From Candidatus Bathyarchaeota archaeon (GTDB lineage Archaea; Thermoproteota; Bathyarchaeia; Bathyarchaeales; Bathycorpusculaceae), in NCBI GenBank assembly GCA_963775685.1, contig CAVZJV010000014.1:1536001-1600000 (forward strand): 64,000 bases of DNA. Reading direction: 5' to 3'. The notes beneath the pieces were generated by a model. The model was not told the DNA's origin, searched no databases, and saw only the letters and a list, made by a program, of their open reading frames with translations. This document shows, piece by piece, positions 1 to 64,000 of the stretch. Position 1 is the first letter of the stretch, and each line of letters starts with the position of its first letter. The translations under genes were made by a program, and so were the position numbers.

Positions 1-406
1 TTGGTATGGTCATGTTGACAAGGTAAGTCGTTACCAGGTAGCTTGTACCAAGCCAGAAAACGATATTTTCAATGGTTTCAGCTTTACGTGTAACAGGCGA
101 ATGTAACCATACTCTTAGCATTAAAATCACGATTTCCAATATACCTAAGGCTAAACTAAACTGGAAAAAAGCACCATACAGGTTCAGATTCATGTAATCA
201 GCTGGGTTTGCGGGAGCAGGAAGAGAGATGCCGGTCGTTGGAACCGGGGCAAGCGTGAAGGACGAAAAAAAGTTTACCAAACCACCCCAAAGATCATCAG
301 CTATATGACTATAGTAAACTAAAGCTAAGATTATGAAGACAGAACCTACGTAGACTGCAGTAAGCAAGTTTTCTTTTTTCTTCTCTGGTAGTGTCTGAAG
401 GTCCAA
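1..406 (-). CDS. Membrane protein, 3'-truncated by window edge (not in ORF track); paralogue of 18317..18823
   Basis: Manual translation from TTG at 406: MDLQTLPEKKKENLLTAVYVGSVFIILALVYYSH...LPAPANPADY...LRVWLHSPVTRKAETIENIVFWLG; open to the window edge; several TM segments. Confidence 0.8.
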   Translation of the reverse strand, partial: MDLQTLPEKKKENLLTAVYVGSVFIILALVYYSHIADDLWGGLVNFFSSFTLAPVPTTGISLPAPANPADYMNLNLYGAFFQFSLALGILEIVILMLRVWLHSPVTRKAETIENIVFWLGTSYLVTTYLVNMTIP

Positions 407-533
407 AGCACGCTTCAAGAAAGTCTTCTCCAATCGAAAATGCGCTGTTTACAACATATATGTTTCTCTTTAAGTGAGTAAGTGCATCTTTTAAATACTC
501 AGAGCAGATAAATTATAGTTGGGATGTGAATTA

Positions 534-953
534 ATGTCGTATTGTCCAAAATGCGGCAATAAAGTTGACGAAACGATGGCTTTTTGCCCACGTTGCGGTG
601 CATCATTAAAAGTTGCTATGTCAGGTCAACCAACTCCACCGCCTGCTCAGCCATATAGGAGCAGAAATGAGAAATCAGAGAAAAACGAAAAGCGAGAAAA
701 GCAGGAGAAAAATCAGCGTCCCGAGAGAGCCGAAAAGCAAGAGAAGGGTGAAACAGGTTTTATCGGCTATCTAATCGGCGGTTTAGTCCTTATAACGTTT
801 GGTTTGTTCTCGGTGCTGCAAATAAGCGGTTATTTCACAGTTGATTCCGGCCAAAGTTGGGCGGTTATGCTACTGGTCATCGGCATAATCATCATTGTCG
901 GCGCCATTTACGTTGCAATGATCGCCCGGAGACGCTCTCCACAACCAACCTAA
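534..953 (+). CDS. Zinc-ribbon membrane protein
   Basis: N-terminal CPKCG...FCPRCG, an EK-rich linker and two C-terminal TM helices; ATG at 534 preferred over TTG at 519. Confidence 0.8.
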   Translation: MSYCPKCGNKVDETMAFCPRCGASLKVAMSGQPTPPPAQPYRSRNEKSEKNEKREKQEKNQRPERAEKQEKGETGFIGYLIGGLVLITFGLFSVLQISGYFTVDSGQSWAVMLLVIGIIIIVGAIYVAMIARRRSPQPT

Positions 954-2098
954 ACTATCCAGCCTAAAAACGCCCTGTAAAGTCTATGCTCCAGAATTGT
1001 TAGGGCTTTCTTTCTGCCAAACACACGATAATAGTTTTTTCCTGCCGACTCAACCAAATCTCCTATCTCATAACGCGGAAACATGCATGAGGAAATAATT
1101 AGGCTACCCCATTCGCCACGTTTGAGTTCATGCAGCATTTTAATGCCCTTGCCGATTTTTACTTCTAAAAAGTAGGAGTCATAGTTTGGGGTTATGTAGG
1201 GGAAATCGTCAAGTTGTTGTCCAAAGACACCTTCGGTAGCAGTATACATTTCCACGATTGGCACATCTCCGAAGTACCGCTTGAGGATAGGACCGTACTT
1301 GAAGTGGATTTTGGGCACACTAGTTAAGAATATGGCGCGGGTTTTCCATATATCAGCGGGTTTTTTCCCGTACTTGCGCTTAACGTACCTTGCGAAGGAT
1401 AAAATTACAGGGGTCACTCCCATCGCCGCAGTCACGTTTTGGTTTTCCGCCATCTGATAAGCAAGGTCGAAACGTTTCTCCCAATCCTTTCTGCTTACGC
1501 CGCTGCCTAAAGCATCGATTTCTTCTTGCCTTGGCAAGAGACTTACCCTATCAAACATTGGATTCAGACGCGCATAGGTGCCTGAACTGTACCCATAAAC
1601 GACTTGTTTGCCTTCGACATCCATAGTGTGAACGTTTGAGGGAAAATTCAAGTTGAGGATAACGCCCATAAATACTTCATAGGTTTTTTTTCTAACGGCA
1701 TAGTTTATGAGCCCTCTTGCGCCACAGCTGTAGATTTGTTTTAGGTGTGTTTGGGTTGCAGGCAAGACTTTTGATTTGCCCGTTGAGCCGCGGGTCATAA
1801 CCCAGGTTTCTGGCGGTTCAGACAAAAACGCCTTATAACTACGTTCTTTTACTTGAATCAGATATGGAGTGAGCCCTGAATAGCCAATTATGGGAAAATT
1901 AGACTGATAATCCGTGACACTTTTGACTTGGGAAGCACCATAGCGTTCCCCATATTCAGTAGTTGCATATTTTTGGACCAAATCAGCCAGCACATGCTCC
2001 TGCGCCTTCTGCGGATTCTCAATCGAGTCATACCATGGCTGAATGTATGGCCGAAGGATACGGTTAATGGCATCTTGATCCGGCAACATAGGGCTCAC
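950..2098 (-). CDS. GH3-family (acyl-adenylate-forming) protein, short form
   Basis: TRGSTGKSK P-loop-like motif, YTATEG and RYEIGDLV match GH3/ANL motifs I-III; N-terminal TEYG...V..Y..FP pattern typical of GH3. Confidence 0.8.
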   Translation of the reverse strand: MSPMLPDQDAINRILRPYIQPWYDSIENPQKAQEHVLADLVQKYATTEYGERYGASQVKSVTDYQSNFPIIGYSGLTPYLIQVKERSYKAFLSEPPETWVMTRGSTGKSKVLPATQTHLKQIYSCGARGLINYAVRKKTYEVFMGVILNLNFPSNVHTMDVEGKQVVYGYSSGTYARLNPMFDRVSLLPRQEEIDALGSGVSRKDWEKRFDLAYQMAENQNVTAAMGVTPVILSFARYVKRKYGKKPADIWKTRAIFLTSVPKIHFKYGPILKRYFGDVPIVEMYTATEGVFGQQLDDFPYITPNYDSYFLEVKIGKGIKMLHELKRGEWGSLIISSCMFPRYEIGDLVESAGKNYYRVFGRKKALTILEHRLYRAFLGWIV

Positions 2099-2153
2099 TA
2101 AATCAATGGTATGGTTTTGCTTATATGCTTCTCCACTAATAGACTAAAAATGG

Positions 2154-3080
2154 TTGAGCGTCATGACCGCACCAGTTAAAGATACGGCGGAAAGAATAAG
2201 AAAACTCCAAGTTCAAGGCGCAAGAAACGTCGCCATAGCCGCCGTCAAAGCAATCATAACCCAAGCAGAACAATCAAACGCAAAAACCAAAAACCAATTC
2301 CTCGCCGAACTCATAGAAGCCCAAACCATCTTCGCTACCGCCAGAGAAACCGAGCCACTGATGAGAAACGCCATCCGATGGCTAATCACTCAATCCCAAG
2401 CCATCATCGTGGAAAAAGTTGAGACATTAAACCAAATCGTAGTTGCAAACGCTAACCAATTTCTCAAAGATTTGGAAGATTCAAAAGAACACATAGCAGA
2501 AATTGGAGCTAAACGAATAAGCGACGCCGCCACAGTTTTTACTCATTGCCACTCCTCAACCGTCACTAGACTCCTCGCAAAAGCAAAGGCAGGCGGCAAA
2601 AACTTCAAGGTAATCTGCACTGAAACCCGTCCTGCATTTCAAGGAAGAATAACTGCCAAAGAACTTGTCGATTTAGGAATTGAAACTACGTTTATTGTGG
2701 ATTCTGCTACTCGAACTTTCATGAGAGAGGTTGATTTAGTAATCGTTGGAGCCGACGCCATCACCTCTGAAGGAAACGTGGTCAACAAGATCGGGTCAGG
2801 CGGAATCGCCGTTTTAGCCCATGAAGCCAGAGTGCCCTTCTACGTGGTTTCGGAACTACTCAAATTCGACCCTGAAACTCTTGCAGGCGGATATGAAAAA
2901 ATCGAACAACGTAGTTCAGCGGAAATCTGGGACGAAGCACCCTCAAAGCTCGCCGTGCGAAACCCCGCTTTTGACATCACCCCAAACCGATACATTAACG
3001 GTTTAATCTGCGAAGAAGGCATAATCGCCCCACAATCAGTAGTTGAGGTTACGCGACGAAATTACCCATGGATCTTCTAG
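2154..3080 (+). CDS. Ribose-1,5-bisphosphate isomerase (eIF-2B family)
   Basis: THCHS (catalytic Cys), ETRP, VGADAI, NKIG, NPAFD; adjacent to RuBisCO and AMP phosphorylase. Confidence 0.9.
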   Translation: MSVMTAPVKDTAERIRKLQVQGARNVAIAAVKAIITQAEQSNAKTKNQFLAELIEAQTIFATARETEPLMRNAIRWLITQSQAIIVEKVETLNQIVVANANQFLKDLEDSKEHIAEIGAKRISDAATVFTHCHSSTVTRLLAKAKAGGKNFKVICTETRPAFQGRITAKELVDLGIETTFIVDSATRTFMREVDLVIVGADAITSEGNVVNKIGSGGIAVLAHEARVPFYVVSELLKFDPETLAGGYEKIEQRSSAEIWDEAPSKLAVRNPAFDITPNRYINGLICEEGIIAPQSVVEVTRRNYPWIF

Positions 3081-3254
3081 TGTATTAATCATTTCTTAAA
3101 GCCAATAGAAAACCACCCAAAAAGAGGATATGCCCGGAATCGCCTTCTTTGACGTTTTAGCTGTTTTGCCTTTATTCAAGGGTAGAGCCAGCGCTACAAG
3201 AGAAATCGGTTTTACATATTTCTAAAGCAAGAGACCGGCCTCTTCGAGAGGGAG

Positions 3255-4478
3255 TCAGATTTTCCATTGGTTTAGTGCTGAGGCGAGTTCTGGGTGGTTT
3301 TTGGCGTACTCGTTGAGGTTTTTTCCATATAGAGTTGCATCGACGGCTTGGCGCATAGCTTTGGCGCCGCAGATTGTGCCGTCTGGGTGTCCATGGATGC
3401 CACCGCCTGCTTGAATAACAAAGTCATTGCCAAATGTCTCTATCAACGCAGGAACAAGACGTGGGTGCAGCCCGCCGCTGGCAACGGGCAAAACAGGTTT
3501 CAAATCGCCCAATTCGGATTTGCAGGCAACAATGTTCTCTAAGACCTCGGCTTTGGTTTCTGACATTTTGCCCACCACAGTGCCCACGTGGAGTTGGTCA
3601 ACGCCGATTATCCTTGCCACTGACACGATAGGTTTCATAGCTATACCATGGAGGTGACTCTTGGTAAAAGCCGCATGCCCAGCGCGATGTGCATGAAATA
3701 CGAGCTTGAAATTCTGGTCCCTTAACGTCTGCAAGGATGACCAGCCGCATGTCAAGATGTCAACCATCACATATTCGCCACCATGGTCAACCACAGTTTG
3801 GGCACGCTTAAGCATGAGGTTGGTTTCCGCGGTGATGTTTATCATGTAGACTTTGCATTCGCCTGTCTCCTCTTGCGCTTTATCGCGGCTCTCCAGTGTC
3901 TGCGTTAAACGTTCTTCGAAAGGGTTGAAGCTTTGATTACTCAGGTTTTCATCGTCCTTTACTATGTCGCAGCCTCCGAACCATGCCTCATATGCGACTT
4001 TAGCGTGATCTTTGGTTTCTAACCCCAGTTTCGGCTTGATTATTGTGCCGACGAGGGGTCGTTTTTGGATTTTTAGTAGGTTGCGAACTCCCGGTATGCC
4101 AAATGCTGGTCCTTTGAAGCTGGCGAGAAGATCTTTTGGAAAGTCTATGTCGAGGAGGCGAAGGTTTTTTAATGATTTAAGCCCAAAAACGTTTCCAGCT
4201 ACACTGCTCAGAATGTTTGGCATGTTTGCTGGCTCAAAGAGCTCATGAGGATATGCAATTTTTACGATACTACCTTCAATGCCATAAACGTGGGCTGCTA
4301 GCTGCTTAACATAGGGCCTCTCGGTCGTAAGTTCGGTCCAAGTGCCGACTGAGCTTTCCGCTGCCACACCACCTGCAGCCTCTTTAAGGCTTATACCTTC
4401 AGGCTCAATTTGGAAGGTGCAAATTAAGTCAGTCTCTATTGGCTTGTAGTTTAAATCAACAAAGTCAAGGTACTTCAA
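3255..4478 (-). CDS. rbcL: Form III RuBisCO large subunit
   Basis: AESSVGTW, IIKPKLG, DIVKDDE, HAHRAGH, QLHVGTVVGKM, ASGG and QAGGG; the full catalytic set is present. Confidence 0.95.
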   Translation of the reverse strand: MKYLDFVDLNYKPIETDLICTFQIEPEGISLKEAAGGVAAESSVGTWTELTTERPYVKQLAAHVYGIEGSIVKIAYPHELFEPANMPNILSSVAGNVFGLKSLKNLRLLDIDFPKDLLASFKGPAFGIPGVRNLLKIQKRPLVGTIIKPKLGLETKDHAKVAYEAWFGGCDIVKDDENLSNQSFNPFEERLTQTLESRDKAQEETGECKVYMINITAETNLMLKRAQTVVDHGGEYVMVDILTCGWSSLQTLRDQNFKLVFHAHRAGHAAFTKSHLHGIAMKPIVSVARIIGVDQLHVGTVVGKMSETKAEVLENIVACKSELGDLKPVLPVASGGLHPRLVPALIETFGNDFVIQAGGGIHGHPDGTICGAKAMRQAVDATLYGKNLNEYAKNHPELASALNQWKI

Positions 4479-4555
4479 AGCGCAATCCTCGCATCTATTG
4501 AGATCCTTGAATGCCTTAAAATCTTTAACTATTTCTTAGCATAATTGGTATTGAC

Positions 4556-6196
4556 GTGCCTCAGATGGAATTAAGCGTTGAAGTCCTAATGATTACCACG
4601 GGCGGCAGCAGAATCGCCCTCATTAGTGAACAAACAGCCAACATGCTAGGTGTGCATAGTTCGGACAGAATAAAAATCAGCTGCAAAAACCAAGAGATGA
4701 TAGCCATCGCCAACATAGCTGACTATTTTCCCCAAAACAGTATAGGACTCTACCGGGAAACCGTTGCTGCACTCGGAGTAAAGGAAGCTGAAACAGTCAA
4801 TGTGCAACTAGCGCCATTACCTGAATCACTCTTTAACATACGCGCCAAGCTTCATGGGGAACGGTTACGCGAAAAAGACATTGTTGCAATTGTGAAGGAT
4901 GTTGTTGAGCAACATTTGAGCACAGTTGAAATCGCCGCGTTCCTCACGGCGCTAAGCATCCATGGTTTAGGCACTGGAGAGACCGAAGCGTTGTCACGAG
5001 CGATGATTTCCACGGGAAAAACCATTGATTTCGGTAAAGGACCCATCTTAGACAAACACAGCGTCGGAGGAATCCCAGGCGACAAAACCAGTATGCTGGT
5101 CGTACCCATTGTGGCCGCGGCGGGATTTACGATTCCCAAAACCTCCTCACGCGCAATCACCTCTCCCGCGGGCACCGCAGACCGAGTAGAAACCCTCTGC
5201 CCAGTTAATCTATCCATCAAAGAAATAAAAGAAGTCGTCGCGAAAACCAATGGTTGCCTAGTTTGGGGAGGATCTTTGGAGCTTGCGCCTGCTGATGATC
5301 TCTTCATCCAAGTCGAATACCCATTGGGAATAGACCCCATGCTTTTGCCCTCAATCCTAAGCAAGAAGAAAGCCATTGGAGCAACACATGTCGTCATAGA
5401 CATCCCAACAGGTATGGGTGCCAAAATCAAAACACGAACAGAAGCCTACAGCCTGGCTTCGGACTTCGTAGATTTGGGGAAACGTTTAGGGCTAAACATC
5501 CAGTGTGCCTTAACTTTTGGCGAGCAACCACTGGGCTGCGGCATCGGACCCGCATTGGAAGCAAGGGAAGCATTATCAACTCTTATGGGTGGGGGGCCGC
5601 CTGACTTGCGCGAGAAAGCTATTGGCCTCGCAGGCATGCTCTTTGAAATGGTCGGAGTCAAAGATGGTCGAGTCTTGGCTGAAGAAATGGTTGATTCAGG
5701 CAAAGCGATGAAAAAGATGCGAGAAATAATCGGCGCACAAGGTGGAAATCCTTTGGTGACCCCTGAAGATTTGCCTGTGGGTCCAGAATCTACTGTGGTG
5801 CGCTCAGAGCGTCCTGGAAAAGTTCTCTGGCTAAGCACAGACGATATCGTGCGAATAGCGCGGGAGGCTGGAGCACCCAAAGAGAAGGGGGCTGGCGTTG
5901 TTTTACATGCAAAATTAGGAGGAGCGGTTCATAAAGGTGGCATACTCTTCGAAATCTACGGTGAGAGAGGCAGCAAGTTGGCATCGGCGCTCGAGCTTGC
6001 GGGAAAACTCTCCCCAATTGTGCTAAGCAAAAAACCAGAGGAAAAAATGATTCTAGACAAAATACCAGAGAAAACCACACATGAAAAAGCGTTCATGTCT
6101 AGACAGGTAAACACTTTGCTATTTTGTTATTGCTCCGCCAATTACGCCACCTATAGCTGCAAGCACTGTAACAGCGACAGCGAGAACAATGCCTAA
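4556..6196 (+). CDS. AMP phosphorylase (archaeal thymidine phosphorylase family); natural end probably 6110
   Basis: N-terminal extension, DKHSVGGIPGDK, KTSSRAITSPAGTAD, AREAGAPKEKGAG; the tail after residue ~514 looks frameshifted. Confidence 0.92.
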   Translation: MPQMELSVEVLMITTGGSRIALISEQTANMLGVHSSDRIKISCKNQEMIAIANIADYFPQNSIGLYRETVAALGVKEAETVNVQLAPLPESLFNIRAKLHGERLREKDIVAIVKDVVEQHLSTVEIAAFLTALSIHGLGTGETEALSRAMISTGKTIDFGKGPILDKHSVGGIPGDKTSMLVVPIVAAAGFTIPKTSSRAITSPAGTADRVETLCPVNLSIKEIKEVVAKTNGCLVWGGSLELAPADDLFIQVEYPLGIDPMLLPSILSKKKAIGATHVVIDIPTGMGAKIKTRTEAYSLASDFVDLGKRLGLNIQCALTFGEQPLGCGIGPALEAREALSTLMGGGPPDLREKAIGLAGMLFEMVGVKDGRVLAEEMVDSGKAMKKMREIIGAQGGNPLVTPEDLPVGPESTVVRSERPGKVLWLSTDDIVRIAREAGAPKEKGAGVVLHAKLGGAVHKGGILFEIYGERGSKLASALELAGKLSPIVLSKKPEEKMILDKIPEKTTHEKAFMSRQVNTLLFCYCSANYATYSCKHCNSDSENNA

Positions 6197-6475
6197 TACT
6201 AGGCCGACCAAGCCACCAAACAGGAAGCCCAGTAAACCATGATTAACAGTTTCCAGAACGATGAAGTGGAGAAAAGCCAGGATTCCTAAAACTATGGCGC
6301 TAAGTAGGCCAGCTATGAAACCCGCCATGGATCCGCCTATTAGGCCTCTTGTAATGAACCCCGCGACTATTCCGCCCAAGAAGGCACCTAAAAGGTGACC
6401 AACTCCTGGGAAGATTATGCTGAGAATGATAGTAACTCCGAAACCTGAGATTGTGCCTAAACCAACGCTGGCCAT
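6119..6475 (-). CDS. Small Gly-rich membrane protein (DUF5518-like)
   Basis: Hydrophobic GxxxG-rich helices; ATG at 6475 avoids overlap with the upstream gene. Confidence 0.7.
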   Translation of the reverse strand: MASVGLGTISGFGVTIILSIIFPGVGHLLGAFLGGIVAGFITRGLIGGSMAGFIAGLLSAIVLGILAFLHFIVLETVNHGLLGFLFGGLVGLVLGIVLAVAVTVLAAIGGVIGGAITK

Positions 6476-6522
6476 TCTTTCACCAATTATTCGCGAAAGT
6501 ACAAAAAAATAGATATTTGTTT

Positions 6523-7221
6523 TTAGCGTGCTCTTGAATTGCGCACTTTGGGTTCGAGTAGTGTCCAGAGCCACTCGGTGAATTCCTGCATGTTTTTGGT
6601 TTGAATGTAGACATCGCCAGGTCCAGTGATTTGGGTAACTAATCCTTCGCCGCTTAGCAGAGTTTCTTTTAAACCTCCGAACCTTGTCACTTTGTAGCTG
6701 CAGGATTCGCTGAAGCCGACCAGATGAAAGTTGTCAACGATTAGGGTTTGACCTGGTGTCAGGGTATGGGTGTCAATGGCGCCAAACGTGTTGATGAACA
6801 TTTGTCCGCTGCCTCTGGCTTTAAGCATAAATAAGCCTTGTCCAAACAAGCCTTTGGTGAAGCCTTCCCATTTCACATCCAGATCAATTCCCGATGTGGA
6901 TGCTACGTATGCAGATTTTTGTATGACATAGCCACTGCATGGGGCAACATCTAGTTGCTTTATGTCGCCCACGGGTGCTGCGACAAACGCCGCTTCTGCC
7001 GGTCCGCTTGTAGCAGTGTAGTCGTTAACCCAAAATGATTGCCCCCCTATGAGGCTTAAGCCTAAGGACCCGAGCAGGCTTTTTTCTCTTTTGCGCGTGT
7101 GCACTTCGATGGTTGGATCCATGTAAGTCATAGCGCCTGCTTCTGCAGTGATGGTTTCGCCTTGCTCAAGTGTAGCAACCAGCATGGCGTATGAGGGTCT
7201 ATACTTAATTTCAAACTTCAA
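6523..7221 (-). CDS. TIGR00266/AIM24 family protein
   Basis: AEAGAM, GLFGQGLFMLK, VDNFHLV and SGEGLV..ITGPG.VYIQT motifs. Confidence 0.9.
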   Translation of the reverse strand: MKFEIKYRPSYAMLVATLEQGETITAEAGAMTYMDPTIEVHTRKREKSLLGSLGLSLIGGQSFWVNDYTATSGPAEAAFVAAPVGDIKQLDVAPCSGYVIQKSAYVASTSGIDLDVKWEGFTKGLFGQGLFMLKARGSGQMFINTFGAIDTHTLTPGQTLIVDNFHLVGFSESCSYKVTRFGGLKETLLSGEGLVTQITGPGDVYIQTKNMQEFTEWLWTLLEPKVRNSRAR

Positions 7222-7315
7222 AGTTATTTTTCTCCTAACATGAGTTACTTATAAAAGACGGTTAAGCAGACCTTCTTAATAAAACTTAAAGTCCAACGAT
7301 TAATAGGAGCAACAA

Positions 7316-8002
7316 ATGCAAACTTCCGTTGAAGTAGTCTTAAAGAAAACGTTCAGTTTAGCCTTAATCTTCAATGCACTCAGCACGATTGCAGGGATTG
7401 CGGGAATCCTATATGGTTATTACCTCGCTTACCCCAATTGGAAACCTTTCGCGCCCTACCTTCTTGACGGAAACCTGTTTTGGCTCGCCATGGCGGCAGC
7501 AGTCATCAACATTTTTCCAAGTGCAAGTATAGGTCGCGCTCTACATACAGGACGATTCCTATTTCACCATTACGTTTACGGCTTCTTAGTCCTGCTGTCC
7601 TCTTCTTTATTTGTCGCATTTTTTACGTCTGTTTCTTTAATTAGCCTTTTCCTGATTACTACCAGCGATTTAGCGGTTAATTTGGGGCGATTTTTTATTT
7701 TAGCAGGGTTAACTTTGCTGCTAGATGATTTGCCTGATGTTTCAGAAAGAATTGAAACTTCCTTGAATTGGGTAAAGTCAAGAGCCTGCCAAGCAAGAAA
7801 AGTTCTGCACGCCCTTCAATTATTCACTGGATTAATTTCGCTTTATATTTTGGTCTCTATATCAATCTGGACAGCTCAAAACCCAACACGGTTTTTTTTC
7901 AATTCTTTTTTGATTGGTACCTTACTGGTAACTTCAATTACCTCTTTTGCCCTGGTGCAAAGGAAGGAATGGCTGAAAATTAAGCCGCCTGTTTGTGCTT
8001 AA
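7316..8002 (+). CDS. Hypothetical multi-pass membrane protein
   Basis: About 6 TM helices; GRFLFHHYVYG and LLDDLPD motifs. Confidence 0.75.
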   Translation: MQTSVEVVLKKTFSLALIFNALSTIAGIAGILYGYYLAYPNWKPFAPYLLDGNLFWLAMAAAVINIFPSASIGRALHTGRFLFHHYVYGFLVLLSSSLFVAFFTSVSLISLFLITTSDLAVNLGRFFILAGLTLLLDDLPDVSERIETSLNWVKSRACQARKVLHALQLFTGLISLYILVSISIWTAQNPTRFFFNSFLIGTLLVTSITSFALVQRKEWLKIKPPVCA

Positions 8003-8721
8003 TGCTTGTGTTTAAGGAGTTGTTGTACGATTGTTTCTAGTTGCTCCCGCGAAAAATGAGACGAGCGCCTGACCGAATTGACAAAATTGGGCAATTGAGA
8101 AAGCCTCAAGACGGCTACAGCAGAGTTTTTAATATGTAGGATAGCGTGGTTGTTTGTAAAAACTACAATGCCTTCAACCCAGATGCTCATCCCCCGTAGG
8201 TTGGGGGAATTATCTATTATATCCTGGATTTTTGCAGCGTTCCGCTTTACCTGTCGACTTGGGCTACCTGAAAAGTTGCCCTTGCCTGCTCTCTGCCATT
8301 CATCTCCGTTGCATGAGAAGTTGCCGCTCCAATTCTTTGTTTCCAAAACGAAAACTCCGTTGGGTCCCAAAACGATGTGGTCGATGTCTCCGCCACCGTC
8401 GCGCAAGTATAGGTCGTTTAGGAGGTAATAATCATCACTAAGAGTTTGGGATAGGAGCTTGGCTACTTGTTTTTCACCTTCCCAACCGCCTCTATAGATA
8501 TGGTATTTACGAAGGTAAAAGTAGAAAGCAGCTATTGGTGCAAGTAAAAAAACGAAAACTGCTTCCTCTAAGAAGCCAACTTGAAAGGTCGATAAGATTC
8601 TGTAGATCAAAAGGGCAAACACGGCCGCAAACACTAGCGCACTGAGGCAGGCTTTGGCTAGGTTTTTTCTGACCTGGTTTTTGAGGTAGTTGCTTGAACC
8701 CCTAATTTTTCGCATATGCAA
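7999..8721 (-). CDS. Membrane-anchored NERD (nuclease-related) domain protein
   Basis: Two TM helices followed by GWEGE..V, DIDHIVLGPNGVFVLETKNW and SP.RQ. Confidence 0.9.
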   Translation of the reverse strand: MHMRKIRGSSNYLKNQVRKNLAKACLSALVFAAVFALLIYRILSTFQVGFLEEAVFVFLLAPIAAFYFYLRKYHIYRGGWEGEKQVAKLLSQTLSDDYYLLNDLYLRDGGGDIDHIVLGPNGVFVLETKNWSGNFSCNGDEWQRAGKGNFSGSPSRQVKRNAAKIQDIIDNSPNLRGMSIWVEGIVVFTNNHAILHIKNSAVAVLRLSQLPNFVNSVRRSSHFSREQLETIVQQLLKHKH

Positions 8722-8841
8722 TCCTTAGTCTATAAACTATATTACCATATAGAAATTCAAAAATCAATTACTCTGAACAAAAACGGGAAAAAAGTTTATT
8801 GTTAAATGAGATGGATAGTTTTGGAGACTATGAGTTCGTGT

Positions 8842-10251
8842 TTATTTTTTGTCGGTTAGGTATTCTTGCATTGCTTTGGCAGCGCGTTTGCCTGCTCCCA
8901 TTGCGCTGATGACTGTTGCTGCTCCTGTCGCGACGTCTCCGCCTGCATAGACGCCGTCTAGGCTGGTTTTGCCAACTTCGTTAACGCATATGGTTCCGTG
9001 TCTGGGGTCGCTTTGTAAGCCGCCTGTGGTACGTTGGATTATGGGGTTGGGTGTTTGTCCGATGGCGATGATGACTGTGTCAACGTCCATTGTGAATTCG
9101 CTGCCTGGAACCTCTTTGACGCTTCTTCTGCCTTTAGCATCTGGTTCTCCGAGTTCCATCGCGATAACTTTCATTGCTTTAACCCATCCTTTTTCGTCAC
9201 CGTAGAATTCGAGTGGCGCTGCAAGGAATTTGCAGACTAAGCCTTCTTCTTCAGCGTTTTCAATTTCTTCGTTTCTTGCAGGCAACTCGTTTCTGGAGCG
9301 TCTGTAGAGTAAGCATACTTCACTTCCCAGTCGCATGCTACTTCTTGCGCAGTCCATAGCTACGTTTCCACCACCGATGACGACCACTTTTTTGCCGATG
9401 CGTAGGGGAGTATCGTACTCGGGGAACAAGTACGCTTTCATAAGGTTAACGCGTATCAGAAACTCGTTGGCAGAATAGATACCTCCCAAGTTTTCACCGG
9501 GGCAACCAGTAAACTGAGGCAAACCAGCGCCACTTCCGATGAAAACTGCGTCGTAACCGTTCTTCATGAGTTCAGGGATAGTATGGATTCTACCGATCAA
9601 GTTGCCCAAGCGCAAGTCAACGCCAAGCTTCTGAACATAGTTAACTTCATTCTGAACAATGGCTTTGGGTAGACGAAACTCTGGAATCCCGTACATTAGT
9701 ACGCCTCCACCCACATGCAAGGCTTCGAACATGGTGATTTCGTGTCCGCGCTTAACTAGGTCCGCTGCAACGGTTAGTCCAGCGGGACCGGCACCAACGA
9801 TAGCTACTTTCTTACCTGTTGCTGGAGCTTTTGGCGGAAGTTGAAATCCATTGTCTCGTTCCCAGTCTGCCAAGAAGCGTTCTAAGCGTCCAATGCTTAC
9901 TGGTTCACCCATCTTGCCGATGACACATTTTTTCTGGCACTGCTCTTCTTGTGGGCAAACTCGTCCACAAACGGCAGGCAAGGCATTCTTTGTTTTAATG
10001 GCAGCTATGCCTTCACTGTACTTCTTTTCTTTGATGCATTTTATGAATGTTGGAATTGGAATATCAACTGGACAACCAGATCTGCATTGGGGATTTGGGC
10101 ATTGCAGACATCGGCTTGCTTCTTCTTGGGCTTCTGCTTCAGTGTAGCCTAAAGCTACCTCGCTAAAGTTTTTAGCGCGAACTTTAGGCTCTTGCTTTGC
10201 CATCTCTACGGCTTTTTTATTTAACTTTGGTTTAGGCTTTACTTCTGCCAC
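8842..10251 (-). CDS. nfnB: NfnB/SudA-type large subunit (GltD-like NADPH-dependent FAD/Fe-S oxidoreductase)
   Basis: RCLQC..PQC..GCP, CGRVCPQEEQC, GAGPAG, GGGNVAMD, YRR, GGDVATG; GTG at 10251 has GGAGG 8 nt upstream. Confidence 0.88.
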   Translation of the reverse strand: MAEVKPKPKLNKKAVEMAKQEPKVRAKNFSEVALGYTEAEAQEEASRCLQCPNPQCRSGCPVDIPIPTFIKCIKEKKYSEGIAAIKTKNALPAVCGRVCPQEEQCQKKCVIGKMGEPVSIGRLERFLADWERDNGFQLPPKAPATGKKVAIVGAGPAGLTVAADLVKRGHEITMFEALHVGGGVLMYGIPEFRLPKAIVQNEVNYVQKLGVDLRLGNLIGRIHTIPELMKNGYDAVFIGSGAGLPQFTGCPGENLGGIYSANEFLIRVNLMKAYLFPEYDTPLRIGKKVVVIGGGNVAMDCARSSMRLGSEVCLLYRRSRNELPARNEEIENAEEEGLVCKFLAAPLEFYGDEKGWVKAMKVIAMELGEPDAKGRRSVKEVPGSEFTMDVDTVIIAIGQTPNPIIQRTTGGLQSDPRHGTICVNEVGKTSLDGVYAGGDVATGAATVISAMGAGKRAAKAMQEYLTDKK

Positions 10252-11077
10252 ATTTACAACCTCCACTCATTTCTGACAATACTGAACTTAAACGTTCTTC
10301 AGGAAGCATCGTTCGTTGACGCAGAATTAACTCGTCAAAGTCAGTTTTGTGACCATCAAACTCTGGACCATCCACGCAACCAAACATCATTTTCCCGTCA
10401 ACTGTAACTCGGCAAACACCACACATGCCCATGCCGTCAATCATTATAGGCGTTAAAGTTACGATTGTTGGGATAGCAAAGGGTTTGGTGATTTCGCAGA
10501 CATCTTTCATGAGAATTACTGGACCCATAACAACGCAGCGGTCAAATTTTTCTGTCTTGAGTAACTCTTTAAGGAAATCTAAGCCTTTGTAGCCTCTGGA
10601 GCCATCATCTGTGGCAACGTAGACTTTGTCGCTTAGGGCTTTTGCTTCGTTTTCCATCATGATAAATTCTTTTGTTCGTGCCCCAAGGACCGTAGTGACT
10701 TTGTTGCCTGCTTCTTTCATCGCCTTAGCTTGCAACAACAAGGGGGCAATCATTACGCTTCCTCCTACACAAAGGACCTTGCCGAAGTTTTTGACTTCCG
10801 ACGGATTACCCAATGGACCAGTGACGTTATCGATTGATTCACCTTGGTTAAGCATTCCGATTCCTTTGGTAGTTTTGCCGACTTCATGGAAAGCAAAAGA
10901 AACTGTTCCTTTAGCTTGATTATACCCACTAATAGTTAAAGGCACACGTTCGCCAGTTTTACCGTGGATTACGATTAGGAATTGTCCAGCTTGGGCTTTA
11001 GCTGCAACATCTGGAGCTTCAACTTCGAAGAGTTTAATCTTGGGAACGAGTTCTGTTTTGTTTACTATTTTGTACGT
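10232..11077 (-). CDS. nfnA: NfnA/SudB-type small subunit (FAD, [2Fe-2S]); true start appears to be ACG at 11077
   Basis: The frame extends upstream of 10945 as (T/M)YKIVNKTELVPKIKLFEVEAPDVAAKAQAGQFL...GERVPLTI; DGMGMCGVCRV and CVDGPEFDGH present. Confidence 0.88.
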   Translation of the reverse strand, partial: TYKIVNKTELVPKIKLFEVEAPDVAAKAQAGQFLIVIHGKTGERVPLTISGYNQAKGTVSFAFHEVGKTTKGIGMLNQGESIDNVTGPLGNPSEVKNFGKVLCVGGSVMIAPLLLQAKAMKEAGNKVTTVLGARTKEFIMMENEAKALSDKVYVATDDGSRGYKGLDFLKELLKTEKFDRCVVMGPVILMKDVCEITKPFAIPTIVTLTPIMIDGMGMCGVCRVTVDGKMMFGCVDGPEFDGHKTDFDELILRQRTMLPEERLSSVLSEMSGGCKCGRSKA

Positions 11078-12291
11078 TTTGCAGTCGCCTCCACAGTTAC
11101 TTCACGTTTAGGTAAAGTACAAATTTTTTTATAGAAATCATCGAGTTTATGCTCAAAGTCGCCAGCGCATCTGGGTGACTCCTCGTAGAGTTCAAATCGA
11201 TCAAGCAACCCCAGCTTTTTGAGGACAACTTTCAGAACAGCTACATTGCGTTCTGCAGTGTCTCTGCCTTCTTGGAGTTTGCAGTCTTTAGATGAGCAAA
11301 CCACACCCATAACACCGTCAAAACCACAGTTTAACGCGTTTATTATGTGGACTGGGTCAAGGGATTTGAAGCATGGAACTTCCAGCGCCAACACATTTTT
11401 GCCCTCAAACGCCTTGTTTGGGGTGTCAAGAGCTGAAAACTCTGACCATTGACAAACGAATGCGAGAACTGCTGGACCTTTGCCCTTAGCTTTTAATTGT
11501 TCAAGCGATTTCCCGTATCTGTCTACGACTTCATCAAATTCGAAGCCTTTTACTTCGATTGCTTGGTGTGGACAAACCAGTTGGCATGCACCACAACCGA
11601 CACATTTTTCCTCGTTAACTTTGGGTGTTGCAAACGACTCAAATTCAAGAGCACCGTAAGGACATATGAAGATACATTTGTCGCAACCCACACAAGCTTG
11701 TACATCATAGACTGCTTTGCGAGAAAACTTTATTATTCTGACAGCGTTATCGTCAAAACCCAACTGTTTTAGAACATTTTTGGCTAACACCAATCGCCTG
11801 GTATTAATTTTTGTGCCTTCTTTGTAGCGACAGAATGGGTCTTCACATTGAATTGAAACGATGTTTTTTACTCCAGTGTTGAGGGCTTCAAATACGAAGT
11901 CGGTTGGAACTCTTCCTGCACAGGGCAAACGCAAAGCCATGTAATTATCAACTTTCAAGCCTTGCGCTTTAAGGATGTCCTGAACCTCGCCTGTCGATGG
12001 TGAGTTTCCTCGGCACATCAAAACCAGCGTTTCAGCATCATTTTTGGCTTTTTCCTGCGCCTTCTTCAGGTATTCGGACAGGTTATCGTAAGTGTAATAT
12101 TGCATTTTTATTGCTGCAGAGGGACAAGCACTATAGCATATGCCGCAAACCTGGCAGTCCTGACTATTAATTTCAACTTTGCCCGTTGAATCTGCCTTTA
12201 TAGCTTCATAGGGACAGATTGATTTACAGACATAACATCGGCTACATAAGTCCTGATCGATTTCCACTACAGCGAGACATTTTTCACTCAT
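11065..12291 (-). CDS. Tandem (2x[4Fe-4S] ferredoxin + MvhD/FlpD-like [2Fe-2S])x2 protein
   Basis: Four CxxCxxCxxxCP motifs and two MvhD-like domains (LMCRG..LPCAGRV..QCEDPFCRY.EG; FVCQWS..VPCFKSLDP..VCSSKDCKLQEG). Confidence 0.85.
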   Translation of the reverse strand: MSEKCLAVVEIDQDLCSRCYVCKSICPYEAIKADSTGKVEINSQDCQVCGICYSACPSAAIKMQYYTYDNLSEYLKKAQEKAKNDAETLVLMCRGNSPSTGEVQDILKAQGLKVDNYMALRLPCAGRVPTDFVFEALNTGVKNIVSIQCEDPFCRYKEGTKINTRRLVLAKNVLKQLGFDDNAVRIIKFSRKAVYDVQACVGCDKCIFICPYGALEFESFATPKVNEEKCVGCGACQLVCPHQAIEVKGFEFDEVVDRYGKSLEQLKAKGKGPAVLAFVCQWSEFSALDTPNKAFEGKNVLALEVPCFKSLDPVHIINALNCGFDGVMGVVCSSKDCKLQEGRDTAERNVAVLKVVLKKLGLLDRFELYEESPRCAGDFEHKLDDFYKKICTLPKREVTVEATAKRTK

Positions 12292-12401
12292 TTTGAACAC
12301 TCTTTTAATTCGCGTTTCCGGTGTTACCTTATGCTTCAGCACTTAAGCTTAAGCTCATTGAAAACATGAAAAGGGTTTTAGAATATTATAATCCTTTCTC
12401 T

Positions 12402-13340
12402 CTATTTTCTGTAATACGGTTGGCGAATGTAGCTGTAAGCTTCAAGCGCGGCTGTGATGCCTTGACCCACAGCAGTACCCACCTGCTTAACAGGGTGATT
12501 GGATACATCGCCTGCAGCGAAAACGCCCGCAATGTTGGTATGCTGGCGAATATCGATTTTGATGTAGCCATACTCGTCAGTCTCTATACCGCTGGCTTGG
12601 GCAATTTGGCTATTGGGAGCTTCGCCGACTTGCACGAAAACTGCATCAACTTCCATTTCAGTTGTTTTCTGCGTTGTGTTATCGATTATTGTGACTGTTC
12701 TTACTTGTTTATCGCCCTTAATTTCTTGAATTTCAGTGTTCCAGAGAATGTTTACGTTTCCCTTGGAGGTTATATCTGAAACCAAAGTTTCTTCCGCTCG
12801 GAAAGCTTGCCTTCTATGGATAACGGTGACTTGACCCGCAAGATCTGAAAGGTAAAGAGTAGTGATACAAGCAGAGTTTCCGCCCCCGACTACGACGACT
12901 TTTTTGCCCCTAAAGAATGGCCCATCGCAAACTCCACAGTAGCTCACCCCTTTCCCACGAAATTCTTTTTCACCCTTAGCTCCTATCTCTTTGTAGTGAG
13001 AACCCTGGGATATTATAACTGCTTTTGCCTCGTAGGTGGTTCTTATGGTTGTTACTAGTCTTTTTTCACCTGCCAGGTCAATGGCGGTTACTGGTTCAAT
13101 GTCGTGGATAATTACGCCGAGCTTTTTGGCATGGTTAGTCATTTTTTCTGCAAGTTCTCCACCGCTAATTTCCGCAAAACCTGGATAATTTACAACAGTA
13201 GGGGCATCAGAAATTGTTCCTCCAGCCAACTTTTCATCCAAAATAAGGGTTTTTAGTCCGCTTCGCACAGTGTAGATTCCTGCGGCTAATCCTGCTGAGC
13301 CCGCACCTATGATTATGACATCCCAATTCTCCATAAACAT
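12402..13340 (-). CDS. trxB: Thioredoxin reductase
   Basis: GAGSAG, GVSYCGVCDG, GGGNSA, HRR, AAGDV, QVGTAVGQG. Confidence 0.93.
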   Translation of the reverse strand: MFMENWDVIIIGAGSAGLAAGIYTVRSGLKTLILDEKLAGGTISDAPTVVNYPGFAEISGGELAEKMTNHAKKLGVIIHDIEPVTAIDLAGEKRLVTTIRTTYEAKAVIISQGSHYKEIGAKGEKEFRGKGVSYCGVCDGPFFRGKKVVVVGGGNSACITTLYLSDLAGQVTVIHRRQAFRAEETLVSDITSKGNVNILWNTEIQEIKGDKQVRTVTIIDNTTQKTTEMEVDAVFVQVGEAPNSQIAQASGIETDEYGYIKIDIRQHTNIAGVFAAGDVSNHPVKQVGTAVGQGITAALEAYSYIRQPYYRK

Positions 13341-13478
13341 GCATCTCTTTATATGTAAATAGTTGGCCGGAGCAGTTTATGAATTGTTCGGCTTACCTTG
13401 GGTTGGTTTGGCGTCTCCAATAAGCTGATTAAGGCGAAACTAATTTAGTTCTAAATAAGACTTTTCGAGGATTAATTT

Positions 13479-15236
13479 ATGGCAAAATATAGGTGCACCG
13501 TCTGCAATTACGTTTATGATGATGCGAAAGAAAAAGTAAAGTTCACAGATTTGCCCAAAGAGTGGGTTTGCCCCGTTTGTGGAGCACCCAGATCAGTTTT
13601 CGTTTTGCTGGCGGAAATGTCCGAGAAGAAAACAGCTGAGCACACTGTTTCCGAAGTGCTCATTAACCAGATTGCCGAGTGGGGAGTCCAATACGTTTTC
13701 GGCATTCCAGGAACATCAACTTTGGGTGTAGTGGAAGCTATACGCAAAACCGATGGAAAAGTAAAATATGTTCAGGTTCGCCATGAGGAAACAGCTGCGT
13801 TTATGGCTTCAGCATATGGCAAGTTAACTGGACATGTGGCGGCTTGCCTTGGGATTTCCGGTCCAGGCGCAACCAACCTTGTAACTGGATTGTACGATGC
13901 GCAACTTGATCACTCACCAGTTTTAGCCTTAACAGGTTTGGTTCCACGCAAACAGATAGGTCAAGGTGCAATACAGGAAATTGACCAACAAGCGTTCTTC
14001 GAACCTTTGAGCGTATATAACAAAACTTTGATGACTGAAGACCAAACCACAACGCTTGCGACATTGGCGATTAAGCATGCGCTTCTGAATCAGGGTGTGG
14101 CGCACATTGGGATTCCCAATGATGTGCAAAAGTTGCCGTTTGAGGCGAAGATTCTGTCTTTCGAAGGAAGAATGCCCAATATGGCTTATGGACAGGAGGA
14201 ATGGATAGTTGAGAAAGCGGCAAAAGTCATCGATGAAGCAAAGAGGCCGGTGATTTTGGCTGGGTTTGGTTGCCGTGGTCAAGGCAAAAAGTTGTTGAAT
14301 TTAGCTTCCAAGTTATGTGCGCCGATAATATCTACTTTTAGGGCTAAAGGAGTAGTTGACGAAAACGATCCGCTCTATGTCGGGTGTCATGGCGGTGTCG
14401 GTTCGACCGCTGCTGGAACACTTATGGAAAAGGCGGATTTGCTCATCGCAATTGGTTCGTCGTTTTCCGATTTGTCGTTGATTCCGCAGAAACGAACGGT
14501 TCAGATTGAGATCAATCCATTGATGATTGCTCGCAGGTATCCTGTTGAGGTTAGCTTGCTTGGCAACAGTGCGATTTTAATTCCAAAGCTGACGGAGAAG
14601 GTTGCATTGAAGCAGAACAAAAATTATTTGGTTGAGATAAGCCAGTTAAAGCAGGCTTGGATACAACAACTGGATATAGAGTCGGATGCAACCCTGAAAC
14701 CCATTAGACCACCTTACATTATCAAGGTCTTAAATGACAAAATTGCAGACAACGCAATTATCTCTCTTGATGTTGGCGAGAACTGCTGGTGGTTTGGTAG
14801 AAACTTTAGGATGAAGAAGACGCAAAAACTGGTGATGAGCGGACAATTGGCTACAATGGGTTTTGGTTTACCTGGAGCATTAGCGGCTGCACTGGCCTAC
14901 CCTGAGAGACAGATTGTGTGTTTAACGGGCGATGGTGGTTTGACTATGGTTATGGGCGATTTCTTGACCGCTTTGAAATATAACTTGCCAGTCAAAGTAT
15001 TTGTTATGAATAACAAACGATTGGGGATGATTATGCAAGAGCAGAAAGTGGAGAGGTATGAGAGCTGGCAAACAGAGTTGCATGACTTTAGCTTCGCCGC
15101 TTTTGCTGAGCATGCAGGTGGTTTAGGCATCAAGGTCACTGAGCCAAGTGAGTTGGAAGCAGCCGTGGACAAAGCCCTCATAGCAAACATACCTACAATC
15201 GTGGACATTGACACTGACCCAAGAAGGTTTCTGTGA
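13479..15236 (+). CDS. Rubredoxin-fused pyruvate oxidase-like ThDP enzyme
   Basis: N-terminal CTVCNYVYD...WVCPVCG rubredoxin; [32 protein letters not shown]...NN. Confidence 0.88.
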
Positions 15237-15247
15237 GGTGAAAAAGT

Positions 15248-15661
15248 ATGAGTGAAAAACAGGGTTTGACATTGGCGTTTGTGATTTCATTGGTCGGAGG
15301 TTTAATTGTTCTAATCTTTAGTTTAGTGAATTTGGTATGGTTTGGTTCTAACGCTCCAAATTGGGGAGGTTTTGGCGACTATTGGGGCAGCATGATGAAT
15401 GGCTACCATAACTTTATGGGCAACTATGCTAGTTCGACAGGTTTCTTTACTGCTGTTTCGGTAGCTAGTTTTGTTTGCGGAGTAATCGTTCTGATGAGTG
15501 CTTTTGTTTTGCGGATTCACCCACAAGAGCATTTTCTTTGGGGAGTGGTTATCGTTGTGTTTTCAGCGATAAGCTTTGTTGGAATGGGTGGATACTTTGT
15601 CGGCGCAGCATTCGGCATTATCGGAGGAGCACGTGCTTTAACCTACAAACCACTAACATAG
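15248..15661 (+). CDS. Membrane protein (DUF6114-like)
   Basis: Four TM helices, GGYFVGAAFGIIGG; GAGGTGA RBS. Confidence 0.75.
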   Translation: MSEKQGLTLAFVISLVGGLIVLIFSLVNLVWFGSNAPNWGGFGDYWGSMMNGYHNFMGNYASSTGFFTAVSVASFVCGVIVLMSAFVLRIHPQEHFLWGVVIVVFSAISFVGMGGYFVGAAFGIIGGARALTYKPLT

Positions 15662-15983
15662 ACTAAACCAAAGAAACATGGCAATCCTATCAGCTCGCCT
15701 CAACCGCTGCATTGGCAACAGTTTCTACTATTTAGGCGGCTGAGCAACCTTTGTTTTTAATGGTGGTTGGAAAAAAGATATGAACATTAGTCTTTCACCG
15801 CTTTGAATGCTACTATTGGCCCACGGAATCTCTTCAGACAAAAGCTGGTGCACGCCAAAAAAATGACCTCGTCAGAAGATCATCATAAATAAACAGTGAA
15901 CAAACAGACAGAGGCTAGAGACAACTAATTTAGCTCAAAGTTTAGCCATGTTTATTAGTGCTTTAGTTTTTTTTATGTGACGT

Positions 15984-16250
15984 TTAAGTCAACATTGTTT
16001 TCTTTTCAATTTTGTTTATCGTTTGAAGCGTTTTTTCTGCAGTAGATGCACTGGAAAGCAGGTCATCTATGGTTGCTGTGAGGGTAACGATTTTGGCGTC
16101 GCAATCTATTTCTGTTATGACCCTGTTGTTTTCCTGCACGGTTTTGACTTGTAGCCCCTGGGGGATTTTGAAGTTGTCAGGCGAAACCGCTTCTGAAACA
16201 GCTTGCGCAGTTTTCAGGTCTTTGTATTCAAGCGTTATTGTTGCTCTCAA
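15984..16250 (-). CDS. pcc1: KEOPS complex Pcc1-like subunit
   Basis: Size, AVSPDN and L.ATIDDLL; conserved position after rps15-DHH. Confidence 0.8.
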   Translation of the reverse strand: MRATITLEYKDLKTAQAVSEAVSPDNFKIPQGLQVKTVQENNRVITEIDCDAKIVTLTATIDDLLSSASTAEKTLQTINKIEKKTMLT

Positions 16251-17694
16251 GCTTCTCCCCCTTAAGTTGCCTACCTACCAACTCATCAGCCAATTTAATG
16301 AAATCATCAATCTTTTCTAAAGGAACCTGTGCACCAGCAGCGATGTTGTGGCCTCCGCCTTTGCCGCCATTGTTCTCCGAAGCTAATCTCATTACGGTCC
16401 CGAGGTTGACTCCTTTTCGAAGTGCAGCTTCGGTGGTTCTGCCCGAAAACTTTGCAGCTTTTTCAGCTTCGATATTGGCGAATGCTATGAGTGGTTTTTC
16501 GTTATTAATAAGACCTGAAACGATGATGGATGATACAGTACCGATGATTTTTTCGTTGATGAAGGTTTCACCATAGACAACGTAGATGTTTTGGAGCTCG
16601 CGCATGCGGTCAGGTTTCTCGTTTACCCAGCTGAGGTATTTGTTAATGCTTTTGCGATAATCCTCAAGGATTTTGCTGGATTCTTCAAGGGCTGCTTTGC
16701 GGTCCCCCATACAAATAGCGATACCCAAACTAGGTCGGTCCATACGTCCTGTCGAATTCAAAACCACCGCGAACTCCCGGCCATCCCGCAGCGCAGTGTT
16801 GGGTTCTTCCTTGGCTAAAATGTAAATATACCCAATGAGGTTGTCAACTTCCATATGCAAGCCTTTTGATAATAAGTAGTCAGCTATAGCAGAGCATAAC
16901 CGTTTTCGTTCTTCGTCTGTTAAGTCGCAGAGAGCCCTCAACTTGTCGCCCTGCTTTAGGGGAATACCCAGGTTTGCTACAAAGTTTAATGCTTCGGTTT
17001 CTTGACCGCTTAGACCTGGAATAAACGGATTAGTGGTAGTCGCTATCATCTTGTATATGGGCCGTGTTTCTCTGCCAAAGAAAATCAGATCCTTCTCAAC
17101 TTTCAACACCCCAGCGGCGATGCCGTCGTTAACTATTATTTCGTTTAGACTCCGGAGACTTCGTTGTTCATACTTGTCCTGCATGTCCCCAAGGGCACCA
17201 ATAATGGCAATTGCTGCCAAATCCAAATTTGCAGCATTCACTGCCCTAGCCGCAAAGTAAGCTACACCTGAACCGCTAACATCAGTCGCCCCATCGATAC
17301 CGAAGAGATGAGGGTTTACCTGTACAAAATTTGGGTTAGAGACTTTCCTTGTTATTTGGTGGTGGTCAAGGATTACGACTTTCACGTTTGGGATTTTCTC
17401 ATTAAGCAAATCAAGATATCCGCTTCCAAAGTCGGTGAGTATAACGAGCTGAGGCTTGTCAGCTATGACTTCACCGATGATTTTATCATCAACCCACTGC
17501 ATAACCCGAATTCGAAAACGAGCATCAAGCCGATAGAGCATCTTGGCCATAACACCTGCCGCGGCAACACCGTCAGCATCCAAATGCGAAAATACGAGGA
17601 TGAAACCGTCTTTCTTGACAACCTCCAGAATCACTTTTGCTGCTTCATTTGCTGCTGTTAAGAAGTCTTCGATTGATTTTTGCTGCGTCGCCAT
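16228..17694 (-). CDS. RecJ-like DHH phosphoesterase
   Basis: SHLDADG, TDFG, DHH, GDMQD, GGGHNIAAG. Confidence 0.92.
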   Translation of the reverse strand: MATQQKSIEDFLTAANEAAKVILEVVKKDGFILVFSHLDADGVAAAGVMAKMLYRLDARFRIRVMQWVDDKIIGEVIADKPQLVILTDFGSGYLDLLNEKIPNVKVVILDHHQITRKVSNPNFVQVNPHLFGIDGATDVSGSGVAYFAARAVNAANLDLAAIAIIGALGDMQDKYEQRSLRSLNEIIVNDGIAAGVLKVEKDLIFFGRETRPIYKMIATTTNPFIPGLSGQETEALNFVANLGIPLKQGDKLRALCDLTDEERKRLCSAIADYLLSKGLHMEVDNLIGYIYILAKEEPNTALRDGREFAVVLNSTGRMDRPSLGIAICMGDRKAALEESSKILEDYRKSINKYLSWVNEKPDRMRELQNIYVVYGETFINEKIIGTVSSIIVSGLINNEKPLIAFANIEAEKAAKFSGRTTEAALRKGVNLGTVMRLASENNGGKGGGHNIAAGAQVPLEKIDDFIKLADELVGRQLKGEKLESNNNA

Positions 17695-17786
17695 GCCCAG
17701 TTATCTCTTCGTGGCTTAAAGGTGCTGATTGGATTTAAAGCTGGCGTATCAAGAAACAATAAAAATTAAATAAAGGAAAGAAACGC

Positions 17787-18227
17787 TTATGTTACGGAAG
17801 CGATTTTTGGCACGTACTTCCAGTTCTTTGCGATTACGCCTTCACGTTTGTAGTAGCGGCTGAGCTTGTGGATTCGGGCTTCGATGATTTGCATATTGCG
17901 TTTGTTGTGAAGATCTTTTTTATTTTTGTCCATGTGGACGGCGAGACCTTGGGCTTTCTTCATTAGGTTAGATAGATCTTCGGGCATTGTGGGCGCTAAA
18001 CCTGAGGCTTTTAATGTGTCACTTATGCTCTTGCCCGTGATTGGTTTAACCAGTGGAATTGCGTATTGGTCGCGTAAGATAGTGCCTATGCTACTCAGCG
18101 AGTGCCCTTCTTTGGCGTGTTTAATTATGAACGCTTCTACTTCTTCAGGCTGGTATTTGCACCAGCTTGGAGGGCGCCTGCTGACAGGACGCGTCGAATG
18201 GGATTTCCCTTTTTCTTGCTTTGGCAT
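17787..18227 (-). CDS. rps15: 30S ribosomal protein S15 (uS15/S13e)
   Basis: GKSHSTRP, IGTILRDQYAIP, PEDL, RIHKLSRYYKR. Confidence 0.97.
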   Translation of the reverse strand: MPKQEKGKSHSTRPVSRRPPSWCKYQPEEVEAFIIKHAKEGHSLSSIGTILRDQYAIPLVKPITGKSISDTLKASGLAPTMPEDLSNLMKKAQGLAVHMDKNKKDLHNKRNMQIIEARIHKLSRYYKREGVIAKNWKYVPKIASVT

Positions 18228-18316
18228 CGTTACACCTTAAACTGCACCCTTATCCACACCCAACGAATATTTAAAAGTAATCCCTACAGGTTAAAAAACC
18301 GGGTTTCTTAGTTCCT

Positions 18317-18823
18317 TTATTCGTGCTTCCGTTTAGGCCTCCTTGCCAAATATACAAATGCTCTAGCAATCAATGATAAGCCAACCAGCACAAGCAAAGA
18401 TGCCCAGAACTGAAACCAGCCATTAAGCGTCCCAGCCAATAGGAAAACATTCGCTATAACGGCAGCGCCTAGCCAGAATATTAAGTCACCCATGCTTTGA
18501 GCTATCCTCCTAATCCTCGAATGGACCACCAATCTGAGGACTAAAATTATGATTTGCAGGACACCTACGCCTAAGAAAAAATTCATGATTGCATTGTAGA
18601 ACCCTTGGTGATCAGCGGGGTGGGCGGGTGAGAGCAGGGTTATGGTGCTTGAGGTGTTGAGGTAGCTTTGGGTTGTTAAGTCGTTGAAGAAGTAGCTTGT
18701 TTGTTCAGCTATGCCCGGGGTGAATGCGAATACGAAGCCTAAAATTATGAAAAATCCGCCTACGGCTATGGCAGCGATTAAGCCTTCATGCAAAAACCTA
18801 TTTTTAACCGCACTATGAGTCAT
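18317..18823 (-). CDS. Hypothetical membrane protein
   Basis: Four TM helices; LSPAHPADH and LRLVVHSRIRRIAQSMGDLIFWLG; similar to 1..406. Confidence 0.75.
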   Translation of the reverse strand: MTHSAVKNRFLHEGLIAAIAVGGFFIILGFVFAFTPGIAEQTSYFFNDLTTQSYLNTSSTITLLSPAHPADHQGFYNAIMNFFLGVGVLQIIILVLRLVVHSRIRRIAQSMGDLIFWLGAAVIANVFLLAGTLNGWFQFWASLLVLVGLSLIARAFVYLARRPKRKHE

Positions 18824-18896
18824 GCCTAGTGCACCTTCACCAATTCTGCTTATGCAACAATTGCAATATAACACTTTGTTTCTGAAGCGGTTTGAC

Positions 18897-19511
18897 TTAA
18901 TAATTCTTGTACCATTTGGCGAATTTTTGGATGGCTGCTGCCCTGTGTGAGTAGCCGTTTTTTTCTTCTATTGCCATTTCCGCAAAAGTTTTGGGGCTCC
19001 CTTCTGGCTGGAAGATTGGGTCAAAGCCGAAGCCCGATTTACCTTGTTCCTTCCGCTCGGACATCGTGATTTCGCCTCTGGACTCTCCCTCAAAGCATGT
19101 TGGTTCACAGGATGTTTGGTTGTCGCAAAAGGCAATAACAGATTGGAAATGGGCACATCGATTTTTGTTGTTTTCCATGAGTTTTAGGATGCCGTCGTTG
19201 TGGACTGTATGGTAAACGTAAGCGGCATATGGACCGGGAAAACCGTTTAGGGCATCGACGAATAAGCCTGCGTCTTCGACAAAGATTGGCAACTTACAAC
19301 GCTGGTAAGCGTTCTTGACGCTTTTTTGCGCGATTTCTTTAAGACTCTCACTTTGGATTTCGTCGCCCTTGAGCTTGAGCATGCCAACTGCGAGGCCTTG
19401 CTGGCTAAGAATCCTGCGTGCCTCATTGAACTTGTTGATGTTGCCTGTTGCAAAGAAAACAACCTTACGTTTGGGAAGCTGGCATACTTCATTGTTTGCG
19501 TTCTTCGACAT
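18897..19511 (-). CDS. rdgB: XTP/dITP diphosphatase (Ham1/RdgB)
   Basis: ATGNINK, EDAGL, GFPGPY, GFGFDPIF, SHR. Confidence 0.95.
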   Translation of the reverse strand: MSKNANNEVCQLPKRKVVFFATGNINKFNEARRILSQQGLAVGMLKLKGDEIQSESLKEIAQKSVKNAYQRCKLPIFVEDAGLFVDALNGFPGPYAAYVYHTVHNDGILKLMENNKNRCAHFQSVIAFCDNQTSCEPTCFEGESRGEITMSERKEQGKSGFGFDPIFQPEGSPKTFAEMAIEEKNGYSHRAAAIQKFAKWYKNY

Positions 19512-20157
19512 AGCGTCCACGCTTCTCTATCTCCCTAATTTTCTCATAAACCTTTTCCGCCGCCTCGACACCTACGATGGATGAATAGCCGCAAAGCACA
19601 CCTTGGAAGCATTCCTCCCAGAACATGTAATGCGTACTCTGCAGTGCACGTTTGAGCAAGTGCAAATCCACCCCTTGTGCCTCCAACTCTGAGTTTTTAT
19701 CACCCAAGCCGAAGTCCACAAAGTACAGTTTGCCCATGGGTGTCAGGATCATATTTGAGGTGGTTAAGTCGCCATGGATTAAGCCATACATATGGAGCCG
19801 TGCGATGAATTCGCCGATCCTGACGCATAAGTCTTGGCGATCGGTCTTCGATGCATTGTTCAAAACCTGTTTTACTTGCTGCCCTTCAATATACTGCATT
19901 ATTATAGAGGATTCTGGCAAGTTTACCATGTAAATAAGTGGTGTTGGCACCCCAGCGGCTTTGGCTTCATGCATCAACTGTGGCTCATGTACTGTTCGGT
20001 AGCTGCGAATCCGTTCATCTAGTTCTAGTGAACGATACTTTTTGGGAATGCGGACTTTTATGATTACTTTTCTTTCATGCCAATCTGTGAGGAAGAGGCT
20101 AGCTTCGGCGCCCTTCTTTAGTAACTTTGCTGTATTTACTTTATCTATTGTATCCAT
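19489..20157 (-). CDS. bud32: KEOPS kinase/ATPase Bud32
   Basis: KGAEA, HGDLTTSN, DFGL, VDLHLL, RGRY. Confidence 0.95.
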   Translation of the reverse strand: MDTIDKVNTAKLLKKGAEASLFLTDWHERKVIIKVRIPKKYRSLELDERIRSYRTVHEPQLMHEAKAAGVPTPLIYMVNLPESSIIMQYIEGQQVKQVLNNASKTDRQDLCVRIGEFIARLHMYGLIHGDLTTSNMILTPMGKLYFVDFGLGDKNSELEAQGVDLHLLKRALQSTHYMFWEECFQGVLCGYSSIVGVEAAEKVYEKIREIEKRGRYVEERKQ

Positions 20158-21173
20158 GGCACATCCACCTTGTCTACTCGCCAACGCAACTTCACGTAAC
20201 TCTCAGCCATTGGCGTAACTATACCTTGTTGAAAAGCTAAAATCCCTGTCCATGCAATCATTGCACCGTTGTCTGTTGCAAACTCCAATGGAACCACGCT
20301 GAACTTAGCATCATGTTCTTGGGCGATGACTGCAAGCATGGATTGCAACCGCTTATTCGCCGCTACGCCGCCCGTTAACAGGACTTCCTTTTTTTCGGTA
20401 TGCGCAAGTGCACGTTCGGTGACTTCCGATACCATAGAGAAAGCATGTTCTTGGAGACTGTAGCACAAATCCTCCAGTCGACAATCGCCTCTTCGCAACG
20501 CCGCAGTAGCCGACGTCAATAATCCGCTAAGCGACAAATCCATCCCCTTCACCACATATGGCAAAGAAACCAGCTTTTCACCTTTCACTGCTAGCTGTTC
20601 TACGGCAGCGCCAAGCGCCAAACCCTTCTTATGTTTAAGACCAGCTTCCCTGGCGAATACATCCAAGCAGTTTCCAAGAGCGATGTCTAAAGTTTCGCCG
20701 AAAACCCTGTAACGACCCGCCTCAAACGCGGTGACCATGGTGTTGCCGCCTGAAGCGTAGAGTGTCACGGGGTCTTGGGCACTCGTTTTAAGTTTGCCTA
20801 TTTCGATGTGGGCAACGGAATGGTTCACGCCGACTAGCGGAACTTTGAGATAAGAAGCTAAGGCGCGGGCAACGGTGGCTCCTGTACGCAAGGATGGGCC
20901 CAAGCCTGGACCTTGGGAAAAAGCGATAACTGACAATTCACGCGGTTTCAACCCAGCCTTGACCAATGCTTCACTGAGGATTTTGTCTGCGACTTCAGCA
21001 TGGTGTCTTGCGGCTTCTCTAGGGTGGATACCCCCTTCCACAGGGATGTAGCTGTCGGATTTGTTGGCGATAATTTCGCCACTAAACGTGACTATTCCAA
21101 CGCCAAAGTCGTCAGCTGAGGATTCAATGCCAAGGCAGTAATTGCCTGAATTGTCTTTTCTGGTTTTTTTCAT
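20145..21173 (-). CDS. kae1: tRNA t6A synthase Kae1
   Basis: GIESSA, GIHPREAARHH, GPGLGPSL, NHSVAHIE, SGGNT, TDNGAMIAW. Confidence 0.96.
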   Translation of the reverse strand: MKKTRKDNSGNYCLGIESSADDFGVGIVTFSGEIIANKSDSYIPVEGGIHPREAARHHAEVADKILSEALVKAGLKPRELSVIAFSQGPGLGPSLRTGATVARALASYLKVPLVGVNHSVAHIEIGKLKTSAQDPVTLYASGGNTMVTAFEAGRYRVFGETLDIALGNCLDVFAREAGLKHKKGLALGAAVEQLAVKGEKLVSLPYVVKGMDLSLSGLLTSATAALRRGDCRLEDLCYSLQEHAFSMVSEVTERALAHTEKKEVLLTGGVAANKRLQSMLAVIAQEHDAKFSVVPLEFATDNGAMIAWTGILAFQQGIVTPMAESYVKLRWRVDKVDVPWIQ

Positions 21174-21255
21174 ACCATTCCACGTTTAACTAGGGATACA
21201 TATTTTTATGTGAATCCAACGCATATATTATTGTATTATTTGGAACTGATCATAA

Positions 21256-21681
21256 ATGCCTAAGCGTAATGACCTTGAACAGAAAGCTCTTCACTACGTC
21301 GTCGGTACAGGCTATCAGGGTGTACTGCAATCAGATTTATGGCGTGAACTCGGCGCAAGCAGCCGCGAAGGCTCACGCGTCTCTATTAAATTGGAAGAGA
21401 AAGGGCTTATCCGCAGAGAAAAAGAACTTCAAGAAGGAAGGTGGACATACAGGCTCTACCCTAAGAGGTTACCTGCATCCATAGAAACCATAATGGACTG
21501 CCCGTGTTTACTATGCCCAGACAACGCACGCTGCGATCCCACAACCGCCCTTTCCCCTAAAAGTTGCCCCAAACTAACTGATTGGATTTTAAACTTAGGA
21601 AAACCGCCAGCACCCGCTACTGGTCCTGAGGGTCCAAGCATACAAGAGGATGATTCCGTTGCCGAAAGCTTGGATACGTGA
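21256..21681 (+). CDS. TFE-beta-like (Rpc34/RPC39-related) winged-helix + Fe-S protein
   Basis: wHTH GVLQSDLWRELG..SREGSR..KLEEKGLIRRE plus C-terminal PCLLC...C...SPKSCPKLTDW Cys cluster. Confidence 0.75.
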   Translation: MPKRNDLEQKALHYVVGTGYQGVLQSDLWRELGASSREGSRVSIKLEEKGLIRREKELQEGRWTYRLYPKRLPASIETIMDCPCLLCPDNARCDPTTALSPKSCPKLTDWILNLGKPPAPATGPEGPSIQEDDSVAESLDT

Positions 21682-22267
21682 AAGAAAAAACGAATATTAT
21701 TATAAAAAAGCCAAAGAAGAAAATTATCGCAGCCGATCCATATACAAGTTGGTTCAAGCTAATGAGAAATATGGCTTCATTAAACTTCGTGATGTAGTTG
21801 TTGATTTAGGCGCTGCTCCAGGCGGTTGGATTCAAGCAGCAAGAAAAATGACGGGCAGAAAAGGCTTTGTTTTAGGCATAGACTTAAAGGCCATTGAACC
21901 TTTCACGCAAGAATACATCCGAACAATCATTGCTGACTTCACTGAGCCAGGAATTGTTGATCAAATCCTTTCATTTATTCCTCGCAAAGCGGACATAGTT
22001 CTATGTGACGCTGCCCCAAACATTACAGGTGTGTGGGAAGTTGACCATGCACGACAAATCGACTTGGCTACCCAAGCCTTAGAAATAGCACAATGCGTGC
22101 TGCGACCCACTGGTAACTTTTTTGTCAAAGTCTTCGAAGGCGATATGCTTAACGAGTTCCAGTTGCACATAAAGACGCTCTTTGAGGAAGTTAAGTTGGT
22201 GAAACCGCAGGCAAGCCGACAAAAAAGCTCAGAGATGTATCTTTTAGCCTTAGGCTTAAAGGCTTAG
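21650..22267 (+). CDS. rlmE: 23S rRNA 2'-O-methyltransferase RlmE/FtsJ
   Basis: YRSRSIYKL, DLGAAPGGW, DAAPNITG, KPQASR..SSEMY. Confidence 0.95.
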   Translation: MIPLPKAWIRERKNEYYYKKAKEENYRSRSIYKLVQANEKYGFIKLRDVVVDLGAAPGGWIQAARKMTGRKGFVLGIDLKAIEPFTQEYIRTIIADFTEPGIVDQILSFIPRKADIVLCDAAPNITGVWEVDHARQIDLATQALEIAQCVLRPTGNFFVKVFEGDMLNEFQLHIKTLFEEVKLVKPQASRQKSSEMYLLALGLKA

Positions 22268-22432
22268 AATTAATTTTGAAGCGTAAATCTTATTCTGAAA
22301 GAATGCGACATTAAAAGCTCGAACAATTAGGTAGAAAACTCTTATCTGAAGCTTAAAGGACAAAAACAACTAATCAAAAGTACAGCAAAACCTTTAAGCT
22401 CACTTGCAGTAGGACTCTAAAGAGGCTGAATT

Positions 22433-23128
22433 GTGGAAAACCTGAAAACAGTGCATCTTCCACTTTGGGAGGTTGGTTTAGTCATTGTAGCAACGTTTTT
22501 CGTAACCATTTTTCTAGGCGCCGCAATTCTGCTTTTGTTCGGAGATGCAATTACGCTTATTGCAGGTGAGCTGTTAGTACTTATAGTTCCCCTAATATAC
22601 CTAATATCCAAACGTGTAAATGTAAAAGACTACGTTCGAATAAACCTTAACCCTAAATACATAGGGATCGGCTTAGCTTGTGGATTATTTTTGCTTATCG
22701 TAAACATTTTTGTTTCAGGTGCTTTAACCACTATCTTTGGAGAAAGCACAGCAGTACAACAATCTAACCAGTTAGTCACCAATCTGGCAACGACACCTTG
22801 GGGGCTAACTGCTGTGGCTATTTCCTTGGCTTTGGCTGGAATTTGTGAAGAATTCGCATTCCGTGGTTTTTTACAAAATTCAATCTTTAAAACATTAAAA
22901 AACTCAAAATATGCAAAATTTTCAGCCATCATATCTATTGTTTTCTCAGCTACCGTTTTTGGGCTCTTCCATTTTGACCCACAGGGCGTATACACTCTTT
23001 CCGCTCTCGCAAGTGGATGTGTGTTAGGTTACTTTTACTATCGGTGGAACTACATTGTTTCGGCAACGGCGCATGCAAGCATGAACATCATTGTTCTGAT
23101 ATTTCTCTTGCTCAGCTTAGGGGTTTAA
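22433..23128 (+). CDS. CPBP/Abi (CAAX-type) intramembrane metalloprotease
   Basis: EEFAFRG, FGLFH, HASMN. Confidence 0.92.
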   Translation: MENLKTVHLPLWEVGLVIVATFFVTIFLGAAILLLFGDAITLIAGELLVLIVPLIYLISKRVNVKDYVRINLNPKYIGIGLACGLFLLIVNIFVSGALTTIFGESTAVQQSNQLVTNLATTPWGLTAVAISLALAGICEEFAFRGFLQNSIFKTLKNSKYAKFSAIISIVFSATVFGLFHFDPQGVYTLSALASGCVLGYFYYRWNYIVSATAHASMNIIVLIFLLLSLGV

Positions 23129-23993
23129 AGGGAATTTTACTCAAACCTACGATTTCCAAACTTATATCCAATGCCTTAACGCTGTGAGTCAGCTCGCCCA
23201 AACTTATTATATCTATATTTGCATTCGCAAAGTCCACCAGTTTTTCATCTGTAATTCCGCCGCTCACTTCAAGCAGTACTCTGCTAAAACCAGCCTCCTT
23301 AAGTGCTGCACTTGCGATCTTCGCTTGTTTGGATGAAAAATTATCCAGCATGATGATGTCGGCGCCGACATTTGCCGCTTTCAAAGCGTCCTCAACATTT
23401 GTAACTTCAACTTCGATTTTTTTAGTAAAAGAAGCATTAGCTTTAGCCCTCTTAACTGCTTCCTCAACACTTCCAACGATAACGAGATGGTTATCTTTAA
23501 TCAAAACCATATCGTCCAAATGTAACCTATGTGGGTCGCCGCTTCCAATAATCACGGCTTTTTTGTCAAAATAAAGCAGCCCAGGCGCGGATTTGCGCGT
23601 TGCCGCAATTTTCGCTTTCAGGTTTAATGCCTCAAGCTTGTCGATTAGCATTCTGGTTTTGGTTGCGATGCCGCTCATTCGCGAAAGAAGATTAAGTATT
23701 GTTCTTTCAACGGATAGGATAGTTTGGGCGTCTCCTGAAATCTGCAGTAGGACTTGTTTGTTTTTTATTTCTTCGCCGTCTGCAACTTTAGTAATTACTG
23801 TCAGCCCTAAGTATTCGATAAGAAATGTTGCTTCTGCAATTCCAGCCGCTATCCCCTCCGACTTCGCAACTACTTCTGCGTTGACAGCTAAATTTGGAGG
23901 AATAACTGCTGAGGCTGTTACGTCGCCCAGTCCGATGTCATCGGCGAGGATTTGCTTGAGCTTTTCCTCCACGATTTGCCTTGGAATAAACAT
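23112..23993 (-). CDS. nadC: Nicotinate-nucleotide diphosphorylase (QPRTase)
   Basis: MSGIAT, ATRK, HR..LDD.VLIKDNH, EVEV, MLDN, SGGI, LTHS. Confidence 0.96.
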   Translation of the reverse strand: MFIPRQIVEEKLKQILADDIGLGDVTASAVIPPNLAVNAEVVAKSEGIAAGIAEATFLIEYLGLTVITKVADGEEIKNKQVLLQISGDAQTILSVERTILNLLSRMSGIATKTRMLIDKLEALNLKAKIAATRKSAPGLLYFDKKAVIIGSGDPHRLHLDDMVLIKDNHLVIVGSVEEAVKRAKANASFTKKIEVEVTNVEDALKAANVGADIIMLDNFSSKQAKIASAALKEAGFSRVLLEVSGGITDEKLVDFANANIDIISLGELTHSVKALDISLEIVGLSKIPFKPLS

Positions 23994-24096
23994 GTTGTAG
24001 TGTTGGCGTTCATAGCTTAAAATGCTTGCCTTTCCTTGGTTGAACCAAGCTATAGGCTATAGTTCAAATATAATCTTGCACTTACACGTACGCTGT

Positions 24097-25236
24097 ATGC
24101 GACTGCTACTCAGCTGCTCTGAACTCGGATTGGGTCATGTTTCACGGATAATTCCTTTAGGGAAGCGGCTGGAGAAAGACGGTCATGAAATGTTCTTCTT
24201 TTCAGGTGGCAAAGCCCATAAGTTGCTTCAGAAAGAGTTCAGCCACGTGTATGAATGCACGCCAGTTTCATGGTATGAAAATGCTCATGGCATAATCACA
24301 TCCGCCTCCCTAATCAATCTGTTATTTCCACTTCCTCTCTTCAACATGGAAAAAAACAGAATAGAAATAAAACCATCCAACGCAATGGAAACCATCAATC
24401 GCTACTACGATTTAAGAGAAAAACTTCATGATATCGCTCCTGACCTGCTCATCGCTGACGGAGACATAAATGCCCTCCGGCTTGCCCAAAGATGGAAAAT
24501 TCCTTCAGTTTATATTGCAAACATGATTAGGCCCAGCTACGGTTTCTCATCTTTCTTGAGTCCAGGTGAACGGATAGTTGAGCGGTACGTTAAGCAAACC
24601 TCAAAAATAATTATACCTGATAACCCACCGCCCTACACCGTATCCGAATACAATATCGGCAACATTGAAAGCATGAATCTGAACCGAAAAGTCGAGTACG
24701 TCGGAAGCTTCGTGGACACCTCAACTGTTCAAGGCGCTCAGGAACATATTTTTGCGCCCATAAGCGGACCCATTGGAACTAGAGCAAAGCTTGAGAAAAC
24801 GCTTTTACCGGTACTTGAAAAACTAAAAACCAAATCCGTTATAAGCTTAGGAACACCAGGAAAGAAGGTTTCAACTAAAATTGGCAACATTGAAATCCAC
24901 ACTTGGCTCTCACCTGAAGAGCGAGCAGAAGCTATGCGGAACGCCAAGTTTGTGATTTTCAGCGGCGGTCACGCAACATGTTTTGAAACAATCAAGTATT
25001 CCAAACCAAGCATCTGCATCCCCACACAACCTGAACAACTGGGCAACGCAGCAAAACTGCAAGACCTCAACTGCTCCATAACTGTAAAGAACCAGAAGCA
25101 ACTTAAAAAAGCGGTTGAAAAGATGGAAAACCAAAAAGAAGCCTATAACAGAAGCGTGAAGAAGCTAAACGAGTTCTCTAACAGGTTTAATGGTTTAGAG
25201 CGTGCAACTACGATAGTTGAGACCGCGTTGGATTAA
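24097..25236 (+). CDS. GT-B glycosyltransferase (MurG/GT28-like, MJ1255-like)
   Basis: GLGHVSR, SGGHATCFE, P..QPEQLGNA. Confidence 0.82.
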   Translation: MRLLLSCSELGLGHVSRIIPLGKRLEKDGHEMFFFSGGKAHKLLQKEFSHVYECTPVSWYENAHGIITSASLINLLFPLPLFNMEKNRIEIKPSNAMETINRYYDLREKLHDIAPDLLIADGDINALRLAQRWKIPSVYIANMIRPSYGFSSFLSPGERIVERYVKQTSKIIIPDNPPPYTVSEYNIGNIESMNLNRKVEYVGSFVDTSTVQGAQEHIFAPISGPIGTRAKLEKTLLPVLEKLKTKSVISLGTPGKKVSTKIGNIEIHTWLSPEERAEAMRNAKFVIFSGGHATCFETIKYSKPSICIPTQPEQLGNAAKLQDLNCSITVKNQKQLKKAVEKMENQKEAYNRSVKKLNEFSNRFNGLERATTIVETALD

Positions 25237-25240
25237 TAGG

Positions 25241-25864
25241 TTATTTTGTCAGGTTTAGGCGTTTGACTTCTCCGTTTGGTGTTTCTTCATCGAAGACGAT
25301 TGCTTTGAACTTGTAGATCTTGGCGTCTTTAGTTAACCAGCTGTCTGGGGGTACGCCTGCTTTCATGCAGCACTGACACAAAAACTCCTCTTCACACCAA
25401 CCCCATTCCACAGGCACCTGCGGGAGCAACAGTCCTTTGTATGGGCCCCGCTCAACGATTAAACCGTCAACCCCCACTTTGATTTTGTCAACGTACTCCT
25501 TTGGATTCTTAACTTCCACTTGTTCTGGCGGCGTTAAAACGCTAACCTCAAAAACTACGTTTTCTAACTCGCCGAGGGATAGAGGTTCAAACCGTGGGTC
25601 TTCGGTTGCAGCGTTGATGGCGCTGTCAATTACTGCTTCTACAAGGGGGCTTGTGGGGTATGGGTAGCCGATGCAGCCTCTGAGTTCCTTCTCATTGCCT
25701 TGGAGGCTGTTTATGGTTACGAATATTCCGCAGTGCTCGAAGAGTTTTTTGGGTGTTTCTTTGGGCGGCTTGAGGGTTTTGCCTGTTTCTAGGTACTCTT
25801 TTACGGTGTTCCTTGCAAGCTGGATTAGGAATTTTCCTTCTTCTTGGGTTAGTTCAAACGACAT
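25241..25864 (-). CDS. AMMECR1/TIGR00296 family protein
   Basis: GIFVT, LRGCIG, DPRF, EVSVLT, GLLLPQV, C.KAG. Confidence 0.93.
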   Translation of the reverse strand: MSFELTQEEGKFLIQLARNTVKEYLETGKTLKPPKETPKKLFEHCGIFVTINSLQGNEKELRGCIGYPYPTSPLVEAVIDSAINAATEDPRFEPLSLGELENVVFEVSVLTPPEQVEVKNPKEYVDKIKVGVDGLIVERGPYKGLLLPQVPVEWGWCEEEFLCQCCMKAGVPPDSWLTKDAKIYKFKAIVFDEETPNGEVKRLNLTK

Positions 25865-25941
25865 ATTTTTCCTTCCTTTAAGAGCCTTTGCACTGCTCAA
25901 TAAGTTGAGGTAACTAAAAAATTTTAAAAAAATAAAGTTGG

Positions 25942-26640
25942 TTAAAACTTTACTGATTCTTCAGTGACGCCCTCCTTAGTTATGATAAGGAAGTCTATTC
26001 CGTCACCGCTCATAGAATCGCGGCTAACCGCTGACTTTATCGACCTAGTAACAAGATCTTTTGCTTCTTTTACAGTCATTGTTTCTTGGTAGCCTTCTTC
26101 GAGAACACCCATGGCGATTTCTGTGCCTGAACCGACGACCGCATACTTGTCAGGAATCAGGGAACCTAAGACGTCAAGAACGTAGAGTGATGCACCTTCG
26201 TCATCTAAGCCGCCGACGATTGTCTGGGTGAATAATGGTGAGTACCGACGATTGAACAGTACGTTAGCTAAGAGTTTTGATGCTGAACGCACGCTGATTT
26301 TTCTTCCAACATCCATACTGAAGAGGTTTGCTTGCGCCTGCATTTCTTTGGCAAGAATCTGCATGTCTCCAATCAATCCCGCACATGCTACGCCGATTTG
26401 GTCGGAAACTTTGAAGACTTTTTTGCCGCCTTTACTCATGATAAAGTTTCCGTATGTGACTCTTTTTTCGGAAGCTAAAATTACTCCATCTTTGAAGATA
26501 GCGCCCACTGTGGTGGCGCCTGGCATCCATCCACCGCCTTGCTGGGCTTGGTTGCCTTGAGCTTGCTGCTGGTCTTGTGGCATCAGCTGGATTTGTGGAA
26601 TATTGGGTAATCCAGGTAGTTGTGGTCCATAACCTTCCAT
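25942..26640 (-). CDS. psmB: Proteasome beta subunit with long Gln-rich propeptide; Ala at the Thr1 position
   Basis: PGATTVG..KDGVILASEKR, AGLIGD.Q, GSG, RDSMSGDGID. Confidence 0.92.
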   Translation of the reverse strand: MEGYGPQLPGLPNIPQIQLMPQDQQQAQGNQAQQGGGWMPGATTVGAIFKDGVILASEKRVTYGNFIMSKGGKKVFKVSDQIGVACAGLIGDMQILAKEMQAQANLFSMDVGRKISVRSASKLLANVLFNRRYSPLFTQTIVGGLDDEGASLYVLDVLGSLIPDKYAVVGSGTEIAMGVLEEGYQETMTVKEAKDLVTRSIKSAVSRDSMSGDGIDFLIITKEGVTEESVKF

Positions 26641-26721
26641 AATTTTCGCCTTTTCTTGATATACACAACACAAATAATTAAGGTTACTTATAACCATTAT
26701 AGAGTAAGCGGAGAGGCTTGA

Positions 26722-26892
26722 ATGAGTGAGTCTAAACCGTTAAGGTGGTAAAGATGCGGCAAACCCCTCGGTTACGTAATCGTCGGCGCTAAGAGCTACT
26801 TGGAAGCTAAACCCGATATGGATAATTTAAAGTTGGCTGCTATATGCATTGATTGTTCCAGTCAGAATACCTTTTTCTTCAGAAAGTTTTAA
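26722..26892 (+). pseudogene. Disrupted small zinc-ribbon protein
   Basis: MSESKPLRW*RCGKPLGYV...AAICIDCSSQNTFFFRKF*; in-frame TAA at 26749; GGAGAGG upstream. Confidence 0.55.
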
Positions 26893-26932
26893 CATATAGC
26901 TATTTCATTGAGTAGAAAGGGGAGAGACAGAA

Positions 26933-27517
26933 TTGATTGAAGTCTACACCCAAAACTTGGACCAAACATGGTTTGCAATCGCTCTAAACAATCAACAAGT
27001 TGTCACGTCGTCGTTTGGGGTAAACCAGCGGACAGCGATAAAAAATGTTTTAGGCAACATATCCTTCAACCGTGCGTTCCAGGTTTTCCATGAACCCACA
27101 ACCTTCGCCAAAAAGGTACTCGCAACATTAAAATGCATCTACGACGGCAAAGATGTAACCCCTAACTTACCTTTGGCAACAAACCATTTGCCCTCTTATA
27201 CCAAAAAAGTCCTAAAAACAACCTCAACAATCCCGCTTGGCTACGTGACTTCTTATGGCGAAATCGCCAAAGCCGTCGGCGGCGGACCAAGAGCAGTTGG
27301 CAACATAATGGCATCCAACCCCTTTGCTCCAATCGTTCCCTGCCATAGAGTTGTTCGGGCAGATTTTTCGTTGGGCGGTTATGGTTTTGGCTTAAAGGAG
27401 AAGATAGATTTTTTGGGAAGGGAAAAGCGAGGATTTTCTTTTTCGAGAGAAATTGAGGTGGATGGCGGACGACTTATGATTTTTCCCGTTGAACAGGTTC
27501 TTCGTAACTTTACTTGA
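26933..27517 (+). CDS. ogt: Methylated-DNA--protein-cysteine methyltransferase
   Basis: IPLGYVTSYGEIA, RAVG, NP..PIVPCHRVV, GGY. Confidence 0.93.
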   Translation: MIEVYTQNLDQTWFAIALNNQQVVTSSFGVNQRTAIKNVLGNISFNRAFQVFHEPTTFAKKVLATLKCIYDGKDVTPNLPLATNHLPSYTKKVLKTTSTIPLGYVTSYGEIAKAVGGGPRAVGNIMASNPFAPIVPCHRVVRADFSLGGYGFGLKEKIDFLGREKRGFSFSREIEVDGGRLMIFPVEQVLRNFT

Positions 27518-27565
27518 AATTGAGTTACGCAAATCATAAATTCAGCCAAGCCCCACTCAAAGCAA

Positions 27566-28102
27566 GTGAGCAACATGGTTAACCGAGGCCTCTTCGTTGG
27601 AAGATTCCAGCCTTTCCATATAGGACACTTAGACGCCATCAAATATTCGCTAAAAGGGGTAGATGAACTTGTTATTGTCATCGGCAGCGCACAGTACAGC
27701 CACAACACTAATAACCCTTTTACGGCAGGCGAGAGGCTGGTTATGGTTCGCCGAGCACTGCTGGAGGCTAAGGTGGATTACTCGAAACTCTGGATTGTTC
27801 CAGTTCCAGACGTTCACCTGCACATGCTTTGGGTAAGCGCAGTTGAAGGCTACACCCCAAAATTCAACGTTCTAATTTCTAACGAGCCTTTAACTAAGAG
27901 GCTATTCATGGAAGGCGGCTACGAGGTTAGAACCATCCCCTTGTTTGAAAGAAAAGTCTACAGTTCAACTTTTGTTCGTGAAAAAATAGTTAAAGACAAT
28001 AGCTGGACTGAGCTTGTGCCAAAAAGTGTTGCGGACTTCATTTTGGAAATAGATGGGGTAAACAGGCTCCGGGATTTAGCTAGAACCGACAGGGTTGGTT
28101 AA
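27566..28102 (+). CDS. nadM: Nicotinamide-nucleotide adenylyltransferase
   Basis: GRFQPFHIGH, GSAQYSH, NPFTAGER, SST.VR. Confidence 0.95.
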   Translation: MSNMVNRGLFVGRFQPFHIGHLDAIKYSLKGVDELVIVIGSAQYSHNTNNPFTAGERLVMVRRALLEAKVDYSKLWIVPVPDVHLHMLWVSAVEGYTPKFNVLISNEPLTKRLFMEGGYEVRTIPLFERKVYSSTFVREKIVKDNSWTELVPKSVADFILEIDGVNRLRDLARTDRVG

Positions 28103-28680
28103 ACAACCATTTTGTCCTTTGACGCATTGTGGTAAAACCGCCATGCCAAAAGGTAAACGGTGATTAAAACGAACAGTTCAGCAAATATCCCAAGGAATAT
28201 GTCGCTTGAGAGAGCGAAAAAGTTGTTTGCTATGTGAAGTGATACTGCAAGCAGATAATATGGTAAGGGGTTCTTTTTTGCTATGCCATAAGCAACAATG
28301 GTTGCACTTGAAGCATGGAAGATAATATGAGGCAAACTTGCAATAAGCGGCGAGCCTATATAGAAAACGTATTCAAAAAATTCTGCAAAGCCAAAACCTA
28401 AGCCGATTAGAAGCCCCAAAGTCACAAGTGAGCGTTCTGTTTCCCCATGCCTGTAGAATAGAGGAAAAACTTTCGCTACCTCCTCAATAAAAGGAGCTAA
28501 AACAACGATTAGAAGTGCTGCCGAAAATTCAGTGGGAATCAATGATTCGAAAAAAACTGCAAAAGGAATGCTCACTAAGATGCCTGAGGCGAAAAAGAAG
28601 GCTAACTCTTTTTTGGTTGGTTTATGAATCGGAATGACGCATTGACGCTGCTGTTCGGTTTTCAAAAAAATAGGCTCCAT
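28099..28680 (-). CDS. PrsW-family intramembrane protease
   Basis: APFIEEVAK, GLGFGFAE, FH, LH.ANN. Confidence 0.85.
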   Translation of the reverse strand: MEPIFLKTEQQRQCVIPIHKPTKKELAFFFASGILVSIPFAVFFESLIPTEFSAALLIVVLAPFIEEVAKVFPLFYRHGETERSLVTLGLLIGLGFGFAEFFEYVFYIGSPLIASLPHIIFHASSATIVAYGIAKKNPLPYYLLAVSLHIANNFFALSSDIFLGIFAELFVLITVYLLAWRFYHNASKDKMVV

Positions 28681-28727
28681 TAAAAAACAATAACAAAGAC
28701 TTCCTTATCAGCGTTTTCGCTAACTCC

Positions 28728-30101
28728 CTAAAACCCAGAGGAAATAAGGTCAGAAGGCTTCATTATTTCTCTTAAAACCACTGTGGCATAGGAGCCTCTG
28801 AGCAGCATGAAGCTTACTTTCGCCTGATATCCAGAGCCTTCTTGATTTGCCAAGACGTTTTGCAGCTTAAAATCTTTGACAGGGGTCACGGCTGTACGCA
28901 AACCTCCACGCCCACCTGTTCTTGATAACACGTTAACGTGACAGTTTTCTGCTTTGATTCCTTCTTGCTCAAGAACTTCTATCTCTATCTGCCCTATGGC
29001 GCCTTGAGAAAGCTTCTGTTTTACCCCAAAAATCGGAAGGGCAACACGCAACCGCCCATAATTGATTTGAGAGTTAACTTCAGCCAAGTTCTGGGCAGTT
29101 GCAATTTTGGCAACGGCAGTCATGGGCAATCCCGAATGCTCAACACCAACAACATAGTCGCCGACAACAGCCTCATTCAAAGGCAACCTATGCTTAACCC
29201 GCTCGCTAAGAAAACGGTTAAACAAATACGACTGGTGGGCTTGAACAAAGAGCGCTTGAAGCTTAGGGGGTAACTTCTGAAAAGCCCCAACAAAATCGTT
29301 GGGATTTTCAGCTAAATGGTTAAGCATTATCTGTTCAAACCGAAGCTGCTTGGGAAAATTCTCCTTTGCCATTTTGAAGTTCTTTGTTATTTCTAGCTCT
29401 TGACGGGCTTGCCTTGAAGCAGGGTGCTCATAGACGCTGGGTTTAGCCAGAAAAAGCATTGCGGCTTCCTCAAAGTCGCCTTTGATAAGGGCTTTTCCGA
29501 CTAAATGTGTGATAGGACGGGTGGTTCCGAAGCGTTGGTGACCAAAAAAGTTGGGAACTCCGCCTATAGCATCGAGTTCTTGGATGGTTTTGGTTATGTG
29601 TTCGGTTAAAGTTGCTTCTGTTTCACGAATGTTTTGGATTGTTATACTAAAGTTGTTGCCTAACAGGTAAAACACCGACAACGGCTCCCTTATGTAGCCA
29701 ATAGGGCATACTTCTACGTCTTTGACATCGATTTTATGGGCTTCTTCTATGGAGAGGTTTGCGATGCTGATGTGTTGGGCTGTTATTGCTCTGGCGTCTT
29801 TTATACCTGCAAACTGGACCCGCGCCTGGTCAATGCCTAAGGATTTTGCGATGTTTTTTATGGCTATGAAAGTGTCCCAGTTGCGCTTAATTAAAACGCA
29901 AAGAAGAAACCGCTGGGTATGAAGTGTAGAACCCAAAACTCGACTTGGAGCGGCATCATTCACAGAAGCTTTGGACCCATCCACAAGAATCTCTTCAACC
30001 ACAAAATCCTCCACAGACTGCTTGATTGCCCCCTCAACGCCTTTTGTTTTAGTGGAGTAAACTTCCATGCCCAGAAGCTTATCGATATCGGGAACGGACA
30101 A
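28728..30101 (-). CDS. truD: tRNA pseudouridine(13) synthase
   Basis: EDFVVEE, AGIKDARAITAQ, GNNF, NFFGHQRFG, GSYATVVLRE. Confidence 0.96.
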   Translation of the reverse strand: MSVPDIDKLLGMEVYSTKTKGVEGAIKQSVEDFVVEEILVDGSKASVNDAAPSRVLGSTLHTQRFLLCVLIKRNWDTFIAIKNIAKSLGIDQARVQFAGIKDARAITAQHISIANLSIEEAHKIDVKDVEVCPIGYIREPLSVFYLLGNNFSITIQNIRETEATLTEHITKTIQELDAIGGVPNFFGHQRFGTTRPITHLVGKALIKGDFEEAAMLFLAKPSVYEHPASRQARQELEITKNFKMAKENFPKQLRFEQIMLNHLAENPNDFVGAFQKLPPKLQALFVQAHQSYLFNRFLSERVKHRLPLNEAVVGDYVVGVEHSGLPMTAVAKIATAQNLAEVNSQINYGRLRVALPIFGVKQKLSQGAIGQIEIEVLEQEGIKAENCHVNVLSRTGGRGGLRTAVTPVKDFKLQNVLANQEGSGYQAKVSFMLLRGSYATVVLREIMKPSDLISSGF

Positions 30102-30109
30102 AAAATCGC

Positions 30110-30472
30110 CTAGAGCAACTTGAGCTTACCCGTTAAACGATCAATCATCGCTGAAGGTGCAGGACCTATGCCCAAGCAGGTAACAGTGCCCTCCGGAATC
30201 TCAGTTAAACCCCTATCAACTATAAGCGCATGAGGTAACCCTAAATCGTCTGCAAATTCCTCGAGTTCGCCAAGTTCTTTTTCGCTTGCAACCTTAACCG
30301 CAACCTTTTTTTGCCCCTCAAACATCCATGCTTCCCACCACTTCTTATGACGAGAATAAGCGTCTTGAGCTGCAGAAACTGCTGCGTGACCAGCTTGGGC
30401 AGCGATTTTGCCTTTGCTCATCTGCAGGTCGGTTCGGAAGACGAGGACTTGCTTGTATTCGAATTCACCCAT
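30110..30472 (-). CDS. pth2: Peptidyl-tRNA hydrolase Pth2
   Basis: RTDLQMSKGKIAAQAGHA, GQKKV, DRGLTEI, LGIGP. Confidence 0.96.
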   Translation of the reverse strand: MGEFEYKQVLVFRTDLQMSKGKIAAQAGHAAVSAAQDAYSRHKKWWEAWMFEGQKKVAVKVASEKELGELEEFADDLGLPHALIVDRGLTEIPEGTVTCLGIGPAPSAMIDRLTGKLKLL

Positions 30473-30506
30473 TTAGTTTCCCGATTGTATGTTTGCGTAC
30501 TGGACT

Positions 30507-31742
30507 TTAAGGGTTTGCAGATAAGTAAAGAAGCCCAAAATAGAGAAGAGCCGCTGTCACCGTTGGCTTTTTAAGTGACGTTAATAGCATTTTGCCCTGG
30601 AAATCTATTTCGTCTACACTATTGAGCGCTTTATCAACGCCCAGCTTGTCGCAGACCCGTAGCATCTCATCCAACCGTTCATCAGAAAGAGAATCAAGAA
30701 AACGCCTAAGCCTCAACATAACTCTGAAGTCAAAACGAAACAAGTCGTCACAGCGTTTCTGGTAGGCATGCAGAGCTTTTGAGGAAACATTACCCCGTGC
30801 TATGGCGTGGCTTGCTACTTCTGCGACTTCTTTGGCAGCAGTTAATCCGAATATGACGCCTCCGCCCGTTGTGGGTTTAACTTGTGAAGCGCAATCTCCG
30901 ACGGCAAGGAAGCCATTTGTGTAAGCTTGCTGGATTGGACCAGCCAAACTGATGGCATGGTAACCCACAGTTTCTATTTTTGCCTTCGCCAGTTGTTTGG
31001 AAGCTACTGGGTGCTTTGTCATGAGGCGGGTTAGGTGTTCTCGGGGGTCACCTTTGTTTGTTGCTAACCCCACTTTAGCTGTACCGTCTAATCGGGGTAT
31101 GAGCCAACCGTAGAAACCGGGTGCGTAAGCTTTACCGAAGTAGACTTCTACTGCGTTGAGTTCAACGTTTTTGACATTGTCCATTTCAGCTTCAACGGCA
31201 TATACTAAGGCTTTGGGGTTTAGGGTAGGCAAGCCAGTTTGGCGCAGTAGCTTCGACGAGATTCCTTCGGCGTCAATGACGATTTTTGAGTTAACTTGCT
31301 CTTCAACACCATCGCGGTTGATCTTTACGCCTTTGACGGACCCGTTTGACATAATGAGCGATTGGACACGCGAACCCAGCATATAACCTACTCCTGCTGC
31401 CTCCGCTTGTTTTGCCAAGTACTGGTCAAACCTAGCCCTATTAAGAGCAACAGTTACGGGACAGTTTAGGTGAAGCGTGAATTTAGTGCCTGCGGGTGAG
31501 TAAAAGTTAGCTGCACAAAACGTATTCTCAGCCACGCCATCTGGAAGTGGATAGAACCCCAAGTTTCTGAGGCTGCGTATGCTAATATGGCCTGCGCAAT
31601 GCGACGGCACCCCAACCATGGGATGCTCTTCGTAAACCGTGACGTTTAGGCCTTTTTTGGCTAAATGCTGCGCTGCAAAGGAACCGACTGGGCCAGCACC
31701 TACGACTACTACGTCTGTTGGTTGAGATTTTTGGACAGTCAT
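30507..31742 (-). CDS. Geranylgeranyl reductase-family flavoprotein
   Basis: GAGPVGS, HCAG, PGFYGWLIP, VGDCASQVKPTTGGG. Confidence 0.88.
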   Translation of the reverse strand: MTVQKSQPTDVVVVGAGPVGSFAAQHLAKKGLNVTVYEEHPMVGVPSHCAGHISIRSLRNLGFYPLPDGVAENTFCAANFYSPAGTKFTLHLNCPVTVALNRARFDQYLAKQAEAAGVGYMLGSRVQSLIMSNGSVKGVKINRDGVEEQVNSKIVIDAEGISSKLLRQTGLPTLNPKALVYAVEAEMDNVKNVELNAVEVYFGKAYAPGFYGWLIPRLDGTAKVGLATNKGDPREHLTRLMTKHPVASKQLAKAKIETVGYHAISLAGPIQQAYTNGFLAVGDCASQVKPTTGGGVIFGLTAAKEVAEVASHAIARGNVSSKALHAYQKRCDDLFRFDFRVMLRLRRFLDSLSDERLDEMLRVCDKLGVDKALNSVDEIDFQGKMLLTSLKKPTVTAALLYFGLLYLSANP

Positions 31743-32004
31743 CGTTATGGTACTGTGTTCGGTTGTTTATAAAAGGTGAAGGAAAGCTAAAGTTTGAGGC
31801 TTTCACAATCAGCCTACGGCCCAAATCCGGCCCGAACCTAACACGCATCTAATTGCACTATTGGTTGGTTGTTGTATGTAGTAAACTTCAACAAATCTAT
31901 CAATAAGAAACAACACAACACAAAAAAGCATTTTGGGCAGAATATTTTGGAAACAAAAAGATAAAATAAAGAAAAAGGGGTTTGATGTTTTCCTTAATTG
32001 AGTT

Positions 32005-32121
32005 TTATGGGTGCTTTTTAGTTACTGAACAAACTACCACGGCTATGAGAACTGTGATCAGAATGATCATAACTACTGATATCGGTAAGAAGTAAAGATC
32101 TGCCATTGATTGTAACTGCGT
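32005..32121 (-). pseudogene. Orphan C-terminal membrane-anchor remnant of a surface protein (or a 33-aa microprotein from ATG 32106)
   Basis: (TQLQS)MADLYFLPISVVMIILITVLIAVVVCSVTKKHP*; in-frame stops immediately upstream. Confidence 0.55.
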
Positions 32122-32195
32122 TTCTTACTACTTCATTCTAGAAAAATTTTTTAAGGTGCATTTTTTCTTGAAATGAAGGTCAATAAAAGAGGATG

Positions 32196-32432
32196 TTAGT
32201 GCGGGTGGACTAATTCGACTCTGCGTTTGCCGCGAGACATTGATGAAGTGCGTATTTTGCCACTAACCTCGAGTTTTAGCAGTAATTCGTTGAAGTCTTT
32301 GAATCCTAAATCTTCATACTCATCTTTAAGTTGGTCAAAGAGGTCGTCGTCTGTAAGGTCACCTTTCTTGGTCAGAACTTCCAGTAGGTAAAAGAAGGCT
32401 GGACGTGTTTTCCAAGTTTTCATCTGCGGCAT
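32196..32432 (-). CDS. Small winged-helix-like conserved protein downstream of cdc48
   Basis: Helical wH pattern, LLKLEVSGKIR...KRRVEL; co-oriented with cdc48. Confidence 0.75.
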   Translation of the reverse strand: MPQMKTWKTRPAFFYLLEVLTKKGDLTDDDLFDQLKDEYEDLGFKDFNELLLKLEVSGKIRTSSMSRGKRRVELVHPH

Positions 32433-32445
32433 AATCGTTTCCTTC

Positions 32446-34617
32446 CTATGCAACTGGCGTCTGTGGCTTTTGTACTTGTCGGATTTGCTGCATAAAGCTC
32501 TTGTACCACTTTTCCATGTCAGGCGTAATCGATGGACCCATCTCTTTTAATGCATCCTGGAAATCCTTCATTGTAACTTCTGCTGAGTTAACGTTCTTGC
32601 GCAGTGAGTGCATTGCAGCTTCTCGGCAAAGGGATTCTATGTCGGCGCCAGAATAGTACTTAGTTGCAATTGTAATCTGGTTTAAGTCAACGTCTTTGTT
32701 AATGGGCATGCCCTTTGTGTAGATTTTAAGGATCTGCAAACGACTCTTTTCGTCAGGTTCAGGAACATAGATTAATCGGTCAAACCTTCCAGGGCGAAGA
32801 ACGGCGGAATCAACCATGTCAGGGCGGTTAGTTGCGGCGATAACTACGATATCTTGCAACGTTGTAATGCCGTCCATTTCGGTTAGCAGTTGGCTTATGA
32901 CGCGTTCGGAAACGCCGCTGTCAGACATACCCATTCCACGTCTGGGTGTTAGAGAGTCGATTTCATCAAGGAACACTACTGCTGGCGCTGCCATGCGTGC
33001 TTTGCGGAAGACTTCACGTATGGCTTTTTCTGATTCACCTACCCATTTGCTGAAAACTTCTGGTCCTTTGATAGAGATGAAGTTGGCTTCGCTCTCTGTC
33101 GCTACCGCGCGGGCCAAAAGGGTTTTGCCGCAGCCTGGTGGACCGTAGAGCAAGATGCCTTTTGGCGGCCTAATTCCAAGTTTGGTGAAGATTTCAGGGG
33201 TCTTTATCGGCCACTCCACGGCTTCTATGAGGTGCTGTTTTACATCGTCTAATCCACCGGCATCTTCCCAGTGGACTGTTGTGACTTCAATGTAGACCTC
33301 TCGCATGGCGGTGGGAGTAACTTCTTTGTAGGCACCAAGGAAATCATCCATTTTAACCTCCATTTTCTCCAATACTGCAGGTGGGATACGTTCTTCTTCA
33401 AGGTTAATCTGAGGCAAGTATCGTCTTAGTGCTTTCATAGCGGTTTCTCTGCCCAACGCTGATAGGTCGGCACCGGTGTAACCGTGGGTCATACCGGAGA
33501 GCTTTGGAAGGTCAACATCTTCAGCTAGTGGCATACCTCGAGTGTGAATTTGGAGAACTTCGTACCTCCCTTTCTTGTCTGGGACGCCTATTTCTATTTC
33601 TCGGTCAAATCTTCCTGGTCGACGTAGTGCTGGGTCGAGTGCTCCTGGACGGTTAGTTGCCCCTATAACTATAACGTTTCCTCTACCTGACAAGCCGTCC
33701 ATCAATGCGAGAAGTTGAGCAACAACGCGTCTTTCCACTTCACCAGTGACTTCTTCACGTTTTGGTGCAATGGCGTCAAGTTCATCGACAAAGATGATGC
33801 TGGGTGCGTTCTGTTGTGCTTGCTGGAAAATCTCTCGCAACCTTGCTTCGGATTCTCCGTAGAATTTGCTCATGATTTCGGGTCCGTTTATGCTGTAGAA
33901 GTTGGCTTCTGACTCGTTTGCTACTGCACGTGCGAGAAGGGTTTTGCCGCAGCCTGGTGGACCATGTAGCAGTACGCCTTTTGGTGGTTCAATGCCTAAA
34001 CGCTGGAACAGTTCAGGGTGGCGAAGAGGCAATTCGACCATTTCGCGGACACGCTGGATTTCTGTGTGAAGTCCGCCGATATCTTCGTAGTTTGTTCTAG
34101 GCAAGCCTTTGCCTTCGGGCGCTGGCTCGTTTAAAATGGTTAATCTGGTTTCGGCGGTGACTTTGATTATGCCGTGTGGACGGGTTTTTGAAACTGTAAA
34201 AGGAATGGCATGCCCCAGCATCATGACTAAGGTTGTGTCGCCTTCAACTAGGGTGCGTTCCATTAGGCGGTTTTTGACAAAGTTCGTGAAGTCTTCATCT
34301 ACATTAAGGCGCATATCCACTGGTGCAAGTGTTAAAGAGAGTGCAGTTTTGACTTTTGCAGGTCTGATAACAACGTATTCGTTTATAGCCACACCGCTGT
34401 TCTTACGGGTAAATCCGTCAATTCGGATTATGTCACGGTTTTGGTCTTCGCTATAGGCTGGCCAAGCAATCGCTGAAGTTGTGCGCTTATTCACAATTTC
34501 AATTACATCTCCAGCGCTTATGCCTAGCTTCTGCATGGTTCGCTGGTCGATACGGGCGATTCCTCTGCCTACATCTCTTTGCCGTGCGTCTCCAACGCGT
34601 AGTTGTACTTCGCTCAT
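32446..34617 (-). CDS. cdc48: CDC48/VAT AAA+ ATPase
   Basis: N-domain [11 protein letters not shown], two GPPGCGKT Walker A motifs, Walker B and RPGRFDR motifs. Confidence 0.97.
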
Positions 34618-34755
34618 GTAGAATTATCTCCTAAATAATCCTGACTTATTGTTTTTGGATGCGTTTGAAAAAGCTGTCATAACTATATAAACTTTAAAGC
34701 GTAATCTGAAATACTTTCAAGGCGACACAAGGGAAGAAAAGTTGGGGTTTTGTGG

Positions 34756-35034
34756 CTATTCTCTGCTTGTTCGGCGAACCTGGAAGGTTTGTGCTTGGCT
34801 GACACCTGGAATTTTGGCTAGTTTCTCTTCGAATTCATCAACAAGTCCCGATTTGTCTTCAGGATATTTTATTTGAACTAAAAGCGCTACGAGCCCAAAA
34901 GCAACTGGTTCTTCGCCGTATCCTTCAATTTGCGCAAATTCAGGCAAGGCAGCTTTGATTTGGTCTTTAAGACCGTCAAAGCTGGGCACTATATCTTCTG
35001 GAAAAACCTTGTAAGTTACAAGTACGCTACCCAT
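34756..35034 (-). CDS. ef1b: Elongation factor 1-beta
   Basis: KVFPED, EEPVAFGLVAL; usual position after DUF1610. Confidence 0.93.
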   Translation of the reverse strand: MGSVLVTYKVFPEDIVPSFDGLKDQIKAALPEFAQIEGYGEEPVAFGLVALLVQIKYPEDKSGLVDEFEEKLAKIPGVSQAQTFQVRRTSRE

Positions 35035-35047
35035 TCAGATTCGCCTT

Positions 35048-35227
35048 TTATGGTCCGCTAAATCCGCATTTGGGGCACTTGTAGAGGCGGCCAAATTTGC
35101 GGCATTTTCCATCGCGTTTAATTTGAATATCACCGCAGTTTGGACATAGAAACTTTGTTGATTCGCTGCCTGGCGGGATTGGTTTTCCGCAACTTGTACA
35201 TGTGACGAGTGATAACTTTTCTGACAT
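35048..35227 (-). CDS. DUF1610 (HVO_2753-like) double zinc-ribbon protein, 59 aa (not in ORF track)
   Basis: MSEKLSLVTCTSCGKPIPPGSESTKFLCPNCGDIQIKRDGKCRKFGRLYKCPKCGFSGP*; conserved synteny with EF-1beta. Confidence 0.92.
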   Translation of the reverse strand: MSEKLSLVTCTSCGKPIPPGSESTKFLCPNCGDIQIKRDGKCRKFGRLYKCPKCGFSGP

Positions 35228-35593
35228 GAACTATACACTTCTGCTCCGTGATAATTGTAAGGGTTCCTTATATCCTCTATGCTCAAAAACCCCCACAAAC
35301 AACCACACAATTTCTGTAGAGGTTATAAGAAAAAATAGCTTGTATCAGTACAACCTACAAACAGCCTAACAAATTCTGTTTGCCACTTAAGTATGGTTCA
35401 GGTTTGCTATTGATTATGGATGTTATCACTAGAGGCATCGAGGTGACAAAATTTGGCGGTCCAAACCATTCATTTGTAAAAATGACTAACCCTTGACTGA
35501 TGTGCTTCACGGTTAAGCTAAGTTTTTTTGTTTAATGGGGTTTGGGTGTTTTTAAGGAGAAAGCTCTATAAGCCCGTTATAATCACATATCAT

Positions 35594-35604
35594 AATATTA
35601 GAAT
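35594..35604 (+). promoter_or_regulatory. Candidate operator AATATTAGAAT
   Basis: 27 nt after TATAAG (35567); near-identical to the motif at 36637 upstream of the ArsR gene. Confidence 0.4.
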
Positions 35605-35739
35605 TGATGTGGTTGAAGCGGTAAAATCCAAAAACAACTCACAAAAAACAACCTATTAAAAAACTGTTTCACATTTGTTTCAGCCAACTCCTATACCGCC
35701 CCAACGCCACAGTAATATTAAAAATAGAGGAATAAAAAA

Positions 35740-36567
35740 ATGAAAACATGGAAAATAATAACAATAACGATTACTGCCTTCACAGTAGTCGCAGCCCTTT
35801 TGGCCTCAAGCGTGTACGCCATGGGGCCCTGGGGAATAGGCTCGTATGGAGTTAACTCCTATGGATACGGCGGCATGATGGGCGGCTATGGAGGCGGAAT
35901 GATGGGAGGCGGATACGGCTACGGGTACCCAGCCCAAACCGTACAAACAACGCCAACGGACCAATACTACCAGCCTGTCTATCCGTTCATGTTCGGAGGC
36001 AGCTGCATCGGACGGCTAGGCCTTGGCGGATACGGTAACATTACACCCTACGCCTACACTGGAACGCAACTCAACATAACCACCGCGGAAACGATAGCTC
36101 AAAACTATGTTGCGGCTCTCGGCAACCCTGACTTGACAGTGAAGCAGATTGAAGAGCACCAAGCTAACTATTACATCCAAGTTAACGAGCAAAGCACCGG
36201 CAACGGAGCCTTCGAACTACTCATCAATAAGTACACGGGCAGCATCTACCCAGAGATGGGACCTAACATGATGTGGAACACCAAATACGGCATGATGCGC
36301 GGCGGAATCTTGAGCGGAATCTATGGAACCCCAACCACAACCATGACAGTGACTTCGACGCAAGCAACTACTAATGCACAGCAATACCTAAACACCTACA
36401 TAAGCGGCACAACGACAGGCGACGTAACTACATTCTACGGCTACTATACTATCGAAGTGCTTAATGGCGGAACAACCTATGGCATGCTAAGCGTCAACGG
36501 CTACACCGGACAAATCTGGGTCCACACCTGGCACGGAACCTTCATAGAAGAACTACAAATAAGATAG
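35740..36567 (+). CDS. Secreted Gly/Met/Tyr-rich protein with two PepSY-like repeats
   Basis: Signal peptide, GGMMGG repeats, ELLINKYTGSIY and MLSVNGYTGQIW repeats, GPNMMWNTKYGMM, HTWHG. Confidence 0.85.
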   Translation: MKTWKIITITITAFTVVAALLASSVYAMGPWGIGSYGVNSYGYGGMMGGYGGGMMGGGYGYGYPAQTVQTTPTDQYYQPVYPFMFGGSCIGRLGLGGYGNITPYAYTGTQLNITTAETIAQNYVAALGNPDLTVKQIEEHQANYYIQVNEQSTGNGAFELLINKYTGSIYPEMGPNMMWNTKYGMMRGGILSGIYGTPTTTMTVTSTQATTNAQQYLNTYISGTTTGDVTTFYGYYTIEVLNGGTTYGMLSVNGYTGQIWVHTWHGTFIEELQIR

Positions 36568-36636
36568 GTGGTTGACAAACCTTTTCTTTAGTTTTTTGGA
36601 TTAAATGCAAAGTATAAATGGGTGAGAAAATGTTAG

Positions 36637-36647
36637 AATATTCGAAT
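36637..36647 (+). promoter_or_regulatory. Candidate ArsR operator AATATTCGAAT (overlaps palindrome TATTCGAATA)
   Basis: 24 nt after TATAAA (36613), at the expected transcription start of the ArsR gene. Confidence 0.45.
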
Positions 36648-36659
36648 AAGTGGAAACCA

Positions 36660-37007
36660 ATGTCTAATCCAGAATTTGATATGACAATCTACGAACTCCA
36701 AGCGGAAATATCGAAGACCTTAGCACACCCTTTGAGACTTGCTATCCTGCATAACTTAAAGAGCGGAGAAAAAACCGTCAACCAACTCACCCTAACCCTT
36801 GGCGCAAGCCAATCCAACATCTCCCAACACCTAGCGATTCTCCGGCAGCGACAAATTGTTAAAACCCGAAAAGACGGCACAAACATCTACTACCGCGTTG
36901 CAAGCCCAAAAATCAGCCAAGCCTGCGACATGGTCAGGGAAGTCCTAATAGAGCAACTTAGCGAAAAACAGGAGTTAGCAAAAAACTACAGTAAGGAGAT
37001 GACTTAG
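36660..37007 (+). CDS. ArsR/SmtB-family transcriptional regulator
   Basis: KTLAHPLRLAIL, SQSNISQHLAILR, RKDGTNIYY; ATG at 36660 preferred because 36618 lies in the TATA box. Confidence 0.93.
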   Translation: MSNPEFDMTIYELQAEISKTLAHPLRLAILHNLKSGEKTVNQLTLTLGASQSNISQHLAILRQRQIVKTRKDGTNIYYRVASPKISQACDMVREVLIEQLSEKQELAKNYSKEMT

Positions 37008-37010
37008 AAA

Positions 37011-37160
37011 TTGTGTGGATGTGGCTGTGGTTCAAATTCAAGCAATGATCGAGCAGAAGCCCCTCAGCAAGTGGCGATGGTCCCCTGCAAGTATTGCAGA
37101 GCCCTCTTCCAACAAACAGCAACGTTCTGCCCAAATTGCGGAGCCAAACGAACTGCGTGA
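37011..37160 (+). CDS. 49-aa Cys-rich miniprotein (CGCGC + zinc ribbon), not in ORF track
   Basis: TTG start 4 nt after the ArsR stop with AAGGAG upstream: MCGCGCGSNSSNDRAEAPQQVAMVPCKYCRALFQQTATFCPNCGAKRTA*. Confidence 0.75.
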   Translation: MCGCGCGSNSSNDRAEAPQQVAMVPCKYCRALFQQTATFCPNCGAKRTA

Positions 37161-37222
37161 CCTAAATTCAAAAACCCTTTAAAGCTCTCTCAGGTTCAGA
37201 ACCGAAAGGAAGATCCACAAAA

Positions 37223-37950
37223 ATGCCCAATTATAAATTTCTATCAAGTTTCATTCTTTCAACTTTGTTTTTGGCAGTTTTAACTATTCCAGTTTTCGCC
37301 GCAACATACAACCCTGGAGTAACCACAGGGATTATGTAAAATATGGAAATTTTGTAGGCATTGTTCCAGGGTTTGAAGGTAAAATGAGCAGTACTCGCTT
37401 ACATTGCAAATAATAAACGCAGCGGGGAGCCAAGTTACGTTCCTTTCAACGGGGAATTCAAGAATGACACCTCTGTTTGGGTAACGCACTGTTTCTGTTT
37501 GGGATGTTGCGATCGGAACTGAAAAAGGGGTGTTGAGCACTCAGGGACCAATAATTTCGTCTAACTTGAATGTTGGAGACCTCATCCCATCACTTGACAC
37601 TTACGCATTGAATAGCACGAAGAACCACCAGCACCTGGGCGTCTGCAGAACGTAAACATACTCAGCGTCACAATATCCACTCCCGACTACAAATTCAAGC
37701 TAAACTACGTTTATGATAAGGCTTCAGGAATGCTTCTGGAATCCTCGTCACAGACTACTGTTCAAGGAGAATCTGGACCAGTGACAGCAGAATATGCCTA
37801 TAGAATCATCCAAACAAACATTTTGAGCGCCCAACCATCCGCTCCAAACACAAATAGCTACCCCAACATTCCAGCAGGCTATATAATCCTATAATCATCT
37901 CGATTGTTATAATCTTGGTAGCCGTTCTTGTCTTGCTGAGAAAAAAATTT
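37223..37950 (+). pseudogene. Multiply frameshifted secreted, C-terminally anchored surface protein
   Basis: Signal peptide MPNYKFL...VFAATYNPGVTTG, shift at GGG 37328 to DYVKYGNFVG, later QGPIISSNLNVGDLIP, YVYDKASGMLLE and TM + RKK; end approximate. Confidence 0.75.
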
Positions 37951-38157
37951 AGCAATCACAAAAACTTTGACTTGGTAAAGACTAAGTCTACATACCAGCA
38001 CGTTTGTGTCTTTCAAAAACTTGTCATTCTTGTTAACTTTACAACCTTCTGCACTATTACACCGCAAAAAAATTGATCGCATGTCCATTTTTAAGATTTA
38101 AGTAATTTCGCAAACCTCTTAAGAAGGCTTCTTGCCTATTTTATTTGTGGAATCGTT

Positions 38158-39186
38158 TTGGGCGTAAACTTTAAAGACCTCATCCCAAAAATCCCAGTCA
38201 AACTCGAAGACTTGGGCGGCAAAATCATTGCTGTAGACGCATTTAACGCCATATATCAATTCCTCAGCATCATCCGCCAACCTGATGGGACACCCCTAAA
38301 AGACAGCACGGGCAAAGTCACCAGTCACCTAAGCGGACTCTTCTACCGCACAAGCAACCTAATCGAAATGGGCATAAAACCTGTATATGTATTCGACGGC
38401 GAATCACCGGCATTAAAGGCAGCGGAAATTGAGAGGCGCAAACAAGTAAAGGTTGAGGCAGTTGCACATTATGAGAAAGCGGTGGTAAAAGGCGATACAG
38501 AAAAAATGTTCATGTACGCTCAAGCATCAACCAGCATGAAAGATTACATGTTGGGTGATAGTCAGAAGCTTTTGGGGCTTATGGGGTTACCGTGGGTTCA
38601 GGCACCGGGCGAAGGTGAAGCTCAAGCAGCGCACATGAACAAAAAAGACGACGCAGACTATTGCGCAAGCCAAGACTACGATAGTCTTCTTTTTGGGGCA
38701 TGTAAGCTGCTTAGAAACGTGACTATTTCTGGAAGAAGGAAAAGAGGAAAAGTCACAATTGACGTGGTGCCTGAGGTGGTAGAGTTGCCCAAAACTCTTC
38801 ATGAATGTGGTTTGACGCGCGAGCAACTAATTGACGTTGGCATTTTAATTGGTACTGACTTTAACCCCGACGGTGTAAAGGGGATAGGCCCAAAAACGGC
38901 TCTCAAACTCATAAAGCAATACGGCACCTTGAAGAACGCAGTATCACATATAGAAAATGTAACTTTCGCTGACAAAATAGAAGAAATACAGCAAATTTTT
39001 TTGTGTCCAAAAGTCACCGATAACTACAAGATAGAATGGAAAGAACCTGATGAGAGCGGTTTAATCAATTTTATGTGCCGTGAAAAAGAATTTGGTGAGG
39101 AACGCATCAAAAAATCCCTTGAACGAATGACTGCGGGGAGCAAGAAGCAGAAAAGCAAAGTTTCGTTAGAAAAATGGTTCGGCTAA
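38158..39186 (+). CDS. fen: Flap endonuclease 1
   Basis: MGV, DAFNAIYQFL, YVFDG, EGEAQAA, SQDYDSLLFG, GTDFN, PIP-box-like SLEKWF. Confidence 0.97.
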   Translation: MGVNFKDLIPKIPVKLEDLGGKIIAVDAFNAIYQFLSIIRQPDGTPLKDSTGKVTSHLSGLFYRTSNLIEMGIKPVYVFDGESPALKAAEIERRKQVKVEAVAHYEKAVVKGDTEKMFMYAQASTSMKDYMLGDSQKLLGLMGLPWVQAPGEGEAQAAHMNKKDDADYCASQDYDSLLFGACKLLRNVTISGRRKRGKVTIDVVPEVVELPKTLHECGLTREQLIDVGILIGTDFNPDGVKGIGPKTALKLIKQYGTLKNAVSHIENVTFADKIEEIQQIFLCPKVTDNYKIEWKEPDESGLINFMCREKEFGEERIKKSLERMTAGSKKQKSKVSLEKWFG

Positions 39187-39383
39187 ACCAGAAGGTGTCA
39201 GTTGAATTTTTGACAGGTGCATCCTTTGATGGCGCATTGTTGACTTGCCTGTGAGTCCCTCTATGATGACCACCACATGTGGCACAAGTTTTGAGTACGG
39301 TTATGCTCAAGCTTGCATCTTGCGGTAGGATATCACTGATAACGTTTCAACGTTAAATCTATAGACAAATAAAGAAAATAAAG

Positions 39384-41213
39384 TTATTTTACAGTAACTG
39401 ATTTTGCGAGGTTGCGAGGCATATCTGGGTTGAATCCCTTCTCTAGAGCCACGTAATAAGCTAACAACTGAAGAGGCACTGCAAACGGAATCGGTGACAA
39501 AACGCTCGGGATACCTTTGGGAACTTCGATATACTCGTCAGATATGGATTTGATTTCTGCGTCGCCTTCTTCAATAACTGCTATAATATGGGCGCCGCGG
39601 GCTTTCATTTCCATGACGTTTCCGATGATAGTTTTGTGGGTTTCATCTCGGGGGCATATGAATACGACTGGGAAGCCGTCTTCGACTAGGCTTATTGGAC
39701 CATGTTTGCTTTCGCCTGCGGGGAACGCGATAGATGGTATATAGGCGATTTCCATGAGTTTGAGTCTGCCTTCAAACGCGGTGGCGGTGCTTATACCCCT
39801 GCCGAGGAAAAAGAATACTTTAGAAGACGCGTATTTTTTGGCGATTTGCTTAATCTTTTCTTCCTGCGTCCGAACAATCGTATCGACGTCTTCAGGCATC
39901 TTTTTGAGGTTCTCTTCTAGGCTGTCCATTTCGTCTTGAGAAATCTTGCCCCGCTTCTTTGACAACTTCAACGCGAGTTGAGCTAAGACTGAAAGCTGCG
40001 AGGTGAAGGTTTTGGTGGCGGCGACTCCGATTTCTGGACCTGCCTGCGTGCCAATGTATACTCGAGAAATACGCGTCATAGTTGAGCCGATAACGTTAGT
40101 TAAGCTCAGCACGGTTGCTGCGCGTTGTTGTGCACAACTTACCGCGGCTATTGTGTCTGCGGTTTCGCCTGATTGACTCACGGCCAACAGTGTGCTGTCG
40201 ATGTTAACAGATTTGCCATATTGCTCCAAAAACTCAGAAGCGTAAACGGGGTATGCGGGCAAGAACGCCAGTTTAGAGAACATGTAGGAAGCTGCTAAAC
40301 ATGCGTGATAGCTTGTTCCGCAGGCAACCAAGAAAACTTCGTTGGCGCGGTCAAGAAAAGTAGCCAGCAAATCCAAATAATGATCTTGAATGCGCAGGGT
40401 GTTTCGGAGGGTTTGAGGTTGTTCATGGATTTCTTTAATCATGAAATGCGGATACCCCTGCTTCACCGCCATCTCAGGAGTCCACTCAATGATTATGGGT
40501 TCACGTGTAACAAGACTGTTGTCGGAAATTTTTCGGATTTCATAGCCGCCAACGGTAAGAATGACGAGTTCACCGTTATTTATCAAGACGGCTTTGTTGG
40601 TAACCTCCAAAAAAGCTGGAATATCAGACGCACAGAAAACGCCTTTGCCGTTGATTCCTAAAACCAGCGGGCTTTCGTTTCGAGCGCAGATTATCTTGTC
40701 AGGTTCGCGGGTTGAGATAATGGCGAATGCGTAGGATCCTTCTATTCGTTTAAGGCTAGCTAAAATGGCTTGTTGGAGCGTGAGGTTAGGAGTTTGTTTT
40801 AGGGTTTCCTCGATTAGGTGCGGCATGACCTCAGTGTCTGTTTTTGAAACAAACTTGTGACCTAAGTTTTCAAGTTCATCTTTAAGTTCCATAAAGTTTT
40901 CTATGATGCCGTTGTGGACAACAACAATTTCGCCTGTGCAGTCGGTGTGGGGGTGGGAGTTTACTTTTAGGGGTGCACCGTGGGTTGCCCATCGGGTGTG
41001 TCCTATACCTATGCTGCCTGGCATGTCGTCGAGGTTTACGATTTTGTGTACTTCATCGATTTTGCCCGAGTCTTTTTTCAGGTAGATCTTGCCGCCGGAG
41101 ATGGTTGCTATGCCGACGGAGTCGTAGCCTCGGTATTCTAGATGTTTTAGAGATGAATGGATGAGGGGCGCAGCGTTTCCTTCTTTCAGAACACAACCGA
41201 ATATTCCACACAT
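39384..41213 (-). CDS. glmS: Glutamine--fructose-6-phosphate transaminase
   Basis: MCGIFG, GHTRWATHG, HNGIIEN, SQSGETADT, KHGP, PRNLAKSVTV. Confidence 0.97.
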   Translation of the reverse strand: MCGIFGCVLKEGNAAPLIHSSLKHLEYRGYDSVGIATISGGKIYLKKDSGKIDEVHKIVNLDDMPGSIGIGHTRWATHGAPLKVNSHPHTDCTGEIVVVHNGIIENFMELKDELENLGHKFVSKTDTEVMPHLIEETLKQTPNLTLQQAILASLKRIEGSYAFAIISTREPDKIICARNESPLVLGINGKGVFCASDIPAFLEVTNKAVLINNGELVILTVGGYEIRKISDNSLVTREPIIIEWTPEMAVKQGYPHFMIKEIHEQPQTLRNTLRIQDHYLDLLATFLDRANEVFLVACGTSYHACLAASYMFSKLAFLPAYPVYASEFLEQYGKSVNIDSTLLAVSQSGETADTIAAVSCAQQRAATVLSLTNVIGSTMTRISRVYIGTQAGPEIGVAATKTFTSQLSVLAQLALKLSKKRGKISQDEMDSLEENLKKMPEDVDTIVRTQEEKIKQIAKKYASSKVFFFLGRGISTATAFEGRLKLMEIAYIPSIAFPAGESKHGPISLVEDGFPVVFICPRDETHKTIIGNVMEMKARGAHIIAVIEEGDAEIKSISDEYIEVPKGIPSVLSPIPFAVPLQLLAYYVALEKGFNPDMPRNLAKSVTVK

Positions 41214-41299
41214 GTTTTTTGTTTCCTTTTTGATACTTTGGAATTGTCATATTGAGTTGGATGTTTGTTTATAAGTATTTTTAATATCAGAGTTTGACT

Positions 41300-41319
41300 A
41301 CTAAAAAAATTTTTTTAGT
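41300..41319. promoter_or_regulatory. Perfect 20-bp palindrome in the glmS/regulator divergent intergenic region
   Basis: ACTAAAAAAATTTTTTTAGT, extendable to 41297..41322 with one mismatch. Confidence 0.55.
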
Positions 41320-41435
41320 GGTTTGTGCTTCTTTTACGGACTAACTAAAGCTTGCAAAGCGTTTAGTCGACAAAATTTGTGAACCATTATAAATAAATTT
41401 TTTATAGTACATGTACTTTACTCCTTACGACTATT

Positions 41436-42398
41436 ATGGAAAAAAAGCTCCTCCTCCAAAACAATGGCAACAATCAAAAAGCAAAAGAAATCAGCATACT
41501 GACCGACTCGCAACAACTTAAAACAATCTTAGGCAGCCTCAGCTGGAAAATCCTCACTCTACTCTCAACAAAAGAAATGTACCCTCTTGAAATCGCAAAG
41601 CATCTCGGCGTGCATGAACAAAAAATCTACTACCATATAAGAAAGCTCACCAAAGCCGGAGCAATCGCGATTGTAAAGGAAGAAAAAAAGAAAGGAGCCA
41701 TTGCAAAATATTACAGAACCGTTTCCACAGCCTTCGGAATCGAATTCCAACATGGCTACAAACCAATCCAAAATATATGCACCCTTTGCCTCGATGAGCA
41801 ACTGCAGAAATTCTTCAAAGAATTCATAAATAACGGCGTTTTTGATGGAAAAATCGTGGTTGGCAGCCCCCAGCCGCATGGACCCTTCAAAACCAGCGCG
41901 CGAGACGGCCACTATGCCGCGCATTTAGCGCTTTTTTTGGGGCAATTCGCCAAGATGCCCACGGAATTTGTGGTGAAGTTGGACGTCGACGTGAAGGTAG
42001 AGAAGGAGGAAAAAAACAACCTCATCCTTATGGGTGGTCCAGGAACGAACTTGTTAACGCAGGAAGTTAACGACTATTTATCCATCAAATTCGTCATGCA
42101 ATCCTCAGGACAGGGCTTTTTGCTGGGCGGTTTATCATCGAAGAAGAGTGGGCAGGTTTTCACTTCGGACGTTTCAGGTGTCATTGCAAAAATCATAAAT
42201 CCGTGGGATAGCACCAAATGCATAGTGGTTTTAGCTGGCAACAAAGCAGTTGGAACCAAAGCGTGCGTGTTGGCATTGACCAATTTCTGGAAGAAAACGC
42301 TGGAGAATTATAAGGGGGAGGACACTTTTGCTGTGGCTATTCATGGGTTTGATTTGGACGGGGATGGTAAAGTGGATTCGATTGAGGTTAGCGAGTAA
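41436..42398 (+). CDS. Winged-HTH regulator with uncharacterised C-terminal domain
   Basis: MYPLEIAKHLGVHEQKIYYHIRKL wHTH; C-terminal GSPQPHGPFKTSARDGHYA, GGPGTN, DLDGDGKVD. Confidence 0.82.
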   Translation: MEKKLLLQNNGNNQKAKEISILTDSQQLKTILGSLSWKILTLLSTKEMYPLEIAKHLGVHEQKIYYHIRKLTKAGAIAIVKEEKKKGAIAKYYRTVSTAFGIEFQHGYKPIQNICTLCLDEQLQKFFKEFINNGVFDGKIVVGSPQPHGPFKTSARDGHYAAHLALFLGQFAKMPTEFVVKLDVDVKVEKEEKNNLILMGGPGTNLLTQEVNDYLSIKFVMQSSGQGFLLGGLSSKKSGQVFTSDVSGVIAKIINPWDSTKCIVVLAGNKAVGTKACVLALTNFWKKTLENYKGEDTFAVAIHGFDLDGDGKVDSIEVSE

Positions 42399-42833
42399 TT
42401 GAGTTCCAAACAAACAATAGAAACATTCTGGGCTTTAGGACACCCAAATATTAGAGCTATCCACCCCACTACTCTGATGTTTACTAAGGATGTGCATGTT
42501 TCTAAGAACGGCGACTGCATAATTGCAATGACAGCGGACAAATCGGTTGCAGATTTAAGCGCTAAATTCAAGGAAAGACTGCGAATGACAAAAGCTGAAT
42601 TAACCATAATTATCGAATCAGGCAACTTTAGAGATGAAATCAAAGCACTTGGCTCACATAAGCTCTGTTTATGTCATTCAACTGACATAGTAATTAGGAA
42701 AAGCGATTATATCTGCAGTAGAACTTTGGCAATTTGTGCTGATAAATCGGCAAATGATTTGAAAAGAGTGCTCGTTGAAAAACTCCATGACCCTAAACAA
42801 AAAGTCAAAGTAACCTTAATTGTTGAAAGCTAA
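42399..42833 (+). CDS. DUF371 family protein
   Basis: GHPNIRAIHPTTLMFTKD, GDCII, IVIRKSDYICSRTL. Confidence 0.9.
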   Translation: MSSKQTIETFWALGHPNIRAIHPTTLMFTKDVHVSKNGDCIIAMTADKSVADLSAKFKERLRMTKAELTIIIESGNFRDEIKALGSHKLCLCHSTDIVIRKSDYICSRTLAICADKSANDLKRVLVEKLHDPKQKVKVTLIVES

Positions 42834-43900
42834 ACGATTTTGGCGTCTAACACAACCTGCGATTCAAAGGGCGCGGTTTCACGGATACTTTTAGAGTAAA
42901 GGTATGCGTCGACTCGTCGCCCATTTTTCTCGACCAACTCAGAGAATCGCTGCTTTAAGTTTTCTATCGAGTCGGGTGCGCGGACAAACCCATAAAAATG
43001 CACAACCCCGCCCTCAGATTTTATTGCACTGCAGGCAGCGTCTATGAAATCGATTGCGGTTTCAGGCAGGTTCATGATTACTCGGTCGGCGTTAGCTTTT
43101 AGTTTGGTTCGGGCAATTTCTCTGGCATCTGCAAGGATGGGGAAGACGCTTCCTTCAACCTTGTTTACGCGCACGTTCACCAAAAGCAACTCCACCGCGT
43201 CGGGATTTAGGTCAACAGCGTAAACCTTCACGATTGGATTTCTTTTGCCAATCAGAACCGAGAAGGGACCAACTCCTGCGAACAAGTCCGCAACTTTCTC
43301 GTTATCCTGAATTTGCGAAGCCACCCTTTCGTGTTCATGAGATAGCCGTGGAGAAAAGTAGGCTTTCGCTATGTCAACCTGGTATTGGCATCCGAATTCA
43401 CGGTGGATGGTTTTGGTTTTGTGTTCTCCAGCGATGTAGTCGTAGTCGCGGACGCGGAATATGCCGCTGATGTCGCTTGCTTTGGCAAGGACTGTTGTTA
43501 CGTTTTTTTGTGTTTGCAGGATTGCCTCGCCGATTGTGTTTTGGTGAGGTCTAAGTTGGGGTGGGATGTCGATTACGACGATGTCGCCGATTATATCAAA
43601 TGCTTGGGGCACAATGGATATCAAATCAGCGGGCAGTTTGTCTTGGAGGGCTTGCGCTAATGTTTCTGATGGCAACTGCTTTTTACTAAAAACAATGGTT
43701 AACAAATCAAATTTTGGTATCTGAGTTTTTAGTTTTGTTAATTCGAGTCCTTGGGGTTCCCTAATCAAGGGAATGAACAGGTTTTCTTCGTCTCTTTGGA
43801 TAAATAGAGATTTGTCGGCTAGCCCAAACTTAGTTACTAACGCGATTGTTTTTTCCCCGCTTGTCTTTGGAACTTTAATGCTAACCGATGGTCTGGGCAT
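42830..43900 (-). CDS. trm5: Trm5/Met10+-family tRNA G37 methyltransferase
   Basis: FDIIGDI, YFSPRLSHE, DLFAGVGPF, DRVIMNLP. Confidence 0.88.
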   Translation of the reverse strand: MPRPSVSIKVPKTSGEKTIALVTKFGLADKSLFIQRDEENLFIPLIREPQGLELTKLKTQIPKFDLLTIVFSKKQLPSETLAQALQDKLPADLISIVPQAFDIIGDIVVIDIPPQLRPHQNTIGEAILQTQKNVTTVLAKASDISGIFRVRDYDYIAGEHKTKTIHREFGCQYQVDIAKAYFSPRLSHEHERVASQIQDNEKVADLFAGVGPFSVLIGKRNPIVKVYAVDLNPDAVELLLVNVRVNKVEGSVFPILADAREIARTKLKANADRVIMNLPETAIDFIDAACSAIKSEGGVVHFYGFVRAPDSIENLKQRFSELVEKNGRRVDAYLYSKSIRETAPFESQVVLDAKIV

Positions 43901-43905
43901 AGCGT

Positions 43906-44940
43906 TCAGCTTTTTTCTATCCTATAGAGGTATCCTAACTTTTCAATCATGAATTTAACGTTTAACATTTTTTCCATCAGCCAAATGTTGGATTCGAGAT
44001 GCTCGGAGAAGGTTCGCGTCACGAAGGCTGATTTGCCCTGGGCGAGCGCTATATAGGGAATGAGCATGTCCGCCAAGAAAACATCAACCGTCGGCTGGGC
44101 TGATAGCTCAGATAGGAGTTTTTGGGCTGCCTCTTTGCCGACTGCCTCAGCCATCTTCCGCAGTTCCCCAATTGCGTCAGCGCCTACGATTACTCCGGTA
44201 TCGGTTTGTGCCCACAAAACAATTGAGCTGCCTTTTTGGATAGGATTTGATTGATCGTTTACGATTTGTATTTCGGGGTTGTAACCGTTCTGTGAAAGGC
44301 AATCTTTTGCTGCCTCAGCTTGTCTCTTGGCAACTTGCCTTTCAGCAAGGTAGGTACATAGGGAAACACCCTTAATCGTTTCAAGCATGCCAAAAGTCTC
44401 GAGCTGAAAGGGTTTAAGATGCTTATTGGCCTTAATCGTCATCGTTGCTTCACCCATCCCTTTAGGGTAATAACCGTATTTTTGAACAGAAATTTCTGCT
44501 TCAACGCCCATTCGCTTCAACGCTGGCAAAAGCACGTTTTTTAGGTAGTTGATGGTTGGGGCATGACTTGTGTCGGTTCCGCCTTTAGCAACATGCACAC
44601 GCACCGAACTTTGGGAAAACAAACAAATGGGTAAGGTCGCCAAGAACAACATGGGAATACTGCCTGCAGTTTCAATTACCGCTTCAACGTTGCCGCCGCT
44701 GATTTCCTGCGGGGTAAACCAAAGTTCCCTTGAGCCTAACGTCGCTCCTTGGATTTTGGCGTTGCAAAGTTTACCTGCAGTTAACACAGCTTCAAGATGT
44801 TGAGGTTTTAAGCCTGGCTTCGGACGGTTTTGCCTTATATTAGTTATGTGAAGAGGCTGCTTGGTGATGGCAGATAATGCTATGGATAGACGAAGAATGG
44901 TACCGCTTCCGCTTTTTTGACTTCCATCGATTTCAATCAT
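43906..44940 (-). CDS. rtcA: RNA 3'-terminal phosphate cyclase
   Basis: IDGS..SGSG.ILR, RPKPGLKPQH, GGTD, GYYPKG.G, SEHLESN. Confidence 0.93.
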   Translation of the reverse strand: MIEIDGSQKSGSGTILRLSIALSAITKQPLHITNIRQNRPKPGLKPQHLEAVLTAGKLCNAKIQGATLGSRELWFTPQEISGGNVEAVIETAGSIPMLFLATLPICLFSQSSVRVHVAKGGTDTSHAPTINYLKNVLLPALKRMGVEAEISVQKYGYYPKGMGEATMTIKANKHLKPFQLETFGMLETIKGVSLCTYLAERQVAKRQAEAAKDCLSQNGYNPEIQIVNDQSNPIQKGSSIVLWAQTDTGVIVGADAIGELRKMAEAVGKEAAQKLLSELSAQPTVDVFLADMLIPYIALAQGKSAFVTRTFSEHLESNIWLMEKMLNVKFMIEKLGYLYRIEKS

Positions 44941-45019
44941 GCGGGTTCTTCACTGTATAAGTGGGTTGCAAACAATTAATAAGCGTCTGGGTTATTTAGG
45001 AGTTTAAGAGGGAGCATTC

Positions 45020-45460
45020 TTGAGTACTGAGAAGGAAAAACTCGATCAGCTTTTGCAAAGAGTCGAAGAAATTTCAGTTACTTTAAATAGGGTTTCAGAA
45101 GAGTTGCGGTCTGTTTCGGCATCGCTTAAATCGCTTGCGGTCGGCCAAATCACTCAGCCAACAAGTAAGACCTACACCTCAAGTCCTTCGGCATCTCCAT
45201 CTCCATCTCCAACACCAGCATCCTCAGCCGGGCCATCCTCAAGGCTAAGATCGCTAGATGACATCCGCATGTCCTTCCCCGAAGAACTCGAAGCACGACT
45301 AAGCTTCGAAGAAAAAGGTGACTACATCATCATAAAACCCAAACAGTTTTTGGGCTCAGAGAACTTTGCGAAAATCGCTTCCGCGGTACGTGGGATGGGG
45401 GGCGAATATATTAGCGCTGGGAAAGATTCGCATTTTAGGGTGCCCAAGAAAAAAGCGTAA
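45020..45460 (+). CDS. Hypothetical protein (coiled coil, S/P linker, compact C-terminal domain)
   Basis: Clean ORF with RBS-like GGGAG; C-terminal KPKQFLGSENFAKIASAVRGMGGEY. Confidence 0.78.
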   Translation: MSTEKEKLDQLLQRVEEISVTLNRVSEELRSVSASLKSLAVGQITQPTSKTYTSSPSASPSPSPTPASSAGPSSRLRSLDDIRMSFPEELEARLSFEEKGDYIIIKPKQFLGSENFAKIASAVRGMGGEYISAGKDSHFRVPKKKA

Positions 45461-45465
45461 CGAAA

Positions 45466-45738
45466 TTAAAGTGCAGTGAAATTCGAAAATTCGCCCTTAA
45501 AAGGTCCAAAAATAACATCCAGATTAGTCACTCTTGCAAAAGGAGGACCCTGACGACAATAGTTAACGAGCATTTTCACCGCATGTTCTTCACCCTCAAA
45601 AACCGCTTCCACTCGCCCATCAATCAGATTTCGCACCCAACCCGTAACGCCTAAGTTTTGCGCCTCAATTAGAGTGCTTTGTCTAAAGAAAACGCCCTGA
45701 ACTCGTCCAGAAACGAATAAGTGTGCTCTAACTTTCAT
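45466..45738 (-). CDS. acyP: Acylphosphatase
   Basis: [25 protein letters not shown]. Confidence 0.96.
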
Positions 45739-45807
45739 AGACTTTCTTCGAAATAAAGAGAAGATGAGGTTTAAAAATACAATTTCGACAAAAAGAAAAA
45801 ATGGATT

Positions 45808-46275
45808 TTACCATGGCTCGATTTTTTCGCCCACGGTGTATAAAAATAGGTTTGCTGAGGGTGGTCCTAGCCACTTGAACTTGTTGACTAAATCCTTGAC
45901 TGCATGTTCATAGTTGTTTGACTTGTCTAGGCTGTCGATGTATTTTTGGAATGAACCGTACTGTTTCTCTATGGCTACAAAATTCTGAGCATTCTGTATG
46001 ATTGCTTTGATTTTGCCTTTGTTTCTTACTATGCCTTGGTCTCTCATCAGGCTTTCAACATCGGAGGCTGTGAAGTTTGCGACCTCGCTGATTTCAAAAT
46101 TTGCAAAAGCCTTCTTTGTTGTCGGCCACTTGCTGTCGATTACGTGCCAGTTTAAGCCTGCTTGAAAAATCACTCGGCACATATTCTCAAAGTATACACT
46201 ATCATTTGAGGGTATTTTGTCTCGGCACCACCAATCAGGCATCTGCCAACCTTCGTGTTCTTGCATAAAATTCAA
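45808..46275 (-). CDS. tag: DNA-3-methyladenine glycosylase I family
   Basis: FQAGLNW, GIVRNKGKIKAIIQNA, FKWLGP. Confidence 0.88.
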   Translation of the reverse strand: MNFMQEHEGWQMPDWWCRDKIPSNDSVYFENMCRVIFQAGLNWHVIDSKWPTTKKAFANFEISEVANFTASDVESLMRDQGIVRNKGKIKAIIQNAQNFVAIEKQYGSFQKYIDSLDKSNNYEHAVKDLVNKFKWLGPPSANLFLYTVGEKIEPW

Positions 46276-46285
46276 ACCTAAAAAT

Positions 46286-46711
46286 CTATTTCCATTCCCA
46301 GATTGTAACGTTCATTTCCATCCACATTGGGTCTGTTGCTTCAAAAGTAACCAGAGCAATAGTGTTATTAAGCCAACCAAGTTTCTCGGACATAGTCATG
46401 AAACTCCATAAGCCTACACTTTTTGGGTTCGCGCCCGGCATCATTTTCATAAGATCAAAGCCTTTTATTGTACCCATATCGCCGGTCATAGTCATTAGCA
46501 TGCCTTGATCCAGCGATCCAGCTAAGCCTTTTGGCGGAGTCATGCTCTTACCTGTCACGTTGAGGTTGCAGTCAACGCCTTTAGCTTTCCCCATGCCTTT
46601 CATTTGGGCCGTCCAAGTATAAACCGAAGTTACGCCGTTCATATCGATTGACTTTATGAAACTTGCGCCACTTTTGCCTTTGCCTTCCCAAAGTTTTTCA
46701 CCTATTGTCAT
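46286..46711 (-). CDS. Hypothetical conserved beta-rich protein
   Basis: Clean ORF, GAGGTGA RBS, SEKLGWLNN and C-terminal WEWK. Confidence 0.78.
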   Translation of the reverse strand: MTIGEKLWEGKGKSGASFIKSIDMNGVTSVYTWTAQMKGMGKAKGVDCNLNVTGKSMTPPKGLAGSLDQGMLMTMTGDMGTIKGFDLMKMMPGANPKSVGLWSFMTMSEKLGWLNNTIALVTFEATDPMWMEMNVTIWEWK

Positions 46712-46882
46712 TTTTTATTTTCACCTCTATAAAGAAGGGTTTTTTGCTTGGAATTTAAGTCGTTGTGGTTGCCCTTGTACAGTAACAATTAAGTCTCTTC
46801 TGGTTTACTTTCACTCAACCCTCTACTGCTCGGAGGTGTCGGTGTTTGACTTGTTTTAGAAAGGTATTCCGCCGATTACCGT

Positions 46883-47234
46883 TTGGTGGTTAGCTTGTTT
46901 AAGGTCAACTGTGGAAAACTGATGGTTTATGCCTCAACAGGTATTCCCAGTGGGAAAAGGTTGAAATCTGTCAGGACTGCTGCAAAAGAAACTGCTAAGC
47001 GTTTGAATCTGGATTTTGAGATGGTTCGTTTGGAGAGGGCATCTTCGCCAATTTATGTCTATTATGAAGAGAGCGATGGGGATGAGCCCTATTCCACTTT
47101 ATTGTGATGAAGGCAAAATTTCGGGGTTAGACGAAATTAGTAGCAAACTCAGAAACATGATGTTTGTGTTGTCTTTTCACCCGAACCATTCAGCCTTGAA
47201 AGAAATAAGAAAAGAACTTCTCAAACTTTCATAA
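46883..47234 (+). pseudogene. Hypothetical protein split by one extra C at 47087-47089
   Basis: Removing one C joins ...IYVYYEESDGDE to PIPLYCDEGK...MMFVLSFHP into one ~115-aa ORF. Confidence 0.7.
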
Positions 47235-47544
47235 AACGAATCGCTTGGTTCTCAAGGGCAACCTCATAAACCTGGTTCACATCGAAGGTTACGCCAAAGT
47301 TGTCGTATTCTTGTTCAGTTAAAAACAAGATTATTTTCGGTGTTGCCATCTGTGTGCGTTGAGGCAAAAACGGCATTTGGGTTTGGAGCGCTTGCATGAT
47401 GTCCTGCGCCATCTTGGCTTCGTCCGATTGAGGTCTAACCACGTAAGGGTTGATTTCTCGTTCTTCAAGGAGTTCGATTCTTTTTCCAAGGTTGCCATCT
47501 AAGTCGCGGGTGGATTCGATTTTGTTGACTCTAACGCGGAACAA
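47221..47544 (-). CDS. Arcadin-1 homologue
   Basis: RIELLEEREI...PKIILFLTEQEYDNFG..FDVNQVYEV.LEN.AI.F resembles Pyrobaculum arcadin-1 as I recall it; similar length. Confidence 0.72.
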   Translation of the reverse strand: MFRVRVNKIESTRDLDGNLGKRIELLEEREINPYVVRPQSDEAKMAQDIMQALQTQMPFLPQRTQMATPKIILFLTEQEYDNFGVTFDVNQVYEVALENQAIRFMKV

Positions 47545-47759
47545 TCAATTCACACTCTCAATAAGGATAGACAGTCTTAGATTTAATTGTTTACACCTAC
47601 CGCAGTGCAGTTTGCTTCTCAAGGTATCTTTCAAACCTAAAGCTTTTTGAATGAGCTATGATTTAGCAAGTTCGGCCTTACACTGTACACTCAAACGCTT
47701 CAAAATGGCCCCACCAAACTGGCAAGTTCCTTGTTTTGTCTAAAAAACGGTTTGCACTC

Positions 47760-48353
47760 TTAAGTTGGGGTAGGTGAAGAATCATTTTTTTCTTCTTTTT
47801 TGATTTCGGTAATTCTTTTATCTAGAAGTTTTAGTCGATCCCGCATTGTTTTTACTGCTTCGTAAATGTGTTTGCGTTCATGCTCTAACTGTTTGAGGTT
47901 GCGTTCATTACCAATTTGCTCTTCAAGGAAAGGTGATAACGGTGAAGGCATGTTAGGCACTGACCAGTTTTCCAATTCTATGTTTAAGACGTCTCGGGCG
48001 AATTCACGGAAAAGGTTGCCGATGTTGTTTGTGATTTCTGTTTGCTTTAGGATTGCTTTTCTTAGGATTTGTTCTCCGGATTCGGTAATTTGGTAAACTC
48101 TCAGACGCCGATTCTTTTGAGATTGCCACTGCCCCTTGATGAATCCGGATTTTTCGAGGTCACGCAGAATTGGGTAGACCCCGCCTGCTGTGGGTTGCCA
48201 GAAACCTTTGGTTCGGCTGTTGATTTCTTTCATGATTTCGTAGCCGTGGGAAGGTTTCTTGTTAATGAGAATTAGTACGCCCATGCGTATGATTCCTTTT
48301 TGGGCTTCTTTCATCCAGTTTGCGGTTGTCTTGTCTTCCGTTTCTGTTGTCAT
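47760..48353 (-). CDS. PadR-family regulator
   Basis: PSHGYEIM, PTAGGVYPILRDLEKSG, YQITESG. Confidence 0.93.
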   Translation of the reverse strand: MTTETEDKTTANWMKEAQKGIIRMGVLILINKKPSHGYEIMKEINSRTKGFWQPTAGGVYPILRDLEKSGFIKGQWQSQKNRRLRVYQITESGEQILRKAILKQTEITNNIGNLFREFARDVLNIELENWSVPNMPSPLSPFLEEQIGNERNLKQLEHERKHIYEAVKTMRDRLKLLDKRITEIKKEEKNDSSPTPT

Positions 48354-48399
48354 TAAGAATCTAATCTATAGTAGATATGGGGAATACTTATATTTTGCC

Positions 48400-48411
48400 G
48401 CAATATATTGC
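48400..48411. promoter_or_regulatory. Palindrome GCAATATATTGC, candidate PadR operator
   Basis: Perfect 12-bp inverted repeat between divergent padR and the ABC operon; a second (ATCTATAGTAGAT) at 48364..48376. Confidence 0.4.
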
Positions 48412-48442
48412 ACTGAATAATATTGAAGCGTGGTCTCAACAA

Positions 48443-49462
48443 ATGGATAACGGCAACATTATTGAAGTTAACAACTTAACCAAGATGTTTGGAAAGTTCA
48501 CCGCAGTAGACGACATCTCATTTGACGTCAAGAAAGGCGAAATATTCGGCTTGCTAGGGCCAAACGGTGCAGGAAAAAGCACCACCTTAAGAATGCTTTC
48601 CACACTCTCAAGACCAACCAAAGGATCAGCAACCATCGGAGGATACGATACGGTAAAACACGACATGGACGTACGCAAACTAATAGGTATTGTTTCAGAA
48701 AAAATGATCATTTACAACCGTCTAACGGCCAAAGAAAACCTCTGGTTCTTTGGTAGCCTCTTCAACATTCCAAAAGATACACTAAACAAAAGAATCGATG
48801 AATTACTCGAACTTGTTCAACTTTCAAAATGGAAGAACGCCCAAGTTGGAACATTCTCAACAGGCATGCGTCAGAGAATGAACGTTGTTCGTGCCTTACT
48901 TAACATGCCTCAGGTACTGTTCCTTGATGAACCTACGTTAGGTTTAGACCCTCAGTCATCAGTTGAAATCAGGGATTTTGTGAAAAAACTCAACCAGGAA
49001 CAAGGAACCACAGTCATAATAACTACTCATATGATGCTTGACGCTGATTTGCTCTGCGACCGCATAGCAATCGTTGACCATGGAAAAATCATCGCGCTTG
49101 ACACTTCAACTAATCTTAAAAAGATAATTTCAGGAGGAGATACCATGATTATTAAACTTGAAATCGCTAACTTAACACCCGACCTAGTCACCTCAATAAA
49201 AGGGCTCAAATGTGCAGACGCTGTAACCCAAGAAAACTTGACAAGTCTGCATCTTATTGTTCACGGCGAAGAAGCTTTTGATAATATAATCGATACCGTT
49301 AGAGAAAAAAATGGAAAAATTACTTCAATGGCTAACCTTCAGCCTTCCCTAGAAGACGTATTCTTGCATATAACTGGTCACGAAGTTAGGGACAACGCAG
49401 ACCAGAAAATTCCGATGGAGCATGGTCCAAAGTTTGGTGCATCGCCAAGGAGAGTCAGGTGA
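48443..49462 (+). CDS. ABC exporter ATP-binding subunit (DrrA-like)
   Basis: GPNGAGKST, FSTGMRQR, LFLDEPTLGLDP, TTH, PSLEDVFL. Confidence 0.95.
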   Translation: MDNGNIIEVNNLTKMFGKFTAVDDISFDVKKGEIFGLLGPNGAGKSTTLRMLSTLSRPTKGSATIGGYDTVKHDMDVRKLIGIVSEKMIIYNRLTAKENLWFFGSLFNIPKDTLNKRIDELLELVQLSKWKNAQVGTFSTGMRQRMNVVRALLNMPQVLFLDEPTLGLDPQSSVEIRDFVKKLNQEQGTTVIITTHMMLDADLLCDRIAIVDHGKIIALDTSTNLKKIISGGDTMIIKLEIANLTPDLVTSIKGLKCADAVTQENLTSLHLIVHGEEAFDNIIDTVREKNGKITSMANLQPSLEDVFLHITGHEVRDNADQKIPMEHGPKFGASPRRVR

Positions 49463-50652
49463 GTAAGATGACTGCAAAAACAGTTCTTCAGCACAGCTAT
49501 AGAATCGCTAAAAAAGACTTAACGGAACTGTTCAGAAACAGGCTTGGTTTAGTTCTTTTAATCGTTATGCCTTTATTTATGATGGTTATGGTAGGATTTA
49601 TTTACCCATCCAACGGTACGATAACTGATCTAAAAGTTGGCTTGGTCAACGAAGACTCAGGCTTTAACGGCGCCTTTTCTCCAAGTCAAGGCTTCATTAT
49701 GGGTCTAGATTCGATTAACAGTCAAACCCATATGCTCATCATAACCAACGTTAACAGCACCGCGGACCTCAAAGATATGGTACAGAGGGGGCAACTTCAG
49801 GGAGGCATAGACATTCCCAATAATTTCTCTCAAAGCATCATGTCTGGGCAGCAGGGCACTCTCATAATTGTAAGTGACGAATCTAACCCTCAGATATCCG
49901 CCACCATCCAAGCCGCGCTGACAGGTGTCTTTAACGCTATGGGACAACAGTTAGCCATACAAAATGTTTTGCCATTGAATGCCACAGACCCTCTGGCAGT
50001 TGTACAGCCCTATAAAGTACAAACCCAAGGTGTAGTTTCGGGTCACCCAAGCTACTTTGACTTCATTGCTCCAGGCATAATGGCCATGACCGTAATGATG
50101 AGTGTCATGACGGGTTTACCAGTAGCTATCTCACAAGAGAAAGAAATCGGCACCATGGATGGCATGATGGTTGCGCCCGTAAACAGACTCTCGATCCTGC
50201 TGGGCAAAACTATGGCTCAAACCGGCAGAGGCTTAATCCAGGGAGTCATAATCTTGGCCTTGGCGATTGGCATTTTCGGGGTGGCCATACAAGGCAGCAT
50301 CCTGCTGGTGTTTGCGCTACTCTTGCTTGGAGTGTTCAGTTTCGTCGGCTTAGGCATAGTCATAACATCTTTCACCAAGGACCAAGAAACTGCACAGATG
50401 CTCATGATGACACTGATGTTCCCGATGATGTTCCTTAGCGGAGTGTTCTTCCCCATACAGCAGATGCCTTGGTACATGCAGGACATAAGCAAATTACTGC
50501 CACTAACCTATGCGTCCGATGCTCTACGAAAAGTCATGGTGCTAGGCGCAGGCATACCGCAAATATCCACAGAACTCATAATACTCATCGTGTTCGGCAT
50601 AGTCATGATAGCAATCGCACTGCCAGTGTTCAGACGGATGATGACCAGATAG
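49459..50652 (+). CDS. ABC-2 type permease
   Basis: PGIMAM, EKEIGT, SGVFFP, PLTYA. Confidence 0.93.
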   Translation: MSKMTAKTVLQHSYRIAKKDLTELFRNRLGLVLLIVMPLFMMVMVGFIYPSNGTITDLKVGLVNEDSGFNGAFSPSQGFIMGLDSINSQTHMLIITNVNSTADLKDMVQRGQLQGGIDIPNNFSQSIMSGQQGTLIIVSDESNPQISATIQAALTGVFNAMGQQLAIQNVLPLNATDPLAVVQPYKVQTQGVVSGHPSYFDFIAPGIMAMTVMMSVMTGLPVAISQEKEIGTMDGMMVAPVNRLSILLGKTMAQTGRGLIQGVIILALAIGIFGVAIQGSILLVFALLLLGVFSFVGLGIVITSFTKDQETAQMLMMTLMFPMMFLSGVFFPIQQMPWYMQDISKLLPLTYASDALRKVMVLGAGIPQISTELIILIVFGIVMIAIALPVFRRMMTR

Positions 50653-50662
50653 GAGAACCAAA

Positions 50663-50818
50663 ATGAGCACACTCTGTTCCAAATGCCCCTTCTTCCAACT
50701 TGCCCCTTTGCTAAGACGCAAAAACGCTCGCAAACGCTGCCGCATCGAACCCCAAAGACAACTCCGTATCTACGAATGCAAAGACTTCCCCGAAAAAAAG
50801 GGACTCTTCAAAAATTAA
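50663..50818 (+). CDS. 51-aa basic four-Cys miniprotein (not in ORF track)
   Basis: AGGAG RBS then MSTLCSKCPFFQLAPLLRRKNARKRCRIEPQRQLRIYECKDFPEKKGLFKN*, followed by a T-tract. Confidence 0.6.
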   Translation: MSTLCSKCPFFQLAPLLRRKNARKRCRIEPQRQLRIYECKDFPEKKGLFKN

Positions 50819-50897
50819 TTATTTTTTTTACTTTTTTTGATCTTTCGGAAATAGAATTGTGGTTTTTTGAGGGTTTTCCATGCGAAAGGAAAAAATT

Positions 50898-51086
50898 TCA
50901 AGCCTTTACCTGATCGGCGTTCTGTCTTTCTTGGTAATCAGTTGTCGAGAAAGAAGAGAGAATTAGGATGCTAAGAAAGCATGGAATCCATATTCTAAAG
51001 TCCATGAAATAAACTAAGCCTGTGAACGGCAGGGCAACAATCAGAACATCAAGTATGAAAAACACCCTAGCCCAAACCAAGCCCAT
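50898..51086 (-). CDS. Small two-TM membrane protein
   Basis: Two hydrophobic segments; AAGGA upstream. Confidence 0.5.
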   Translation of the reverse strand: MGLVWARVFFILDVLIVALPFTGLVYFMDFRIWIPCFLSILILSSFSTTDYQERQNADQVKA

Positions 51087-51303
51087 AATTAATCCTTCTT
51101 TTCATGCTGCCTGGTTTAGCAAACATAACAGAAGCAACCAACAAGACCGTCACAAAGCCGGGTGTAGCAATCCATACCAAAAGGCTATCCGTCTCAGTAG
51201 CCAAAGTTACGAACGCTGCAATCTCGACGGAGATGACTGCGTATATCAGCAGAGGATACAAGATAGGCTTCCTTGCCTTTTTCATCATAGTTAAAACTGA
51301 CAT
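51067..51303 (-). CDS. Small two-TM membrane protein
   Basis: Two hydrophobic segments; overlaps the next small ORF. Confidence 0.5.
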   Translation of the reverse strand: MSVLTMMKKARKPILYPLLIYAVISVEIAAFVTLATETDSLLVWIATPGFVTVLLVASVMFAKPGSMKRRINYGLGLG

Positions 51304-51518
51304 TAATTCTTTTTCAAATGAATATGAGCAGTTAATGTTTAAGTTTGTTGTTTTGTTTAGGAATTTCTGAATCTCATGTAGCTGGCATATACGTAGATGG
51401 GAAAAAAATAATGATGGAAATCTGTAGAACGAGGTTGTTTACAGTTGTTTTGGTGGGTTGCTCCCGTTACGGTTTTATATGCAAACTCAGGCATACAAGA
51501 AGCAAGAAGAGATTCCTC

Positions 51519-52961
51519 ATGTCTGATATTGGAGTTACCGTAAAGAAATGTCAGGATTTCAGCGAATGGTACGTTGAAGTCGTTTTGAAAGCTGAGCTTG
51601 CAGATTACGCGCCTGTGAAGGGGTGCATGATTATTCGCCCCGACGCTTATGCGGTTTGGGAAAAAGTTCAGGAGGTTGTAAACCAGAAAATCAAAGCCAC
51701 AGGCCACCGCAACACCTATTTCCCCATGTTTATCCCAGAAGCTTTCCTCAAAAAGGAAGCCGAGCATTTCGAGGGGTTCACCCCAGAAGTCGCGTGGATC
51801 ACTCAGGGCGGCAATACCCCATTGGAGGAAAAGTTGGCGGTTCGCCCTACCAGCGAAACCATCATGTATGCGATGTTTAGTAAGTGGATACGCAGTTGGA
51901 GAGATTTGCCTCTCAAAATTAATCAATGGTGCAACATCGTCAGATGGGAAACGAAAGCCACAAAGCTGTTTTTACGTACACGCGAGTTCCTCTGGCAGGA
52001 AGGTCATACAGCGCATGCCACAAGCGAAGAAGCCGAAGCCGAAGTAATGTGGGCTTTAAACATGTACAAGGATGTAGTAGAGAATTACCTTGCTATCCCA
52101 GTTATCATTGGCACCAAGAGTGACAGCGAAAAGTTTGCAGGCGCTCTTTACACTACAGCGCTTGAATCCATCATGCCCGATGGAAAAGCCCTTCAGATGG
52201 GTACCAGCCACAACCTCGGTCAACACTTTGCCAAAGTATTTGACGTCAAATTCATAGGGGAAGATAAGCAGGATCATTATGTTTGGCAAACCAGTTGGGG
52301 CGTTACCACACGGCTCATAGGCGCCATGATTATGGTTCACGGCGACGACAAGGGCTTGATTATGCCACCCAAAGTTGCGCCAACGCAAGTTGTCATCGTT
52401 CCAATTCCATTCAAGGGCCAAGAAGCTGAAGCAATCGCATCAAAAACAAAGGAGATCGCGGAGACCCTAAAAGCCAAAGGCGTAAGCGTAATCTTAGATG
52501 ATCGAAACGAATACACTCCAGGCTGGAAATTTCACCAGTGGGAACTCAAAGGTATCCCAATCCGCATAGAGCTCGGACCACGTGACCTAAAACAAGAACA
52601 AGTGGTAATGGTACGACGCGATACCTGCCAGAAAACTCCAGTCAAAGAAACTGACATCTCTGCCACCGTTGAAAAACTGCTACAAGAAATACAAGACAAT
52701 ATGCTCGCCAAAGCCAGAGCAATCTTGCAAGACAAAACCAGCTTGGTTCAAACTTACGAGGAATTCAAGAAAGTACTCGAGGAGAAGGGGGGGTTCCTCA
52801 AAGCGGCCTGGTGCGGTAGCCCAGACTGCGAGAAAAAGGTTAAGGATGAAACGGGCGCAACCATCCGCATTCGACCATTCAAAGTTGAGGAACCAACCAC
52901 CGGTTGTATTGTGTGTGGGGAGAAAGCTAAAGAAACAGTGTATTTTGCAAGGTCTTACTAA
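51519..52961 (+). CDS. proS: Proline--tRNA ligase (archaeal/eukaryotic type)
   Basis: FSEWY, RPTSET, FLRTREFLWQEGH, QTSWG, C-terminal FARSY. Confidence 0.97.
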   Translation: MSDIGVTVKKCQDFSEWYVEVVLKAELADYAPVKGCMIIRPDAYAVWEKVQEVVNQKIKATGHRNTYFPMFIPEAFLKKEAEHFEGFTPEVAWITQGGNTPLEEKLAVRPTSETIMYAMFSKWIRSWRDLPLKINQWCNIVRWETKATKLFLRTREFLWQEGHTAHATSEEAEAEVMWALNMYKDVVENYLAIPVIIGTKSDSEKFAGALYTTALESIMPDGKALQMGTSHNLGQHFAKVFDVKFIGEDKQDHYVWQTSWGVTTRLIGAMIMVHGDDKGLIMPPKVAPTQVVIVPIPFKGQEAEAIASKTKEIAETLKAKGVSVILDDRNEYTPGWKFHQWELKGIPIRIELGPRDLKQEQVVMVRRDTCQKTPVKETDISATVEKLLQEIQDNMLAKARAILQDKTSLVQTYEEFKKVLEEKGGFLKAAWCGSPDCEKKVKDETGATIRIRPFKVEEPTTGCIVCGEKAKETVYFARSY

Positions 52962-54784
52962 TCTGACTTAGCGGACTTAAGTTGGCTTGCCACGTCAGCT
53001 AACCCCAACTTTTCCAGGGTTTCCTTTTTTGGAACACCATTTTTGTCCCATCCCCGCTTCAAATAATAAATATCGAGCATGTAGTTGTATTTTTCTAAGT
53101 CAAGCACTGAACCTTTGAATGTACCTTCAGCTAAGGGGTCGTTGAACCAACGCATGGGCGGAACATCCAAGTCCCGACTCCATTTATCGTCGTATTCTCG
53201 AACCCAGAAGGCTCGAATTAAATTGAGAATTCGGTCACTAATCAGGTTTAACATGTCCAGCGAAATGTCCTTTCCTGTTGAAGCGCGCAGGTATTTGTGG
53301 TACCATTCAAGCTCAAGACCCAGCGAGGTATGAGGGAAACGGCAGACAGTTAGGGCTTCGAAGGCTCCGCCGCGAATAAGCTGGGTTTTGATAAGGTATT
53401 CGACTTTTGCTTGGTCATAGGTTCCTCTGCCATTCTTGATTTCCCAAGTGATTATCCATGCGTCTTTGTGGTGGGCGCCAATCGAGCTGGTGCCGTATGC
53501 CAAAGCCATGCCGGGTGCAGTATGGCAGTCGTAAGCCGAGACTTCTAAGCCTTTTACATGCATTGCCCAATCGCCAGAGCCCTTGCCGATGGCTGCGGAT
53601 GCAGCTCGGACGCCGTTCGCTAAAACATCTCCTAAACCGCGTCTGTAACCGATGTCGTTAATTAAGGCCTTAATTGCCTCAAAGTCGCCCCAGCCTATCT
53701 TCTCAGATATCAACCCCTTCTGGGAAGCTTCCATCGCAAACCCGATAACATTCCCAAGAGAAATAGTGTCAAGACTAAATTCGTCGGCCATACGGTTTAA
53801 GGTGGCGACTTGCGATAGGTTCCCTACACCGATGTTTGAGCCAAGCATAACCACGTTCTCGTAATCCAACTCTGAGTCTTTTCCTTCGCTGTCTTTGACG
53901 ACGTTTCCACAGGTCATGTTGCATTGGGGGCAGCCGCGGTTTGAAGACTTCAGTTTTTCCATTGTAAAACCGCTTATGCCTTCGGCTTGGTCGAAAACAC
54001 CCTGCTTGAAGTTGAATGTGGGTAAGGCGCTGTTTTCTTGACTCCACTCTACTGTTGACATGGTACCTTGCCGTTTCCAAAAAGAATAAAGCGGCTTAGC
54101 CAAAAGCTCTTTATAACCAGCCACTGCCAACCTTTTCATTTCCTCAGGATATGCAAGAGGAATCGGTATTGTGCCTTCGATTACGATGGCTTTAAGGTTC
54201 TTGCTGCCCATAACCGCGCCCATCCCAGGCCGCCCCCCGGCTCGCCCCTTCTGCGAAACCACGGTGGCAAACCTAACAAGGTTCTCTCCGCCAGGACCGA
54301 TAGAAACAATCCCCGCCAGTTGGGAGTATTTTTTTTTAAGGTGTTCTTCAGCGGCAAAGGAGCTTTTGCCCCACAAATCTCCCGCATCCAAAAACTCACA
54401 TGTTTTGTTTTTGATATGAAGTATGACAGGCGTTGACGCTTTTCCCTCAATGACAAGGGCGTCGTAACCAGCTTTGCGTATGTTAACTGCTGCCCATGAA
54501 CCTGAGTTGCCGTCGCCGTAGCCACCGGTTAGAGGGCTTTTTGAGGCTATGACAAGTTTGCCGCTGTTAGGCAACCCAATACCCGTTAATGGTCCAGTTG
54601 CAAAGATAAGTTTGTTTTCGGGTGAAAGTGGGTCGGTTCCTTGTTTTATGGTGTCCCAGAGGATTTTAGCAGCAAATCCTCTGCCGCCCAAAAAATTCAA
54701 TGCTAACTCTTCGCTGAACTCTTCGGAGGCAGCATAGCTTTTAGTCAAGTCTATGTTCAGAAATGCACCTGTCCAACCCTGCAT
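52958..54784 (-). CDS. aor: Tungsten-dependent aldehyde:ferredoxin oxidoreductase family
   Basis: KSPLTG, GRPGMGAVMGSKNLKA, CPQCNMTC, DTIS, VKGLE, RGWD..GVP. Confidence 0.92.
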   Translation of the reverse strand: MQGWTGAFLNIDLTKSYAASEEFSEELALNFLGGRGFAAKILWDTIKQGTDPLSPENKLIFATGPLTGIGLPNSGKLVIASKSPLTGGYGDGNSGSWAAVNIRKAGYDALVIEGKASTPVILHIKNKTCEFLDAGDLWGKSSFAAEEHLKKKYSQLAGIVSIGPGGENLVRFATVVSQKGRAGGRPGMGAVMGSKNLKAIVIEGTIPIPLAYPEEMKRLAVAGYKELLAKPLYSFWKRQGTMSTVEWSQENSALPTFNFKQGVFDQAEGISGFTMEKLKSSNRGCPQCNMTCGNVVKDSEGKDSELDYENVVMLGSNIGVGNLSQVATLNRMADEFSLDTISLGNVIGFAMEASQKGLISEKIGWGDFEAIKALINDIGYRRGLGDVLANGVRAASAAIGKGSGDWAMHVKGLEVSAYDCHTAPGMALAYGTSSIGAHHKDAWIITWEIKNGRGTYDQAKVEYLIKTQLIRGGAFEALTVCRFPHTSLGLELEWYHKYLRASTGKDISLDMLNLISDRILNLIRAFWVREYDDKWSRDLDVPPMRWFNDPLAEGTFKGSVLDLEKYNYMLDIYYLKRGWDKNGVPKKETLEKLGLADVASQLKSAKSD

Positions 54785-54917
54785 AATTTACCAAAACCAT
54801 GTGTACCTTAGAAAAAACGAAAATAAAAATGTACTGAGAACGTTCTACCATCACGTTGTACCTCTTATTTTTATTTGATGAAACACTCTTCAAAGCAAAA
54901 AAACATAAAGAGAAAGC

Positions 54918-54933
54918 AGCTGCATATGCAGCT
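54918..54933. promoter_or_regulatory. Perfect 16-bp palindrome AGCTGCATATGCAGCT
   Basis: Abuts the TTG start at 54934 in the divergent aor/surface-protein region. Confidence 0.4.
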
Positions 54934-56929
54934 TTGAAGCAAGGATTAATAATAATATTGTTCTTCTTGGTTACAGCAAGTGTTGTTGTGGGGGTACATG
55001 TAACAAGCGCCCAAACAATCATTGTTCCAAATGATTACCCTACAATTCAGACTGCAGTTGATGCAGCCAATAGCGGTGATACTGTTCGGGTGGCAGCTGG
55101 AAGATACTATGGACGCATAGTAGTCGATAAGTCAGTAGCGATTATCGGAGAATCTGCTGAATCTACGTTCATATATTGCACGCAAGAAACCTATGATCCA
55201 TATATCAACTTAGGCAACCGTTTGACATATCCGCTAACAATGTCTTAATCGCAAACCTGTCAATCCTTCAGGCTAATGAATACTACGGAGCGATAAAAGC
55301 AAGCAATGTTAACAATCTGCAAATAAGGAATAATATTTTTGGTCAGAGCAGGTCTAGCGTCATCGCCATTGAACTTGATAGCTGCGTTAACTTCTTAATA
55401 ACAGACAATTACATACAAGCATCTGGACAAATTGATATTAGAAACTCCACAGACTTGGAAGTATTAAGAAACAAGCTATCAAACACCGACTACTCAATCA
55501 AGCTGTACACCTCGTCCAATGTTCGTTTAGAAGAAAACTCTATTCTGCAAAGTCATGAAGGGATACAGATCACGGATTCAATGAACACTGTGCTAATCCA
55601 ACACAGTATCGATTCTCTTTATGGCGCAACAAACGCTATTAGATTAATTCGGAGTCCCGGAAGCGGGCTAACAGGAAACGAGATTACAAACTCAACAGGC
55701 GGTTTCTTGATTAGCGAGTCGGGTTCTTGTGAGTTTAGAAATAACGTTGTTAAAGATACGTATGTTTTCGGTTGGGGCGGTTCGGGCTTTGGCGTTGTCG
55801 GCTACAAGCTTGAAGACTTCACTCAAAACATTGATGCTTCGAATACTATCGAGTGCAAACCCATTTACTACCTACAAAATATACATGGAATATCAATTGA
55901 TCCTTCAAACTATCCAATGCTGCTGGTTATCTGGCTTTAATTGGGTCTTCGGACGTTAAAGTCGAAGGTTTCACTCTCAGCGGATGTTCTCAAGGAATAT
56001 TACTTGCCCAGACAACTGATTCACAGATAAGAAATAATACAATTTCCAATTCTGCCGATTGGATTAGTCTGTTATGCTACTCAACTGGAAATTTGATTTA
56101 TGGAAACAAATTTGAGGCAAACCAGAATAGTATCCACTCTTACTACTCCGACAATAATGAAATTCTTAATAATGACATGACTCAATCAGGAACTGTTTGG
56201 ATAGATACCTCCTTTAACTATCGAATAGTTGCGAACGATTTGGGAGGTATGAAACTTGTTCAGGCAGAAAATATCTCTGCCTACCACAACAACTTTGTGA
56301 ATTCCAGTTATAACTTAGGTTCACATTACACGACCGATTTAGGGTATCCCACCGGCGGCAGCTACCACATTGATTATAATGGTGTAGACGAAAAGAGCGG
56401 AATTTCTCAAGGGGTGCCAGATCCAGATGGGATAGGTGACACCGCCTACTATACCACTGATTATTACCCATTAATGTCGCACGTTTACCTATTTGATGCG
56501 GGACCTTGGGGTGGAGAAAACGTCTATGTTTCGCTGGAAAGCAACTCTACCATATCCAACTTCAAAATTGACAATGCAAACCACTTTGTTAGCTTCACTG
56601 CTTCAGGAAATGCAGGGTTAACCGGTTTTGTGAGAGCAGAAATTCCTCAAATCATAAGCAAGAACACTTGGGGAGGCGACTTCCAAATTCTTGTTAACGG
56701 AAAATCCTATCCGTATACGACAATAGAAGGAACCAAAAATGATTATGCATATGTAAGTTACCCAAATGAAGCAACCAAGTCTGCTGAACATGATGAAAAT
56801 CCATTATTTTCAGGCCAAGAGGTCCCTTTATTAATCGTTGCAGTTTTGTTGATAGGAATCATTACGATTTTATCTTTTTTGCTTAGGAAAAAGCGGTCAA
56901 AAAATATGATAAAAGACCACAATTCTTAA
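54934..56929 (+). pseudogene. NosD/CASH parallel beta-helix surface protein split by two frameshifts
   Basis: Signal peptide, IIVPNDYPTIQTAVDAA, NN-ladder repeats and C-terminal TM + RKK; shifts near 55220 and 55917 join three ORFs. Confidence 0.85.
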
Positions 56930-57029
56930 CTCAGTAATTCTTATTCCCATTTCGTGTGGTTCAAATCTATTTGCCCAATTGCACCTAAAGTTTTGCTAGA
57001 TACATTTATTTTTTGGGCTATCAAGTGTT

Positions 57030-58286
57030 GTGGTTACAGGTAAAGCTGCTTTGGCGCACGTTAAAGTCACGGAAAGAGCAAGCAACATTGAATATGCAAT
57101 ACGAGACGTCATAGTGCATACTCAGGAACTGATTACGAATGGCAAAAAAATTTATTACCTAAACATAGGCGACCCTACCGCATTCGATTTCAAAACACCA
57201 CAGTACGTCAAAGATGCCTTATGCAGGGCGATTGACTGTGATGATAACTATTATTCTCCTTCAGAGGGACAACCGGAACTGCGGGAAGCCATCGTGCGCA
57301 AAGAAAAAAGAGTCAATTCTGTGGATATAACTTCGGATAACGTCTTGATTACCGAGGGCATTTCTGAAGGTATCCAGATGATTCTGGCAGCGTTGGTTGA
57401 GAAAGGTGACGAAATCCTTTTTCCCGGACCAACCTACCCACCATACATATCATATACCAAATTCTTCGAGGGCACACCTGTCTCCTATGAAACCATCGAA
57501 AAAGAAGGCTGGGTTCCCAACATAGATGACCTCCGAAGCAAGATTTCGCCTAAAACGCGTGCTATAGTAATCACTAACCCCAACAACCCAACTGGTAGTG
57601 TCTATAACGCAAAGTGCATTAAAGAAATGCTCGATATTGCTGGCGAATACAACCTGCCGGTTCTTTCGGATGAGATTTATGACCAATTAACTTATGAGAA
57701 AGAATTCGTCAGCGCCGCCCATCTCGCCAAAGATGTCCCCGTGGTCGGTTTAAACGGGTTCTCCAAGGTTTACCAGATGACGGGATGGCGATTGGGCTAC
57801 ATGTACTTTAAAGGAGCCGACAGACAACTCGACGACCTTAAACTGGGCGTAGAGAAACAGTGCCGAATTCGCCTCTGCGCCAACACGCCTGTGCAAATCG
57901 CCGGGGCTGCCGCACTTGACGGCCCCCAAGATTTCGTCAAGGGCATAGTTGACCGGCTGCGCGAAAGACGCGACTATGCGTGGAAACGCCTAAATGAAAT
58001 CGAAGGCATCAGTGCAACTAAGCCTGAAGGCGCATTTTACATCTTCCCCAAAATCCATGACGTCGGCACAAGGTGGAAAACCGACATGGAATTTGTTGTG
58101 GAACTTCTCAGAGAAACAGGAGTCTTAATTGTCAACGGCTCAGGCTTTGATCCCGTGTACGGTAAAGATCACGCAAGAATTGTTTTCCTTCCTCCCTGCG
58201 AAGAACTCGAAGAAGCTTTCAACTGCATAGAGAAATTCATGAATAAAAAGCAGAAAACAAGCCGCAGCCATGTGGGCCACGGTTAA
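57030..58286 (+). CDS. Class I/II PLP aminotransferase (alanine aminotransferase-like)
   Basis: IEYAIRD, LNIGDP, NPNNPTG, SDEIY, GFSK...TGWRLG. Confidence 0.9.
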   Translation: MVTGKAALAHVKVTERASNIEYAIRDVIVHTQELITNGKKIYYLNIGDPTAFDFKTPQYVKDALCRAIDCDDNYYSPSEGQPELREAIVRKEKRVNSVDITSDNVLITEGISEGIQMILAALVEKGDEILFPGPTYPPYISYTKFFEGTPVSYETIEKEGWVPNIDDLRSKISPKTRAIVITNPNNPTGSVYNAKCIKEMLDIAGEYNLPVLSDEIYDQLTYEKEFVSAAHLAKDVPVVGLNGFSKVYQMTGWRLGYMYFKGADRQLDDLKLGVEKQCRIRLCANTPVQIAGAAALDGPQDFVKGIVDRLRERRDYAWKRLNEIEGISATKPEGAFYIFPKIHDVGTRWKTDMEFVVELLRETGVLIVNGSGFDPVYGKDHARIVFLPPCEELEEAFNCIEKFMNKKQKTSRSHVGHG

Positions 58287-58291
58287 AGAAC

Positions 58292-59176
58292 TTAGATTCT
58301 TGTGCCGTTCTTGGGGTTTTCGATTACTTTTTGGAATTCAGCCATCAACTTTTTGGTGACCGGCCCAGGTTTGCCGTTGCCGATTTGACGTTTGTTAACT
58401 TCGCGGATGGGCACCATCTCCATGGCTGTGCCGGTGAAGAATGCTTCGTCAGCGGTAAATAGCATAAACGGTGTCAGGTTAGTTATGATGAGATCTATGC
58501 CGAGGTTTCCACATAGTTCAGCGACAACGTCAGCGGTGATGCCTGCAAGTGCGCCTGTTGAGGTGGGTGGGGTGAAGACCTCGTGGTCTTTAACTATGAA
58601 TACGTTTTCGCCGACGCCTTCTGCGATGTAACCGTTGCTTTCGAGGCATATTGCTTCGTCTACGCCACATGCATTGGCTTCAATTTTTGCTAGCACGCTG
58701 TTTAGGTAATTGAGAGATTTTATCTCGTGTGTGGTTGCGTCCACTGGGTTTCTGCGGACCCAGCTAAACATTGTGGTTATGCCGACTTCTTTGGCGTTGC
58801 TTGCCTTTATGTTGATTGTGTCAGTTATGATTATGACTGTTGGTTTGGGGCATTTGCGCGGATCTAGACCCAAATCACCAATTCCTCTTGAGACGATTAA
58901 ACGTATGTAGCTGTCCTTCATCTTGTTCTTTTGAAGGGTTTCAACGACAGCTTTGGTCATCTCTTCTTTTGTTAGCGGAATTTGGAGCATTATGGCATGC
59001 GCGCTATGGTATAAGCGGTCGATGTGCTCTTTAAGTTTGAAAACAACGCCGTTGTACATGCGGATGCCTTCGAAAACGCCGTCGCCGTAGAGGAATCCGT
59101 GGTCGTAAACGGAGATTTTAGCCTGTGACTTAGGGTAGAATTCGCCGTCGATGTAGATTTGTAATTCGCTGATCAT
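58292..59176 (-). CDS. ilvE: Branched-chain amino acid aminotransferase
   Basis: DHGFLYGDGVFEG, KSLNY, EGVGENVF, ADEAFFTGT. Confidence 0.95.
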   Translation of the reverse strand: MISELQIYIDGEFYPKSQAKISVYDHGFLYGDGVFEGIRMYNGVVFKLKEHIDRLYHSAHAIMLQIPLTKEEMTKAVVETLQKNKMKDSYIRLIVSRGIGDLGLDPRKCPKPTVIIITDTINIKASNAKEVGITTMFSWVRRNPVDATTHEIKSLNYLNSVLAKIEANACGVDEAICLESNGYIAEGVGENVFIVKDHEVFTPPTSTGALAGITADVVAELCGNLGIDLIITNLTPFMLFTADEAFFTGTAMEMVPIREVNKRQIGNGKPGPVTKKLMAEFQKVIENPKNGTRI

Positions 59177-59270
59177 CTGTTTTCCTCTTCTTGGATGACT
59201 GTTTCATATTGCCCAATTGTTTGATATAGTTTACCCCAACGATACGCACGATTCGTTTACAGGGACTTTA

Positions 59271-61169
59271 TTAACCGTGGAACTGCGGACGCTTCGACAA
59301 GTATCTGGGCAGCGGAAGGGGTTTTGTGGGTTTGTCGGCGATTTTCTCTGAAACCATCGCTATCAACTTTTCGGGAGTGAGGTTTTGCTGTTGACCCTTA
59401 AGCGCACGGACTCTAACAGATAACATGCCAGATGCGATTTCTTTCTCGCCTACAACTATTATATAGGGTATCCATTCCTGTTCAGCTTCCCGGATTTTCT
59501 TTTGCAGCGTGGAGGCAGAGTCATCGATGTCTACACGGATGTTGTGTGAGCTGATTTGTTGAGCTAACTCCTCCATTTTGTCAAGGAACTTGTCTGAGAT
59601 TGGTATGAGCCTGACTTGGGTTGGTGATAGCCAAATGGGAAGCATCGGAGCTTTGCCCGCCATCTGCTCACGGTAAGCCTTCTCCAGTAGTGCATAGATG
59701 TCTCGTTCGATGGCGCCGCTTGGACTGCAGTGTAGAATTAGCGGGTATTGTTTTTCGCCTTTCTCGTCAACAAAGGTAATCTCATACCGCTTGGCGTTTT
59801 CGACATCGATTTGGTCGGTGCTAAGTGCAGCTGCTTTGTCTTGGTTATCGATAAAGTTGAGGTCCCATTTGAGGGCAAAATAGAAGAACCGTTCTTTCCA
59901 AACCTCAGCTAAGATGGGTTTGTCAAACTTTTGGGATAGCTCAGTTATGAAGTCTTTGTGTTCAGCATAAAAGTCCTTAGTGAAACGCATTGCAATCTCG
60001 TAATCGTCTTTTACTAAGCCAATGTTTTCAAGAACGTCAATGCTTAGGTTGAAACGTACCATGAATTCTCTTTTTGCTTGTTCAAGGTCAGTGCACAACG
60101 CATGGCAATCGGGCATAGTGAATGCGCGTAACCGTTTTAGACCAACGACTTCTCCACTTTTTTCTCTGCGGAAACTGTACCGGGTTAGCTCATAGAGTTT
60201 TATGGGCATCTGTTTGTAACTGAATTGTGCATCATGTGCCATCAAGAATTGCCCAAAACAGGCGGCAAAGCGTAGGAACAGCTCTTTATCTTCGGATCTA
60301 AGGACGTATTGTCGAGCTGGGAAACGGTTTAGGTAGCTTTTGAGGCTGGGATGGTTGAAGTCGTACATTAGGGGTGTTTCGACTTCCATGCCTCCGTAAG
60401 CTGCAACACGTGTAGAGACGTATTGTTCAAGGAGTGATTTTATCATACGTCCTTTGGGGTACCAACGGATATTGCCAGGATCACTACCGGGTTCATAATC
60501 GGCGATTTCGAGCCGCTTCATTAGTGGCACGTGGGGCGGCATCACGGTAACAGCGCGGGTCTTTTTAATTTCGTATTGGGAGAACTTTTGAAGGTTAGTG
60601 TGTCCTTTGAATTTGAATTCTTCAACTGGCACCAGTGAGCCGTCGGTTTGAAGAATGTGCCAGTAGGATTTCATGGTGTCTTCGGCTTTAAGGGCAGCCG
60701 ATACGGTTTCTTCTTCTTTTTTACCCTCGCATGGAGCTTGGGCTTCAGTTTCCGCTGGCGATAGCGCGTAGTTGCGGGCTTGTTCAGCCAGTGGATGCCC
60801 TTTGATGGATATAATGAATTGTTTGTTCCAGCCAAAGGGCGCACGATAAGTTTCGATACCTTTCTCTTTGGCGTATGCTTCCATGGCTTTTATGATTTTT
60901 AACGCCTCGCTGGGCTGGGAGAGGTTGCTGCTAAGGTGAGCAAACGGGTAGATGAGGATACGATTAACTTTGAGCTTGCCCAAAAAAGCCCGGACATCGT
61001 TGATGGCCTTCTGAGCCATTGCGGAAGTATCGCCTTCTTCAATAGCTGTGAATAATACTACGACTTCTTCAAAGCGTTTCTCGGTTTTCTCTGCTTCTTC
61101 GGCGATGTTGATTTCTTTTTCGACGGGTTTGAAAACTATAAAGTTAGAGTGTAACTGCAAAATTCGCAT
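59271..61169 (-). CDS. thrS: Threonine--tRNA ligase (archaeal type with editing domain)
   Basis: MRILQLH, YPFAHLS, PFGW, GHPLAE, RFAACFG, RAFTMPD, HCSPSG. Confidence 0.97.
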   Translation of the reverse strand: MRILQLHSNFIVFKPVEKEINIAEEAEKTEKRFEEVVVLFTAIEEGDTSAMAQKAINDVRAFLGKLKVNRILIYPFAHLSSNLSQPSEALKIIKAMEAYAKEKGIETYRAPFGWNKQFIISIKGHPLAEQARNYALSPAETEAQAPCEGKKEEETVSAALKAEDTMKSYWHILQTDGSLVPVEEFKFKGHTNLQKFSQYEIKKTRAVTVMPPHVPLMKRLEIADYEPGSDPGNIRWYPKGRMIKSLLEQYVSTRVAAYGGMEVETPLMYDFNHPSLKSYLNRFPARQYVLRSEDKELFLRFAACFGQFLMAHDAQFSYKQMPIKLYELTRYSFRREKSGEVVGLKRLRAFTMPDCHALCTDLEQAKREFMVRFNLSIDVLENIGLVKDDYEIAMRFTKDFYAEHKDFITELSQKFDKPILAEVWKERFFYFALKWDLNFIDNQDKAAALSTDQIDVENAKRYEITFVDEKGEKQYPLILHCSPSGAIERDIYALLEKAYREQMAGKAPMLPIWLSPTQVRLIPISDKFLDKMEELAQQISSHNIRVDIDDSASTLQKKIREAEQEWIPYIIVVGEKEIASGMLSVRVRALKGQQQNLTPEKLIAMVSEKIADKPTKPLPLPRYLSKRPQFHG

Positions 61170-61181
61170 ACAGATACCTCT

Positions 61182-61385
61182 TTAACTGTAACGCCATTTG
61201 TCTATGGTCTTGTCTTTCTTGGTTTTCTTTTTGTATTCTTTATAGTGTTCTTTGCATATGTAGGCTCGTTTATCACTGCTAACGTTAAATCCCGCAGCTT
61301 TAACTTTATCAGCAGATAATGACCTTGCTGCTTCTCTGCTGCATCCTGAAACAGTGCATTTTTCGCCTTTTTCGATGCGACCCAA
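61182..61385 (-). CDS. Small basic zinc-binding hypothetical protein
   Basis: CTVSGC...YICKEHYKEYKK; TTG start with GAGG upstream. Confidence 0.75.
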   Translation of the reverse strand: MGRIEKGEKCTVSGCSREAARSLSADKVKAAGFNVSSDKRAYICKEHYKEYKKKTKKDKTIDKWRYS

Positions 61386-61429
61386 ACAATCACGCCTCAA
61401 TACACATTGATTTACTTGTAGATATACTG

Positions 61430-62356
61430 CTATTGCTTAAGTTTCTTTTCATACAACTCAGTTGCTCTTCGATAAATCTCTTCTTTTTTGCCAAAATAAG
61501 TGGGACCAATCCCTTCAATAACACACGACGCTGCGGCGGAGCCAACACTCGCGCACCACAACGATTCTTTCTGGCGAATGTATTCAGTTAAGAACGCTCC
61601 GATGAAAACGTCTCCTGCGCCTGTGGGGTCAACCAGAACCTGTGAAGGGCAAGGATCAATGTGGTATTGGGCTCCTTCTACGGATAACACGGAACCTTTG
61701 GCACCCAGGGTTACGATTACAGTTTCAATTCCGACATCATGAATTGCCTTTATTGCGGGCTTAAGCTCTGATTCTCCGGTTAGGGCATAGATTTCGTTTT
61801 GTGATGACTTAAAGATGTTAATTAAGCTGAAGATTTGATTATCCACTTCGGCGTTCTCTGATACCTTTCCTGCTTCGTCGAAGCTTCGAAGCAAACCTTG
61901 AGGGTCAAGCGACAAAACATCGGTGTGCTGTTTAAGTTCTTCCACTAATTCGTAGGGAACCTCGTTGGCGATGGGGGCAATGTGAACTGCATTGGCATGA
62001 AAATCTTTGGGCACATCATTGGCACTCAGCGCCAGTCCTTTACTTTTAAGCCTTAAGGTGCGTTCATAGAGGTCCTTACCGTAGGTAAGTTCAAAGCTTG
62101 TTGTGGGTTCAGCTGCAAGTTTTATGACGGTTGAAACATCTATGCCTTCTTGCTCTAGCCACCAAAGGTAAGCTTGGGGAAAGTTTCCGCCGACTTTGGA
62201 GATGACGAAGGCGGTTGCATCTAGGCGTTTGGCCGCGAAGGAGGTGTAAGCTGCTGCACCGCCTAAAATCACGAACGGGGCAGTTCTTTTTGGCAAAATT
62301 ATTGTATCTATTGATAAGTGTCCAACTACTGCGATATCAGAGCTTTGAGCAACCAT
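61430..62356 (-). CDS. PfkB-family carbohydrate/nucleoside kinase
   Basis: GGAAAY, LDPQG, VTLGAKGS, DPTGAGDVF; ATG at 62356 avoids the riboswitch. Confidence 0.9.
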   Translation of the reverse strand: MVAQSSDIAVVGHLSIDTIILPKRTAPFVILGGAAAYTSFAAKRLDATAFVISKVGGNFPQAYLWWLEQEGIDVSTVIKLAAEPTTSFELTYGKDLYERTLRLKSKGLALSANDVPKDFHANAVHIAPIANEVPYELVEELKQHTDVLSLDPQGLLRSFDEAGKVSENAEVDNQIFSLINIFKSSQNEIYALTGESELKPAIKAIHDVGIETVIVTLGAKGSVLSVEGAQYHIDPCPSQVLVDPTGAGDVFIGAFLTEYIRQKESLWCASVGSAAASCVIEGIGPTYFGKKEEIYRRATELYEKKLKQ

Positions 62357-62494
62357 CTTTTTGATCCACGTTGAATATGGAAATGAGTCATATATAGCGT
62401 TAGCCCAACAGAGAAAGCAAACGTTCAATCGGAAGACACAATTTTCCATTTTTGTTTGACAAAGTTTTAATAACTTAAACTCGCTCAGATGGTT

Positions 62495-62558
62495 GGCTAT
62501 GGCATTAGCCGTGGTACGAGCCAAAACCGCAGCCAAGATGGATGCTGATAATGCCTAC
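62495..62558 (+). ncRNA. Fluoride (crcB) riboswitch
   Basis: P1 GGCT/AGCC, pseudoknot GGCATT(62501-06)/AATGCC(62550-55), AAACCGC, P3 stem, GCTGAT...CTAC; directly upstream of crcB. Confidence 0.92.
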
Positions 62559-62578
62559 TTACGCTGGAAGGTAAGCAT

Positions 62579-62968
62579 ATGAAATGGATAGAGTTTGTCC
62601 TCTTGGCAGTTGGGGCTATAGTCGGAGCTTTTCTACGTTACAAAATGGTCGAGTCGCCGGTCGCGATTTATGGGTTGCCCGTTAACGTGTTGGCAGTTAA
62701 CGTCGTCGGCAGTTTCATTTTGGGCTTTTTCTCAATCATGTCAGTTGGCTTAAATTTTGCTCCACAGTACACATTACTTGTGGCGGTTGGGTTCTGCGGA
62801 TCCTTCACAACCATGTCTTCATTCGCGCTTGAAACCAACAACCTGTTTGACAACAACCGTTTTAGCCTGCTGGTCCTAAACATCCTAGCAAACGTGGGCT
62901 TGTCGCTTGGAGCAGTGTTAGGCGGCAGAGTGCTCGGTGAAGAAATTATGGCGAGGTTTGTGCGTTGA
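62579..62968 (+). CDS. crcB: Fluoride channel Fluc/CrcB
   Basis: GAFLRY, VNVVGSF.LG, GFCGSFTTMSSF..E. Confidence 0.95.
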   Translation: MKWIEFVLLAVGAIVGAFLRYKMVESPVAIYGLPVNVLAVNVVGSFILGFFSIMSVGLNFAPQYTLLVAVGFCGSFTTMSSFALETNNLFDNNRFSLLVLNILANVGLSLGAVLGGRVLGEEIMARFVR

Positions 62969-63276
62969 GAGAGAAAATGTGGGATTTAACGATTAGAATT
63001 AAGAAGAATGATGAAATTGGTGGCAAACGTCTCCAGACTTTAATCATGGATTATCTAATAAAAGCGGGAATTGAAGGCGCAACTGTGTGGACTGGTGTAA
63101 ACGGCTTTGGCAAACGCGGAAAGTCCACACTGCACCTTGAAGGCGTAACAGTTAACATGCCTTTGATTATTGAAGTGGTGGATACGCAGGAAAAACTTGA
63201 ACCTCTATTACCGGATTTAAAGCAAATTATAGGTGACGACGGCTTAGTAACCATTCAAGAAACCTACGTCATCTAA
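62965..63276 (+). CDS. DUF190 (PII-like) protein
   Basis: GIEGATV..GV.GFG, MPLIIEVVD; usual crcB partner. Confidence 0.92.
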   Translation: MREKMWDLTIRIKKNDEIGGKRLQTLIMDYLIKAGIEGATVWTGVNGFGKRGKSTLHLEGVTVNMPLIIEVVDTQEKLEPLLPDLKQIIGDDGLVTIQETYVI

Positions 63277-63798
63277 AAACTCTAAAACTTGTTTTCAAAA
63301 TACCAATGGCTTGAAAAATGGGAAATATGGTGTCTTCTATTCTAAGAAGATGCCTGTTTCGTTCCATGCTCCTTTGAAGTCCAAAGATGAAATAGGCATG
63401 TATTATCAATAGAACCCAAAAGAAGTAAAGCTATAGGTTCTTGGAACAACAAATCAGAAGGGGCTCTATAGTTACATAAAGTTAACCTCGAGGACTCCGT
63501 AGGCAGAATGCCCGTCATACCTGTCAGCAACGTAATAACAAGTATATTTAAAAAAGAAAAAGCAAACCCAATAAGACATTAACAAAAGTATCAACCTAAA
63601 CTGCTTCGTCAGGGTAATAAGCGTTTTAATTGTTTTAACCTGCTCAAAGATTTTAGAAACAGCTTTTGAGGCTTCTGAAATAACGGGATGCATTTTGATC
63701 AAAAAAATAACTTCGCTAACAGTTTCAGTATATAGTGTTACAGGTAGAGATGGGAAATATTTGTCTAAAAAATATTGGTTTTAACAGAAGACAGTGTT

Positions 63799-64000
63799 TT
63801 AGGAAGAGTTTTTAACTTTTTCAGCGGGAAGTGTAAACTCGAATTTTACACCTCTCCCAATTTGACCCCTCTCTTCTAATGTCCAGCCATACACATCACA
63901 TATACTATAAATAAGGTATAACCCCAAACCAGTACCTTTTCCATTACCCTTTTTAAAAAGATGCTTTCTAAATTGATTGTCGATACCTACACCGTCATCT
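63799..64000 (-). CDS. Sensor histidine kinase, C-terminal HATPase part (5'-truncated by window edge)
   Basis: DDGVGI...LFKKGNGKGTGLGLYLI...GW...GVKFEFTLP...*. Confidence 0.88.
   Translation of the reverse strand, partial: DDGVGIDNQFRKHLFKKGNGKGTGLGLYLIYSICDVYGWTLEERGQIGRGVKFEFTLPAEKVKNSS

Follow-up and report, generated by a model that had tools for sequence, protein, structure and literature searches.

The NADPH/NADH/ferredoxin enzyme NfnAB (NfnI) is known from the solved enzymes of Thermotoga maritima (4YLF/4YRY) and Pyrococcus furiosus (NfnI, 5JCA), and MvhD or VhuD is known as the [2Fe-2S] connector of the MvhAGD-HdrABC and FdhAB-MvhD-HdrABC complexes (5ODC, 7BKB, 8RVU). An MvhD domain is also found fused to HdrA in the HdrA2-type HdrA::MvhD protein (NCBIfam NF040770, named for the Methanosarcina enzyme). 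Passages of two papers describe an NfnB/GltD domain inserted in HdrA for ANME-1 and Bathyarchaeota (PMC12054007, PMC9012536), and a MetFV-HdrABC-MvhD methylene-THF reductase complex of Moorella and Sporomusa is named in parts of two others (PMC5736913, PMC9430772). In the locus described here NfnAB is accompanied by FdMvhD, apparently an undescribed third iron-sulfur protein alongside this well-known enzyme. The initial annotation of this DNA had put forward the combination of a doubled ferredoxin-MvhD protein with NfnAB as a candidate undescribed complex, and full-text literature searching found no published description of it.

The window, the whole stretch of 64,000 nucleotides that was analysed, comes from a soil-dwelling member of the Bathyarchaeia and carries fdmvhD, nfnA and nfnB in that order on the minus strand at 8842..12291 (Table 1). 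The genes overlap and are co-oriented, as first annotated; the overlap is 13 nt between fdmvhD and nfnA, given an ACG start for the latter, and 35 nt between nfnA and nfnB. An alternative start for fdmvhD is an upstream GTG at 12342, which would give 425 aa, and among nfnB orthologues the equivalent start position is occupied by ATG, GTG or TTG. The thioredoxin-reductase-like gene upstream of fdmvhD matches NCBIfam TRX_reduct (E 1.3e-102) at 342.7 bits against a cut-off of 343.45. It is present at this position in 72/80 named genome contigs and 18/30 class-sample loci, and its product is a possible NADPH consumer. A Pfam scan of 56 ORFs of at least 130 aa bore out the earlier statement that the window is without a gene for HdrA, hydrogenase or GltB; such genes are present elsewhere in the same genome. 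One hydrogenase of the source genome is group-3b-like and has a HydB/HydG-like fusion.

Table 1. Features of the fdmvhD-nfnA-nfnB locus, in positions of the window
Feature	Position	Strand	Description
thioredoxin-reductase-like gene	12402..13340	-	upstream of fdmvhD; Pfam; conserved neighbour
fdmvhD	11065..12291	-	408 aa from ATG; stop TAG 11065-11067; doubled [2x[4Fe-4S] ferredoxin + MvhD]
ferredoxin domain 1, residues 9-66	12094..12267	-	Pfam Fer4; two CxxCxxCxxxC motifs
MvhD-like domain 1, residues about 85-180	11752..12039	-	FlpD match G000:C14:1547701-1547967
ferredoxin domain 2, residues 193-250	11542..11715	-	Pfam Fer4_21 at residues 211-263
MvhD-like domain 2, residues 272-395	11107..11478	-	Pfam FlpD at residues 292-409; C280, C307, C332, C337
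GGAGG Shine-Dalgarno-like motif	11088..11092	-	10 nt before nfnA start position
nfnA (PyrK-like FAD/[2Fe-2S] subunit)	10232..11077	-	281 codons counted from ACG 11075-11077
nfnB (GltD-like subunit: two [4Fe-4S], FAD, NADPH)	8842..10266	-	474 aa, GTG start
T-rich run 3' of nfnB stop	8777..8795	-	likely archaeal terminator ending operon; composition only

The ORF finder places the start of nfnA at a GTG at 10945 (237 aa), while the homologous NfnA N-terminus (YKIV...) begins at 11074. From the in-frame TGA to 11074 there is no ATG, GTG or TTG, so that nfnA is without a canonical start codon; ACG occupies the start position. This codon is found there in 70 of 110 loci, with the GGAGG motif at equal spacing in nearly all of the 110, and in 62 of the 70 ACG loci the nfnA start is nested in the end of fdmvhD. 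Because nfnA starts at ACG, it has been cut short by gene callers in most of these genomes.

FdMvhD contains two Pfam FlpD/MvhD domains (whole-protein E 2.5e-36) and four Fer4 matches. Against PF02662 the protein scores 124.8 bits in two stretches (cut-off 22.3), and in a FlpD profile scan of the genome these stretches score 78.7 and 51.6 bits. The two halves align with each other at 27% identity over 163 columns (E 7e-22). In a 56-sequence alignment with identity down to 29%, 24 cysteines are invariant, of which 16 form four CxxCxxCxxxC motifs (C16, 19, 22, 26, 46, 49, 52 and 56 in the first ferredoxin domain; C200, 203, 206, 210, 230, 233, 236 and 240 in the second) and eight form the sets C93/C124/C149/C154 and C280/C307/C332/C337 of the MvhD-like domains. 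This cysteine set fits a predicted complement of four [4Fe-4S] and two [2Fe-2S] clusters. The Pfam matches, the internal repeat and the invariant cysteines together confirm the duplicated gene that had been recognised at the outset.

The MvhD-like domains find known MvhD chains in phmmer searches, the first matching 7bkb_F (E 8.2e-8) and the second 5odc_D (E 2.5e-9), with whose cysteines its own four align. The AF2 model of FdMvhD (pLDDT 86, pTM 0.83) has MvhD 5odc_D as its top Foldseek match (E 4.8e-7, TMt 0.79, rmsd 2.6 A over 132 columns), followed by 8rvu_F and 7bkb_F, with TMt values for MvhD chains of 0.72-0.79. Both halves are matched best by positions 573-749 of the HdrA2 model (E 1.6e-53). 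FdMvhD is best explained, from these comparisons, as two tandem copies of the [ferredoxin + MvhD] module found at the C-terminus of HdrA::MvhD fusions. In a tree of half-proteins the N-halves form one clade (support 100) and the C-halves another (support 96), and since these clades take in the members linked to MetVF the duplication is old and single. Two other identities were considered and rejected. FdMvhD is not an HdrA, as no Pyr_redox or FAD family is present among its 17 Pfam matches and only positions 573-749 of HdrA2 are covered, nor is it a polyferredoxin of the MvhB/FwdF type, as matches to FwdF and MvhB are confined to the ferredoxin parts and half of the protein is MvhD-like. The gene product is currently annotated only as a "hydrogenase iron-sulfur subunit".

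The identification of the following genes as NfnA- and NfnB-type subunits was substantiated by matches to the T. maritima and P. furiosus NfnI chains. NfnB (Fer4_20, E 1.2e-42; Pyr_redox_2, E 1.4e-34) matches 4ylf_B (E 8.5e-164) over its full length and 5jca_L (E 1.1e-152), and nfnB is the sole Fer4_20 match above the Pfam cut-off in the genome. NfnA matches 5jca_S (E 1.1e-74) and 4ylf_A (E 1.3e-72), both aligned from query residue 1-2, has a DHODB_Fe-S_bind domain (E 1.9e-10) and keeps the DG.GMCG.CRV...C.DGPEF block. By sequence, then, the pair appears to be an orthodox, canonical NfnAB of the NfnI type. The nucleotide-binding loop of NfnA reads GGSVMIAP, as against GGGVGIA or GGGVGVA in the solved chains and GGLGTA in stand-alone paralogues; the loop departs from that of the solved chains and therefore NAD(H) use is not assured. 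The stand-alone nfnAB of the same genus form a separate paralogue clade (support 100/100).

The linkage of the three genes, which the initial annotation had proposed to examine by synteny, extends well beyond this genome. The gene directly downstream of fdmvhD is nfnA in 110/110 loci (30/30 in the class sample and 80/80 named genome contigs), at FdMvhD identities from 41% to 100%, and nfnB is next in 108/110 (29/30 and 79/80 respectively). At the gene level a strict two-subunit NfnAB was rejected, since the third gene is attached in every one of these loci. The FdMvhD family is confined to Bathyarchaeia among the genomes searched.

We hold with moderate confidence that this orthodox NfnAB would have FdMvhD as a dedicated third subunit, wired most likely to the MvhAG [NiFe]-hydrogenase. 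The initial annotation had proposed an adaptor joining Nfn to another redox complex, and gene order elsewhere lends this comparative support: HdrA::MvhD genes lie upstream of nfnAB within hdrCB-hdrA clusters, and distant members of the FdMvhD family lie inside mvhG-mvhA-hycI operons, where they precede nfnA(B) or metV-metF. In one genome (G006) the order mvhG-mvhA-hycI-fdmvhD-nfnA-nfnB runs along a single strand; it extends as far as nfnA in two others (G012, G096) and, by coordinates, in a further two (G070, G084), and three (G178, G041, G069) have fdmvhD-metV-metF beside mvhGA. In the MetV-linked branch, metV is next in 77/80 metagenome loci and mvhA is on the same contig in 27/80. We read FdMvhD as a putative modular adaptor of the MvhD type, joining the Mvh hydrogenase, or Hdr, to a flavoenzyme, in this case NfnAB. 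No free MvhD was found in G006, G012, G096, G178 or G020, where FlpD occurs only in FdMvhD and in HdrA fusions of 776-830 aa, and a profile scan of the source genome likewise found no free mvhD, with FlpD only in FdMvhD and the HdrA fusion.

The distribution of the hydrogenase bears on this reading from both sides. An MvhA match (E <= 1e-40) is present in 38/40 class-sample genomes with a full-length FdMvhD as compared with 127/201 overall, counts that include related genomes. In the source genus MvhA identity is 85-100% in all seven genomes that have FdMvhD, and the five without FdMvhD have MvhA matches of only 41-43% or none. Because Mvh, Hdr and FdMvhD come and go together, Mvh is not singled out as the partner. 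The mvhGA genes of the source genome are clustered with hdrCB on the same contig, at about 1218-1222 kb, and the fdmvhD operon is apart from them there and in all 20 FdMvhD-bearing class-sample genomes of the family. Of about 34 genomes in the NfnA-linked branch only 5, which belong to two families, have the operon adjacent to mvhGA. Two genomes with FdMvhD-NfnAB, G020 (100% complete) and G181, have no MvhA match at E <= 1e-40, the sole trace in G020 being a [NiFe] large-subunit fragment of 58 residues where a contig ends. Two further points count against the hydrogenase: the HdrA::MvhD fusion is present in each genome examined and could itself serve MvhAG, and H2 at low soil pressures is, by our estimate, a weaker reductant than reduced ferredoxin.

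On the adaptor reading, FdMvhD would bind NfnAB and pass single electrons along its six clusters. The path would end in NfnAB most likely at the two [4Fe-4S] clusters of NfnB, the usual docking site of free ferredoxin, and at the other end in a second enzyme held via an MvhD domain, most likely MvhAG. In such a complex H2/H+ would be linked to NADP(H) and NAD(H) through the flavin of NfnB, with no need of soluble ferredoxin, a possible reaction being the reduction of 2 NADP+ by H2 and NADH, or the reverse, and the NADPH so made could feed the product of the upstream thioredoxin-reductase-like gene. More tentatively, Bathyarchaeia may have an as yet undescribed soluble MvhAG-FdMvhD-NfnAB supercomplex of this kind, with the coupling at a bifurcating flavin. 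FdMvhD would then be a general two-socket plug through which one Mvh hydrogenase could feed interchangeable flavoenzymes, NfnAB in this lineage and the methylene-tetrahydrofolate reductase MetVF in its sisters.

A rather unlikely alternative is that FdMvhD links NfnAB not to a hydrogenase but to a heterodisulfide-reductase-type module (HdrA::MvhD with HdrBC). The result would be an Hdr dependent on NAD(P)H, for which FlxABCD-HdrABC of sulfate reducers offers a comparison, and MvhAG could also join one larger assembly. In other Bathyarchaeia an HdrA2-like protein of about 720 aa with a C-terminal Fd+MvhD is encoded upstream of nfnAB, in a cluster hdrC-hdrB-hdrA-hdrA2-nfnA-nfnB that is fully annotated in one locus (L119), partly in two (L118, L121) and recognisable by the same ORF sizes in two more (L120, L122). 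NfnB sequences from these clusters nest with those linked to FdMvhD (support 99/96), and the C-halves of FdMvhD group with the HdrA C-terminal modules (support 100). Genes like hdrC and hdrB lie 3' of nfnB in L142 and an HdrC-like gene does so in L141 and L145, mvhGA and hdrCB share one cluster in the source genome, and the HdrA with inserted NfnB/GltD domain described in passages of PMC12054007 and PMC9012536 points the same way. FdMvhD itself, however, is without the flavin-binding HdrA core, the HdrA of the source genome already has a fused MvhD and a polyferredoxin neighbour, and the window holds no hdr gene. The partners in the larger fdmvhD operons are mvhGA and hycI rather than hdrA.

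It is more doubtful still that FdMvhD serves NfnAB alone, as a tethered ferredoxin or electron store that would replace or exchange with soluble ferredoxin, and that no second enzyme is involved. Ferredoxin is a normal substrate of Nfn, the gene order is fixed throughout the 110 loci, and the operon is self-contained in this family, with a T-rich end after nfnB and no partner gene in the window. Against such a role, the MvhD domains of the solved complexes (5ODC, 7BKB, 8RVU) are known solely as connectors of two enzymes; both four-cysteine sites are invariant across the family, and elsewhere FdMvhD would serve MetVF and sits in mvhGA operons. That fdmvhD and nfnAB are mere neighbours under shared regulation, with FdMvhD serving another enzyme, is very improbable: gene adjacency alone is weak evidence of binding, but here it holds in every locus down to 41% identity, with the 13-nt frame overlap, the nested nfnA start in 62/70 ACG loci and a distinct clade (support 100/100) for the stand-alone nfnAB of the same genus.

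Among the uncultured archaea of soils and sediments, Bathyarchaeia count as some of the most abundant, and FdMvhD-NfnAB bears on the question of how H2, ferredoxin and NAD(P)H are kept in balance in them. A hard-wired Nfn, if real, would be a new use of a textbook bifurcating enzyme and would provide a function for a gene whose annotation names only a hydrogenase subunit. The proposal names a concrete set of proteins: MvhAG, FdMvhD and NfnAB.

Among other NAD(P)H-linked systems, FlxABCD-HdrABC and the group 3b sulfhydrogenase both have a PyrK-like NAD(P)H flavoprotein and iron-sulfur subunits, together with an MvhD-like subunit in the former and a [NiFe]-hydrogenase in the latter. To our knowledge neither has a GltD-like NfnB or a doubled Fd-MvhD. 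The likeness to the solved NfnAB/NfnI enzymes is one of end-to-end alignment of both chains, with the iron-sulfur cysteine motifs of NfnB and the D/C/C/C [2Fe-2S] motif of NfnA visibly kept; the differences are the third, co-translated iron-sulfur protein, the GGSVMIAP loop in place of GGGVGIA and the ACG start of nfnA. FdMvhD shares with MvhD/VhuD the PF02662 domain, present twice, the fold and four cysteines that align with cysteines of 5odc_D. It differs in carrying a 2x[4Fe-4S] ferredoxin fused to each MvhD domain, with the pair doubled (408 aa as compared with about 140 aa), in having Ser in its C-half for the second cysteine of the CxxC of 5odc_D, and in having nfnAB rather than hdrA as its neighbour. 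Both halves resemble the C-terminal ferredoxin + MvhD (positions 573-749) of the HdrA2-type fusion, and HdrA2-like genes of Bathyarchaeia hold the same slot upstream of nfnAB as fdmvhD, although FdMvhD is without the flavin (TrxR-like) core and without the N-terminal or inserted ferredoxin domains. With the HdrA carrying an inserted NfnB in ANME-1 and Bathyarchaeota, as far as it is described in the passages cited (PMC12054007, PMC9012536), there is in common an Nfn-type flavin module wired to HdrA/MvhD-type iron-sulfur modules, whereas there NfnB is fused into HdrA and in the present locus NfnAB remains a separate, intact pair whose connector is without HdrA. The MetFV-HdrABC-MvhD complex of Moorella and Sporomusa, in the parts of the sources that name it, resembles the distant FdMvhD branch in placing an MvhD connector beside MetV/MetF. 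The known complex has a single-domain MvhD with HdrABC and the distant branch has a doubled Fd-MvhD next to mvhGA, while in this window the flavoenzyme is NfnAB.

The three genes considered here follow one another, co-oriented as the initial annotation had described, on the minus strand of the window: fdmvhD, encoding a doubled [ferredoxin + MvhD] protein (FdMvhD), and then genes of the NfnA and NfnB types. The genome is 3.06 Mb in size and 96.9% complete, and every one of its nearest named relatives carries the label Bathyarchaeota or Bathyarchaeia. Since a TATA-like TTATAATA stands ~85 nt before the ATG of fdmvhD, the operon may be under its own promoter. The window also holds a RuBisCO gene and two genes adjoining it, which together we take to be the archaeal AMP salvage set.

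Features of the window and of the genome to which it belongs (window positions unless stated otherwise)
Feature	Position	Strand	Remark
fdmvhD, 408-aa iron-sulfur protein	11065..12291	minus	
nfnA, NfnA/PyrK-like	ends 10232; start position 11075-11077	minus	ACG at start position
nfnB, NfnB/GltD-like	8842..10266	minus	
Thioredoxin-reductase-like gene	12402-13340	minus	CxxC and HRR-type NADPH motif by eye
Rubredoxin-fused TPP enzyme gene	13479-15236	plus	divergent
RuBisCO large subunit, form III-like	3255-4478	minus	
IF-2B-family (ribose-1,5-bisphosphate isomerase-like) gene	2154-3080	plus	adjoins RuBisCO
AMP-phosphorylase-like gene	4556-6196	plus	adjoins RuBisCO
hdrC-hdrB-mvhG-mvhA cluster	~1217.8-1221.7 kb, own genome		
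Group-3b-like [NiFe]-hydrogenase (locus L146)	~1417.7-1421.7 kb, contig C14		

Searches against Pfam identified two PF02662 (FlpD/MvhD) domains and four Fer4 motifs in FdMvhD, the two halves of which share 27% identity (E 7e-22). Across 56 members of the family, with identity down to 29%, 24 cysteines are without variation: four CxxCxxCxxxC motifs account for 16, and each MvhD-like domain contributes four more, in agreement with the four [4Fe-4S] and two [2Fe-2S] clusters that had been predicted. The AlphaFold2 model of the protein is confident (pLDDT 86, pTM 0.83) and its top structural matches are solved MvhD chains, namely 5odc_D (TMt 0.79) followed by 8rvu_F and 7bkb_F; none of the solved chains matches it over the full length (TMq <= 0.29). 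In the C-terminal MvhD domain the cysteines line up with those of 5odc_D, although the second cysteine of the CxxC in that chain is replaced by serine in FdMvhD. No larger fusion form was found at E <= 1e-40 among proteins of 715-2040 aa, which is weak evidence, and a 712-aa open frame joining thioredoxin reductase to FdMvhD in locus L023 was rejected as spurious, being produced by a stretch of N. In public sources the protein is named "hydrogenase iron-sulfur subunit" or "F420-reducing hydrogenase delta subunit/ferredoxin".

The nfnA gene of the window has no ATG, GTG or TTG start and ORF finders therefore call NfnA without its first 47 residues. Among 110 loci (L008-L117) the start position is occupied by ACG in 70, ATG in 29, GTG in six, TTG in two and other codons in three, with a conserved GGAGG ~10 nt 5' of it, and 57 of the 70 ACG loci lack any canonical start from the in-frame stop up to the ACG. 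A programmed -1 frameshift at the AAAACG run, which would fuse FdMvhD to NfnA, is possible in principle but was ranked lower because fdmvhD stops 5' of the ACG in three of the 70 loci and the frame offset is unsuitable in two others. Initiation at ACG is thus the better reading, and the termination of fdmvhD, which occurs 10 nt downstream, is probably coupled to it.

Judged by its sequence, the NfnAB pair itself is of the usual kind. The E values of NfnB are 8.5e-164 against its T. maritima counterpart (4ylf_B) and 1.1e-152 against P. furiosus NfnI-L, and NfnA matches 5jca_S (E 1.1e-74) and 4ylf_A (E 1.3e-72); the match to P. furiosus NfnII (5vj7_B) is weaker (E 2.5e-50). The nfnB gene is the sole Fer4_20 match above the Pfam cut-off in its genome. 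One oddity lies in the nucleotide domain of NfnA, at the expected NAD(H) site: its glycine loop reads GGSVMIAP, where the solved NfnA structures show GGGVGIA or GGGVGVA; in the genus's stand-alone paralogues it is GGLGTA.

The linkage of fdmvhD to nfnAB, on which the proposed three-subunit variant depended, recurs in other genomes. Full-length FdMvhD was found in 40 of the 201 genomes of the class sample, with pieces at contig ends in three more. In the 30 best loci of this sample nfnA is always directly 3' of fdmvhD and nfnB follows in 29, the exception being genome G096, where it lies ~5 kb off; a second set, of 80 named genome contigs taken with 5 kb on either side, gives 80 and 79, and the single miss is a contig end. 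A co-oriented thioredoxin-reductase-like gene stands 5' of fdmvhD in 72 of these 80 loci and 18 of the 30, and the divergent rubredoxin-TPP enzyme gene is beside the operon in 58 of the 80. In the phylum sample (301 genomes) 16 genomes had a full-length match, every one of them belonging to the same class, and the ~257 genomes of other classes had none. Operons 67-84% identical are found at loci L070, L087, L101, L103 and L116 under the public labels Acidoferrum, Limnocylindrales, Methanocella, Nitrososphaerota and Sulfotelmatobacter. Faulty labelling or binning is the probable cause; the contigs labelled Limnocylindrales, Sulfotelmatobacter and Methanocella come from genomes with fdmvhD at E ~1e-178. 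An Atlas look-up with the homologue P0004 returned Fer4+FlpD clusters of 387-388 aa labelled mostly Chloroflexota.

More distant fdmvhD genes lie within hydrogenase operons. The order is mvhG-mvhA-hycI-fdmvhD-nfnA-nfnB in genome G006 and mvhG-mvhA-hycI-fdmvhD-nfnA in G012 and G096 and, by coordinates, in G070 and G084. In G178 mvhA and mvhG are divergent from hycI-fdmvhD-metV-metF, in G041 and G069 the order is fdmvhD-metVF-mvhG-mvhA, and in G004 fwd-like genes and mch precede fdmvhD-metV-metF. A sister branch (loci L130-L134 and L154-L233) has metV-metF 3' of the doubled gene and often mvhG-mvhA 5' of it. In 80 metagenome loci of the MetV-linked branch metV is directly 3' of fdmvhD in 77; the contig, in many cases a short one, also carries mvhA in 27 of the 80 and mvhG in 17. 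These arrangements suggest an H2-linked methylene-tetrahydrofolate or -methanopterin reductase. Many of the branch's loci also have an extra HdrA::MvhD-like stretch of ~125 aa just 5'.

The main alternative is that Hdr serves as a different or additional partner of FdMvhD-NfnAB. An NfnB-like gene is far commoner in the class sample than FdMvhD (150 of 201 genomes), and in several other families nfnAB is preceded by an HdrA2-like gene of ~720 aa with a C-terminal ferredoxin + MvhD, in the order hdrC-hdrB-hdrA (~440 aa)-hdrA2-like-nfnA-nfnB. Of these loci (L118-L122, in G077, G162, G135, G060 and G100) L119 was annotated fully and L118 and L121 partly, and L120 and L122 share that ORF pattern; such clusters hint that Hdr and Nfn form one assembly, which would contain two flavin sites. 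In the NfnB tree the Hdr-linked proteins group with the NfnB sequences that family f5 encodes next to FdMvhD (support 99/96) and the stand-alone nfnAB of the window's genus is a separate paralogue (100/100). Monophyly of FdMvhD-linked NfnB was not supported, the tree needing three changes. Both halves of FdMvhD match best to positions 573-749 of the HdrA2 model (E 1.6e-53), that is, to its C-terminal ferredoxin + MvhD. In a tree of the modules the N-halves form one clade (support 100), the C-halves another (96), and the HdrA C-terminal modules group with the C-halves (100), so the duplication was a single, early event.

The genome of the window has FlpD domains in two proteins only, FdMvhD and an HdrA::MvhD fusion of 821 aa, the gene for the latter standing after a polyferredoxin gene. 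The hdrC-hdrB-mvhG-mvhA cluster, in which mvhG and mvhA occupy ~1219.2-1221.7 kb of contig C14, contains neither mvhD nor hdrA, and the GltB-like genes are far from the operon. The group-3b-like hydrogenase has a 638-aa protein in which the iron-sulfur and PyrK-like (HydB/HydG-like) subunits are joined. An MvhA match (E <= 1e-40) was found in 38 of the 40 FdMvhD genomes, G020 and G181 having none, compared with 127 of the 201 genomes overall. In the same genus all seven FdMvhD-bearing genomes have MvhA at 85-100% identity; the five without FdMvhD have matches of 41-43% or none. These five also have no match to protein P0001 at E <= 1e-20, which suggests that they lack the HdrA::MvhD fusion too. 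Because the genomes are related and the fusion is seemingly absent as well, the co-occurrence reflects a set of genes that come together, not a specific FdMvhD-MvhA pair.

Most simply, FdMvhD would be a connector derived from the electron-output end of HdrA::MvhD and used with different flavoenzymes, NfnAB in the window and MetVF elsewhere. Because its partners vary in this way, and because in part of the family its gene lies inside an Mvh hydrogenase operon, the locus is read as an Nfn extended towards MvhAG. The six clusters of FdMvhD would lengthen the ferredoxin-side iron-sulfur chain of Nfn in that direction, with putative contacts between the proteins, a putative sense of electron flow and, at most, putative bifurcation. 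The claim that this architecture is undescribed agrees with the full-text literature searched, mostly main texts outside the subscription journals, where no description of a doubled Fd-MvhD or an MvhD-linked NfnAB was found; neither appears in passages of PMC6085437, PMC11631310, PMC12054007, PMC9012536, PMC6405883 or PMC5736913. The nearest published item in that literature is an HdrA with an inserted NfnB/GltD domain (PMC12054007, PMC9012536).
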